Shown here in pieces: positions 1 to 32,000 of a stretch of DNA of 32,000 bases. How positions within the stretch are numbered: the first letter of the stretch is position 1; every line of letters starts with the position of its first letter. The position numbers were made by a program, and so were the translations under genes. This stretch comes from Methanopyrus kandleri AV19. GTDB taxonomy: Archaea; JAADCQ01; Methanopyri; Methanopyrales; Methanopyraceae. The stretch lies in NCBI RefSeq assembly GCF_000007185.1, contig NC_003551.1, positions 1,560,001 to 1,592,000 of the forward strand. Reading direction: 5' to 3'. The notes under the pieces are model-generated. The model made no database searches, was not told the origin of the DNA, and saw only the letters and a list, made by a program, of their open reading frames with translations.

Positions 1-152
1 CCCTTGACCGGCCCCAGCTCGCGTATACGCTGTGGGAGCTCCCGAACCAGTCGCTGGACCCTCTCGGTCAGTTTCTCCTCTTTCTTCCTCTCCTTCTTTT
101 TCTCCTCCTTTTCCTTCTCCTTGCCTTCCTTCTCTCTGGATTCACTCCTCAC
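1..152 (-). CDS. hypothetical Lys/Glu-rich protein, N-terminal part only (continues past left edge)
   Basis: Not in the ORF track because no stop lies in the window. Hand translation of the minus strand gives V(GTG 152-150)RSESREKEGKEKEKEEKKKERKKEEKLTERVQRLVRELPQRIRELGPVKG... An in-frame TAA at 209-207 bounds it upstream, and GTG 152 is the only start codon in frame. The plus-strand ORFs here are S/F-rich antisense artefacts. Confidence 0.4.
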   Translation of the reverse strand, partial: MRSESREKEGKEKEKEEKKKERKKEEKLTERVQRLVRELPQRIRELGPVK

Positions 153-240
153 CGTATCGTCCTTCCGCTCCTCATCCGAACGTTCTTCCTCGCTCTTACC
201 CTTCAGTTAAACACCCCCGAGCGGCCTGATTGAGGCGATA

Positions 241-254
241 GTTATTTATATTAT
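241..254. promoter_or_regulatory. A/T-rich TATA-like block shared by the tRNA-Tyr gene and the divergent minus-strand gene
   Basis: GTTATTTATATTAT is the only A/T block between GTG 152 (minus) and the tRNA 5' end at 286. The TTTATATT centre lies ~37 nt upstream of tRNA position 1. The reverse complement ATAATATAAATAAC is equally TATA-like for the minus-strand unit. Confidence 0.45.
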
Positions 255-285
255 CGGCCGGTGTCCCGGTGCGAGGGGTGCGGGA

Positions 286-363
286 CCGGCCGCAGCTCAG
301 TCTGGCTAGAGCGCGGGACTGTAGATCCCGTGGTCCCGGGTTCAAATCCCGGCGGCCGGACCA
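286..363 (+). tRNA. tRNA-Tyr (anticodon GTA), genomically encoded CCA
   Basis: Hand-folded cloverleaf:
- acceptor CCGGCCG (286-292) pairs with CGGCCGG (353-359);
- D arm GCTC/GAGC;
- anticodon stem CGGGA/TCCCG with loop CTGTAGA (GTA at 321-323);
- variable loop TGGTC;
- T arm CCGGG-TTCAAAT-CCCGG;
- discriminator A360 and CCA 361-363.
The C1:G72 pair is as expected for archaeal tRNA-Tyr. Confidence 0.93.
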
Positions 364-496
364 AGCTGAAAATCGTTACAAAATCCATAACGAATCCGGG
401 CCGCCCGGCGTCGTACCTCCGATACTACCCACCTCGGTACCGTTCCAAAGTCCATGACGATACGCGGCGGGAGCGAGCTCGCCCACTTTCGCTGAG

Positions 497-504
497 TTTT
501 TAGG
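497..504 (+). promoter_or_regulatory. putative TATA box (TTTTTAGG) for the downstream hydrolase gene
   Basis: TTTTTAGG lies ~41 nt upstream of ATG 542. The same TTTTTA(G/C)(G/C) box recurs at a similar distance before rps8e (3060) and the CAP-domain gene (16942). The T-run could alternatively terminate the tRNA transcript. Confidence 0.35.
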
Positions 505-541
505 GAGGTGTTTGAGACGACTCGTAGCGGGGGGTAAGCCC

Positions 542-1234
542 ATGAGGATAACGTGGCTGGGTCATGCGGCGTTCGAAGTGGAAATCGACGGAGTCAACGT
601 GCTCATCGACCCGTTCTTAAGTGGGAATCCGAAGGCGGCCAAGTCACCGGACGAGGTGGATCCGGACCTTGTCCTCGTGACTCACGGTCACGGCGATCAC
701 CTGGGTGACGCCGTCGAGATCTGCAAGCGCACTGGAGCTACGCTGGTCGGGATCTACGAGATCGCCGTGTACGCCCAGGGACAGGGCGTCGAGAACGTGG
801 AGGAGATGAACATCGGCGGCACCATCGAGGTGGAGGGACTGGAGATCACCCAGGTGCCGGCGTGGCACTCCTCGGAGATCGTCGAAGACGGGGAGATAGT
901 CGCCGGCGGCACCCCGGTGGGTTACGTGGTATCAGGTGAGGAAGGGTCGGTTTACCACGCGGGCGACACCGGCCTGTCCATGGACATGAAGCTCATCGGT
1001 GAGCTCTACGAGCCGGAGGTGGCACTGTTACCGATAGGCAGCAGGTTCACCATGGGACCCAAGGAGGCCGCTAAGGCCGTGGAGCTGATCGAGCCGGAGG
1101 TGGCGATACCGATGCACTACGGGACCTTCCCGCCGATCGAGCAGGATCCCGAGGAATTCAAACGGGAGGTGGAGGAACTCGGACTGGACGTGGAAGTCGT
1201 GATCCTGGAGCCGGGAGAGTCGTACGAAAGGTAG
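542..1234 (+). CDS. metal-dependent hydrolase, beta-lactamase (MBL) fold, UPF0173-like
   Basis: MRITWLGHAAFEVEIDG..., HxHxDH motif THGHGDHLGD, and C-terminal PMHYGTFP. ATG 542 is preceded by GGGGGGT. The TTG at 512 in the track is probably an over-extension. Confidence 0.85.
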   Translation: MRITWLGHAAFEVEIDGVNVLIDPFLSGNPKAAKSPDEVDPDLVLVTHGHGDHLGDAVEICKRTGATLVGIYEIAVYAQGQGVENVEEMNIGGTIEVEGLEITQVPAWHSSEIVEDGEIVAGGTPVGYVVSGEEGSVYHAGDTGLSMDMKLIGELYEPEVALLPIGSRFTMGPKEAAKAVELIEPEVAIPMHYGTFPPIEQDPEEFKREVEELGLDVEVVILEPGESYER

Positions 1235-1291
1235 GGATGACGAGCACCTTTCCAACCGAGTGGTGAGGACCGCCGTCGGGCCCGACCTCCC

Positions 1292-2041
1292 TCACTCTAC
1301 TTTCACGACTTCACGGTTGATCAGCTCGACGAACCGCGCCGCTACGAACCCCGTCACACACGCTGCGATCACCACGCCCAGGAACCCAGTACCGAGGTAC
1401 GGCAAGAGTAACGAGGACACCAGGCCCGCCAAAACGAGGAGAGTCAGAGAAACGGCCACGGGTACCGTGACTCTCCTCGGGTGATCGAGCGCGTCGTCGG
1501 CCAGTCCCAGGAGGCCGACACGCCACGGCAGCAGGCATCCGGCGGCCCCTGAAACCGCGATGGCTGGAGGAAGGAGTTTCACGACACGCTTGGGATACGC
1601 GAGCGCTTCTATTCCGAGCAGAACCACCGAAGCCGCTCCGCAGAGCGCACACAACGTCGTTACTCTACGGATCACCTCGGGCTCCGGTCGAACGTCGTCT
1701 ATGGTGGTCACACGTAGGGCCCCTCTTAGTGCCCAGTTGAGCTTGTGGCGGACCTTCGGGTCCTCGACGTCCTCCACGATCCTGTCGATGAGGTTCCGCT
1801 CCATGTCCTTCGCCACACTCTCGTCCCCTCGAATCAGTATCCACAACCTGTTGATACGACGGAAGATCCCTACGGAGCGCCTGTAACCGTACGCTCGGAT
1901 CTCTTTCACCTCAGCGTCCTCCGGTACGGCCGCGCTCAGCTCTTCCTCCAACCTGCCGAGCTCGGGCCCGTGCTCCGACAGTTCGGTCTTGATCGCTCGC
2001 CAAACTCTTCGAGCTCCTTCTGACGGGCTCACGCGCAACAT
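1292..2041 (-). CDS. hypothetical membrane protein (soluble N-terminal domain plus C-terminal TM helices)
   Basis: A 249-251 codon ORF. The C-terminal half has hydrophobic segments (LCALCGAASVVLLGIEALA, VPVAVSLTLLVLAGLVSSLLL, GFLGVVIAACVTGFVAA). ATG 2041-2039 overlaps the hypE stop TGA 2043-2041 (TGATG) and is preceded by GGGTG. No family recognised. Confidence 0.55.
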   Translation of the reverse strand: MLRVSPSEGARRVWRAIKTELSEHGPELGRLEEELSAAVPEDAEVKEIRAYGYRRSVGIFRRINRLWILIRGDESVAKDMERNLIDRIVEDVEDPKVRHKLNWALRGALRVTTIDDVRPEPEVIRRVTTLCALCGAASVVLLGIEALAYPKRVVKLLPPAIAVSGAAGCLLPWRVGLLGLADDALDHPRRVTVPVAVSLTLLVLAGLVSSLLLPYLGTGFLGVVIAACVTGFVAARFVELINREVVKVE

Positions 2042-3039
2042 CAGCACACCCGTGGTACCGGATCTCCGACGGGCTTTTCCACTATTCTCCGGCCACCGAC
2101 TTCGGTTTCCATCTCGACGCGTGGTGTGCCCTCTTCCACGACTCCTATCACCTCGGCGTTTTTGCCGACCTCGGTGGAGCGGATAGCGTCGAGCACGTCA
2201 TCGACCATATCCGGACGGACTCCCATGACGACTTTGCCCTCGTTCGCCACCTCCAGAGGATTGACACCCAGCATCTCCGAGAGCACTCGGACCTCCTCTC
2301 GAATTGGGATCCGCTCCTCCTCGATTACGATCCGTACACCCGACTTCTCCGCCATCTCGTTCAGAGCTCCGGCGAGGCCTCCTCGGGTGGGATCCTTCAT
2401 CGAAGTGACTCCACCGACCTCGAGCGCTGCGTTGACGGCTTCCCACACCGGAGCCACGTCGGATTCGAGATCCGTATCCAATCCCTGCTGGGCCGCCAGG
2501 ATCGCCATCCCATGGTCTCCTACCGTACCCGTGATGACGATCTTATCACCGGGCCTGAGACCACAGTCTCGGACAAGTTCGACGATCTCACCCACACCGG
2601 TCATGGTGACGACGATATCGACGTCCCCCGTGTTTCCGACCTTAGTGTCGCCGGTGATCAGATGAGCGCCCAACTCGCTCAGTACCCCGTCGATTGAACG
2701 GTACACACGCTTCAGATCGTCGATGGGGAATCCCTCGCGCACTACGATGGAGCACGCGAAGGCTACGGGCTTCGCGCCCATAACGGCGAGGTCGTTGGCC
2801 GTGCCCGCGGCCGCGAGTTTACCCACGTTCCCTCCGGGGAAAAACGGTGGGTCTACGATGTGCGCGTCGGTCGTCATCACCATTTCACCGTCGACGGAAG
2901 GGAACGTCGCCCCGTCGTCGAGGTCATCCAGCGTAACCGACCCTTCGCCGCGCATCGTCAGGTTGGGCAGCAGCTCCTCCTTGATCAGGGACTCCATGAG
3001 CTCTCCACCGGCCCCGTGTTCGCGGCGTACTTTACTCAC
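2041..3039 (-). CDS. hypE: hydrogenase maturation protein HypE (PurM-like carbamoyl dehydratase)
   Basis: Carries the N-terminal HGAGG motif, the PurM-superfamily core (DDGATF..., GTANDLAVMGAKP) and the characteristic C-terminal PRVC. Start placed at GTG 3039 so the conserved REHGAGG is included. The 103 extra codons in the ORF track run antisense through rps8e. Confidence 0.9.
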   Translation of the reverse strand: MSKVRREHGAGGELMESLIKEELLPNLTMRGEGSVTLDDLDDGATFPSVDGEMVMTTDAHIVDPPFFPGGNVGKLAAAGTANDLAVMGAKPVAFACSIVVREGFPIDDLKRVYRSIDGVLSELGAHLITGDTKVGNTGDVDIVVTMTGVGEIVELVRDCGLRPGDKIVITGTVGDHGMAILAAQQGLDTDLESDVAPVWEAVNAALEVGGVTSMKDPTRGGLAGALNEMAEKSGVRIVIEEERIPIREEVRVLSEMLGVNPLEVANEGKVVMGVRPDMVDDVLDAIRSTEVGKNAEVIGVVEEGTPRVEMETEVGGRRIVEKPVGDPVPRVC

Positions 3040-3058
3040 GTCCGTATTCCCCCGCCAG

Positions 3059-3084
3059 CTTTTTACGGCCGGGTAGACCGGCCG
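3059..3084. promoter_or_regulatory. shared A/T box (CTTTTTACG) plus 7-bp inverted repeat in the hypE/rps8e divergent spacer
   Basis: TTTTT 3060-3064 is the only A/T block in the 61-nt spacer. It is followed directly by CGGCCGG (3066-3072) gtaga CCGGCCG (3078-3084), a perfect inverted repeat between the box and the rps8e start. Confidence 0.35.
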
Positions 3085-3100
3085 ACCCGGGGGGTTCAGC

Positions 3101-3502
3101 TTGGGTGTATGGCACGGACGCTCACTACGTAAGCCGACCGGAGGAAGGATCCGGCCGCACCGGAAGAAGCGGAAGTTCGAAATGGGTAATCCTCCCACGG
3201 AGACGCTGGTAGGGGAAGAGCGGAAACTCAAGGAGCGACGCGGCATGGGTGGTAACGTCAAGAAGGGCCTCAAGTTCGCGACGCACGCCAACGTCGCCGA
3301 CCCGGAAACGGGTGAGGTGAAGTGCGTAAGGATCGAGGAAGTCGTCAAGAACCCAGCGTCCCAGTACTACGAGCGTCACGGAGTGATCACTAAGGGAGCG
3401 ATCATTCGGACGGAGATCGGGCTCGCGAAGGTCACGAATCGACCGGGTCAGGAACCCGTCGTTAACGCGGTCCTCATCAAGGAGGAAGAGGAAGAAGGTT
3501 AA
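3101..3502 (+). CDS. rps8e: 30S ribosomal protein S8e
   Basis: (M)[28 protein letters not shown]... is the typical S8e N-terminus. TTG start at 3101 with GGGGGGT 6 nt upstream. Acidic EEEEEG tail. Confidence 0.93.
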
Positions 3503-4155
3503 GGGAGCAGTCTCTCGGCGAGTTCCGCCATCCCTTCTCCCGTCTTGATGCTCGTGAGGTATACTTCGAGGTCCGGATTTATCTCCTTAGCCGTACGGAC
3601 CATCGTCTCCGGAGAGACACCGCAGGCGTCTGCCAGATCGATCTTATTAACGACCAACACGTCGCCTTTCCGGATCATCATCGGATGCTTGCCGATGACG
3701 TCCTCACCCTCCGTTGCCGAGACCACGATAACGCGTAGGTGGGCGCCGATAGGGAAATCGGCTGGGCATACGAGGTTTCCCACGTTTTCTATGAACAGCA
3801 CGTCCACCTCGTTCAGGTCCGTCAGTTCCTCGAGATGCTCTAAACCGTGTTGTACCATATGAGCGTCCAGATGGCACTCACGACCCGTGTTGAGACCTAC
3901 TGTCGGCACCCCTAGGTCCTTGAACCTGCGCTCGTCGTATTCGCTCACCACGTCTCCTGCGATGACCGCGAAGGAGTACTCGTCCCCGTATTCCTTCACG
4001 ATCCACTCGATGAGCGAGGTCTTTCCGGAACCGATAGATCCCAGTACCTCCACTGCCCGGACGTTGTGCTCGTCCAGTGTTTCCCGAACCTCGCGGGCTA
4101 AGTTACGGTTGACCTCGAGCAGATCTTCGGAGACGTCGACTTCAACCTTGTGCAT
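3499..4155 (-). CDS. hypB: hydrogenase nickel-incorporation GTPase HypB
   Basis: P-loop [20 protein letters not shown] motif, and NKIDL (G4). Start taken at ATG 4155 (MHKVEVD...). This overlaps the hypA 3' end by 14 nt. Confidence 0.92.
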
Positions 4156-4570
4156 GCTGCTCACCCGGCACCTCAAGCCGTACGGACTCGATCGAGCAGG
4201 CATCCCCACCGTCCAGCTTCACCGCTCGGGAACCACATTTCGGGCATTTAAGATCCAGCAGTTCGGTCAACTCGGACAGGTCGAACGCGGTATGCAGCGA
4301 AGGATCCTTTAGACTTTCGTCCTCCGGGCGCCATCTGTGCCCGCATTCCGCACACTTGAAGTACCCACGTTCGATCTCGATCTCGAACTTCGCCCCCTCT
4401 ACGGGCGTTCCTTCTGCGAGCACTTCCAGACAGAACCGTAGTTGCTCCGGATTCAGTAGCGTGAATTCACCTATCCGGAGTCGGACCGAGAGCACCCTTT
4501 CGGCACCTCGCTTTCGCGCGACATCTAACACGGTTTCGAGTACGGATTGAGCCACACTCAGCTCGTGCAA
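4142..4570 (-). CDS. hypA: hydrogenase nickel-insertion protein HypA
   Basis: TTG 4570 translated as Met gives the conserved N-terminal MHE nickel-binding motif (M)HELSVAQS. Zinc-site pairs CAECG ... CPKCG are present. GAGGGTGG lies upstream. The longer track ORF (to 5026) is antisense to cobA. Confidence 0.88.
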   Translation of the reverse strand: MHELSVAQSVLETVLDVARKRGAERVLSVRLRIGEFTLLNPEQLRFCLEVLAEGTPVEGAKFEIEIERGYFKCAECGHRWRPEDESLKDPSLHTAFDLSELTELLDLKCPKCGSRAVKLDGGDACSIESVRLEVPGEQHAQG

Positions 4571-4587
4571 GCGGACCCCACCCTCGG

Positions 4588-4597
4588 AACTTAAAGC
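4588..4597. promoter_or_regulatory. single A/T box (AACTTAAAGC) in the hypA/cobA divergent spacer
   Basis: The only A/T-rich element in the 58-nt spacer. It lies ~36 nt upstream of the cobA GTG 4629 and ~23 nt upstream of the hypA TTG 4570. Confidence 0.3.
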
Positions 4598-4628
4598 ACG
4601 ATCAGGTCCGTGGTCCGGGGGATGAGGA

Positions 4629-5369
4629 GTGGCCGGTAAGCTCGTACTAGTAGGAGCGGGACCCGGAGACCCGGAGCTGCTCACCTTTAAGGCGGCTCGG
4701 GCCATCTCGCGAGGCGACGTGATACTCAAGGACCGGCTGGTACCGGATGAGATAATCAAGGAACACGCGCCGGAGGACGCCGAAGTCATAGACGTAGGGA
4801 AGAAACCCGGGGGCGAAGGGTGGACCCAGGAGGAGATCAACGAGCTCATAGTTCGGGAAGGGTCCAAGGGCAAGACCGTTGTCCGCGTGAAGAGCGGAGA
4901 CCCGTTGATATTCGGTCGTGGGGCGGAGGAGATAGAGGTGGCCTTGAAGCACGGAATGGATGTCGAGGTCGTGCCGGGGGTAACCTCGGCCATCGGTGTA
5001 CCGACGTCCCTAGGACTCCCTCTCACTCATCGAAAGTGCGCTTCAAGCTTCGCCGTCGCCACGGGACATGAGGATCCCTCGAAACCCGAAAACCGCGTTG
5101 ATTTCGGCGCTCTGGCCGAGGCCGCGGACACCCTGGTGGTACTGATGGGGGCCCGACGCCTTCGGGAAATAGCCCGAGAGATCCTGGAAAAGCGGGGGAA
5201 CGAGCCCGTCGCTATACTGGAGCGAGGAACTACCGAGCAAGAGCGTGTCAAGGTAGGGACGCTGGAGGACGCGGCGGAAGGCAAGCTGAAAGCCCGTCCC
5301 CCCGCCGTTGTCGTGGTGGGAGAGGTCGTCAAGTGGTGGAGGGAGGTACTGGGTAGGGAGACGCGTTGA
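4629..5369 (+). CDS. cobA: uroporphyrinogen-III C-methyltransferase (SUMT)
   Basis: LVLVGAGPGDPELLT, SGDPLIFGRG, VVPGVTSA and ATGHE motifs of class III tetrapyrrole methylases. GTG start 4629 is preceded by GGGGGATGAGGA. Confidence 0.88.
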   Translation: MAGKLVLVGAGPGDPELLTFKAARAISRGDVILKDRLVPDEIIKEHAPEDAEVIDVGKKPGGEGWTQEEINELIVREGSKGKTVVRVKSGDPLIFGRGAEEIEVALKHGMDVEVVPGVTSAIGVPTSLGLPLTHRKCASSFAVATGHEDPSKPENRVDFGALAEAADTLVVLMGARRLREIAREILEKRGNEPVAILERGTTEQERVKVGTLEDAAEGKLKARPPAVVVVGEVVKWWREVLGRETR

Positions 5370-6616
5370 AGGCGAAGGTTCGAACGTTCAGATACCTTTG
5401 GCACTTACTACGCGACGTGATCAGCGTACCGACCGTGAAGTACGCGGTCGCATACGTAGCGGCGCTCCTATGCCTGGGTACCCTCGGATACTGGACACTC
5501 GAAGGACGGTCGCCTGTCGACGCGTTCTACACCACGGTCCTGATCCTAACCGGGGTCGGATGCGCCAATCCACCCACGACACCCGCGGGTGAGATCTTCA
5601 CGGTAGGCCTCCTAGCCGTGGGTCTCGGGGCGCTCATTCACATCATTTCGAGGGTATTTGCCGCACTTCTGCGGGGAGACGTTCTGTTGCGCATCAAAGA
5701 GAGTGACGCGATGGCACGGATAGAGCGCATGCGCGATCACGTAGTGATATGTGGGTACGGCAAGAAGGGTCGTGAGATAGCCCGCAACTTAGGGGAGCAC
5801 GGGTTCGAGGTCGTGGTTGTGGACAAAGACCCGGAAAAGTGCGATCGGGCCTTCCGTGACGGCCACTTGGCGGTGCAAGGCGACGTGACCTCGGAAGAGA
5901 CGCTACTGAAGGCCGGGGTGGAACGCGCGCAGGCCGTGGCACTGGTCACCGATTCCGACGAAACTAACGTCTTCGCCTGTGTGCTGGTTCGCGACCTTAA
6001 CCCGGACGCGTGGATAGTGGCGGCGGCTCGGTCCAAGACCGGTGCAAGGACCCTGCTACGTGCCGGGGCCGACGAGGTGGTGAGGGTGTACGAGGCGGCG
6101 GGGATAGTCATAGCCAATAGGTTGATGGACCCTCTGTCGTTCCTGGTGACGGTGAGGCATCCGCTGGAAGACACCTTCCGAGAGTTCCGTGAGATCATAA
6201 GACACGGCGGAATAGTCGTCGACGTCCGGTACCACATCCCCTCGTTACCGGAGCCGTTGGTGAAGGACCTCTGGGTGGAGGATGAGAGCGACGTGAAACG
6301 GCGCCTGGAAATGCACGAAGACTCGGAGACTAGAGAGGCCCTGGAGAGGCTTCATAGGATGTCGGACGACGTTCATTCTCACCGTATCATAGTTCGGCGG
6401 GAAGAGGACAAGGAAAAGATCGTGGAGGCACTTCGGAGGCTCGTTCCTGATCGGAGTCGACATGACTCACAAAGAGGTTTTGAAGGAGGTGTTCGGAGTG
6501 GAGGCGTGAGTTTCACGCCTCGATTACCCGGAGCGCCGTCTTCGCTACGGCTTCCACGGTGTGTTCTTCGGCCTCCACGACCTTCAAGCCGGCTCTTCGG
6601 AGCTCCTTGGTGGTGA
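5366..6616 (+). CDS. two-TM pore ion channel with RCK/TrkA-N domain (MthK-like architecture, non-canonical filter)
   Basis: Layout is TM1, pore helix, TM2, then a Rossmann RCK domain VVICGYGKKGREIARNL...VVVDKD. TTG start 5366 overlaps the cobA stop (TTGA). The 3' ~100 nt overlaps hemD convergently and encodes an R/P/S-rich tail, so the true C-terminus is uncertain. Confidence 0.75.
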   Translation: MKAKVRTFRYLWHLLRDVISVPTVKYAVAYVAALLCLGTLGYWTLEGRSPVDAFYTTVLILTGVGCANPPTTPAGEIFTVGLLAVGLGALIHIISRVFAALLRGDVLLRIKESDAMARIERMRDHVVICGYGKKGREIARNLGEHGFEVVVVDKDPEKCDRAFRDGHLAVQGDVTSEETLLKAGVERAQAVALVTDSDETNVFACVLVRDLNPDAWIVAAARSKTGARTLLRAGADEVVRVYEAAGIVIANRLMDPLSFLVTVRHPLEDTFREFREIIRHGGIVVDVRYHIPSLPEPLVKDLWVEDESDVKRRLEMHEDSETREALERLHRMSDDVHSHRIIVRREEDKEKIVEALRRLVPDRSRHDSQRGFEGGVRSGGVSFTPRLPGAPSSLRLPRCVLRPPRPSSRLFGAPWW

Positions 6617-7199
6617 CCGGACCTATACTCACTACCGGCTCCGGAATTTCAGTAGGGTCCACGTTCTCGAGGAAGCACCGCGCGGTGAACGCGCTCAGGA
6701 AGCATACCACGTCGAACTTCCTCGGGTTCACCTCAACGCGTTTGGGTTTGAGGTCGTACATCTCCAACTCCTCGGCCTTGACCCCGTAAGACTCGAGCGT
6801 CCTTCTCAGGTCCTCCGTCCTCCGTCTGGAACGGAGCGCCAACACGGCACCGTATTGACGGAGTTCTTCGGCTAACTTTCCGGTCGTATATTCGGTAGGC
6901 ATCACATCTACGCGCAGTCCAGCTCGTTCGAGCGCCTCGCGCGTTCTGGGACCGACGGCAGCTATATCGACATCCGAGCGTCGTAGTTCTTTCACCTCTT
7001 CCTCGGAAAGGAACTCGACGGTGCGCGGGCTGGTGAAAGCTACCGCGTCGTACTCGGACAGTAACCCGGCACTTATCTTAGGACGGTCCAGCGATACGAG
7101 CTCGACAGGACACACGACTTCAGCGTCTAGGTCGACCTTCTTGAAGGCTTGAACCGTCTCCCTCTCGAGACCCGGTGCCCTGACGACCAGAGCCCTCAA
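6513..7199 (-). CDS. hemD: uroporphyrinogen-III synthase
   Basis: Two-lobed HemD pattern (AVAFTSPRTVEFL, AAVGPRTREALERAG, VSIGPVTTKELRRAG). TTG start 7199 overlaps the srp19 stop (TTGA), with GGAGCGGAGAG upstream. Confidence 0.8.
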   Translation of the reverse strand: MRALVVRAPGLERETVQAFKKVDLDAEVVCPVELVSLDRPKISAGLLSEYDAVAFTSPRTVEFLSEEEVKELRRSDVDIAAVGPRTREALERAGLRVDVMPTEYTTGKLAEELRQYGAVLALRSRRRTEDLRRTLESYGVKAEELEMYDLKPKRVEVNPRKFDVVCFLSAFTARCFLENVDPTEIPEPVVSIGPVTTKELRRAGLKVVEAEEHTVEAVAKTALRVIEA

Positions 7200-7507
7200 C
7201 TTTCTCTCCGCTCCTTCAGCTTCTCGGCGATCATGAGGAGGGTTTTCCGCTTCGATTCGACCTTATCCACGATCAGCCTTCCCTTGTCGTCCCACCACCG
7301 CTTCGGGTACCGCTTGTCGCGCTGGACCTTCGGGTTCAGTCCTAGCTTCTCCGCGATGTGACGGAGCTCGGTGAGCCGAGGGTTCCTGACGGCTAACCGT
7401 TTCGGGACTTTGCGTCCTTCGGACCTCGACCGGTCGGCGTCGAAGTACGCCGGCCACACTACGATCCTGTCTTTACCCTTCAACTTGACCGTCGGAGTCT
7501 CGGCCAC
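7196..7507 (-). CDS. srp19: signal recognition particle 19 kDa protein
   Basis: IVVWPAYFDADRSRSEGRKVPKRLAV..P...EL..IAEKLGL is the SRP19 signature. GTG 7507 has GAGGGGGA 8 nt upstream. Upstream track codons are R/P-rich and overlap the preceding gene. Confidence 0.88.
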   Translation of the reverse strand: MAETPTVKLKGKDRIVVWPAYFDADRSRSEGRKVPKRLAVRNPRLTELRHIAEKLGLNPKVQRDKRYPKRWWDDKGRLIVDKVESKRKTLLMIAEKLKERRES

Positions 7508-8744
7508 GGTTCGTCCCCCTCGGGAGCGCTGGCACAATCGGTACCAAGGGAATCTTCCTTCGTTTTGAGGACGTTGGGGACGCCTGGCTGTTCGCCTCGG
7601 ACTCGTTCTCCTTAGGCTCAACCTCTCCCTCGGCGTTCGAAACCTTAGGTTGTGTGGGCTGGTTCTGGGTTTCGGCCCCGTTCGAATTGGTCGGTTGTGC
7701 GATCTCAACCGCGGTAATTGGTACGGAAAGTATCCGCAGTACGTGAGTACCCACCAGCGGTACCTCCAGCACCTGTCCCTGATAAGCTAGCCACGCGAAC
7801 GGTTCCTTCACCACGCACATCACTGGAACGCCAGCCTCAGCCAGATGTCGACAGATCTCCAGCACGTCGGATAACGTGGAAGCCAGAAACACGTAGAACC
7901 GCACCTTCAACCCGCCACCGACGTCAACGGTCCTCTCCCCCTGGAAGAACTCGTCGAGCCCGGGTGGTAGCTTTCCGTCGGTTGGGATCGGGAAGAACAG
8001 CACGGGCATGGTGGAGGAGTACTGCTCCAGCGGGTTGAAGACGTCCTGGATAGCCCGCGATATGTTCAGCTCCAGTGAGTAAGCGGGCACCAGGTAGTAG
8101 TCGTGCTTCCAGTCGTAGTCCGGTCCCTGAGTCGCGGAGCAATCTTTCACGACGAAGTAGCGTCCGTTGCTCGTCGCACCCATGACCACGACGGCGTGCA
8201 TCATAGGTGGCACGACGACGAACCACCTCGATACCGTGACTAGCGGGGCGTAGAGCACCACTCCGATGGCGTTGGGGTGCTCGGGGTCCGCCGCCAGCGA
8301 GATCAGCGCTGGGAACCACGGTGGGTCCGTGGAGGCGTTGGGAGCATCGTATTGGGGATCCTCGACCGGGATGTTCGTGGTCTTAGCGAACCATTCCTCG
8401 CGCTTCTCGAGGTCTTCCGGGGTCAACTCGTTGCCTGCGATGGGCTTCCACCAACCTTTAGCTACGGCTACGTTGTACAGGGTTAGGGATGCGAGCTCAC
8501 CGCACCACATGTGATCCGGTATCCCGTCCCCATCCACGTCTCTACCGAAGTCGACCTGGTCGTAGTCGGGTTCGGGAACGAGGAAGTGCACCGTTTGGGG
8601 TTTCGAGAACTTAGCCTTGATCACCCCTTCAGCCGTTTTGATGTTGATCGCGGTGAGTTCCCACGTGTACTCCTGTACACTGATGGCATGTGCCGCTCCT
8701 CCCAGCACCATGATAAAGGCCAGGATGGAGAAGGGCCGAAGCAT
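7473..8744 (-). CDS. secreted protein with putative papain-fold (peptidase C39-like) cysteine peptidase core and low-complexity C-terminal tail
   Basis: Signal peptide MLRPFSILAFIMVLGGAAHA. Candidate catalytic Cys in HMWCGELASLTLYNV and His in PPMMHAVVVMGATSNGRYFVVKD, about 100 residues apart as in C39-like peptidases. T/N/Q/E-rich linker near the C-terminus. ATG 8744 has GGGGTGG 5 nt upstream. Confidence 0.6.
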   Translation of the reverse strand: MLRPFSILAFIMVLGGAAHAISVQEYTWELTAINIKTAEGVIKAKFSKPQTVHFLVPEPDYDQVDFGRDVDGDGIPDHMWCGELASLTLYNVAVAKGWWKPIAGNELTPEDLEKREEWFAKTTNIPVEDPQYDAPNASTDPPWFPALISLAADPEHPNAIGVVLYAPLVTVSRWFVVVPPMMHAVVVMGATSNGRYFVVKDCSATQGPDYDWKHDYYLVPAYSLELNISRAIQDVFNPLEQYSSTMPVLFFPIPTDGKLPPGLDEFFQGERTVDVGGGLKVRFYVFLASTLSDVLEICRHLAEAGVPVMCVVKEPFAWLAYQGQVLEVPLVGTHVLRILSVPITAVEIAQPTNSNGAETQNQPTQPKVSNAEGEVEPKENESEANSQASPTSSKRRKIPLVPIVPALPRGTNRGRDSDGQVEG

Positions 8745-8768
8745 GCGGACCACCCCGGGGGATTCGGA

Positions 8769-9284
8769 ATGAAACGGTTCGAGTTAGACGTGGTGTTGCC
8801 GGATAAGCCCGGACAGCTCGTGAAAGTCCTCGAACCGTTGTCGAAAATCGGCGGTAACGTGATCAGTATATCCCATTCGCGAGATGGTGACCGCGCCCGG
8901 GTGCACATAGTGTTCGAGGCCACGGAGGATGTCGCCCGTGAGTACTCGCGGCGCATCAGTGAGTTGGAGGGCGTCAAGATCCTGCGGTTCGGTAGGGGGC
9001 CGGGGCACGAGACGGACGTCGTACTGATAGGACATATCGTAGACACGGATATTAAGGACACGATCGACCGGGTGAACGCTATACAGGGCGCCCGCGTCGT
9101 GGACGTCGACTTGGAGATGCCGGATCCGGAGCGGGAGTCGTCCGCGGGATTCACGCTCATCTACGAAGACGAGGAGGCGCTGAGGAAAGCCGTCCAGACC
9201 ATCGAGGAGATCGCTGAAGAGAAGGATCTTGTGGCCATCTTCCCGGTGGAGGTGATACAGTGCGTCAGGCGCGCCTCTTCGTGA
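8769..9284 (+). CDS. ACT domain-containing (amino-acid-binding regulatory) protein
   Basis: MKRFELDVVLPDKPGQLVKVLEPLSKIGGNVISISH is a classic ACT beta-alpha-beta start, followed by a second ACT-like half. ATG 8769 has GGGGGA 6 nt upstream. It overlaps the hom start by 25 nt, the usual archaeal ACT-hom pairing. Confidence 0.75.
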   Translation: MKRFELDVVLPDKPGQLVKVLEPLSKIGGNVISISHSRDGDRARVHIVFEATEDVAREYSRRISELEGVKILRFGRGPGHETDVVLIGHIVDTDIKDTIDRVNAIQGARVVDVDLEMPDPERESSAGFTLIYEDEEALRKAVQTIEEIAEEKDLVAIFPVEVIQCVRRASS

Positions 9285-10273
9285 TCGGCCTCGGGGCCGT
9301 TGGGCTGGGACTGATGCGACTTCTGGCCAAGAAGCGGGACGCGTACGCCCGGGAGTTCGGCATCGACGTTCGCGTGGTAGGAGTCGCGGATTCTCGAGGT
9401 GTCTGGGTGAAAAACGACCTGGACCCCGCCGAAGTGCTGAAGGTTAAGCAGGAACTGGGTACCGTGGCGGAGGTCGGTGAGAGCGGCGATGCGTTGGAGA
9501 TCATGGAGGACGTGGAGTTCGACGTTCTCGTGGAGCTTACGCCCACCGACATAGAAACGGGCGAGCCCGGTCTATCACACATCATGAAGGCCATAGAGTT
9601 GGGTAGGCACGTGGTAACTGCGAACAAGGGACCACTGGCCGTAGCTTACGGGGAAATCATGGAGGCAGCCGAGGAAGCCGGCGTCGTCGTGCGTTACGAG
9701 GCCACGGCCGGCGGGGCCATGCCCGTGTTCAACCTCGTACGCGAGACGCTGAAGAGTGTGGACATACATTCGATAGAGGGTGTACTCAACGGCACTGTCA
9801 ACTACATCCTCACTAGGATGGAAGAAGAGGGCATATCCCTGAAGGACGCTATCGCCGAGGCGCAATCTCGTGGGATAGCCGAAGCGGATCCGAGTATGGA
9901 CATCGAGGGATGGGATACCGCCTGTAAGGTCGTCATCCTCGCGAACGCCATCTTGGGACTGGACTGCACCATCAAGGACGTGGACGTTACAGGTATCGAG
10001 GACATTACACCCGAGGCCATTCGGATCGCGGAGGAGCGGGGCTACAGGATCAAATTGATCGGTCGAGCGGACAGCGACGGCGAGCTCTCGGTACGTCCGT
10101 GTCTGGTGCCGAAGTCCGACCCTGTGGCCAAGGTGAGAGGCGTCATGAACATCGTGAGACTCGAGACTGACGTAGCGGGAGACATTTACGTGTCGGGTCG
10201 GGGCGCCGGTCCCTTAGAAACCGCTAGCGCCGTCATGAGCGATGTCCTCTCCATCGCCGAGAGCGTTGGTTAG
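9260..10273 (+). CDS. hom: homoserine dehydrogenase
   Basis: N-terminal Rossmann VIGLGAVGLG. Catalytic-domain signature NGTVNYILTRM...AQSRGIAEADPSMDIEGWDTACKVVILAN. GTG 9260 is preceded by a perfect GGAGGTGA. Confidence 0.92.
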   Translation: MRQARLFVIGLGAVGLGLMRLLAKKRDAYAREFGIDVRVVGVADSRGVWVKNDLDPAEVLKVKQELGTVAEVGESGDALEIMEDVEFDVLVELTPTDIETGEPGLSHIMKAIELGRHVVTANKGPLAVAYGEIMEAAEEAGVVVRYEATAGGAMPVFNLVRETLKSVDIHSIEGVLNGTVNYILTRMEEEGISLKDAIAEAQSRGIAEADPSMDIEGWDTACKVVILANAILGLDCTIKDVDVTGIEDITPEAIRIAEERGYRIKLIGRADSDGELSVRPCLVPKSDPVAKVRGVMNIVRLETDVAGDIYVSGRGAGPLETASAVMSDVLSIAESVG

Positions 10274-10323
10274 GGCCGGTCCGAAGTGTTCGACGTGGTG
10301 TTTTCAGGCCGGAACTTAGTCGG

Positions 10324-10848
10324 TCATCTCCATCCTAGGATTTCGAGCAACGCCCTAACTGGGTTCCAAGGAATCCACCCTTCGTCCTCCTCCACGTGTT
10401 CGTCGATGACGTCTAGTATTTCGGCCACGGTGGGGGAGCTACCCAGAGCGCCCTTCATGACCCTCAGAATGTCCCTGGAAAACCTCTCGACCAGCTTCCG
10501 GTCGTGATTAAGCAGGGAATCTACGCAGTAACGCAACGTCGGGGACATACTCTTCAGGGCTTCCACGAACGCATCATCAGGACGTTCGACGGACTTCTTC
10601 ACCGCCTGGGCGAATCCGGGGACGTTCAAATCTATCTCTCGCTTGTAAACGTGAACGTGTTCTAAGCCACGAAACGCCACCAACGCGACGTTTTCGGGGA
10701 TCGGGCTATCGGACAGGCGGAGACCGGTAGCGTACAGCACGGTACCCAGCTCGACGAGCGGCTTTCCTTCGGACTTCCAGGCTTCCTTACCGGAAGCGAG
10801 CTTACCCCCCAAATAGATGGATGCCGCCCCGGCGGTCGCCGTCGTCAT
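10324..10848 (-). CDS. hypothetical protein
   Basis: ORF with native-like composition and no motif recognised. Start ambiguous: GTG 10875, ATG 10866 or ATG 10848. ATG 10848 overlaps the upstream stop as TGATG and has GGGGTGGG upstream. Confidence 0.5.
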   Translation of the reverse strand: MTTATAGAASIYLGGKLASGKEAWKSEGKPLVELGTVLYATGLRLSDSPIPENVALVAFRGLEHVHVYKREIDLNVPGFAQAVKKSVERPDDAFVEALKSMSPTLRYCVDSLLNHDRKLVERFSRDILRVMKGALGSSPTVAEILDVIDEHVEEDEGWIPWNPVRALLEILGWR

Positions 10849-11285
10849 CACCTGTCCCACCCCCATCTTCGACACGTTTCGAGCACCCTTCTAGCGGCCT
10901 CGCGGTCTCCGGGGTCGACTTTTCCTTTATAACCGAGCTTTTCCAGCACGCGCGTGAGGAACGCACGGAGTGTGTCCGGTCTCTCTCCAACGCTCTTGGA
11001 CTCCCGCCCCGTCACCAGCCGGAGAATACCCTTGATCCACGTGTAAGTGACGTGTGCTACGGCCATCAAAGTAGCAACGATTAGACCCACAGTCGGGAGC
11101 AAAGAGGAGAACTGGTGGCCGGTAATCCCGACGTAGATGGCCGCCGCACAGACCGCTAGGTCGGCGACCGTAAACCAGGTGGTGGCTTCGATGGTCCCTT
11201 CCACGACTATCGCGGAGATCAGAGCGATGCCGGCGAGAACGAGACAGACCCCTGCTAACGCTATCCACAGGGTGGTGTGGATCAT
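10848..11285 (-). CDS. hypothetical membrane protein (about 4 TM segments)
   Basis: MIHTTLWIALAGVCLVLAGIALISAIVV..., then further hydrophobic helices and a basic/acidic soluble tail. ATG 11285 is preferred. The track ORF extends to GTG 11408, adding a Ser/Gly/Cys-rich 41-residue extension of doubtful reality. Confidence 0.5.
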   Translation of the reverse strand: MIHTTLWIALAGVCLVLAGIALISAIVVEGTIEATTWFTVADLAVCAAAIYVGITGHQFSSLLPTVGLIVATLMAVAHVTYTWIKGILRLVTGRESKSVGERPDTLRAFLTRVLEKLGYKGKVDPGDREAARRVLETCRRWGWDR

Positions 11286-11503
11286 CGGAGCCCCACATGT
11301 TCGGAAGTTTGGAGGAACGTTAGCTTTTCTCCCCGAGCAGTAATCGCTCGTAAGCCGACCGCTACACCCGCATGCGACGGCGGGTCCGATCGAGCTCGAA
11401 CCGAACACACCTCAAGGACGATACCGCGTCTGGGACGTAAACGCGATCCAACAGTCCGTGATATATGCGCGGGTGGAGGGAACGAAGGGCCGGGATGAAC
11501 CGG

Positions 11504-11908
11504 TTAGCTCTCCCGCTCTACGACCACTTCCTTACTGACGATAGCTGGACCCAAGGTACGGCTCAGGATACACCGGTCGGCACCCTTCTCGGCGATCTTT
11601 CGAGCTTCGTCGGGGTCTGTGTCGTCCTTCAGTTTCACCTTGATCGTGATCTCTATCTCGGTCACCGCCAAGCGGTCCCAGTCCTTCTCCCCGGTCACCT
11701 CCGCCGTCACCTCGGCGTCGATTCCGGCCTTCTCCAACGCATGGCCCGCGTTCATCGTCACGCAGGCGAGGATACCGGCCAAAAAGAGGTGGTAGGGGGT
11801 GACATGTCCAGGTTCGGCCACCTTGCCGCTAACAAGCTCCATCTTCTCTTCCTCGAATTCCACGGTGCACTCACCGTCGCCCAGGAACTCGGCGATAACG
11901 TCCGCCAT
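11504..11908 (-). CDS. OsmC/Ohr family peroxiredoxin-like protein
   Basis: About 134 aa with the two family cysteines in their usual contexts (LAGILACVTMNAG and GADRCILSRTL). ATG 11908 has GGGGT upstream. An alternative TTG 11929 overlaps the upstream stop (TTGA). Confidence 0.75.
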   Translation of the reverse strand: MADVIAEFLGDGECTVEFEEEKMELVSGKVAEPGHVTPYHLFLAGILACVTMNAGHALEKAGIDAEVTAEVTGEKDWDRLAVTEIEITIKVKLKDDTDPDEARKIAEKGADRCILSRTLGPAIVSKEVVVERES

Positions 11909-11925
11909 TCTCGTACCCCGTGAGT

Positions 11926-12834
11926 TCAAGATTTTTTGAAATTTTTAAATGTTTTGAAGTGGTCCTCGATCTCCGCCATGAGCTCACTGTCCACGAGTGT
12001 TCGACCGGCGATTCGAAGGACGGGCTCTTCGATCACCTCGCCAAGCATCGTCACGGGACACCCGCGCTCGGCGCACACGTTGAGGACTTCCTCGACGTCG
12101 TCCGGGGATACGACAGCGAGGACGTTATCCCAGTTCCGAGTGATGGAGGAGTAGGGAACCGAGTTCAAATCCATTCCAACACCGGACTTAGCGCAGACGA
12201 GGGCTGCCATAGCTACGAGACCTCCTTTAGTCACGTCTTTCGCCGCTTTCACCAAACCCCTACGGGCCAACTCGGGGAATGTGTCGAACAAACGGCGTGC
12301 CCTCTCCATCCTCTCCTGGAAACTCCCGTGAATAGGCTCACCTACGAGCAGGACCGAATCTCCGGGCTCGGCCCCGCAGTCCGTGATCGGCTCGGGAGCC
12401 ACGAGCGGTCCCATCACCGTCAGCGATACTTTCGGTTCTTCGACGTCGTCCTCGATCATCGTGTTGCCGCCGAGTATCTCGATACCCAGCGCACGCGCTT
12501 GTCGCCCTATCCGTCTCGCGGCCTCCAGCGCTCCCTTCTCCGTGGGTGCGATGATGGTGTCGACTGCGAATCGGGGCTCCCCTCCGGCCACCAGCACGTC
12601 CGTTGAGGCGTGAACAAGGGCCGACTTCCTCACCAACCGGAACGCGTAGGGGCCGTCGGAGCTGACGACGAGCTTCCCATCCACCCTCACCACGGCCGCA
12701 TCGTCGTAATCGGCTAGACCGACTTCCGCTCGACCGAACTCCGGGAGTAACCTCACCACCTTGACGTCGTCCACGGTGTACCTGAGCACGTGCCGACGCA
12801 GATCTTCATAGGAGGGGGCCCCTCGGGCGCTCAC
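11926..12834 (-). CDS. AIR synthase-related protein (PurM/ThiL/HypE superfamily; possibly the methanogen-specific 'marker protein 2' type)
   Basis: N-domain DYDDAAVVRVDGKLVVSSDG and ...GGNT, with a C-domain carrying AAKDVTKGGL. No SelD Cys/Sec-Gly-x-Lys motif and no HypE PRxC tail. The subfamily cannot be assigned without a search. Confidence 0.75.
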   Translation of the reverse strand: MSARGAPSYEDLRRHVLRYTVDDVKVVRLLPEFGRAEVGLADYDDAAVVRVDGKLVVSSDGPYAFRLVRKSALVHASTDVLVAGGEPRFAVDTIIAPTEKGALEAARRIGRQARALGIEILGGNTMIEDDVEEPKVSLTVMGPLVAPEPITDCGAEPGDSVLLVGEPIHGSFQERMERARRLFDTFPELARRGLVKAAKDVTKGGLVAMAALVCAKSGVGMDLNSVPYSSITRNWDNVLAVVSPDDVEEVLNVCAERGCPVTMLGEVIEEPVLRIAGRTLVDSELMAEIEDHFKTFKNFKKS

Positions 12835-13486
12835 TCCGCCCGTCCCCCGTAAGCTCCTTCTTCACCCTCTCGAGGAGCTCCCGGACCTCCTTCCACGTTT
12901 CGATCCACTGAACCACCGCTGTGGGATTCAATTCGACCGACGTTCGGCTGAGCTCCAGCGGGCGGGGATCCTCTCCTATCCTACGCAGTATGGTCTTGAT
13001 CATTCTCCTGAACTCGCTTCGGTCGAGCTTTTTGGGACCTTCCTGGACGAGCTCTTCCTTCTCGACCTCGTAATATACCACGATTTTTCCATCGGTGAGG
13101 ACCGCGAGGACGTCCTCCGGTCTCACATCCCGTTCTTTGACGAGGTAGGCGAAGTACCTGAGCAGCTGATCACGCGCTTCCTCGAGCCTCCCACCGCTGT
13201 TTAGCTCACCAGGTCTCTTCGTTTCGATTATCACCCGGTCACGGACGAGGATATCGATTCTCCTGGGTCTGTCTTGAAAGGTTCCGACTTCCGACCCGAC
13301 TCCTACCTCCAGCATCACGTCACCAGGACATAGGTCCCCCACCACCTCCAACGCGTCCTCCAAGGTGCGCGCGACCCAGTGCTGTAAGAATTGAGAGGGT
13401 ATCTCCGAGTGTCCAGCGACTTCGACGGCCTCTCGGAACCGCAGGTACAACTCGTCCAGAACATCCAAGAGGGGGGTCCCCCGCAC
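12806..13486 (-). CDS. PD-(D/E)XK nuclease-fold protein, HSDR_N-like (type I restriction R-subunit N-terminal-like) stand-alone domain
   Basis: RPRRIDILVRDRVIIETKRPG...ARDQLLRYFAYL matches the D...(E)xK core followed by the Q..Y helix of HSDR_N-type domains. Start is either GTG 13486 (no SD) or TTG 13468 (GGGGGA 9 nt upstream). Confidence 0.6.
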   Translation of the reverse strand: MRGTPLLDVLDELYLRFREAVEVAGHSEIPSQFLQHWVARTLEDALEVVGDLCPGDVMLEVGVGSEVGTFQDRPRRIDILVRDRVIIETKRPGELNSGGRLEEARDQLLRYFAYLVKERDVRPEDVLAVLTDGKIVVYYEVEKEELVQEGPKKLDRSEFRRMIKTILRRIGEDPRPLELSRTSVELNPTAVVQWIETWKEVRELLERVKKELTGDGRSERPRGPLL

Positions 13487-14383
13487 GTGGGAGGGCTGGA
13501 AGCGTTCCTTGAGATACTCGGACTAGTGTTCGTGGGATACACGTTACGTAAGGTTGGGGTCTTTTCCAAAGATACGCCGTCCCATCTCAACGCGTACGTG
13601 GTTTATCTGGCCATGCCGGCGTTAGTGTTCACCGCGATGTTGAGGGCCCCGATTCAGGGACTACTCCAGCATCTCAAGCTCGTGGTCATCTCGATGTTGC
13701 TGTCGGTCATGTGTGCCCTCATCGGTTTCGCGGTCGCTCGTAAGATGGCCCGCGATCGGCGCGATGCGATGGCTGTTGCCCTAGCCTCGGGGCTGGGGAA
13801 CACCGGGTTTTTGGGGTACCCAGTATGCCTCTCCACGTTCGGGGAACCGGGTCTCGAAGCAGCGGTTTTCTACGACTTCGGGACGACCCTGTCGGTGATA
13901 GCGGCTTACCTGATGCTGTCCTCCCGCCGCGAAAACCCATTGAAGATGAGCCTACGTTTTCCGCCCGCCCATGCCGCCGTCGCGGGAATGTGTTGGGCGG
14001 CTCTCGGGCTTCACCTACCCGATACCATCCGCTCGACTCTGCAGCTGCTGGGACGCTCCGTAGTGCCGGTCATCATGGTCTCACTCGGAGCCTCACTTCG
14101 GTGGGATCTCCCCAAATCCGTCATCAGTGTGATACCGACCGTCTGGGTCGTTAAATTGTGTGCATCGCCGGTAGTGGCGGCGACCATCGCTCCGTCGGGG
14201 TTGGACGGCAAAGTGGCCGTTCTGGAGGCCGCAATGCCTCCAGCCCTGATGAACTTGGTATTGGCGGAGCTCTTGGGACTGAGACCGCACGTGACCGCCG
14301 CCTTGGTGTTCTCGACCACCGTGATATCGCTGGCGACGGTTCCGACGGTGATCTACCTGGTATCGGGTGGGGGCGGAGCGTGA
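13487..14383 (+). CDS. AEC (auxin efflux carrier/Mem_trans) family transporter
   Basis: LEILGLVFVGYTLRKVGVFS...YLAMPALVF, about 10 hydrophobic segments, and the GNTGFLGYP motif. GTG 13487 is needed to keep TM1, with GGGGGG 10 nt upstream. The track ORF start (13391) lies inside the divergent gene. Confidence 0.8.
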   Translation: MGGLEAFLEILGLVFVGYTLRKVGVFSKDTPSHLNAYVVYLAMPALVFTAMLRAPIQGLLQHLKLVVISMLLSVMCALIGFAVARKMARDRRDAMAVALASGLGNTGFLGYPVCLSTFGEPGLEAAVFYDFGTTLSVIAAYLMLSSRRENPLKMSLRFPPAHAAVAGMCWAALGLHLPDTIRSTLQLLGRSVVPVIMVSLGASLRWDLPKSVISVIPTVWVVKLCASPVVAATIAPSGLDGKVAVLEAAMPPALMNLVLAELLGLRPHVTAALVFSTTVISLATVPTVIYLVSGGGGA

Positions 14384-14916
14384 AAGTCCCAACCGTATGT
14401 TATCGGGACGTGCAGCGCTGCGAAACCTCCGATTGGTCCTCCTATGAGGAGTATCTCGACGACGTCCTACGGGAAATAGCCTCGGAAGAGCCGGAAGTGC
14501 TACGGTTTGAGATCGGCGGATGCCGACGAGGTACCCTTCACGCGATCACGGCGTTCGACGTCCTTTTCCGATTGTACCGCAGTAAGCGTAGGGTGGGTAA
14601 GGTGATGATCGACGGCGTCGATGTGACCGGAGTGTTAAAACCTATCTACGAACAGGTATTCTCGAACTACGACATCGTGCGGGCTAAGGTCGGCATCCCA
14701 GAGGGACACCGGCATATTAGGACGGAGATCGAGACCAGGGACGGCCGCAGGATCGTGTTTCAAGAGGCGACCATGTCCAACTTACTCAGGGCGTTCGTAA
14801 CCGTGAAGACCAGGCCGGATGTAGTGTACGTGGAGTTAAAGCGTAAGAAGTTCGACGTCCCGGAGTACGCGGAGTGGCAGCTCATCGAGACTTCAACGCG
14901 TACTCGGCGGCGTTGA
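14380..14916 (+). CDS. hypothetical protein (178 aa)
   Basis: GTG 14380 overlaps the AEC stop (GTGA), with GGGTGGGGG upstream. Composition is native and no family is recognised. The 3' end overlaps the trxB 3' end convergently by 35 nt. Confidence 0.55.
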   Translation: MKVPTVCYRDVQRCETSDWSSYEEYLDDVLREIASEEPEVLRFEIGGCRRGTLHAITAFDVLFRLYRSKRRVGKVMIDGVDVTGVLKPIYEQVFSNYDIVRAKVGIPEGHRHIRTEIETRDGRRIVFQEATMSNLLRAFVTVKTRPDVVYVELKRKKFDVPEYAEWQLIETSTRTRRR

Positions 14917-15780
14917 TTCCAGCCACACTGCCCTGATAAACGGCAGAAGGCACGTTTCGGTGCGGGATCGTCGTGACGTCTCCGGCGGAGTAAACTCCCT
15001 CCAAGGATGTGCGCATCTCACTGTCCACGACTATGTAACCGCGATCGTCGGTTTCCACGAGATCCCGAAACGGTTCCGAGTTAGGCACTTTACCAGCCGC
15101 TATGAAGACGCCCTCGCATGGCAGGATGTCCCCGTCGGAGAGCTCGACGCCCTCGACGCGCTCATCCCCGACGATCCGCCGAACTTCGTCATGGACGACC
15201 TCCACATTGCGGCATGATAGCACGCGTTCAATTAAGGCCCTATCTGGGGACTCGAGCTTACCGTCCGGAGTTATCACATAAACGCGCTCGGCTATCTCCG
15301 AGAGGAAGAGAGCCGTGTTCGCAGCGTGGGTACCGCTCCCAACGATCGCGACGATTCGGTTTTGAAAGGCGGGACCGTCGCAGATCGCACAGTAGCTGAC
15401 CCCCGGCCTTCGAGCTCTCGCTCCCCAGGAACCCCCAACCGCTTCGGCCTGGCGCCCGTGGCGATCACCACCGCCCTGCACTCCTCATCCAGGACACGGA
15501 AGGTCCCGTCCGTCAGCTCGATCCCTTCAACTCTGTTAGAGTACTTAACGTTCAGCTCTACTCCGACCGTTTCAGCGTGCTCCACCATTCGATCGACGAG
15601 CTCGTATCCCGGTGCGGGTGGGAAACCGGGATAGTTCCCGACCTCGGGCGCCGTGGTGAGCTGCCCACCGAGCTCCTGTGCGACGACGGGGACCTCGGCC
15701 CCGGCCCTAGCGGCATGAATCGCGGCGGAGAGCCCGGCGGGTCCGGCCCCAATTACGATGACGTCATACGGCTTCGCCAT
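14882..15780 (-). pseudogene. trxB: thioredoxin reductase, interrupted by a 1-nt frameshift in a G5 run (pseudogene, sequencing error or recoding)
   Basis: The N-terminal ORF (MAKPYDVIVIGAGPAGLSAA...ATGARPKRLGVPGERELEGRG) and the C-terminal ORF (...GVSYCAICDGPAFQNRIVAIVGSG...GVYSAGDV) are contiguous TrxR sequence in two frames. The switch falls at CCCCC 15400-15404 (GGGGG on the coding strand). ATG 15780 has GGGTGAGG upstream. Confidence 0.8.
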
Positions 15781-15812
15781 CGGAAGCCTCACCCTTGAGG
15801 ACGGGAAGGAGG

Positions 15813-16907
15813 TCACTCACTCCTCCTCAGCTTATCGCAGAAATCCTCGGCCATCGCCAGGATAACGCCGACCGGGGGTTTGCCCAGCGGCTCGGGCAGT
15901 ACGTTGGCATCAACGACGTAAACGTTATCGTACCCTTCCAGCGCGTACCTGTCGTCGACCCTATCGGACAACGTTCCACCGGGATGCGCGCCCGAAGGTT
16001 CCGTGACGGCGCGTACTCTACCTCCCATCCTCGAGATGATTTCGCCCGCTACCGCACATCCTTCAGCGAAGAGTTCGGTCTCTCGGACGCTGATAGGTTT
16101 CTCCCTGCCGATGACGTCACCCGAGAGTTCGTCCGCAATTTTCACCATGATCGAGTATTTACCTTCGTAGGCCGAAGTTCGATGAGGAGACAAGATGTAC
16201 TCGTCCATGTCGACGACTATCGGCATTTGAATGCCGGGTTCCGCCTCCAGGTCGGACACGACGTGGATGTAAGCGTCCACGAACAGCGGGCCGTCTGCGT
16301 CTATCCCGCTACGCTCCAGGAGCCGGGGTGTGCCGGGACAACCCGCGCACAATACAACGATGTCGTCGGTTTCGAGTTCCACTGTTTGGGATCTAAGTAC
16401 GATAGCGGTCGCTTTACCTCCAGAAAACTCCAATTGAATGCACTTGTCTCTCAGTACGCTCACTCCTTCAGGCAGCTCGTCCTGTGGAACCCACTTCGCA
16501 TTTCTCGGACACTCTAAGCATTCTCCACACCCATCACACAGATCGAAATGAACGGATTTAGGCATACGCTCTGGCTCAAGTCCGACGTCCTCAGCGGCCT
16601 CTTCGAACTCAATATCGAGGTTTGACACGACCGAGTCGGGTGTTCTGCGTACCTCGCATGTCATATCGCGGAGAACTCGCTCAAATGGCCTCCGAAGGCC
16701 CTCAGGACCCCAAAACCAGAAGTTACCCATCGAGTACCTGGCGGAGCCACCGAGCCCTTCTCCGTAATAAACTCTATAATGCCCGAAGCGCTCCGATTGC
16801 AGCCTGTTCTCGGGGTGGGTAATCACGGTAACGTCGTATCCCATTTCATGGACTCGCCGCGCTATCCAACATCCCGAGGGACCTGCACCCACGATATAGA
16901 CCTTCAA
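15813..16907 (-). CDS. FAD-dependent oxidoreductase, GMC-like C-terminus, with inserted Cys cluster
   Basis: Dinucleotide-binding start KVYIVGAGPSGCWIA. GMC-type C-terminal motif HPGGTL...NVYVVDANVLPEPLGKPPVGVILAMA. Cys cluster CDGCGECLECP encoded at 16538-16506. TTG start 16907. Confidence 0.7.
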   Translation of the reverse strand: MKVYIVGAGPSGCWIARRVHEMGYDVTVITHPENRLQSERFGHYRVYYGEGLGGSARYSMGNFWFWGPEGLRRPFERVLRDMTCEVRRTPDSVVSNLDIEFEEAAEDVGLEPERMPKSVHFDLCDGCGECLECPRNAKWVPQDELPEGVSVLRDKCIQLEFSGGKATAIVLRSQTVELETDDIVVLCAGCPGTPRLLERSGIDADGPLFVDAYIHVVSDLEAEPGIQMPIVVDMDEYILSPHRTSAYEGKYSIMVKIADELSGDVIGREKPISVRETELFAEGCAVAGEIISRMGGRVRAVTEPSGAHPGGTLSDRVDDRYALEGYDNVYVVDANVLPEPLGKPPVGVILAMAEDFCDKLRRSE

Positions 16908-16941
16908 CCCGAGCCCTGATAGTCACGCGTCAACGTGATCC

Positions 16942-16949
16942 TTTTTAGC
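16942..16949. promoter_or_regulatory. single A/T box (TTTTTAGC) in the divergent spacer between the oxidoreductase and CAP-domain genes
   Basis: The only A/T block in the 72-nt spacer. It lies ~35 nt upstream of TTG 16980 (plus) and ~38 nt upstream of TTG 16907 (minus). Confidence 0.35.
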
Positions 16950-16979
16950 AGCTCCCTTTCCCAGTATGAGGGGATAGAG

Positions 16980-17945
16980 TTGCCGACTTGGAGGTACGTA
17001 CCCCCGGTTCTACTCGCCATACTGTTATCATCGGCCTCACCCGTTGCAGCAGGCGTTGCTGAGATGTTTCACTCGGAAATCAACGAATTTAGGGAGTCAT
17101 TGGGGTTATCTCCGCTGAAATGGAGCCCGAGTTTGGCGAGGCTGGCCGAGCAGCACGCGGCGAGAATGGATGAGACCAACGAATTGTACCACGAGCGTTG
17201 TCAGGGGTATAACTTCGAGAACGTGGCGCGTGTTCCGAACACGGGAGAACCTACCCTAACGGCCAGGTTGCTCGCAATAACCGTGCTTTCCAGCCCTCCA
17301 CATCGATGGAACGTTCTGGAAGGGAATTGTGAGGGCGTCGGTGTGTCGATCTCGGGAGATTACGCGGTGCTCTCTCAGAAGATATCACGCGCTTCCGACG
17401 ACGCCGTAGACGTCCGGGTGGAGGTACCGCCGTTTCATGGTGTAGTATCGACGGCGCACCGCGATGATGTGGAGAAAGCTGTATTGGATGCTATCAACCG
17501 AGAGCGCGAGCAGTCAGGACTCCCTCCTCTAGTTCTGGACAAGGAACTCTCGAAGCGAGTCCTCGAAGAGCTCCGTGAGGCCGCCAGAACACTGTCGGTG
17601 ACTTGCTCGTCGGGGACGCTGGTGATACTGACACGGTTACAGAACCCCGTGGAGATCGCCGAGGATGTGCTCGGGGTACTTCGCGCCGTACCTGCCGGTC
17701 GTAACTTCTGGGTTCCGAAAGGTCGCTTAGGGGTAGCCGCTCTCGAAGTTACCGAGGTGACCATGCCGGATGGGAATCGCCTGAAGCTCGGAGTGGTGTG
17801 GGTGGGAATAAACGTCGTCGAAGAAATGGCGGGGAAGAACCGCCCCAGGCGAGTCCCATTCCCATCGTACGTTGCCATCGCGATCCCTCTGTGCTATCTC
17901 ATCACCCGCCGTCAAACGTTCTTTACCGGTCGACCGCAGCGCTAG
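16980..17945 (+). CDS. secreted/membrane-anchored CAP (SCP/PR-1-like) domain protein
   Basis: TTG 16980, with GAGGGGA 5 nt upstream, gives the signal peptide (M)PTWRYVPPVLLAILLSSASPVAAG. CAP signature EINEFRESLGLSPLKWSPSLARLAEQHAARM...H, plus a second partial copy LDAINREREQSGLPPLVLDKELSKRV. C-terminal TM anchor YVAIAIPLCYLITRR. Confidence 0.7.
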   Translation: MPTWRYVPPVLLAILLSSASPVAAGVAEMFHSEINEFRESLGLSPLKWSPSLARLAEQHAARMDETNELYHERCQGYNFENVARVPNTGEPTLTARLLAITVLSSPPHRWNVLEGNCEGVGVSISGDYAVLSQKISRASDDAVDVRVEVPPFHGVVSTAHRDDVEKAVLDAINREREQSGLPPLVLDKELSKRVLEELREAARTLSVTCSSGTLVILTRLQNPVEIAEDVLGVLRAVPAGRNFWVPKGRLGVAALEVTEVTMPDGNRLKLGVVWVGINVVEEMAGKNRPRRVPFPSYVAIAIPLCYLITRRQTFFTGRPQR

Positions 17946-17959
17946 TGAGGGGCACCGCG

Positions 17960-20194
17960 GTGAAGAGACGCATCAATGTCGCGATCGCCGGTCACGTGGA
18001 CCACGGTAAATCCTCGCTGCTCGAGCGTATCACCGGGGAGTTTCCTGACAAGGAGGAGTTCGAACTCAGCCGTGGAATCACCGCGGTCATGAAGGTGATA
18101 CCGACGGAATGGAAAGGTGTAGAGATACGCTTCATTGACACGCCGGGACACTCGGACTTCAGGGAGGAAGTGGGTAAGGCGCTGTTAGTGTCGGACGGCT
18201 TAGTGCTCGTGGTGGCGGCCGACGACGGCGTGCAGGCCAGGACGGAGGTCATCATCGAGGAGGCGAATGAGCTCGGGCTGCCAGTGGTCCTAGCGGTGAA
18301 CAAGATGGACAAGGAGGGGGCGGACTTCGAGCGGGTAGTCAAAGAAGTCAAAGAACGAGGGCTTGAACCCGTGACTGCCGTCCCCACCTCAGCCAAAACG
18401 GGTGAGGGAATCGAGGACTTACTGGACGCTATCGTGGAACACATCGAACCGCGCGGATGGGGAGACCCAGACGAGGGGACGGCTTTCCTCGTCGTCGACG
18501 TCGGGGAACGGGAAGGACTCGGTTCGGTAGCTACCGGCGTGGTACGTGCGGGTACTCTGAAACCCGGGGACGAGCTCCGATACGAGGGGGAGGTCTACAG
18601 GATTCGGGCCCTCCTTTCTCCGGACGAGAAACGAGTGCGAGAGGCTCGGCCGGGTGACGTGGTGCTGGCCGCGATGGACCGTGCGCCGGAAGCGGGAGTC
18701 CTTCTCACGGAGACAGGAGGGTACAGGGTCGAGAACCCCGAGGACGTGCGCCCTTGCGTCCGGTACACGGTCGAGGTAGACGACCTGAGGAAGGCCCGGG
18801 AGGTACTCGAAGACATAGAAAGGCGGAATCTCGGGGTCGAAACCGAGATCATCGACGAACGCCGCGTTAAGATCTCGTGTCTCGGTGACGTACAGTTCGA
18901 CAAGATCCGCTCGGAGCTCGAGGAAGCGGGAATCCAGGTGGAGGTTACGTCCAGGGAGTTCGAGGGAGTGAAAACCGTCGGTGGAAGGGCGGTGGGTCGC
19001 TTCGGTCCGGTCGAGGTCGAGGTGCTCCCAAGGGCCTCTGAGGGTGTTCGAGTGTTCAAGCGGGGTAAGGATCGTGCCACCACGAAGGAGGTCACTACGG
19101 CCCATCTAGTCGCGGAGGAGCTCGGACTGGACGGACTCGTCGTGAACATACTTTCCGAGGGCGAATCCCCTCCCGAAGCCCTGGCGGAGGCGATCGCGGC
19201 GGCGATTGAAGAGGCCGGGATCTTCGAACTGTACCCCATCGAGAACGTCCTTATCGAGGTAGACAACGTCGGGAAGGCCGCCTCCTTGGTGTACAAGCAC
19301 GAGGGGCAAGTCATCGAATCGGACGAGTCCTCGATCAAGGCGATAGTGCCTGCGCCACGGCTCAACGAGCTCGTGAGCGATCTCATGACGGAGACGTCGG
19401 GACGGGCCAGAATACGATTGCTCTCGTCCGCAGGTGCGGGCGGCCCGATACTGTCCGTAGATCCGGGCGAGGTGAACTTCGGGATCGCGTACATCCCCAG
19501 GAGAGGTCCTTGTGACGTCACCTCCGTCAAGCTGACCGGGCACACCCGTGACGCCAAGGTGGAAGAGCTGAGACGTACACTGAAGATGTTCCTAGCGGAC
19601 CGAGAAGAACCGAACCTCGTGTACGTCGGCAACGGACCCGGTCACGACGTGGCTGTCGAGGCCTTAGGGGACGTGCTCCCCGAGGCCGAGATCGTGTTAG
19701 TCGACGAGCGTGAGACAACGAAGGAAGCCGTGTACAGGTTATCGTCGGGTAAGCTTGAGAACGTCCGATCCAGGGACCTCCGAGATCACGGAGTGGCGGC
19801 GCTCGCGATCGCACGTCGCGGACAACTTGGTCGTAGGGTGAAGAAGCGCGTGGATCGTGAGGGGGTCAGACGGGCCGTCGTCACGGCTTTTGGAGGCGGC
19901 TCTCGAAGGTTCGGCGACTACTCCAGACTGCCAATACGCAATCCGGAGGAGTTGGAAGAAGGGACGATGCTACAAGTTAAGGACCCTAACGCCATCACGA
20001 CGGGGTTATCGAAAGGCGAAGTAGTCGTGTTCCACGGTTGGAGGGAAGATGGAGGGATGATCGCGTCGACGTTAACCGGGAATCGAGTGATCATCAAGCC
20101 GCGAGACGGACGGTCGCTGAAGAATCCACGTCGATTCTTCGAGGTGTTCAGGCCGGTGAAGCCGAAACGAAGCTCGCGGAGAGGAGAGGGGTGA
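17960..20194 (+). CDS. EF-G/EF-2-like translational GTPase fused to a YqgF/RuvX-like RNase H-fold nuclease domain and a C-terminal domain of unknown function
   Basis: G1 AGHVDHGKS, G2 RGIT, G3 DTPGH, G4 NKMD, G5 SAK. Domain II is GTAFLVVDV...GTLKPGD, followed by EF-G-like domains III-V. From ~19445: ILSVDPGEVNFGIAY...LVYVGNGPG...IVLVDERETTKEA...RDHGVAALAIARRG (YqgF pattern). GTG 17960 has GAGGGG 7 nt upstream; GTG 17945 is an alternative. Confidence 0.85.
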   Translation: MKRRINVAIAGHVDHGKSSLLERITGEFPDKEEFELSRGITAVMKVIPTEWKGVEIRFIDTPGHSDFREEVGKALLVSDGLVLVVAADDGVQARTEVIIEEANELGLPVVLAVNKMDKEGADFERVVKEVKERGLEPVTAVPTSAKTGEGIEDLLDAIVEHIEPRGWGDPDEGTAFLVVDVGEREGLGSVATGVVRAGTLKPGDELRYEGEVYRIRALLSPDEKRVREARPGDVVLAAMDRAPEAGVLLTETGGYRVENPEDVRPCVRYTVEVDDLRKAREVLEDIERRNLGVETEIIDERRVKISCLGDVQFDKIRSELEEAGIQVEVTSREFEGVKTVGGRAVGRFGPVEVEVLPRASEGVRVFKRGKDRATTKEVTTAHLVAEELGLDGLVVNILSEGESPPEALAEAIAAAIEEAGIFELYPIENVLIEVDNVGKAASLVYKHEGQVIESDESSIKAIVPAPRLNELVSDLMTETSGRARIRLLSSAGAGGPILSVDPGEVNFGIAYIPRRGPCDVTSVKLTGHTRDAKVEELRRTLKMFLADREEPNLVYVGNGPGHDVAVEALGDVLPEAEIVLVDERETTKEAVYRLSSGKLENVRSRDLRDHGVAALAIARRGQLGRRVKKRVDREGVRRAVVTAFGGGSRRFGDYSRLPIRNPEELEEGTMLQVKDPNAITTGLSKGEVVVFHGWREDGGMIASTLTGNRVIIKPRDGRSLKNPRRFFEVFRPVKPKRSSRRGEG

Positions 20195-20200
20195 GCCGAC

Positions 20201-20878
20201 GTGCTGGCGTTGTTCCCTCTGGCGCATCCGTTCACGATCACCTCTGAAGACCTCCGGAGCGTCTGGCGTTGGATCAAGACACCGGACGTTATACGAGTGT
20301 ACACCGACAGCGAGTCGCTAGCCGAGCTGCTGAAACGGCCGTTACTCAGGGCCGTCCGCTCCTCACTCCGACCGCCTACGGTCTCGTGGACGGGTCCTTG
20401 CCCGGAAGAGGACCTTCGAAGAGCTGGTGCCGAGGTAGAGATGGACGAACATCGACCGTTTGAAACCTCGGACGTCCTCGCACTGTGTACACGAACGTTC
20501 GCGCTCTTCCTGAAAGGTGTCCGGGGAGGCGCCGTAGGGTTGGTGGGGTTTGGGGACCTCGACGATCTTCACCGTTACCTGGTCGAACTAGGGTATCCGC
20601 GCACGTTCAAGGCGACGTCCACGCTCATGTTACGTCGCCGAGAAGTGGAGATGGATGAACTATGGAAACTGTTCCCGGCGTGGGCGGGGGATGATGTCGA
20701 ACCACTGCTCCGAGAGACCCTGAAGCCCGACGTCGTGGAGGACCTCCTGGAGGAAGCGAGGTCTCTGACGTCCTCGCTGGGACCGCGGGTCCGAGACCTA
20801 GAGAGCACCCCTACCGGACGCCTGCTACTAGCATCCTCTCAGACCGTGTGGGTCGTGAAGGGGGCGCTGAACGAGTGA
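20201..20878 (+). CDS. hypothetical protein (225 aa)
   Basis: GTG 20201 lies 6 nt after the GTPase stop, with GGAGAGGGGTGA upstream. Its stop overlaps the dut start (GTGA). No recognisable motif. Operon partner of the GTPase-nuclease fusion. Confidence 0.55.
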   Translation: MLALFPLAHPFTITSEDLRSVWRWIKTPDVIRVYTDSESLAELLKRPLLRAVRSSLRPPTVSWTGPCPEEDLRRAGAEVEMDEHRPFETSDVLALCTRTFALFLKGVRGGAVGLVGFGDLDDLHRYLVELGYPRTFKATSTLMLRRREVEMDELWKLFPAWAGDDVEPLLRETLKPDVVEDLLEEARSLTSSLGPRVRDLESTPTGRLLLASSQTVWVVKGALNE

Positions 20879-21339
20879 TCTTGGGAGAGTACGTACTTCG
20901 GGATCTATTCCCCGACTTGGACGAGGACCAGTACCAGCCGGCCGGCATCGATCTCAAGCTGGATAGAGTTTTCCGCCTCGAGGGCCGGGGGGCTCTGTTG
21001 GAGGGCGACGATAAGCGGCTGCCGGAGTACCGCGAGGTCGAAACCGAAGGTGGAGTATTCGAGCTCGAACCGAACGTCCCTTACGTACTCGAACTGGCGC
21101 CCGAGCTCGAGATTCCCGAGGATACTGCCGTCTTATTCCTCCCGCGGTCTACCCTGTTGAGATCCGGTGTTTCCGTGCACACGGCCCTCGGCGATCCGGG
21201 TTTCAGGGGCAAGATCAGGGTCCTCGCCGTCAACCACCACGCGGCACCGTACCGGATAGCCCATGGAGAACGAGTCGTTCAGGCCGTGTTCCTCCGGGCG
21301 GAAGACGCGGGTCGGTACGAGGGGGACTACGGCCGATGA
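20875..21339 (+). CDS. dut: archaeal-type dUTPase (dCTP deaminase/dUTPase family, short form)
   Basis: About 154 aa with QPAGIDLKL, PRSTLLRSG, GDPGFRG and the C-terminal YEGDYG(R) typical of the family. GTG 20875 overlaps the upstream stop. Confidence 0.85.
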   Translation: MILGEYVLRDLFPDLDEDQYQPAGIDLKLDRVFRLEGRGALLEGDDKRLPEYREVETEGGVFELEPNVPYVLELAPELEIPEDTAVLFLPRSTLLRSGVSVHTALGDPGFRGKIRVLAVNHHAAPYRIAHGERVVQAVFLRAEDAGRYEGDYGR

Positions 21340-21887
21340 CAGTGGTAGTGGTCGTGCGGAAAGGTAGACTCGTCCGATCAGCGTCCGGCGGCGTGCTAGA
21401 GGCCGACTCGTCGTCTACTCTTATCCTCACGGAGGAGATGAACCTGTTGGTGGACACCGGAGGTGAGGATCCGAAAGGATTGATCCGCGATCTCGAGCCG
21501 TACGGCGTCGACGCCGTCGTCTTCACCCACGGACATCAGGATCACGTAGGCAACGCCCGGGCGATCGCCGAGACGTTCCACCCGGAGTTCTACGCGCACG
21601 AGAGGGAGGCCGGATCGATCCCCGTCGATGTGGATCCCGTCGACTCGTTCGACCCGCCCGAAGGTGTCGAGGTCATCGAGACCCCGGGTCATACCCCCGG
21701 CCATATATCCGTAGTCGTGGAGGACCGGATCGTGATCGCCGGGGACGCGTGTCCAACTCCGGATAACGCGTTGGAACGCGTACCGCCGGCGATCAGTTGG
21801 GACCGCGAACTCGCGGAGGAGTCCCTCAGGAAGGTTCTGTCATATCCGGTGGTGATACCGGGACACGGAATACACCTGAAACGCTAG
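21336..21887 (+). CDS. MBL-fold metallo-hydrolase
   Basis: THGHQDHVGN (HxHxDH), ETPGHTPGH, and the late GHG. ATG 21336 overlaps the dut stop (ATGA). Confidence 0.8.
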   Translation: MTVVVVVRKGRLVRSASGGVLEADSSSTLILTEEMNLLVDTGGEDPKGLIRDLEPYGVDAVVFTHGHQDHVGNARAIAETFHPEFYAHEREAGSIPVDVDPVDSFDPPEGVEVIETPGHTPGHISVVVEDRIVIAGDACPTPDNALERVPPAISWDRELAEESLRKVLSYPVVIPGHGIHLKR

Positions 21888-22243
21888 CGCAGGGGGAGGA
21901 GGGACGGATCCTCGTCCGGTGGATGCTCGTCACACGCCTCGAGTAGCATCAGCGAGCGCACCTCCGGCCCTATACGTCGGAGCTCCGCTACGGGACATCC
22001 ATCACCGAGCCGCGAGAGCGCGTCCGACAGCAGCTCTCCTAGGACTTCGATATCGTCCAGGGTGAGACCCTTGACGTAGAGGACGATCCCCCGGCACCCA
22101 CATCGACGGACGAAGACTTCCACCACGGGGACCCGGACTGGACGTCCTAAAAGTCCGGACAGTTCCTCCTCCAGCTTCCGAGCCTCCTCCCGCAGGTTCA
22201 CCACGGACACCTCGTTCACCCGCCGTGAAGGTTTTTTCCGCAC
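21884..22243 (-). CDS. hypothetical small protein (start uncertain, probably internal at GTG 22219-22201)
   Basis: ORF of up to 119 codons with native composition and no motif. The longest form overlaps the divergent MFS ORF. GTG 22210 has GGGTGA 5 nt upstream. Confidence 0.4.
   Translation of the reverse strand: MRKKPSRRVNEVSVVNLREEARKLEEELSGLLGRPVRVPVVEVFVRRCGCRGIVLYVKGLTLDDIEVLGELLSDALSRLGDGCPVAELRRIGPEVRSLMLLEACDEHPPDEDPSLLPLR
22232..22237. promoter_or_regulatory. T6/A6 box in a divergent region (small protein / MFS transporter)
   Basis: GGTTTTTTCC is the only A/T block here. It lies ~35 nt upstream of the plus-strand GTG 22270 and 15-33 nt upstream of the candidate minus-strand GTGs. 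Confidence 0.3.
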
Positions 22244-22269
22244 GACGAGGGGATATCTCCGGGGTAGCG

Positions 22270-23277
22270 GTGTCCGTCGTCCATTGGTCCCTCTACGTCA
22301 ACTCAGCGGTGATTTCGGCGGCAGCCGCTCTGGTACTCCCGAACGTACCGGTGTACGTGTACAGGCATGGCGGGGACGAGTTCACGGCCAGCCTAGTCCT
22401 ATCGACGTTCTCGATCACGATGACGATCACTTCCTTGGCTTCAACGAGCCTTCTGGAGGGGGTTCGGGCTGGCCTTCCCATATGCTTAGGGTGTCTCGGC
22501 TACGGCTGGGCCCTTCTACCTTTCTTCGTTCACGATTCGGTGGCATCACTGGCCTTCGCCCGAGCTCTTCAGGGGGTCTGTTCGGGGTTCTCCTTTCCCG
22601 CCAACGTGGCCGCCGCACTGCAGTTGGGACGTTCCGCGGTGTCCAAAAACAACTTCTGGTCCAACGTCGGTTTCATCGTCGGCTATCTGGCCTCCTCCCA
22701 CGTACGGGACCCGTTCGGGATTTGCTCGGTCCTCAGCGCACTCGCCGCTGTCTTCGGTCTCCCGCTCTTGACGTTGAGGATCCAATCACAGGAAGACGTG
22801 AGCGCATACCACGGGTATCCGGTAGCGTTCGGAGCTGCACTCGCACTTACGCTAGCCTCGACGCTCCCTAACTCCGCCATCACACTTCTTGCTCCCAAAT
22901 ATGGAGGTGATTACGGGCTCGTAATCGCCATGATGACAGCGGTTGGAGGAGTAGCTCAACTCCTAGGACCCCGGCTCGGTGAACTCGAGTCGACGCTGCT
23001 GGCGGTCGTACTTTGCGTGGTCAGCGCTGCTCTCGGTTACTCGCTAGCGAGCGTGCTCGCGGCCGGAACCGCCACAGGCCTCATGTACTATGCGGCCAAC
23101 GTCTACAGCGGTGGAGGTAGGGGAGTTCGGGCCGTTTCCACGGCAATAGGAGTGGGTTACGCCGTGAATCAGACGATAGTGGGTGCGATCCTGTCCGCGG
23201 GACTCGACGGTTGGAGGTTCGCCACTCTCATGGCGGCGGCGATAACACTGGTCTCGCTCCTCGGGGTGAGGCGTTGA
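22270..23277 (+). CDS. MFS-type transporter
   Basis: About 10-12 hydrophobic segments throughout, glycine-rich loops, and two-halves symmetry. Start is GTG 22270 or GTG 22225. The stop overlaps the CDF start (TTGA). Confidence 0.6.
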   Translation: MSVVHWSLYVNSAVISAAAALVLPNVPVYVYRHGGDEFTASLVLSTFSITMTITSLASTSLLEGVRAGLPICLGCLGYGWALLPFFVHDSVASLAFARALQGVCSGFSFPANVAAALQLGRSAVSKNNFWSNVGFIVGYLASSHVRDPFGICSVLSALAAVFGLPLLTLRIQSQEDVSAYHGYPVAFGAALALTLASTLPNSAITLLAPKYGGDYGLVIAMMTAVGGVAQLLGPRLGELESTLLAVVLCVVSAALGYSLASVLAAGTATGLMYYAANVYSGGGRGVRAVSTAIGVGYAVNQTIVGAILSAGLDGWRFATLMAAAITLVSLLGVRR

Positions 23278-24155
23278 GCGGCGTCGAGGAGCGTCTTCAG
23301 GAAGTTCGTAGAGGTGCGCTGATCGGAATCTACGGAAACATCCTCCTATCGGTTCTCAAGATAGCAATAGGACATATCGCCAGCAGTTGGGCGCTGGTTT
23401 CCGACGGCGTTCATTCCCTGGGGGACACCGTATCTTCCGTGATGGTACTTTTGGGCGCCAAGGTCGCCCGGAAACCGCCGGACGCCCGCCACATGTACGG
23501 TCACTACAAGGCCGAAGCCCTCGCAGGACTGGGAGTCTCCATGATGGTCACGTTCACGGGTCTTCTACTGCTCTGGGAGTCGCTGATGCGCCTCCGTAAC
23601 CCAGAGCCACCGACTTCCACACTGCCTTTAGTAGTGGCCCTTGGAACCGTGGCAGCTAAGGAAGGTATGTACCGATACACCCTGCGGCTGGCCGAACGCG
23701 TCGGGAGCTCGGCGCTGAAAGCGGACGCTAAGCACCACCGTAGTGACGCCCTATCCTCGGTGGCGGCTAGCGTCGGTATCGCCGGGGCACTCTTGGGGTA
23801 TCCGTGGGCGGATCCTGGTGCCGCACTCGTAGTCTCGCTGATGATCGCGCACATGGGTCTGGAACTGTGCTGGGAGAGCGTCCACGAGCTTATGGATGTG
23901 GCCCCCGAGGACGAACTACTCGAGCGCGTTCACGAGATCGTGGAGAACACACTCCAAGACGTCGATTTTGACGTGGAACTCATCGCGGTGCGCGGCAGGA
24001 AGATGGGTCCGGCTTACCATTTCGACGTTTTCGTAGCCGCGGATCCGGAGGCACGCCTCCGGGAACTCGATACCGTCAGGAAACGGATCGTGGAGGGGAT
24101 CCGCCGAGAGATATCTGCCGCCGAGCTCGTAACCGTGGAGTTCGTCCCAATGTAG
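23274..24155 (+). CDS. cation diffusion facilitator (CDF) family metal efflux transporter
   Basis: ALVSDGVHSLGD, YGHYKAEALA and HHRSDALSS metal-site motifs, plus a C-terminal cytoplasmic domain. TTG 23274 has GGGGTGAGG 3 nt upstream. Confidence 0.88.
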   Translation: MSGVEERLQEVRRGALIGIYGNILLSVLKIAIGHIASSWALVSDGVHSLGDTVSSVMVLLGAKVARKPPDARHMYGHYKAEALAGLGVSMMVTFTGLLLLWESLMRLRNPEPPTSTLPLVVALGTVAAKEGMYRYTLRLAERVGSSALKADAKHHRSDALSSVAASVGIAGALLGYPWADPGAALVVSLMIAHMGLELCWESVHELMDVAPEDELLERVHEIVENTLQDVDFDVELIAVRGRKMGPAYHFDVFVAADPEARLRELDTVRKRIVEGIRREISAAELVTVEFVPM

Positions 24156-24184
24156 GTATCCAATTCGAAACTCAGGAACCGACT

Positions 24185-25531
24185 TCACTCTTTGTACACT
24201 CCCAACCACCTGAACGCCCCTTCACCGTCGATAAAACCCGCCAATATCGTATCCTTAGTTATAGCAACTTGTAGGGTGCCACTCAAGTCTGAGATAACCG
24301 GAAGGCCAATTATAGGCACATTCTCACCATTAACTTTAACTTCCACCGGTATTGGACTTACCCGTAAAGTAACCGTCTCCATACCTGTATACAAAGGTTT
24401 ATATACAGGTTTATCCGAAGCGCTCACAATTATTCTGCCCTCCTCATCGATATTGGCCTCTATTCCTTTAATGGGATTTTCAATATCCCCTAATTTTAGA
24501 GGAGGAGTACCATCGGACTCAGCTACTACACTACACCCATTCTCTGTAACCTCACATTTAATCGAAGCAAGATCCTTAAGGATAGAATATAGTATCTTTT
24601 TATTATTCCCTGGAAGCTGAATCTCCATCATTCCTACGATAGCTAGTCTATATTTATTCGGCACAATATCTTCGAAATCAAAATCGTTTACTCGAACCTT
24701 CCGCACTGACCCCCATTTACGTTTAATTACGTCCCAACGTCTAACATTAATGTACTCATTTTCTAACTTAATTTCAAATATTCCATTATCACTATCATAC
24801 AGTAAGATTCTATCCTCTAAGTTTATTATAGTCCAATCCCCATCATCACTAATTACTACCACACTACCGAAAGTTTCAATATTACGTGTTTTCAAACACC
24901 CGTCGTAATAACACCATAACTTAATTTTCCCATGAATGAATGTATCAACCACCCTAATATTTACAACAATATCACCAGGTACATCACCAGTAACCTTCAT
25001 CAGAACTTTACCATTTACTAGTAACTTATTATTCCTAACTTCAATATCGATAGTATCGTTATTCGAAAATTTAAATGCCAAGGTCTTTGTCGTGACTTTA
25101 TCCCCTTCAGGAAGTTTAATATTATCAACAAGAACCTTATATTTTAAATGTTTTGAACTTATACTAGCCAATGGAACGTTAGTGCCCAAACCTTTATTAA
25201 CGATTTCCTCAATTATAAAATGTTCAGATTTTATCTTATTTATTTTCAAATCGAACCCAATCTCAATACTTACCTCGTACAGTCCTTCAGAGGCGGTTAA
25301 GGCAATTTTATCGTTCCTTTTAAACTCGTATGTTTCAGTAGTCGTCTCTGATTTAGCATTTATTAACACTTTGTTTTCAGTTGGAACAATCCTTATCGTA
25401 TCCCCGATGTTTAACTTACTTAAGATCAAACGATCGTTCAGCTTTAGACTCCGATTGGCAACCTTAATTCGTACGATGTTCGCAGAAGTGTGAACTTCTA
25501 AGGGATCGTCGTATGATATATTTGTAATCAT
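24185..25531 (-). CDS. orphan 448-aa beta-rich protein encoded in a low-GC island (function unknown)
   Basis: An uninterrupted 448-codon ORF in 30-45% GC DNA, where random ORFs should be short. Asn/Lys/Ile-rich. No signal peptide, TM segment or known motif, and no SD. TATA-like CTAAATAG lies 24-33 nt upstream of ATG 25531. Confidence 0.75.
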   Translation of the reverse strand: MITNISYDDPLEVHTSANIVRIKVANRSLKLNDRLILSKLNIGDTIRIVPTENKVLINAKSETTTETYEFKRNDKIALTASEGLYEVSIEIGFDLKINKIKSEHFIIEEIVNKGLGTNVPLASISSKHLKYKVLVDNIKLPEGDKVTTKTLAFKFSNNDTIDIEVRNNKLLVNGKVLMKVTGDVPGDIVVNIRVVDTFIHGKIKLWCYYDGCLKTRNIETFGSVVVISDDGDWTIINLEDRILLYDSDNGIFEIKLENEYINVRRWDVIKRKWGSVRKVRVNDFDFEDIVPNKYRLAIVGMMEIQLPGNNKKILYSILKDLASIKCEVTENGCSVVAESDGTPPLKLGDIENPIKGIEANIDEEGRIIVSASDKPVYKPLYTGMETVTLRVSPIPVEVKVNGENVPIIGLPVISDLSGTLQVAITKDTILAGFIDGEGAFRWLGVYKE

Positions 25532-25550
25532 ATGTTTTGATGGATCCCAT

Positions 25551-25558
25551 TCTATTTA
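25551..25558 (-). promoter_or_regulatory. TATA-like element (CTAAATAG on minus strand) upstream of the island ORF
   Basis: The distance to the ATG fits a leaderless or very short-leader archaeal transcript. It overlaps the stop of the 19-codon mini-ORF. Confidence 0.3.
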
Positions 25559-25776
25559 GACCTTACAGGAGCGAGCTTGTGAACCTATGTTGACAGTTAT
25601 TTCGTCAGTACTCATCCAGGTCCCCCTGGCGTTCAATCGCCATATTTTTTACGCGGAGCGATTCCACATCACATGCTGATGGGATACGTTGTCATTAGGA
25701 TTCATGTGGCGTATATCGCCCGAAACCTCCAAGGAGCACGTAGCCATCGAATCGCGGAGTCACCCGGGGGATCTCG

Positions 25777-27114
25777 ATGCTAGCCGTAGCCATCGCTGGA
25801 GTTCGCAGCGGCTGCGGTAAAACTTCGCTCTCGATCGGGTTGGTGAGGGCGTTACGCGAGGAGGGAACCCGAGTGCGTCCCTTTAAGGTCGGTCCCGATT
25901 ACATAGATCCCACGTACTTGGAAGTCGCGGCTGGCCTAGAGGCGTTCAACCTGGACGTCTGGATGATGGGAGAGAGCGGCGTGGTGGACGCTTTCGGGAG
26001 GTACACCCGGAGATGCGATGCGGCGGTCATTGAAGGCGTGATGGGGATGTTCGACGGGCACGGGGAAGGCACCGTCGAGGGGAGCACCGCCCACGTAGCG
26101 GCCCTTTTGGGCGTCCCGGTGGTTCTGGTGGTGGACTGTAGGAGTTATGCTACGACGGTCGCAGCCGAGGTCCGCGGGTTCCGGGACATGGCCCATGAGA
26201 TCGGGACCCGACTCGAAGGGGTGATCCTCAACAGGGTCGGAAGCGAGCGTCACGAGCGGCTGCTGATCACAGCGCTGAGGCGTTACTGTCCAGATGTTCG
26301 GGTGTTCGGGGTAATCCCCAGGCTCGAGGATGCCGTCATACCGGACAGGCATCTGGGTCTCATCCCGGCGGACGAGCGCAACGAGTTCGCCGAGCGGGTG
26401 GCGGAGTACTGGGGCGAGGTCGTCGCCGAGCACGTGGACCTCGACGCGCTTCGGGAGCTGGAAGTCGAAGGGCCCTCGGTCGAGCCCAGTCCACCACCCG
26501 AACCGGAGCGCGTCGAGACCAAGGTGGCGGTAATCTCGGGTCGCGTGTTCACCTTCTATTACCGGGAGAACTTACGCTTCCTAGCGGAATCCGCGGAGGT
26601 CGTGCCGGTGGATCCGGAGAAGGATCGGCTTCCGGACGTCGACGCCGTGTACATCCCTGGCGGGTACCCCGAAGTGTACGCCGATAACCTCGACGACCGG
26701 TTGATGAGGGACCTCCTGGAGTTCCACGAGGAGGGAGGCAGGATCCTGGGAGAGTGCGGAGGACTGATGTACCTGTGCTCCGAGGTAGTGGACGCGGACG
26801 GCGATCGTCACGATATGGTGGGAGTGTTCGACGCGGTGGCACGAATGCGGGAACGGTTGGCCGCGCTGGGATACGTCGAAGGTCGTGTGACCGACGCGCA
26901 CCCGTTCGCGCCCTCCGGATCCGAAATCCGGGGTCACGAGTTCCACTACTCCGTCGTGGACGTTAGGGAGGATCTGGAGTACGCGTACAGGCTCTCACGA
27001 GGGACTGGGGTAAGAGAGGGCCTGGACGGGCTCGTTAAGGGGAACACGGTAGCCTCGTACACGCATCTCCACATCAGGTCGGACGGCGGTGTGTTCCGCG
27101 GTCTAGTACAGTAG
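25777..27114 (+). CDS. cbiA: cobyrinate / Ni-sirohydrochlorin a,c-diamide synthase (CbiA/CfbB family)
   Basis: AGVRSGCGKTSLSIGL P-loop, KVGPDYIDP, and a C-terminal glutamine amidotransferase domain with GECGGLMYL. ATG 25777 has GGGGGA upstream. The cobamide versus F430 paralogue cannot be decided from sequence by eye. Confidence 0.9.
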   Translation: MLAVAIAGVRSGCGKTSLSIGLVRALREEGTRVRPFKVGPDYIDPTYLEVAAGLEAFNLDVWMMGESGVVDAFGRYTRRCDAAVIEGVMGMFDGHGEGTVEGSTAHVAALLGVPVVLVVDCRSYATTVAAEVRGFRDMAHEIGTRLEGVILNRVGSERHERLLITALRRYCPDVRVFGVIPRLEDAVIPDRHLGLIPADERNEFAERVAEYWGEVVAEHVDLDALRELEVEGPSVEPSPPPEPERVETKVAVISGRVFTFYYRENLRFLAESAEVVPVDPEKDRLPDVDAVYIPGGYPEVYADNLDDRLMRDLLEFHEEGGRILGECGGLMYLCSEVVDADGDRHDMVGVFDAVARMRERLAALGYVEGRVTDAHPFAPSGSEIRGHEFHYSVVDVREDLEYAYRLSRGTGVREGLDGLVKGNTVASYTHLHIRSDGGVFRGLVQ

Positions 27115-27127
27115 GGGGTTCCGTCGG

Positions 27128-27742
27128 ATGGTCGAGATCACCATCGTGGTGGACAACCGGGTCGGTATGGTCCGTGATCCCTACGTCGCCCGGCACGGCC
27201 TGGCGATCATCGTGGAAACCGACAGCTCGCTGATACTCTTCGACACGGGTCCTTCCGCGAATACGCTGGCGAACAATCTGAGGCTGGCAGGGTTCGACGC
27301 GAGCTTCGACCACGTGGTGATCTCTCACGAGCACTGGGACCACACGGGCGGTTTGGAGGCCGTCGAGGGAACCGTTCACCGACCCGGCGGCGGTGAGGAG
27401 ACTCTCGACGACGACGTGGTCGTGACGCGGACGTTCGAGGGAGAGTACGAGGGCAGACCGATGCCAGAACAGGCGTTGATCGTCGGGGACGTTGCGCTGA
27501 TAGGATGCTGTCACTTCGACCTGGAGGAGCTGCTGGGCGAGTACGAGCCGAAGACGGTGATCGGCGGCCTACATCTGATGGGTGCCCCCGAGGAGGAACT
27601 CGAGCGGACTGCCGAGCTGTTCCGGGAGTACGGGGTCCGAGAGGTTTACGCGTGCCATTGTACGGGGCTCTCGGAATCCGCGTACCTGGCGAAGGTCGTG
27701 GGTGGAGAACCCGCGTACGTGCCGATGCGGATGCGGTTCTGA
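27128..27742 (+). CDS. MBL-fold protein, COG1237-like
   Basis: ITIVVDNRV...ARHGLAIIVETD..LILFDTGPS...ISHEHWDHTGGL follows the COG1237 pattern. It is shorter (204 aa) than typical members. Confidence 0.75.
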   Translation: MVEITIVVDNRVGMVRDPYVARHGLAIIVETDSSLILFDTGPSANTLANNLRLAGFDASFDHVVISHEHWDHTGGLEAVEGTVHRPGGGEETLDDDVVVTRTFEGEYEGRPMPEQALIVGDVALIGCCHFDLEELLGEYEPKTVIGGLHLMGAPEEELERTAELFREYGVREVYACHCTGLSESAYLAKVVGGEPAYVPMRMRF

Positions 27743-27923
27743 TCTCGGTCCCCCAAGGGGCGCCTCCCCATCTCGCGTCGGGCCCCACCCGACAGGTCAT
27801 CCCGGCCTCGGACACCGCCGTTTCGGTCATCGGTCGCCCTGTGGGGGCGTATCCTCATCGGCAGGTTCAGCCGCCGCGGTAGGGGGCCTTCGATCATCCG
27901 AATGTCACCAGCGACGGGCCTCA

Positions 27924-29219
27924 TCACGCCTCGACTCGGGCCACGAAGAAACCGTCGGTATCGTGGCGATGTGGCCAGATCCTGCGGGCCTCCGGCATCC
28001 TTACACCGGGTGAAGCCCATTCCAGAGGAACATCCACGAGCTCGAGACCCCGGTAGCGCCGGACGAGACGTTCGATCAGGCGCTCGTTCTCGGTGAGCGT
28101 GATCGAACACGTGGAGTACACTATCCTGCCGCCCGGCTTCAGCAGCCTCACGGCGACCTTCAGGAGCTCCCACTGGAGCTGGGCCCACTTGGTCGGCTCG
28201 CCGGTTGTCTCCCGATCCCACCTCTTCTCGGGCTTGGAATAGACGGACCCCGTACCCGTGCACGGCGGGTCGACGAGGACTAAGTCCGCAATCCCCTCAC
28301 CCAGCTGATCGGGCGCGTCGCGTGCGTCCATGCACAGTGTTTCCACGATGTCGTCCGCGTGGAACTGCCTGACCCGCTTCTTCAGTGTTCCGAACCTCTT
28401 CGGGTGCATGTCGATTGCGATGATCTCCCCACGGCCTTCCATCAGCTGGGCTAGATGGGTGGTTTTCCCACCCGGAGCTGCACACAAGTCGACGACGGTC
28501 ATCCCCGGCTCAGGCTCGGCGGCGTGGGCGACGGCTGCGGAGGCCTTCGTCTGAGGGTACACTTCACCCTTCTTGAACTCCGGGGTCTTGATGACCGGTG
28601 TCTCGGCGGATCTTATGCGGAGGACATCGGGGACGTCCGGGTCCCGTTCTGCTTCGATCCCCCTTCGCTTCAACCGTCTCACGACTTCTTCAGGGTCGGA
28701 CACTAAGGTATTGACACGAACGTACCGGGCAGGTCTCCGGTTGCAGGCTTCCAGGAACTTGCGCAACTCGTCCATGCTGTCGAAGGCCGAGCGCACGAGC
28801 TCCACGTACCACTTGGGGAAGTTATAGCGGGCCGCGAAGCGGGCCGTAGGGTCCCTAATGGAACTGATGACTTCCTCGGGGTTCACACGCTCCACCTGTC
28901 TGAGGATGGCGTTGGCGAAACGGGCGTGCTTGGGTCCGACACGCTCCTTGACGACGTCCACTACGGCCTTAGTGACGGGCCCCGGATGCTCACGGCGCCA
29001 GTGGATCTCCCACGTGCCTACTCGTAGGGCGTTGCGGAGGTACGGGTGAAGGTCCTCGACCGTGGAACCCCGGAGTACTCTGTTGAGAACTAGGTCCACA
29101 TTACCCAGAACTCGCACGAGCTCGTGGGCTAATGCTTGAACGAATCTATGCCTACGCCCGCCTATGCCGCGAAGGGCGTTACGGAGGGCGGCTTTGAGCG
29201 AGTGGCCCCGCTCTTCCAT
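27924..29219 (-). CDS. RNA cytosine-C5 methyltransferase, NOL1/NOP2/Sun (RsmB-like) family
   Basis: SAM motif VVDLCAAPGGKTTHL, motif IV DPPCTGTG, motif VI YSTCS, and an N-terminal NusB-like region. Ends with tandem stops TGATGA. Confidence 0.9.
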   Translation of the reverse strand: MEERGHSLKAALRNALRGIGGRRHRFVQALAHELVRVLGNVDLVLNRVLRGSTVEDLHPYLRNALRVGTWEIHWRREHPGPVTKAVVDVVKERVGPKHARFANAILRQVERVNPEEVISSIRDPTARFAARYNFPKWYVELVRSAFDSMDELRKFLEACNRRPARYVRVNTLVSDPEEVVRRLKRRGIEAERDPDVPDVLRIRSAETPVIKTPEFKKGEVYPQTKASAAVAHAAEPEPGMTVVDLCAAPGGKTTHLAQLMEGRGEIIAIDMHPKRFGTLKKRVRQFHADDIVETLCMDARDAPDQLGEGIADLVLVDPPCTGTGSVYSKPEKRWDRETTGEPTKWAQLQWELLKVAVRLLKPGGRIVYSTCSITLTENERLIERLVRRYRGLELVDVPLEWASPGVRMPEARRIWPHRHDTDGFFVARVEA

Positions 29220-29277
29220 GTCGGTGAGTGCGTCGGCGAGGGTTCCGATGACGGTGCGTATGGGGGGAGAAGCCCCC

Positions 29278-30753
29278 TTACTCCGGAGGTATAGTCATTA
29301 GACGCTCCCTGGCCTTCTCCGGGCCCAGCTTCTTCACGGTTCTGTTGTACGCGTAGTAGAAGATGAACGGTCCCGGTACCATCAGTGCGATCCACCAGTA
29401 GAAGCTCGTCGGGTCGCTGATGGCGATCTCACCCAGGAAGAATAGGCTCAGCACGGTACCGGTGGCTCCCAGCCAGTTGACTGCCTTCTTGGTCTTGTCA
29501 CCCAACGGGGCCTTCTCGTAAATGTCCGGTCTTACGAACTTCCAGACAAGTCCGGTCATACAGATGAACAGGTACGTGAACAGCAGCGCTACCGTCGTGA
29601 TGTCCACGGCCGCCAGGAACTTACCGACCGCCCACGTCAGGATCACCGAGACTACCATCAGGACCGTCAGTGCCCAGTGCGGAGTACCGAAGCTCTTGTG
29701 CACCTTAGCGAACACCTTCGGGAACATCCCGTCGTAGGCCCAGGCGAACGTCATCCTGCTGGTCGACAGGAACATCGGCGGCAGGTCGCTTAACAGCGCG
29801 ATAGCGGCCACGAACGCTACGTATCCCGCGAGTGCGCTCGGCATTATCGGAGCCATCGCCTCGGGGACGGTGAAGTTGCTACCCGCCTTGTCGGCGAGCG
29901 CCGCCTTAGCGTAGATGTACTCCCAAGGCACGGCGTGGTACACCGCGGCCGAGTACAGCAGGTAGTACGCCGTGATGATCCCCAGCGCGATCAACATGCC
30001 TCTGAACACGGTTTTCTCCGGCTTCTTGACTTCACCTGCCGCCTGCGTGCCCGTCTCGAAGCCCACGTACGCGAACACCAGCGTCGCGGCCGCCGAGAAT
30101 ATCGCGCTGAGGGTACCTACGTCCTTCGGTAGTCCTCCAGCCTGAGATATCAGCGATTTCAGCGCGGTCGTTCCGCCGATCGCCTTGAGGTACTCGGCCG
30201 GAGAGTGTGCGAATCCGTACCCGACTACGATGAAGAAACCCGTCAGCAGGATGAAGAACATCACATCGACGACGGCCTCGTAAATCCGGATTCCTAAGAC
30301 GTTGACTAGCCACGTGAAGATGATGATAAGGGTCGCCACCTCGAGTGTGTGTGCGTTCAACCACTTCCCTGCCGCCGGTGCACCCCAGAACTTGCACATC
30401 GCCGCCAACAGTGCCACGTCTCCGATCGCGATCGCTACGAAGGCTCCGATCTCGCCCACGAATCGGCTCCAAGAGCTGAAGAATGCCAAGAACGGGTCGA
30501 ACAGTCGGCTCACGTACGTGTAGTGACCGCCTGCTCGTGGAACCGCCGCGCTGAGGGCTCCTGCTACGATACCGGCTACCAAGCTCGGAACGGCCCCGAT
30601 CAAGAACGCCAACGGAACGTAAGGACCGACTCCCGGTGCCTTGACTTGGATCATACACGTCAGGACGTTGACTCCTCCTCCGATCACGGTACAACAAATC
30701 GTTGAAATGAAACCCAACATGGTGAGCTCTCGCCTGAGACCTACCTTCTCCAT
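29278..30753 (-). CDS. APC superfamily amino acid/polyamine permease
   Basis: 12 hydrophobic segments. N-terminal LRRELTMLGFISTICCTVIGGGV and ...PRAGGHYTYV are typical of APC transporters. ATG 30753 has GGGGA upstream; GTG 30771 is an alternative. Confidence 0.88.
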   Translation of the reverse strand: MEKVGLRRELTMLGFISTICCTVIGGGVNVLTCMIQVKAPGVGPYVPLAFLIGAVPSLVAGIVAGALSAAVPRAGGHYTYVSRLFDPFLAFFSSWSRFVGEIGAFVAIAIGDVALLAAMCKFWGAPAAGKWLNAHTLEVATLIIIFTWLVNVLGIRIYEAVVDVMFFILLTGFFIVVGYGFAHSPAEYLKAIGGTTALKSLISQAGGLPKDVGTLSAIFSAAATLVFAYVGFETGTQAAGEVKKPEKTVFRGMLIALGIITAYYLLYSAAVYHAVPWEYIYAKAALADKAGSNFTVPEAMAPIMPSALAGYVAFVAAIALLSDLPPMFLSTSRMTFAWAYDGMFPKVFAKVHKSFGTPHWALTVLMVVSVILTWAVGKFLAAVDITTVALLFTYLFICMTGLVWKFVRPDIYEKAPLGDKTKKAVNWLGATGTVLSLFFLGEIAISDPTSFYWWIALMVPGPFIFYYAYNRTVKKLGPEKARERLMTIPPE

Positions 30754-30784
30754 TTTAGCGTCCCCAGCCACTTCCGACCACCGC

Positions 30785-30858
30785 CCGGAAATCGCTTTCC
30801 GGTTTTATCTTACCTATCCCGCAAAGGCCGGCGGATAGGAATTATAACCTTTCCGGTT
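30785..30858 (-). promoter_or_regulatory. structured upstream region of the APC gene: two TATA-like boxes, each followed by a palindrome, plus a 10-nt direct repeat
   Basis: - Inverted repeat 1: CCGGAAA (30785-91) tcgc TTTCCGG (30796-802).
- Inverted repeat 2: CCTATCCCGC (30813-22) / GCGGATAGG (30831-39).
- CTTTCCGGTT occurs at 30795-804 and again at 30849-58.
- On the minus strand, GTTATAATT and TAAGATAAAA boxes precede the palindromes. Confidence 0.4.
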
Positions 30859-31445
30859 CACCTTCGACCTTTGAGCGCGCCACGGGACTTTAAAAGTCGG
30901 AACGCCTTTCTCACGGCGCGCCTGATTACGTCCCGCTTTCCGAGACCGCCCAGCGCCTTGGCGGCCTTACGAATGCTTCCGCATTCCACTAGGAGCTCCA
31001 ATAGTTCACGATCCCGTGGGCTCAGGGGGATATCCTCCTCGAGGGCCCGCTTGGCGATCTCGATGGGATCGTGACCCTCGTACGGAAGGTGCTCCGAAAG
31101 GATGGGTTCGTCGAAGCGCTCTACCCATTCGAACTCGATGATGGTGACGATATCGTCATCTCGGAGGTTCGGGTAGTGATCTCGAAGTGCCTTCAGCAAC
31201 TCCTCACGGTTTTCGAATCCGTCGAGATTGGCATCCTCGTCCGTCAGATCCCTGACTCTCTTTGTTCGAACGTTCGTGATCCTGACTTTTCCGTACACGT
31301 AGCCACCGCAGTGAATGTACACCACCTTACCGGGTCGCGCTCCAGGAACACGTCCCACTCGGATCGTCGCCCGTTTCTCACCCCGGAGGAGCTTATCCCT
31401 GTACTCACCGCTTATCTCTAGGTGCTTCGAGATTCCGTAGGTCAT
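30858..31445 (-). CDS. ASCH domain protein with C-terminal helix-turn-helix (LuxR/GerE-like)
   Basis: N-terminus LLRGEKRATIRVG...VRITNVRTKRVRDLTDEDANLDGF..REELLKALRDHY follows the ASCH pattern. C-terminus LSPRDRELLELLVECGSIRKAAKALG...VIRRAVRKAF is HTH-like. ATG 31445 lies 18 nt after the rps2 stop. Confidence 0.7.
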   Translation of the reverse strand: MTYGISKHLEISGEYRDKLLRGEKRATIRVGRVPGARPGKVVYIHCGGYVYGKVRITNVRTKRVRDLTDEDANLDGFENREELLKALRDHYPNLRDDDIVTIIEFEWVERFDEPILSEHLPYEGHDPIEIAKRALEEDIPLSPRDRELLELLVECGSIRKAAKALGGLGKRDVIRRAVRKAFRLLKSRGALKGRR

Positions 31446-31463
31446 GGGGGCGTGGACCCCGGT

Positions 31464-32000
31464 TCACCGCGGAGGTGGCCCCTCGAAGTCCTCCGGGTCG
31501 TACTCGAACTCCTCGTCTTCCTCCAGACGACCCAGCTTTTTCAGGAGCTCGCGGGCCAGCAGCCAGTACACCAGGGCCAGCGCCTTCCTACCCTTGTTGT
31601 TCGTTGGAATCGCCAGGTCCACGTTACCCGTGAAGTTGTCCGTGTCGCACAGTGCCACGATCGGGATCCCGACGCTCTGTGCCTCGACGAGTGCCTGGAA
31701 GTCCGCACGCGGATCCGTGAGGACGATCACCTCGGGCTCCAGGTATCCATCGTACTCGGGGTTCGTCAATGTGCCGGGCACGAACCTGCCCGGAATCGCG
31801 GTGGTCCCGGTGGCCTCGGCGAACTTGCTGACGGGCTTCTGACCGTAGTAGCGCCTGGACACTACCAGTATCTCGTCGGTGTTGTACATGGACAGGAAGT
31901 TGGCCGCGATCCGGATGCGCTCATCGGTCTTGCGTACGTCGATGACGTGGAGTCCGTCGGCCCGCGTCCTGTAAATGAACGGCTCCATGTCCTTCGTCTT
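31464..32000 (-). CDS. rps2: 30S ribosomal protein S2 (uS2), N-terminus beyond right edge
   Basis: ...[25 protein letters not shown]...VVSRR...[14 protein letters not shown]...VTDPRAD..A..EA...GIP.VALCDTD is the uS2 signature. The reading frame stays open to position 32000. Confidence 0.92.

Follow-up and report, generated by a model that had tools for sequence, protein, structure and literature searches.

Nucleases work in pairs with GTPases when eIF5B acts with Nob1 in the maturation of the 18S 3' end, and when Hbs1/Dom34 acts with Cue2 or NONU-1. To our knowledge, in all of the characterised systems the endonucleases acting on the ribosome and the GTPases reading its state are distinct; in archaea such endonucleases, whether for final rRNA trimming, no-go decay or ribosome inactivation, appear to us poorly known, and we know of no identified archaeal endonuclease for the cleavage of mRNA on stalled ribosomes. 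The RuvX/YqgF family (PF03652), whose members are named either 'putative pre-16S rRNA nuclease' or 'Holliday junction resolvase RuvX', is made up of essentially bacterial, single-domain proteins of ~140 aa. The YqgF active site consists of an Asp on β1, a Glu at the end of β5 replacing the one of β4, and an Asp on α3 (PMC9601230, PMC3985635). In Deinococcus radiodurans, YqgF is a Mn2+-dependent RNase whose activity is abolished by mutation of E106 or D122 and impaired by mutation of D22, and in Escherichia coli YqgF processes pre-16S rRNA in 70S ribosomes only (PMC9601230).

Here, we describe a gene of Methanopyrus kandleri AV19 in which a domain of this type is the C-terminal part of a translational GTPase (trGTPase). 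In the window, the whole stretch of 32,000 nt that was analysed, the GTPase-YqgF fusion gene occupies positions 17960..20194 of the + strand and encodes 744 aa, as given by the ORF list and an exact-sequence look-up, which also returned the accessions AAM02777.1 / WP_011019932.1 / UniProt Q8TV36. The first-pass annotation had described a complete ORF, and the reading frame indeed runs uninterrupted in a single frame from 17960 to the stop codon at 20192-20194; the start codon is the GTG at 17960, 7 nt after the Shine-Dalgarno-like GTGAGGGG read from the sequence (17945..17952, + strand), and the start position is the same in all homologues. The domain order is G, II, an abbreviated III-IV-V-like body, a YqgF/RuvX-type RNase H-fold domain, a linker and a β-barrel of ~70 aa. 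The architecture originally proposed is thus borne out: a trGTPase with an EF-G-type five-domain body, a YqgF/RuvX-type domain with an intact triad, and a C-terminal domain. The current database names mislead: the annotation of Q8TV36 says only "Translation initiation factor 2, GTPase" or "GTP-binding protein", and another entry is called 'RuvX, partial'. The M. kandleri copy appears to have been binned as a bacterial-type 'IF2' in the 2015 trGTPase census, the text of which makes no mention of the fusion; nor did full-text literature searches find the protein or its architecture, in line with the earlier impression that this is not a described family.

The G domain (residues 1-165; 17960..18454, + strand) matches Pfam GTP_EFTU above threshold with an E-value of 1.6e-41, and the five G motifs lie where they had been placed: AGHVDHGKS at residues 10-18, RGIT at 38-41, DTPGH at 60-64, NKMD at 114-117 and SAK at 144-146. 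The G1 core, T41 of G2, DxPGH of G3, K-x-D of G4 and S-x-K of G5 do not vary among the members from Methanopyri and Asgard archaea, while the first residue of G4 is Asn in the former and Thr in the latter. The predicted catalytic His64 of the G3 motif is encoded by the codon at 18149-18151; in trGTPases it is the sarcin-ricin loop, in the rRNA of the large subunit, that activates the histidine of DxPGH. The assignment of residues ~175-250 (18482..18709, + strand) as a domain II β-barrel also stood, with EF-G_D2 at an E-value of 3.5e-7 (30.7 bits against a 27-bit cut-off) and GTP_EFTU_D2 at 1.5e-4 (Pfam), and with alignments to IF2 and LepA that reach residue ~250, through domain II; in the structure model this region is poor and of low confidence. 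By its G1-G5 motifs and domain II, the fusion protein is, at the sequence level, a member of the trGTPase superfamily.

The best scores of the G and II domains together are with bacterial IF2 (NCBIfam IF-2, E 4.6e-43) and, in the PDB, with LepA (1.7e-30) and IF2 (2.9e-30). The G domain of bacterial EF-G carries the G' insert and that of archaeal and eukaryotic EF-2 the G'' insert (PMC4342817); the length of ~165 residues and the alignment with the insert-free IF2 and LepA suggest that neither is present here. Three known factors were tried and rejected as identities of the protein, according to NCBIfam: EF-G (89.4 bits against a TIGR00484 cut-off of 659) and aEF-2 (55.7 bits against a TIGR00490 cut-off of 738), for both of which the G domain alone was covered, and IF2/aIF5B (147.8 bits against a TIGR00487 cut-off of 424), for which residues 7-247 alone were covered. 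In addition, PF11987 (IF-2 domain), present in every IF2 match, is absent from the members of the fusion family. Scores so far under the cut-offs mean that the description 'EF-G/EF-2-like', given to the protein at the outset, is right for the architecture and must be abandoned for orthology, the G and II domains being nearest to bacterial IF2 and LepA.

The EF-G-type body continues with a domain III-like ferredoxin fold (residues 263-340; 18746..18979, + strand), modelled as β-α-β-β-α-β, for which the comparison of the family profile with the PDB is significant at sequence level (archaeal EF-2 6q2d_C, E 2.8e-5); the next matches are TetM, eEF2, Snu114 and RF3, each at its own domain III, and the CLGDVQFD motif is the counterpart of GMGELHLE of EF-2. 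An abbreviated domain IV-like module follows (residues 341-425; 18980..19234, + strand; model topology β-β-β-α-β-α-β, with hhalign and Foldseek), and it is the weakest of the domain assignments. The domain V-like ferredoxin fold (residues 426-490; 19235..19429, + strand; modelled as β-α-β-β-α-β) carries the motif T479-x-G481-x-A483 and is matched weakly and consistently by Pfam EFG_C in four of ten members (E 0.0012-0.011), the match of the M. kandleri protein itself (E 0.011) being below threshold; SBDS_C also matches this region in 4/10 members. The hhalign alignment of the body with residues 424-681 of E. coli EF-G is collinear and takes in domains IV and V, and is statistically insignificant. 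When the whole model was searched with Foldseek, the best 50 matches were all EF-G or EF-2 with the exception of three LepA entries, in alignments ~680 columns long with low TM-scores of 0.2-0.3, and the models are of low confidence for domain IV and for the relative placement of the domains (pTM 0.40 and 0.50). The segments originally said to resemble domains III to V therefore differ in standing, with III significant by sequence, V weak and consistent, and IV indicated by model topology, the insignificant hhalign alignment and the low-TM Foldseek matches.

The fusion is real and no artefact of assembly. There is no frameshift at the junction between 19400 and 19450, and the same fusion occurs in independent genomes and metagenome-assembled genomes (MAGs) of two archaeal phyla. 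When 1.84 billion representatives were searched exhaustively, six clusters of full-length proteins (50% identity) and no true split forms emerged, the shorter matches being fragments on short contigs or belonging to clusters that also hold full-length members. All of the full-length members recovered (735-782 aa) share the whole architecture. The sources are Methanopyri and MAGs labelled Odin-, Loki- and Asgardarchaeia; outside Methanopyri, the fusion occurs in some Asgard archaea alone, and searches found neither viral relatives nor a eukaryotic homologue. The gene is chromosomal, and occurs in the Methanopyrus genomes and MAGs recovered.

The order of genes described around it as a tight operon (CAP / fusion gene / 225-aa ORF / dut / MBL) is correct in M. 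kandleri and is not conserved elsewhere. M. kandleri alone has the CAP gene and the 225-aa ORF, which are both missing from the related Methanopyri MAG L002 (tblastn), and the downstream dut/dcd-like and MBL-fold genes (20848..21887, + strand; Pfam, NCBIfam and tblastn synteny with L002) are the only neighbours syntenic within Methanopyri. No neighbour is common to the Methanopyri and Asgard loci. In one lineage, L084, the second gene upstream of the fusion gene encodes a DNA ligase.

This context bears on the idea of a toxin or defence effector inactivating ribosomes on infection or stress, by cutting tRNA or rRNA, for example near the GTPase centre, an idea that we consider highly improbable. 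The patchy distribution could reflect horizontal transfer, and a nuclease following domain V would sit near the sarcin-ricin loop and the stalk base; however, PADLOC returned for the protein only a generic G-domain match to LeoA (residues 4-126, E 2.2e-10) and nothing for its neighbours, viral relatives are absent, the neighbours are housekeeping genes with no conserved antitoxin-like partner among them, and the gene is syntenic within Methanopyri.

There is strong evidence that residues 496-625 (19445..19834, + strand) form a YqgF/RuvX-type RNase H-fold domain. The four nuclease motifs quoted in the first-pass annotation, PILSVDPGEVNFGIAY, LVYVGNGPG, VLVDERETTKEA and RDHGVAALAIARRG, are all present. 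Using hhalign, the domain is aligned with RuvX-like proteins over the full length (98.9% probability, E 3.5e-17; a set of four, three of which match Pfam RuvX, one at 1.3e-31), and Pfam RuvX matches 5/5 family members tested (best E 1.1e-7), the M. kandleri protein alone remaining below the gathering score of 29.2 (21.2 bits, E 0.0029). The best match of its profile in the PDB is 1vhx. In an AF2 model of the C-terminal part (residues 488-744), the nuclease is β-β-β-α-β-α-β-α, with five strands, the topology of RNase H and a core pLDDT of 86-93, and Foldseek recovered RuvC (E 1e-5), RuvX 7ess (E 3e-4), the C-terminal half of UvrC and integrases. D501, G557/G559/G561, D582-E583 and D609-H610 do not vary over 10-12 sequences with 28-46% identity between clades. 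The triad is made up of the β1 carboxylate D501 (codon 19460-19462, + strand), E583 at the C-terminal end of β5 (D582-E583, codons 19703-19708, + strand) and D609 on α3 (D609-H610, codons 19784-19789, + strand), and it is of the YqgF type, with an acid at β5 and none at β4, after which VG-N-G-P-G is found in place of an acidic residue.

These residues weigh directly on the view that the YqgF domain serves as a scaffold that binds RNA without cutting it, as in Tex and Spt6. The protein would then be a GTPase for biogenesis or stress that binds the ribosome, carries additional modules for RNA binding and cleaves nothing. YqgF has just three carboxylates (PMC9601230), the YqgF domains of Tex and Spt6 are inactive, and an earlier structural survey doubted that YqgF has a functional active site (PMC3985635). 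Against this, the three carboxylates, together with D582 and H610, are invariant across clades of 28-33% identity, Tex, unlike the fusion proteins, lacks the third carboxylate (PMC3985635), and catalytic mutants of D. radiodurans YqgF lose their RNase activity or retain it in reduced form (PMC9601230). We regard a purely structural role as distinctly improbable.

The same domain leads to another alternative, that of an off-ribosome nuclease for DNA or RNA junctions. It would be a resolvase or repair enzyme resembling RuvX, with an EF2-type GTPase co-opted to switch its activity, as the spliceosome recruited Snu114. Members of the EF2 family working off the ribosome do exist, namely Snu114 and CysN (PMC4342817), and this counts against docking on the ribosome. 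Branched DNA is cut by some YqgF proteins, among them RuvX/YqgF of Mycobacterium tuberculosis, M. smegmatis and Helicobacter pylori (PMC11466669, PMC9601230), which counts against a ribosomal RNase. The closest structural matches include Holliday-junction-bound RuvC, and UvrC, one partial member was automatically named 'Holliday junction resolvase RuvX', and the ligase gene of L084 would fit, although it is a neighbour in one lineage only. Nevertheless, this alternative appears improbable: the DxPGH histidine and an apparently complete III-IV-V body, typical of ribosome-activated factors, are conserved, the β4 glutamate of the RuvC type is absent, and D. radiodurans YqgF is an RNase without resolvase activity (PMC9601230).

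After the nuclease domain, a poorly conserved linker (residues 626-665; 19835..19954, + strand), consisting of one helix and a low-confidence segment (pLDDT <50 at residues 142-169 of the C-terminal model), leads to the small β-barrel (residues 666-735; 19955..20164, + strand), predicted from the model and Foldseek. The barrel is modelled with five strands and one helix (pLDDT 84-88), and F691, L705-x-G707 and P732-x-K734 are conserved. As the first-pass annotation had left this domain without a family, so did Pfam and NCBIfam, neither of which matches it. The Foldseek matches to retroviral integrases, which span two domains (~235-280 columns for the 257-residue query), suggest that the barrel may be SH3-like. 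Its top profile match in the PDB is E. coli IF1, with a weak E-value of 0.21; hhalign gives 42% against a single sequence and 21% against a profile of 54 metagenomic IF1 sequences, and the model places the helix in a way that disagrees with an OB fold.

Taken as a whole, we propose that the fusion protein is a GTP-gated, ribosome-docking endoribonuclease, with a probability of about 0.5. In its GTP form, the G-II-III-IV-V body would dock at the ribosomal factor site in the manner of EF-G, LepA or BipA, and the C-terminal nuclease and barrel would be placed on the A-site/intersubunit side, like the domains following domain V in LepA and BipA. The nuclease would then cut ribosome-bound RNA in a metal-dependent reaction, and the factor would be released upon GTP hydrolysis. 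The first suggestion, that the protein may deliver a nuclease to the ribosome, with possible roles in the maturation of rRNA, the surveillance of mRNA or rescue, is drawn from the identity of the domains; pre-rRNA, mRNA and tRNA are the candidate RNAs. An rRNA precursor that is trimmed or checked for quality within a subunit-joined particle would be slightly favoured, by analogy with E. coli YqgF, which is reported to cut pre-16S rRNA in 70S ribosomes alone (PMC9601230), and cleavage of mRNA on stalled ribosomes ranks second. That so few lineages have the protein speaks against a core step in the making of ribosomes, and neighbourhoods that are not conserved between clades count against the ribosomal endoribonuclease in general.

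The second of these targets has a stronger form, in which the protein is an all-in-one factor for no-go decay or rescue, its EF-G-like body finding the stalled ribosome and its YqgF domain cutting mRNA or tRNA. Its target would be a ribosome that has stalled with the factor site open, and the cut would start decay and recycling. The domains speak for it as they do for the endoribonuclease proposed above; moreover, archaea are not known to have an endonuclease for this step, the domain IV-like module, counterpart of the part of EF-G that reaches the decoding site, is kept, and the weak IF1-like signal of the tail would fit docking in the A site. However, the similarity of the barrel to IF1 is not significant, no surveillance genes are linked to the fusion gene, and the nuclease follows domain V rather than IV, which, by analogy with EF-G, would bring it nearer to the base of the 50S stalk than to the mRNA channel. 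We consider this form unlikely, though of some weight.

Whether a GTP-gated, ribosome-docking endoribonuclease also amounts to a previously unrecognised class of archaeal translation factors, a self-contained trGTPase docking like EF-G and cutting ribosome-bound RNA under the control of GTP, is a tentative suggestion, which we hold with less than even confidence. If it is true, Methanopyri and several Asgard lineages would own a kind of ribosome-associated endonuclease that is not known from any of the domains of life. As the fusion occurs in Asgard archaea, it is of interest for surveys of the translational machinery in lineages related to eukaryotes. It also bears on the long-running question of the role of YqgF/RuvX, since a permanent link of YqgF to a translation-type GTPase favours a role with ribosomes and RNA over one at Holliday junctions. 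A natural combination of an EF-G-like GTPase with a YqgF domain predicted to be active offers a single, easily purified protein for tests of GTP-gated cleavage.

In comparison with the known systems, the predicted order of domains G, II, III, IV and V is that of EF-G/aEF-2, which are also the best structural matches of the whole model, but the body is of ~490 residues instead of roughly 700 or more, domain IV is reduced and its tip loop shorter, and ~250 additional residues are present at the C-terminus. Like LepA and BipA, the fusion protein has an extra domain after domain V (PMC4342817) and, apparently, a minimal G domain; unlike them, it has a domain IV-like module, and its C-terminal extension is a nuclease domain rather than the C-terminal domain of LepA/BipA. 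From bacterial IF2 it differs in being without the IF2 C-terminal domains. With RuvX/YqgF it shares the motifs DPG...G.A, VG.G.G, VDE..T..EA and D..AA..I, here in the C-terminal domain of archaeal proteins of 735-782 aa, those of Loki type carrying in addition an insert of ~30 aa before β5. The eIF5B/Nob1 and Hbs1/Dom34 pairs, and YqgF on 70S ribosomes, offer a functional analogy only, that of RNA cut on a ribosome whose state a trGTPase reads or sets; the two pairs are separate polypeptides with other nuclease folds (PIN, SMR), and no homology is implied. The sole conceptual precedent found for a trGTPase-RNase fusion is that of the Tet ribosomal-protection proteins of Clostridiales carrying a YacP-like NYN RNase domain, which join an EF2-family trGTPase to a predicted RNase (Atkinson 2015, PMC4342817) and are uncharacterised too. 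Those fusions are bacterial and belong to a different GTPase subfamily, and their nuclease is NYN/PIN-like, whereas that of the archaeal proteins is RNase H-like.

The fusion gene occupies 17960-20194 on the forward strand as a single frame of 744 codons, in agreement with the first-pass annotation, which had described it as one complete ORF, and its product is an exact match of AAM02777.1 / WP_011019932.1 / UniProt Q8TV36, named 'Translation initiation factor 2, GTPase' in UniProt and 'GTP-binding protein' in RefSeq. The GTG start codon lies 7 nt downstream of GTGAGGGG. A frameshift or an assembly artefact at the boundary between GTPase and nuclease, which had been raised as a concern, is excluded, since the sequence of the ORF contains neither a stop nor a frame change at the proposed junction and the same fusion is carried by many independent assemblies.

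All five G motifs are found where they had originally been placed, and the Pfam families GTP_EFTU and EF-G_D2 match residues 2-163 (E = 1.6e-41) and 185-246 (E = 3.5e-7), respectively. In NCBIfam and PDB sequence searches the top-ranked proteins were bacterial IF2, LepA, Tet, TypA, SelB and EF-G, matched over the G domain and domain II only and with all family scores far below the family cut-offs, and archaeal aEF-2 and aIF5B scored much lower than these bacterial families. The G domain is short, suggesting that the G' and G'' inserts are absent. A profile of residues 252-492, following domain II, built from ten diverse family members, had archaeal EF-2 as its best match (E = 2.8e-5), followed by TetM, eEF2, Snu114 and RF3, in each case at domain III; domain V (EFG_C) was matched weakly in four of the ten members. 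The full-length AF2 model (pLDDT 63) contains three modules after domain II, at residues 263-340 (b-a-b-b-a-b), 344-423 (b-b-b-a-b-a-b) and 430-490 (b-a-b-b-a-b), and the best 50 Foldseek matches of this model in the PDB comprise 47 EF-G/EF-2 and 3 LepA structures, aligned over about 680 columns with TM-scores that are low because the domain packing of the model is unreliable. By hhalign, the middle region is collinear with residues 424-681 of E. coli EF-G (domains III-V) with the expected motifs paired, at a non-significant probability of 0.5% obtained with a single-sequence template, and this collinearity is taken as consistency evidence only. The GTPase part belongs to the translational GTPases and has a shortened body of EF-G type, domain IV being assigned with the least security, and it is orthologous to none of EF-G, aEF-2 and IF2; the earlier designation as EF-G/EF-2-like is thus retained for the body and, in view of the family scores, dropped as a statement of orthology to EF-G or aEF-2.

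The nuclease domain was recognized by several routes. When the C-terminal 257 residues were scanned alone, Pfam RuvX was matched in five of five members (best E = 1.1e-7), with minor matches to two other families of RNase H fold, Tex_YqgF and RRXRR, and the best PDB match of the nuclease profile was B. subtilis YrrK/YqgF (1vhx), aligned from end to end (E = 0.099). Next after the family members, fragments and one spurious repeat protein, HMMER retrieved four ordinary RuvX-like proteins (about 145-151 aa); Pfam RuvX is present in three of these four proteins, in one at 1.3e-31, and their hhalign comparison with the family alignment gave a probability of 98.9% (E = 3.5e-17) over 127 columns, corresponding to the whole RuvX domain. 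The AF2 model of residues 488-744, based on 12 sequences, has a pLDDT of 74.5 (86-93 in the nuclease core) and the topology b-b-b-a-b-a-b-a, and Foldseek related it to RuvC (E = 1e-5), the endonuclease half of UvrC and retroviral integrases and, further, to RuvX 7ess (22-23% identity) and the RuvC domains of IsrB and IS621. In YqgF the active site consists of an Asp on beta1, a Glu at the C-terminal end of beta5 and an Asp on alpha3, whereas in RuvC the Glu is at beta4 (PMC9601230, PMC3985635), and the Mn2+-dependent RNase activity of D. radiodurans YqgF is abolished by E106A and D122A and impaired by D22A (PMC9601230). In the fusion protein D501, D582-E583 and D609 (plus H610) are located at exactly the YqgF positions, beta4 is followed by VGNGPG with no acidic residue, and the active-site residues, including H610, are invariant in 10-12 sequences at 28-33% identity between clades. 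The RuvX-like segment first noticed in the sequence is therefore upheld by the profile alignment, by the RNase H-like model with its RuvC and RuvX relatives and by the retained carboxylates. A non-catalytic YqgF scaffold, third of four rival explanations, would be a relic of the Tex/Spt6 type; the presence of these residues and their invariance across the clades argue instead for a predicted active YqgF-type nuclease. The stand-alone RuvX-like proteins nearest to this domain (P0130-P0133) share with it the motif variant IDPG...VG(D/N)G(T/P)G...VDE..T(S)QEA in place of the canonical RuvX motif, GLP, as found in E. coli YqgF, and may represent the bacterial subgroup that donated the domain.

Beyond the nuclease, a poorly conserved linker leads to a module at about residues 666-735 (pLDDT 84-88; five strands and one helix), in which F691, L705-x-G707 and P732-x-K734 are conserved and for which single-sequence scans gave no Pfam or NCBIfam match. 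The Foldseek alignments to retroviral integrases extend over two domains (about 235-280 columns; query length 257 residues), and this length is the only hint of an SH3-like small barrel. The sole sequence lead was E. coli IF1, the top PDB profile match (E = 0.21, over nearly the whole IF1 length), with hhalign values of 21% (54 distinct metagenomic IF1 sequences) and 42% (single sequence), and an IF1/S1-like OB fold is considered a lead only.

Family membership was based on HMMER, run exhaustively against 1.84 billion representatives, which gave 16 matches: six full-length clusters at 50% identity (P0002, P0005, P0121-P0124), five fragment clusters, one spurious repeat protein and the four ordinary RuvX-like proteins. 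According to source names, one group comes from Methanopyrus, Methanopyraceae and Methanopyri (72-96% identity) and the other from MAGs labelled Odinarchaeota, Ca. Asgardarchaeum / Asgardarchaeia and Lokiarchaeota (28-34% identity to the query); a scan of genome contigs with the P-loop pattern AGHVDHGK revealed at least two true loci, in a Methanopyri MAG (L002) and of Loki type (L003). Asgard members have TKxD instead of NKxD as G4, and Loki-type members (775-782 aa) carry an insert of about 30 aa ahead of YqgF beta5. The domain order is identical in all full-length members found, all of them fused, and the candidate split forms (P0125, P0126, P0128, P0129 and P0134) are fragments or cluster with full-length proteins. 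What is shown is which domains are present and that the two catalytic centres are conserved. A defence or viral origin was rejected, as PADLOC gave only a generic match to the LeoA G domain and no relatives were found in viral contigs; a toxin or defence effector ranks last of the four rivals.

In AV19 the gene lies in a tightly packed series formed by a CAP-domain gene (16935-17945), the fusion gene, a 225-aa orphan ORF (20201-20878), a dut/dcd-like gene and an MBL-fold gene. The tight operon of the first-pass annotation is confirmed in order and packing and not in conservation: the syntenic region of the Methanopyri MAG (79% identity) reads oxidoreductase(-) / fusion gene / dut / MBL, with neither the CAP gene nor the 225-aa ORF, and none of the four AV19 neighbours occurs at the Asgard loci examined. 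A conserved operon is therefore rejected, and no functional lead shared across the family emerges from the context. For the 225-aa protein no family was matched, and its 90% cluster contains only M. kandleri-named or unnamed sequences. Three Odin/Asgardarchaeia-type loci encode, no more than about 1.2 kb downstream of the fusion gene, a conserved protein of ~95 aa without Pfam family (L086 8305-8604 (+), L084 9363-9659 (+) and L001 11198-11479 (-); 41-46% identity, E 1e-18 to 1e-24), which could be a partner of the fusion protein or merely reflect residual synteny. In the Loki-type loci a DSPc dual-specificity phosphatase gene (L003 7526-7918; L082 5525-5980) is immediately upstream, and downstream is the gene for a Zn-ribbon protein (L003 10435-10788; L082 8901-9266), about 120 aa long and conserved between these loci at 52% identity. 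An RsmB/F-type RNA m5C methyltransferase, with a NusB domain in M. kandleri and a PUA partner in L001/L086, is found 3-8 kb from the fusion gene in M. kandleri (27924-29219 (-)) and in two Asgard loci (L001 3200-4634; L086 1-1271), a recurrence that could be due to chance.

Elsewhere in the window, the stretch 24000-26000 has a GC content of 0.42-0.43 against about 0.60 in the remainder and contains a 447-aa ORF (24185-25531 (-)) that matches no Pfam family; possibly this stretch is an island of foreign origin within the chromosome. The search for RNA families in the window gave one tRNA-Tyr(GTA) gene (286-363) and nothing else.

Domain matches and models support the architecture proposed in the first-pass annotation, and its functional reading, in which a nuclease would be brought to the ribosome, is plausible. 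The general model, to which we assign a probability of roughly one half, is a GTP-gated, ribosome-docking nuclease cutting ribosome-bound RNA. In the GTP form, the G-II-III-IV-V body would dock at the ribosomal factor site and the sarcin-ricin loop would activate His64, the catalytic His of DTPGH; the nuclease, which follows domain V, where LepA and BipA also carry an additional C-terminal domain, and would for this reason face the A-site/intersubunit side, could then cut ribosome-bound RNA, and GTP hydrolysis would free the factor. Surveillance of mRNA or tRNA comes first among the four rivals. Cleavage of pre-16S rRNA by E. coli YqgF is reported to occur only when the rRNA is part of 70S ribosomes (PMC9601230), and for this reason an rRNA-precursor or quality-control target would be slightly favoured over mRNA on stalled ribosomes. 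The second rival is a junction nuclease operating off the ribosome with a GTPase switch.

Full-text literature searching, by accessions and for Methanopyrus/Asgard or archaeal YqgF/RuvX-GTPase combinations, turned up no description of the protein or of its architecture, as the first reading had anticipated, and the fusion is a rare, conserved, undescribed variant of translational GTPases whose YqgF nuclease, judging from its residues, is probably active. The trGTPase census recognizes 57 subfamilies, seven of them archaeal, and nowhere mentions YqgF, RuvX or any archaeal factor with a fused nuclease; its supplementary file 2 (2015) lists for M. kandleri AV19, beside the usual archaeal set, the bacterial-type factors 'IF2' and 'SelB' (PMC4342817). 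Since IF-2 is the best-scoring model for the fusion protein, we infer that this 'IF2' is probably the fusion protein, wrongly classified on account of its G domain. In ten Clostridiales species, according to the same census, Tet proteins carry a fused YacP-like NYN RNase (PMC4342817), so that the idea of a trGTPase-RNase fusion has one bioinformatic precedent; both are fusions of this kind, but the nuclease fold is different.

Follow-up and report, generated by a model that had tools for sequence, protein, structure and literature searches.

The low-GC segment and its gene

The window analyzed here is a 32-kb stretch of the Methanopyrus kandleri AV19 chromosome, and a low-GC patch within it corresponds to the gene MK1571. 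The segment is 1621 bp long (positions 24156-25776, 38.6% GC) and is delimited by its GC profile and by comparison with related loci. It extends from the stop of a plus-strand gene for a CDF (cation-efflux) transporter (23274-24155) to the start of cbiA (MK1573, cobyrinate a,c-diamide synthase; 25777-27114, plus strand), whose Shine-Dalgarno sequence, GGGGGATC, lies at 25766-25773 on the same strand. The insertion now parts cbiA from the upstream CDF gene. On the minus strand, a 448-codon ORF (24185-25531) is a 100% match to MK1571 (AAM02784.1 / WP_148679853.1, hypothetical protein) and represents the part of this gene that is still open in AV19.

Sliding-window analysis reveals the segment as the sole trough of its kind in the 32 kb. 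The remainder of the window has 60.3% GC, and the 543 other windows of 1621 nt range from 0.557 to 0.645 (standard deviation 0.017), which places the island at z = -13. These values bear out a preliminary description of this DNA, which had proposed a low-GC island in a chromosome of about 60% GC from five 60-nt line counts, all of them exact (19, 18, 19, 36 and 37 G+C of 60). The ORF itself has 36.5% GC, with values of 0.45, 0.31 and 0.34 at codon positions 1, 2 and 3, versus 0.70, 0.43 and 0.77 in cbiA. A GC-skew excursion accompanies the trough.

The uninterrupted minus-strand frame had also been taken to be coding, and this holds. A stop-free run of 448 codons has a chance probability of about 3e-17 at the local base composition, and the other five frames of the island contain 4-76 stops. 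A second strain, L083, represented by assembly GCA_053992195.1, carries an orthologous frame that is open for 474 codons at 35% GC (chance probability about 1e-17). Between the two alleles, dN is 0.139 and dS is 0.867 (dN/dS 0.16), and every indel has a length divisible by 3. In blocks of 50 codons, dN/dS stays at 0.04-0.22, apart from a terminal 27-codon block at 0.57, a noisy value with a dS of only 0.12. This substitution pattern indicates that MK1571 is under purifying selection where it is intact; because intact alleles number only two, the selection is not assignable to the AV19 branch. Fast or diversifying protein evolution is ruled out by the same ratios, and the high divergence of the protein is explained by a deeper coalescence. 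Three identical assemblies and the orthologous second strain rule out an assembly or contamination artifact.

A spurious ORF in a non-coding AT-rich segment, such as a replication origin, a nucleoid-binding site or a promoter island, would suit the strong trough and the skew excursion, but not the in-frame indels, the low dN/dS or the long open frame of the second strain. The island also lacks repeat architecture, and an Rfam search finds no match within or near it. Codon-level conservation effectively refutes this reading, to which we give almost no probability.

Ancestral start and a strain-specific stop codon

Comparison with L083 and with a remnant of the island in KOL6 extends MK1571 upstream of its annotated start. 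A 28-codon 5' coding extension (25532-25615, minus strand; MSTDEITVNIGSQARSCKV*IEWDPSKH) begins with an ATG at 25615-25613, and both this ATG and the N-terminal peptide are kept in L083 and the KOL6 remnant. Within the extension, differences between AV19 and L083 fall 9:4:16 at codon positions 1, 2 and 3. Four nucleotides upstream of the ATG lies a Shine-Dalgarno-like GGGGGAC (25620-25626, minus strand; GGGGGATC in L083), which fits the GGGG[G/T] motif that precedes the other gene starts in the window by 5-12 nt. Further up, about 32 nt from the same ATG, an A/T box (25642-25652; ATATTTTTTAC on the plus strand, GTAAAAAATAT on the minus strand) is conserved in AV19, L083 and KOL6. Nothing else in the divergent intergenic region is well conserved, the surrounding sequence being only 38-55% identical, and the box is a candidate TATA box of MK1571, possibly bidirectional. 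A scan of the locus for bacterial-type promoters and terminators stays at chance level. On these alignments, the ancestral start is ATG 25615 with a host-type Shine-Dalgarno sequence, and the ancestral product comprised about 476 aa.

In AV19, codon 20 of this longer frame is an in-frame TAA (25556-25558, minus strand; GAA in L083), as sequence comparison reveals. Two more assemblies of the same strain type, L001 and L002, have an AV19-identical sequence with the TAA. Among the lineages compared, the stop is confined to the AV19 type; the ATG, the Shine-Dalgarno sequence and the N-terminal peptide are common to three lineages. The leaderless layout proposed earlier, with a TATA-like box and no Shine-Dalgarno sequence, holds only for ATG 25531 and not for the ancestral start. 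Its supposed TATA box, CTAAATAG, once belonged to the coding sequence and includes the codon-20 TAA itself. In a corrected annotation, the true start lies further upstream, with a nonsense codon specific to this strain type after it; the databases list three starts, from three annotation efforts (271, 414 and 448 aa).

The stop would mean either N-terminal truncation or gene inactivation in AV19. Inactivation would make the AV19 copy a young pseudogene, its 448-codon frame open through recency, and this is a serious possibility that falls somewhat short of an even chance. The TAA interrupts the frame that opens at the conserved ATG with its Shine-Dalgarno sequence, the sole good start; ATG 25531 has no host-type Shine-Dalgarno sequence; the gene is dispensable, being decayed in KOL6, SNP6, L086 and L089; and the annotation efforts picked different starts. 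Against this, termination-reinitiation is possible at ATG 25531, only nine codons past the stop, and no second lesion has appeared across 448 AT-rich codons. The AV19 copy may already be non-functional.

A soluble beta-rich orphan protein

The MK1571 product is rich in Ile (11.8%), Lys (8.9%) and Asn (7.1%), as described before; its neighbors are rich in Ala, Arg, Glu and Gly. No segment is hydrophobic enough for a transmembrane helix (maximum 19-residue Kyte-Doolittle score 1.43), and neither the ancestral N-terminus, MSTDEITVNIGS, nor the restart N-terminus, MITNISYDD, is hydrophobic; by hydropathy, there is no sign of a signal peptide or membrane anchor. Nuclease, ATPase, TIR and SIR2-type motifs are absent as well. 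The first reading of the protein, which recognized no signal peptide, transmembrane segment or catalytic motif, stands; its suggestion of an adhesin-like role finds no support because the signal peptide and transmembrane segment are missing.

Scans of both alleles against Pfam, PHROGs, PADLOC and NCBIfam return nothing above threshold, and neither allele matches any of the 5027 models of PADLOC-DB v2 at E <= 10. A word-indexed search of 5.8e9 clusters and an exhaustive phmmer search of 1.84e9 representatives recover two 90% clusters with the protein, both from Methanopyrus. No match appears by tblastn against phage and plasmid records, and pattern and tblastn scans find no relatives in IMG/VR, JGI metagenomes or GTDB genomes (the latter apparently without M. 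kandleri itself). Across these cluster sets, phage and plasmid records and metagenomes, no homolog outside Methanopyrus points to a donor lineage. Single-sequence and profile searches of the PDB give only noise (E >= 0.17).

Structure prediction adds little. Both AlphaFold2 models are unusable (pLDDT 38.7 for the full length with 3 sequences, 47.8 for residues 190-300), and the top Foldseek matches of the pLDDT 38.7 model in the PDB are all beta-propellers, none of them significant, with E >= 5e-3 and a TM of about 0.1. The sole internal repeat of the protein is weak, with a period of about 115 aa. Together, the searches show a soluble, beta-rich protein without a known domain that is restricted to Methanopyrus, in agreement with the initial view of an orphan without recognizable domains.

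Two partial likenesses deserve mention. Residues 149-180 show a beta-strand/turn resemblance to Pfam PF22768 (SPP1_Dit C-terminal, from the siphovirus distal tail protein) at 20 bits and E 8e-4. The gathering threshold of 25 bits is not reached, the L083 ortholog (P0011), which is 74% identical to the AV19 protein, shows no such match at E <= 1, and the protein has no PHROGs or phage matches. The only match outside Methanopyrus is P0003, a 5955-aa protein with repeated kinase domains, whose summed E-value of 1.9e-6 is inflated because four repeats are added together. Residues 75-145 of MK1571 share about 31% identity with beta1-beta3 of the kinase N-lobe (GKGISGNV...VVVKKIKL) in these four repeats. 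However, MK1571 has NKGLGTNV and VLVDNIKL, without the first glycine and the catalytic lysine, and the HRD and DFG motifs of P0003 are absent from the MK1571 protein, which is predicted to be all-beta. Without a Gly-rich loop, VAIK lysine, HRD or DFG motif, a protein-kinase-like identity is rejected.

Insertion and decay among relatives

The comparison set contains 14 related loci, 10 of them from Methanopyrus. In four deeper Methanopyri MAGs (L003-L006), the gene order is MFS, CDF, cbiA, LactB, with a CDF-cbiA gap of 4-40 bp; three other Methanopyrus lineages (L090-L092) have spacers of 99-181 bp that are unrelated to the island. It is from these tight or unrelated junctions that the segment is identified as an insertion. 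L083 carries its intact 474-codon ortholog at the same junction, KOL6 retains a 556-bp colinear remnant, and SNP6, L086 and L089 retain 192-bp remnants that keep the 3' end of the gene and the upstream region. In a phylogeny of the flanks, carriers and remnant-bearing lineages all fall within a single clade.

These junctions indicate that the insertion is old and shared within part of Methanopyrus rather than specific to AV19, and that MK1571 has been deleted in most lineages and kept in some strains. The claim of a foreign one-gene insertion is upheld by the empty junctions of the deeper MAGs, but the idea of a private or recent acquisition is contradicted by the L083 ortholog and by the remnants in KOL6, SNP6 and their relatives. 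This goes halfway toward the outcome that the preliminary description had named as a refutation, the same gene at this junction in all relatives: relative to the class, the gene is acquired; within part of the genus, it is an old and shared possession. A comparative paper covers KOL6 and SNP6 without discussing the MK1571 locus, and our literature search found no paper dedicated to the gene.

L086-L088 contain a second orphan insertion, of three genes, one gene away from the MK1571 locus. The neighborhood therefore accepts insertions.

A probable recombination tract and stable low GC

AV19 and L083 diverge deeply over a tract that nucleotide identity and dS place at 24330-26060, covering most of MK1571, the intergenic region and approximately the first 100 codons of cbiA. 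Identity outside the tract is 93-99%; it drops to 66-85% in MK1571 and the first 300 nt or so of cbiA, and to 38-55% between the two genes. The dS of the island is 0.87, about six times deeper than the flanks; it is 0.89 in cbiA codons 1-100, falls downstream to 0.37, 0.20 and 0.14 (0.14-0.20 over codons 200-445), and lies between 0.08 and 0.24 in the other flanking genes. Third-position W/S discordance follows the same course, with 0.32 for the island, 0.31 for the 5' end of cbiA and 0.12 for the remainder of that gene. Over cbiA nt 1-300, L083 is an outlier that stands at about the same distance (0.76-0.82) from each of the lineages sampled, and the value for AV19 and KOL6 is 0.88.

Because the deep divergence extends into the first 100 codons of cbiA, which has 60% GC, the tract is best read as an import by homologous recombination, probably from an unsampled lineage. 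Faster mutation of AT-rich DNA is ruled out as the cause of the divergence, since the 60%-GC 5' end of cbiA has an equal dS.

Both alleles keep a GC3 of about 0.32-0.35 despite a dS of about 0.9. Passive amelioration is a poor match for such steadiness in an old insertion, although the test is only suggestive. With about 0.9 substitutions per synonymous site between the alleles, the apparent lack of drift toward host GC is of mild interest for thinking about amelioration.

Mobility signals

Neither the segment, with its one ORF, nor the neighboring genes encode an integrase, transposase or recombinase domain. No tRNA target lies within 23 kb (the nearest tRNA is at 286-363), and no flanking direct repeat of the att or target-site-duplication type spans the borders, where the best candidates are chance-level 10-13-mers. 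An 11-nt repeat, CGTAGCCATCG, at 25739 and 25785 was rejected as a border repeat; its occurrence equals the chance expectation. The searches for border repeats, tRNAs and neighboring genes thus agree with what was first noted by eye.

Proposed history and function

We consider it probable that MK1571 and its 245-bp upstream region are a foreign single-gene islet with an accessory function and a history of entry, recombination and loss. An ancestor of part of Methanopyrus received the islet at the junction of the CDF-transporter gene and cbiA. This event split cbiA from the co-directional MFS and CDF genes, and cbiA now has its own Shine-Dalgarno sequence and follows a new divergent intergenic region, which probably serves as a promoter. 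From then on, MK1571 has been a dispensable accessory gene, under purifying selection where intact. Judging from the divergence tract, homologous recombination in the core genes on either side has probably moved it from lineage to lineage. Deletions have erased it in most lineages. In the AV19 type, a GAA to TAA change at codon 20 has cut off the host-type start and Shine-Dalgarno sequence, leaving a 448-codon remainder that is either re-initiated at ATG 25531 or a very young pseudogene.

Because both structure predictions are of low confidence, function is argued from the absence of motifs. MK1571 most likely encodes a binding or structural protein without enzymatic activity. Its probable source is a virus or another mobile element of low GC in the hydrothermal community, and it has probably been kept for a role that is strain-specific and not essential. 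The whole basis for such an origin is composition, orphan status and the general finding that ORFans of atypical composition often derive from integrative elements (Cortez, Forterre and Gribaldo 2009, PMC2718499).

This finding, together with the AT-rich gene, the all-beta, multi-domain orphan product and the sub-threshold Dit match, raises the possibility that MK1571 encodes a relic or domesticated virion protein of a lost provirus, such as a tail, baseplate or capsid-associated beta-sandwich. We regard this as unlikely: the Dit match disappears in the 74%-identical ortholog, searches of PHROGs, phage records and IMG/VR are empty, and none of the 10 Methanopyrus loci has another provirus gene or remnant at this position. 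An anti-virus defense or exclusion protein is also doubtful, even though patchiness, loss, foreign composition and exchange would together form the population signature of a defense islet. The presence of MK1571 varies among close strains, the recombination tract is centered on its locus, and the three-gene orphan insertion lies nearby, but the PADLOC models, the motif searches and dN/dS values with no sign of diversifying selection all argue against such a role.

The steady GC3 of both alleles also bears on whether the gene is foreign at all. Under amelioration at the host rate, it implies a negative ancestral GC3, and the recombination donor seemingly lies outside every sampled lineage; both points would suit a native Methanopyri gene with functionally low GC that was lost in all other lineages. 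That reading is very improbable in view of the tight outgroup junctions of 4-40 bp without any remnant, the unrelated spacers of L090-L092, the lack of a homolog in their proteomes or among 15 billion proteins, and a GC content lowered at all three codon positions. It is likewise unlikely, though less so, that MK1571 founded a new, Methanopyrus-only family or fold of viral origin, with gene and AT-rich sequence kept by selection and spread by recombination; in such a case, rare codons or AT-rich DNA could keep a protein of virus-host conflict tightly controlled. The foreign accessory islet remains our preferred reading.

Significance and comparison with known systems

Methanopyrus grows at about 100-120 degrees C and is among the most hyperthermophilic methanogens. 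Its 2002 genome paper reportedly concluded that it acquired few genes laterally, and we know of no virus or plasmid of this genus. The MK1571 locus offers a clean, datable case in which foreign DNA came into a genome of this growth range, stayed there, recombined and decayed. The protein itself is one more ORFan, and its practical importance is limited pending a structure or phenotype.

In bacterial populations, flexible accessory loci, such as serotype or flexible genomic islands, can be exchanged through homologous recombination of conserved flanks. MK1571 resembles them in its divergence peak, which fades into the 5' end of cbiA, and in its strain-variable presence and absence. It differs in being one gene rather than a cassette, in having only two known alleles and in showing no evidence of diversifying selection (dN/dS 0.04-0.22 per 50-codon block).

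The ORFan islets described in PMC2718499, a study that does not mention M. kandleri, are the other close parallel. Like them, MK1571 is AT-rich in a GC-rich host, lacks homologs, is patchy in close relatives and lies between core genes. Unlike them, it is a single gene without an integrase, att site, tRNA target or other element gene, and it is old, shared, recombined and decayed across the genus. As an ORFan islet, MK1571 is a feature of an ordinary kind, with a history that is resolved unusually well.

Composition and coding content of the island

Between the plus-strand genes for a CDF transporter and CbiA, the segment at 24156-25776 has a GC content of 38.6%, compared with 60.3% in the remaining 30 kb (z = -13), and no other 1621-nt stretch of the window falls below 55.7%. 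The preliminary description had reported a low-GC trough here; sliding-window GC reproduces the contrast at exactly that position, and all five of its hand-counted G+C values proved correct on recount. The 448-codon ORF it described is found as a single open frame at 24185-25531 on the minus strand (36.5% GC). At the island's composition, the probability that 448 codons lack a stop is about 3e-17, and the five remaining frames contain 4-76 stops. As had been noted, the product has a high content of Ile, Lys and Asn, whereas Ala, Arg, Glu and Gly abound in the neighbours' products; its hydrophobic stretches are all too short for a transmembrane helix or signal peptide, neither of which the same description had recognised. 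Long open frames lie antisense to the gene at 24936-25493 (plus strand, 185 aa) and 24192-24620 (plus strand, 142 aa), and plus-strand frame 0 has just 7 stops across the island; these frames are most likely a by-product of sense-strand codon bias.

The protein is 100% identical to an M. kandleri 'hypothetical protein', which in AV19 is MK1571 (AAM02784.1 / Q8TV29); the adjoining cbiA is MK1573. Its length was set at 271 aa in the 2002 annotation; RefSeq (WP_148679853.1) gives 414 aa, and the gene call on a Logan contig 448 aa. A literature search for MK1571 found no mention of it, and the KOL6/SNP6 strain comparison contains no treatment of the locus (PMC5504354).

Insertion at the CDF-cbiA junction

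Homologous junctions were fetched from 14 related loci with CbiA as the handle. Four deeper Methanopyri MAGs (L003-L006; CbiA identity 68-77%, GC 62-70%) share the AV19 order MFS, CDF, cbiA, LactB, with 4-40 bp from the CDF stop to the cbiA start, and three Methanopyrus lineages (L090-L092) have spacers of 99-181 bp and 50-69% GC without similarity to the island. The complete island occupies this junction in AV19 and L083 (GCA_053992195.1), and remnants of it do so in KOL6, SNP6, L086 and L089. In a neighbour-joining tree built on 2066 aligned residues of the flanks, all island and remnant genomes fall in one clade, (AV19, L083) plus (KOL6, SNP6, L086, L089), with L090-L092 outside. No MK1571-like protein was found in the proteomes of L003-L006 and L090-L092 or among 15 billion others. 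The gene is thus not common to all relatives, and the short outgroup junctions and unrelated spacers show that the earlier reading of a foreign insertion was right.

This region seems to accept orphan insertions readily. In L086 (1432-3926), L087 and L088, one gene from the island site, MFS and CDF are separated by a different insertion of about 2.5 kb; its GC is about 0.50 (flanks 0.55-0.60), and its three ORFs (349, 157 and 123 aa) have no Pfam or PADLOC matches. In AV19 and L083 a small DUF5402 gene separates LactB from MFS; it is uncalled in KOL6 (L084 3354-3558), SNP6 (L085 3717-3922) and L089 (2718-2923), where a gap of about 200 bp is seen instead.

Selection, loss and probable recombination

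L083, about 94% identical to the window in nucleotide sequence, carries at this site an ortholog (35% GC) with an intact frame of 474 codons. The KOL6 remnant (556 bp) keeps the last ~75 bp of MK1571 and its first 13 codons, with short colinear pieces of the interior, along with the upstream region; that of SNP6, L086-L088 and L089 (192 bp) is the KOL6 sequence minus another internal deletion. MK1571 is thus a dispensable gene, repeatedly lost; it is old, common to several lineages and decaying.

Where intact, MK1571 is a genuine gene, and purifying selection acts on it. Comparing AV19 with L083 by the Nei-Gojobori method yields dN 0.139, dS 0.867 and dN/dS 0.16, with 0.04-0.22 across 50-codon blocks and 0.57 in the terminal 27-codon block, a noisy ratio since dS there is just 0.12; all indels are multiples of three. 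Protein identity is 74%, and 95-99% in flanking genes. Fast evolution was rejected as the reason, because dS, too, is about sixfold the flank values (0.08-0.24). Elsewhere in the window, the CAP-domain protein gene at 16980-17945, in the second-lowest GC stretch (0.54-0.58), exceeds most compared flanking genes in dN/dS (0.21) between the same strains and falls below them in protein identity (92.5%).

The excess divergence extends beyond the gene. AV19-L083 nucleotide identity is 93-99% in the flanks, drops from ~24330 to 66-85% across MK1571, is 38-55% in the intergenic region and 69-82% in the first ~300 nt of cbiA, and has recovered by ~26060. In cbiA codons 1-100 (60% GC) dS is 0.89, equal to the island's, and further downstream it is 0.37, 0.20 and 0.14; third-position discordance between A/T and G/C bases is 0.32 in the island and 0.31 at the cbiA 5' end, against 0.12 over the remainder of cbiA. 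This match between island and cbiA 5' end rules out AT-rich DNA as the cause. Over cbiA nt 1-300, L083 is roughly equidistant (0.76-0.82) from all sampled lineages, and AV19-KOL6 identity is 0.88; over nt 600-1338, AV19-L083 identity is 0.95. On the simplest reading, L083 gained a tract of about 1.7 kb including MK1571 by homologous recombination, the donor probably being an unsampled, more distant Methanopyrus lineage that itself had MK1571 beside cbiA.

Third-position GC (GC3) is near 0.32-0.35 in both alleles, and their synonymous differences are nearly all transitions between A/T and G/C, split 53:55. In a two-state amelioration test, island third positions relax to the host value at the rate of the co-diverged cbiA 5' end. 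Under this model even a starting GC3 of 0 would by now have risen to about 0.40, compared with 0.32 observed. The model puts the ancestral GC3 at -0.19 (bootstrap 95% interval -1.96 to 0.12), with 17% of replicates permitting a value above 0 and 4% above 0.10. The evidence that the low GC is not merely decaying to the host value is thus suggestive, not significant. A hairpin at 24383-24410, within the most conserved part of MK1571 (encoding KPVYKPLYTG), has a perfect 9-bp stem, or 12 bp including one G-U pair, which two complementary synonymous changes in L083 (CCT to CCC, ACA to ACG) preserve. It is a curiosity rather than a finding, because such a stem has p ~0.05 in Markov simulations of the island and the compensatory pair alone a chance of ~0.16.

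Start codon, nonsense codon and a possible cbiA promoter

The L083 frame opens 28 codons upstream of the AV19 ORF start, with ATG AGT ACT preceded by GGGGGATC. AV19 keeps this ATG (25615-25613) and GGGGGAC (25620-25626), which fits the GGGG[G/T] motif 5-12 nt upstream of the window's other starts, and the KOL6 remnant retains the ATG and the peptide MDIDEVIINIGS. Between AV19 and L083, differences in the extension fall 9:4:16 at codon positions 1, 2 and 3, and VEIEWDPSK is unchanged despite seven synonymous changes; so, for most of its history, the extension was translated. Codon 20 (25556-25558) is GAA in L083 and TAA in AV19, and two more AV19-type assemblies match AV19 exactly in this sequence.

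The preliminary description had proposed a leaderless layout lacking a Shine-Dalgarno. This holds for ATG 25531, nine codons downstream of the TAA, but not for the true start at 25615, which has GGGGGAC; the supposed TATA-like CTAAATAG is former coding sequence containing the codon-20 TAA. A candidate TATA box is instead the A/T box at 25642-25652, ~32 nt upstream of ATG 25615 and the sole conserved element of an otherwise scrambled intergenic region. The 448-codon remainder in AV19 may be translated by reinitiation, or it may be a very young pseudogene, a reading rated somewhat less likely than not.

In the outgroups, the tight spacing (4-13 bp) of cbiA downstream of CDF in the same direction points to co-transcription. 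The two are separated in AV19 by an antisense gene and a divergent region of 245 bp, and cbiA has its own Shine-Dalgarno, GGGGGATC. SNP6-type remnants are exactly the portion upstream of cbiA, consistent with this portion now supplying a putative cbiA promoter. An exact 11-nt direct repeat, CGTAGCCATCG, at 25739-25749 (upstream of cbiA) and 25785-25795 (cbiA codons 3-7) is probably meaningless, because chance alone would yield ~0.5 such repeats in 2 kb.

Function and origin

The orphan status proposed at the outset stands: all homology routes failed with the MK1571 product, and Foldseek with the low-confidence model gave non-significant propeller matches. The single Pfam lead, SPP1_Dit, is sub-threshold (20 bits) and missing from the L083 ortholog. 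The sole match outside Methanopyrus is to P0003, a 5955-aa protein, in the N-lobe of its repeated kinase domains; a kinase reading was rejected, as the glycine loop, catalytic lysine, HRD and DFG are all missing from the MK1571 product. P0003 itself carries four or more protein-kinase domains in tandem (GKGISGNV, HKDIKADN, SDFG) with repeated linkers between them. Two low-confidence AlphaFold runs (pLDDT 38.7 and 47.8) agree only on a nearly all-beta chain, as the preliminary description had suggested. A weak internal repeat (aa 29-60 versus 144-175; z ~4, hhalign E 0.017) hints at two modules of ~115 aa.

Tentatively, the product may be a soluble, non-enzymatic, multi-domain beta protein with a binding or structural role. 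MK1571 probably came from a low-GC virus or another mobile element and has been retained for a strain-specific accessory role, although confidence in this is low; a defence protein and a virion relic are each improbable. Its history comprises a single insertion within the genus, purifying selection where intact, probable spread via homologous recombination, serial deletion in most lineages and a recent nonsense codon in AV19, the reference strain. Like the ORFan islets described earlier (PMC2718499), the MK1571 island is an AT-rich ORFan islet, a familiar kind of object whose history is here unusually well resolved.
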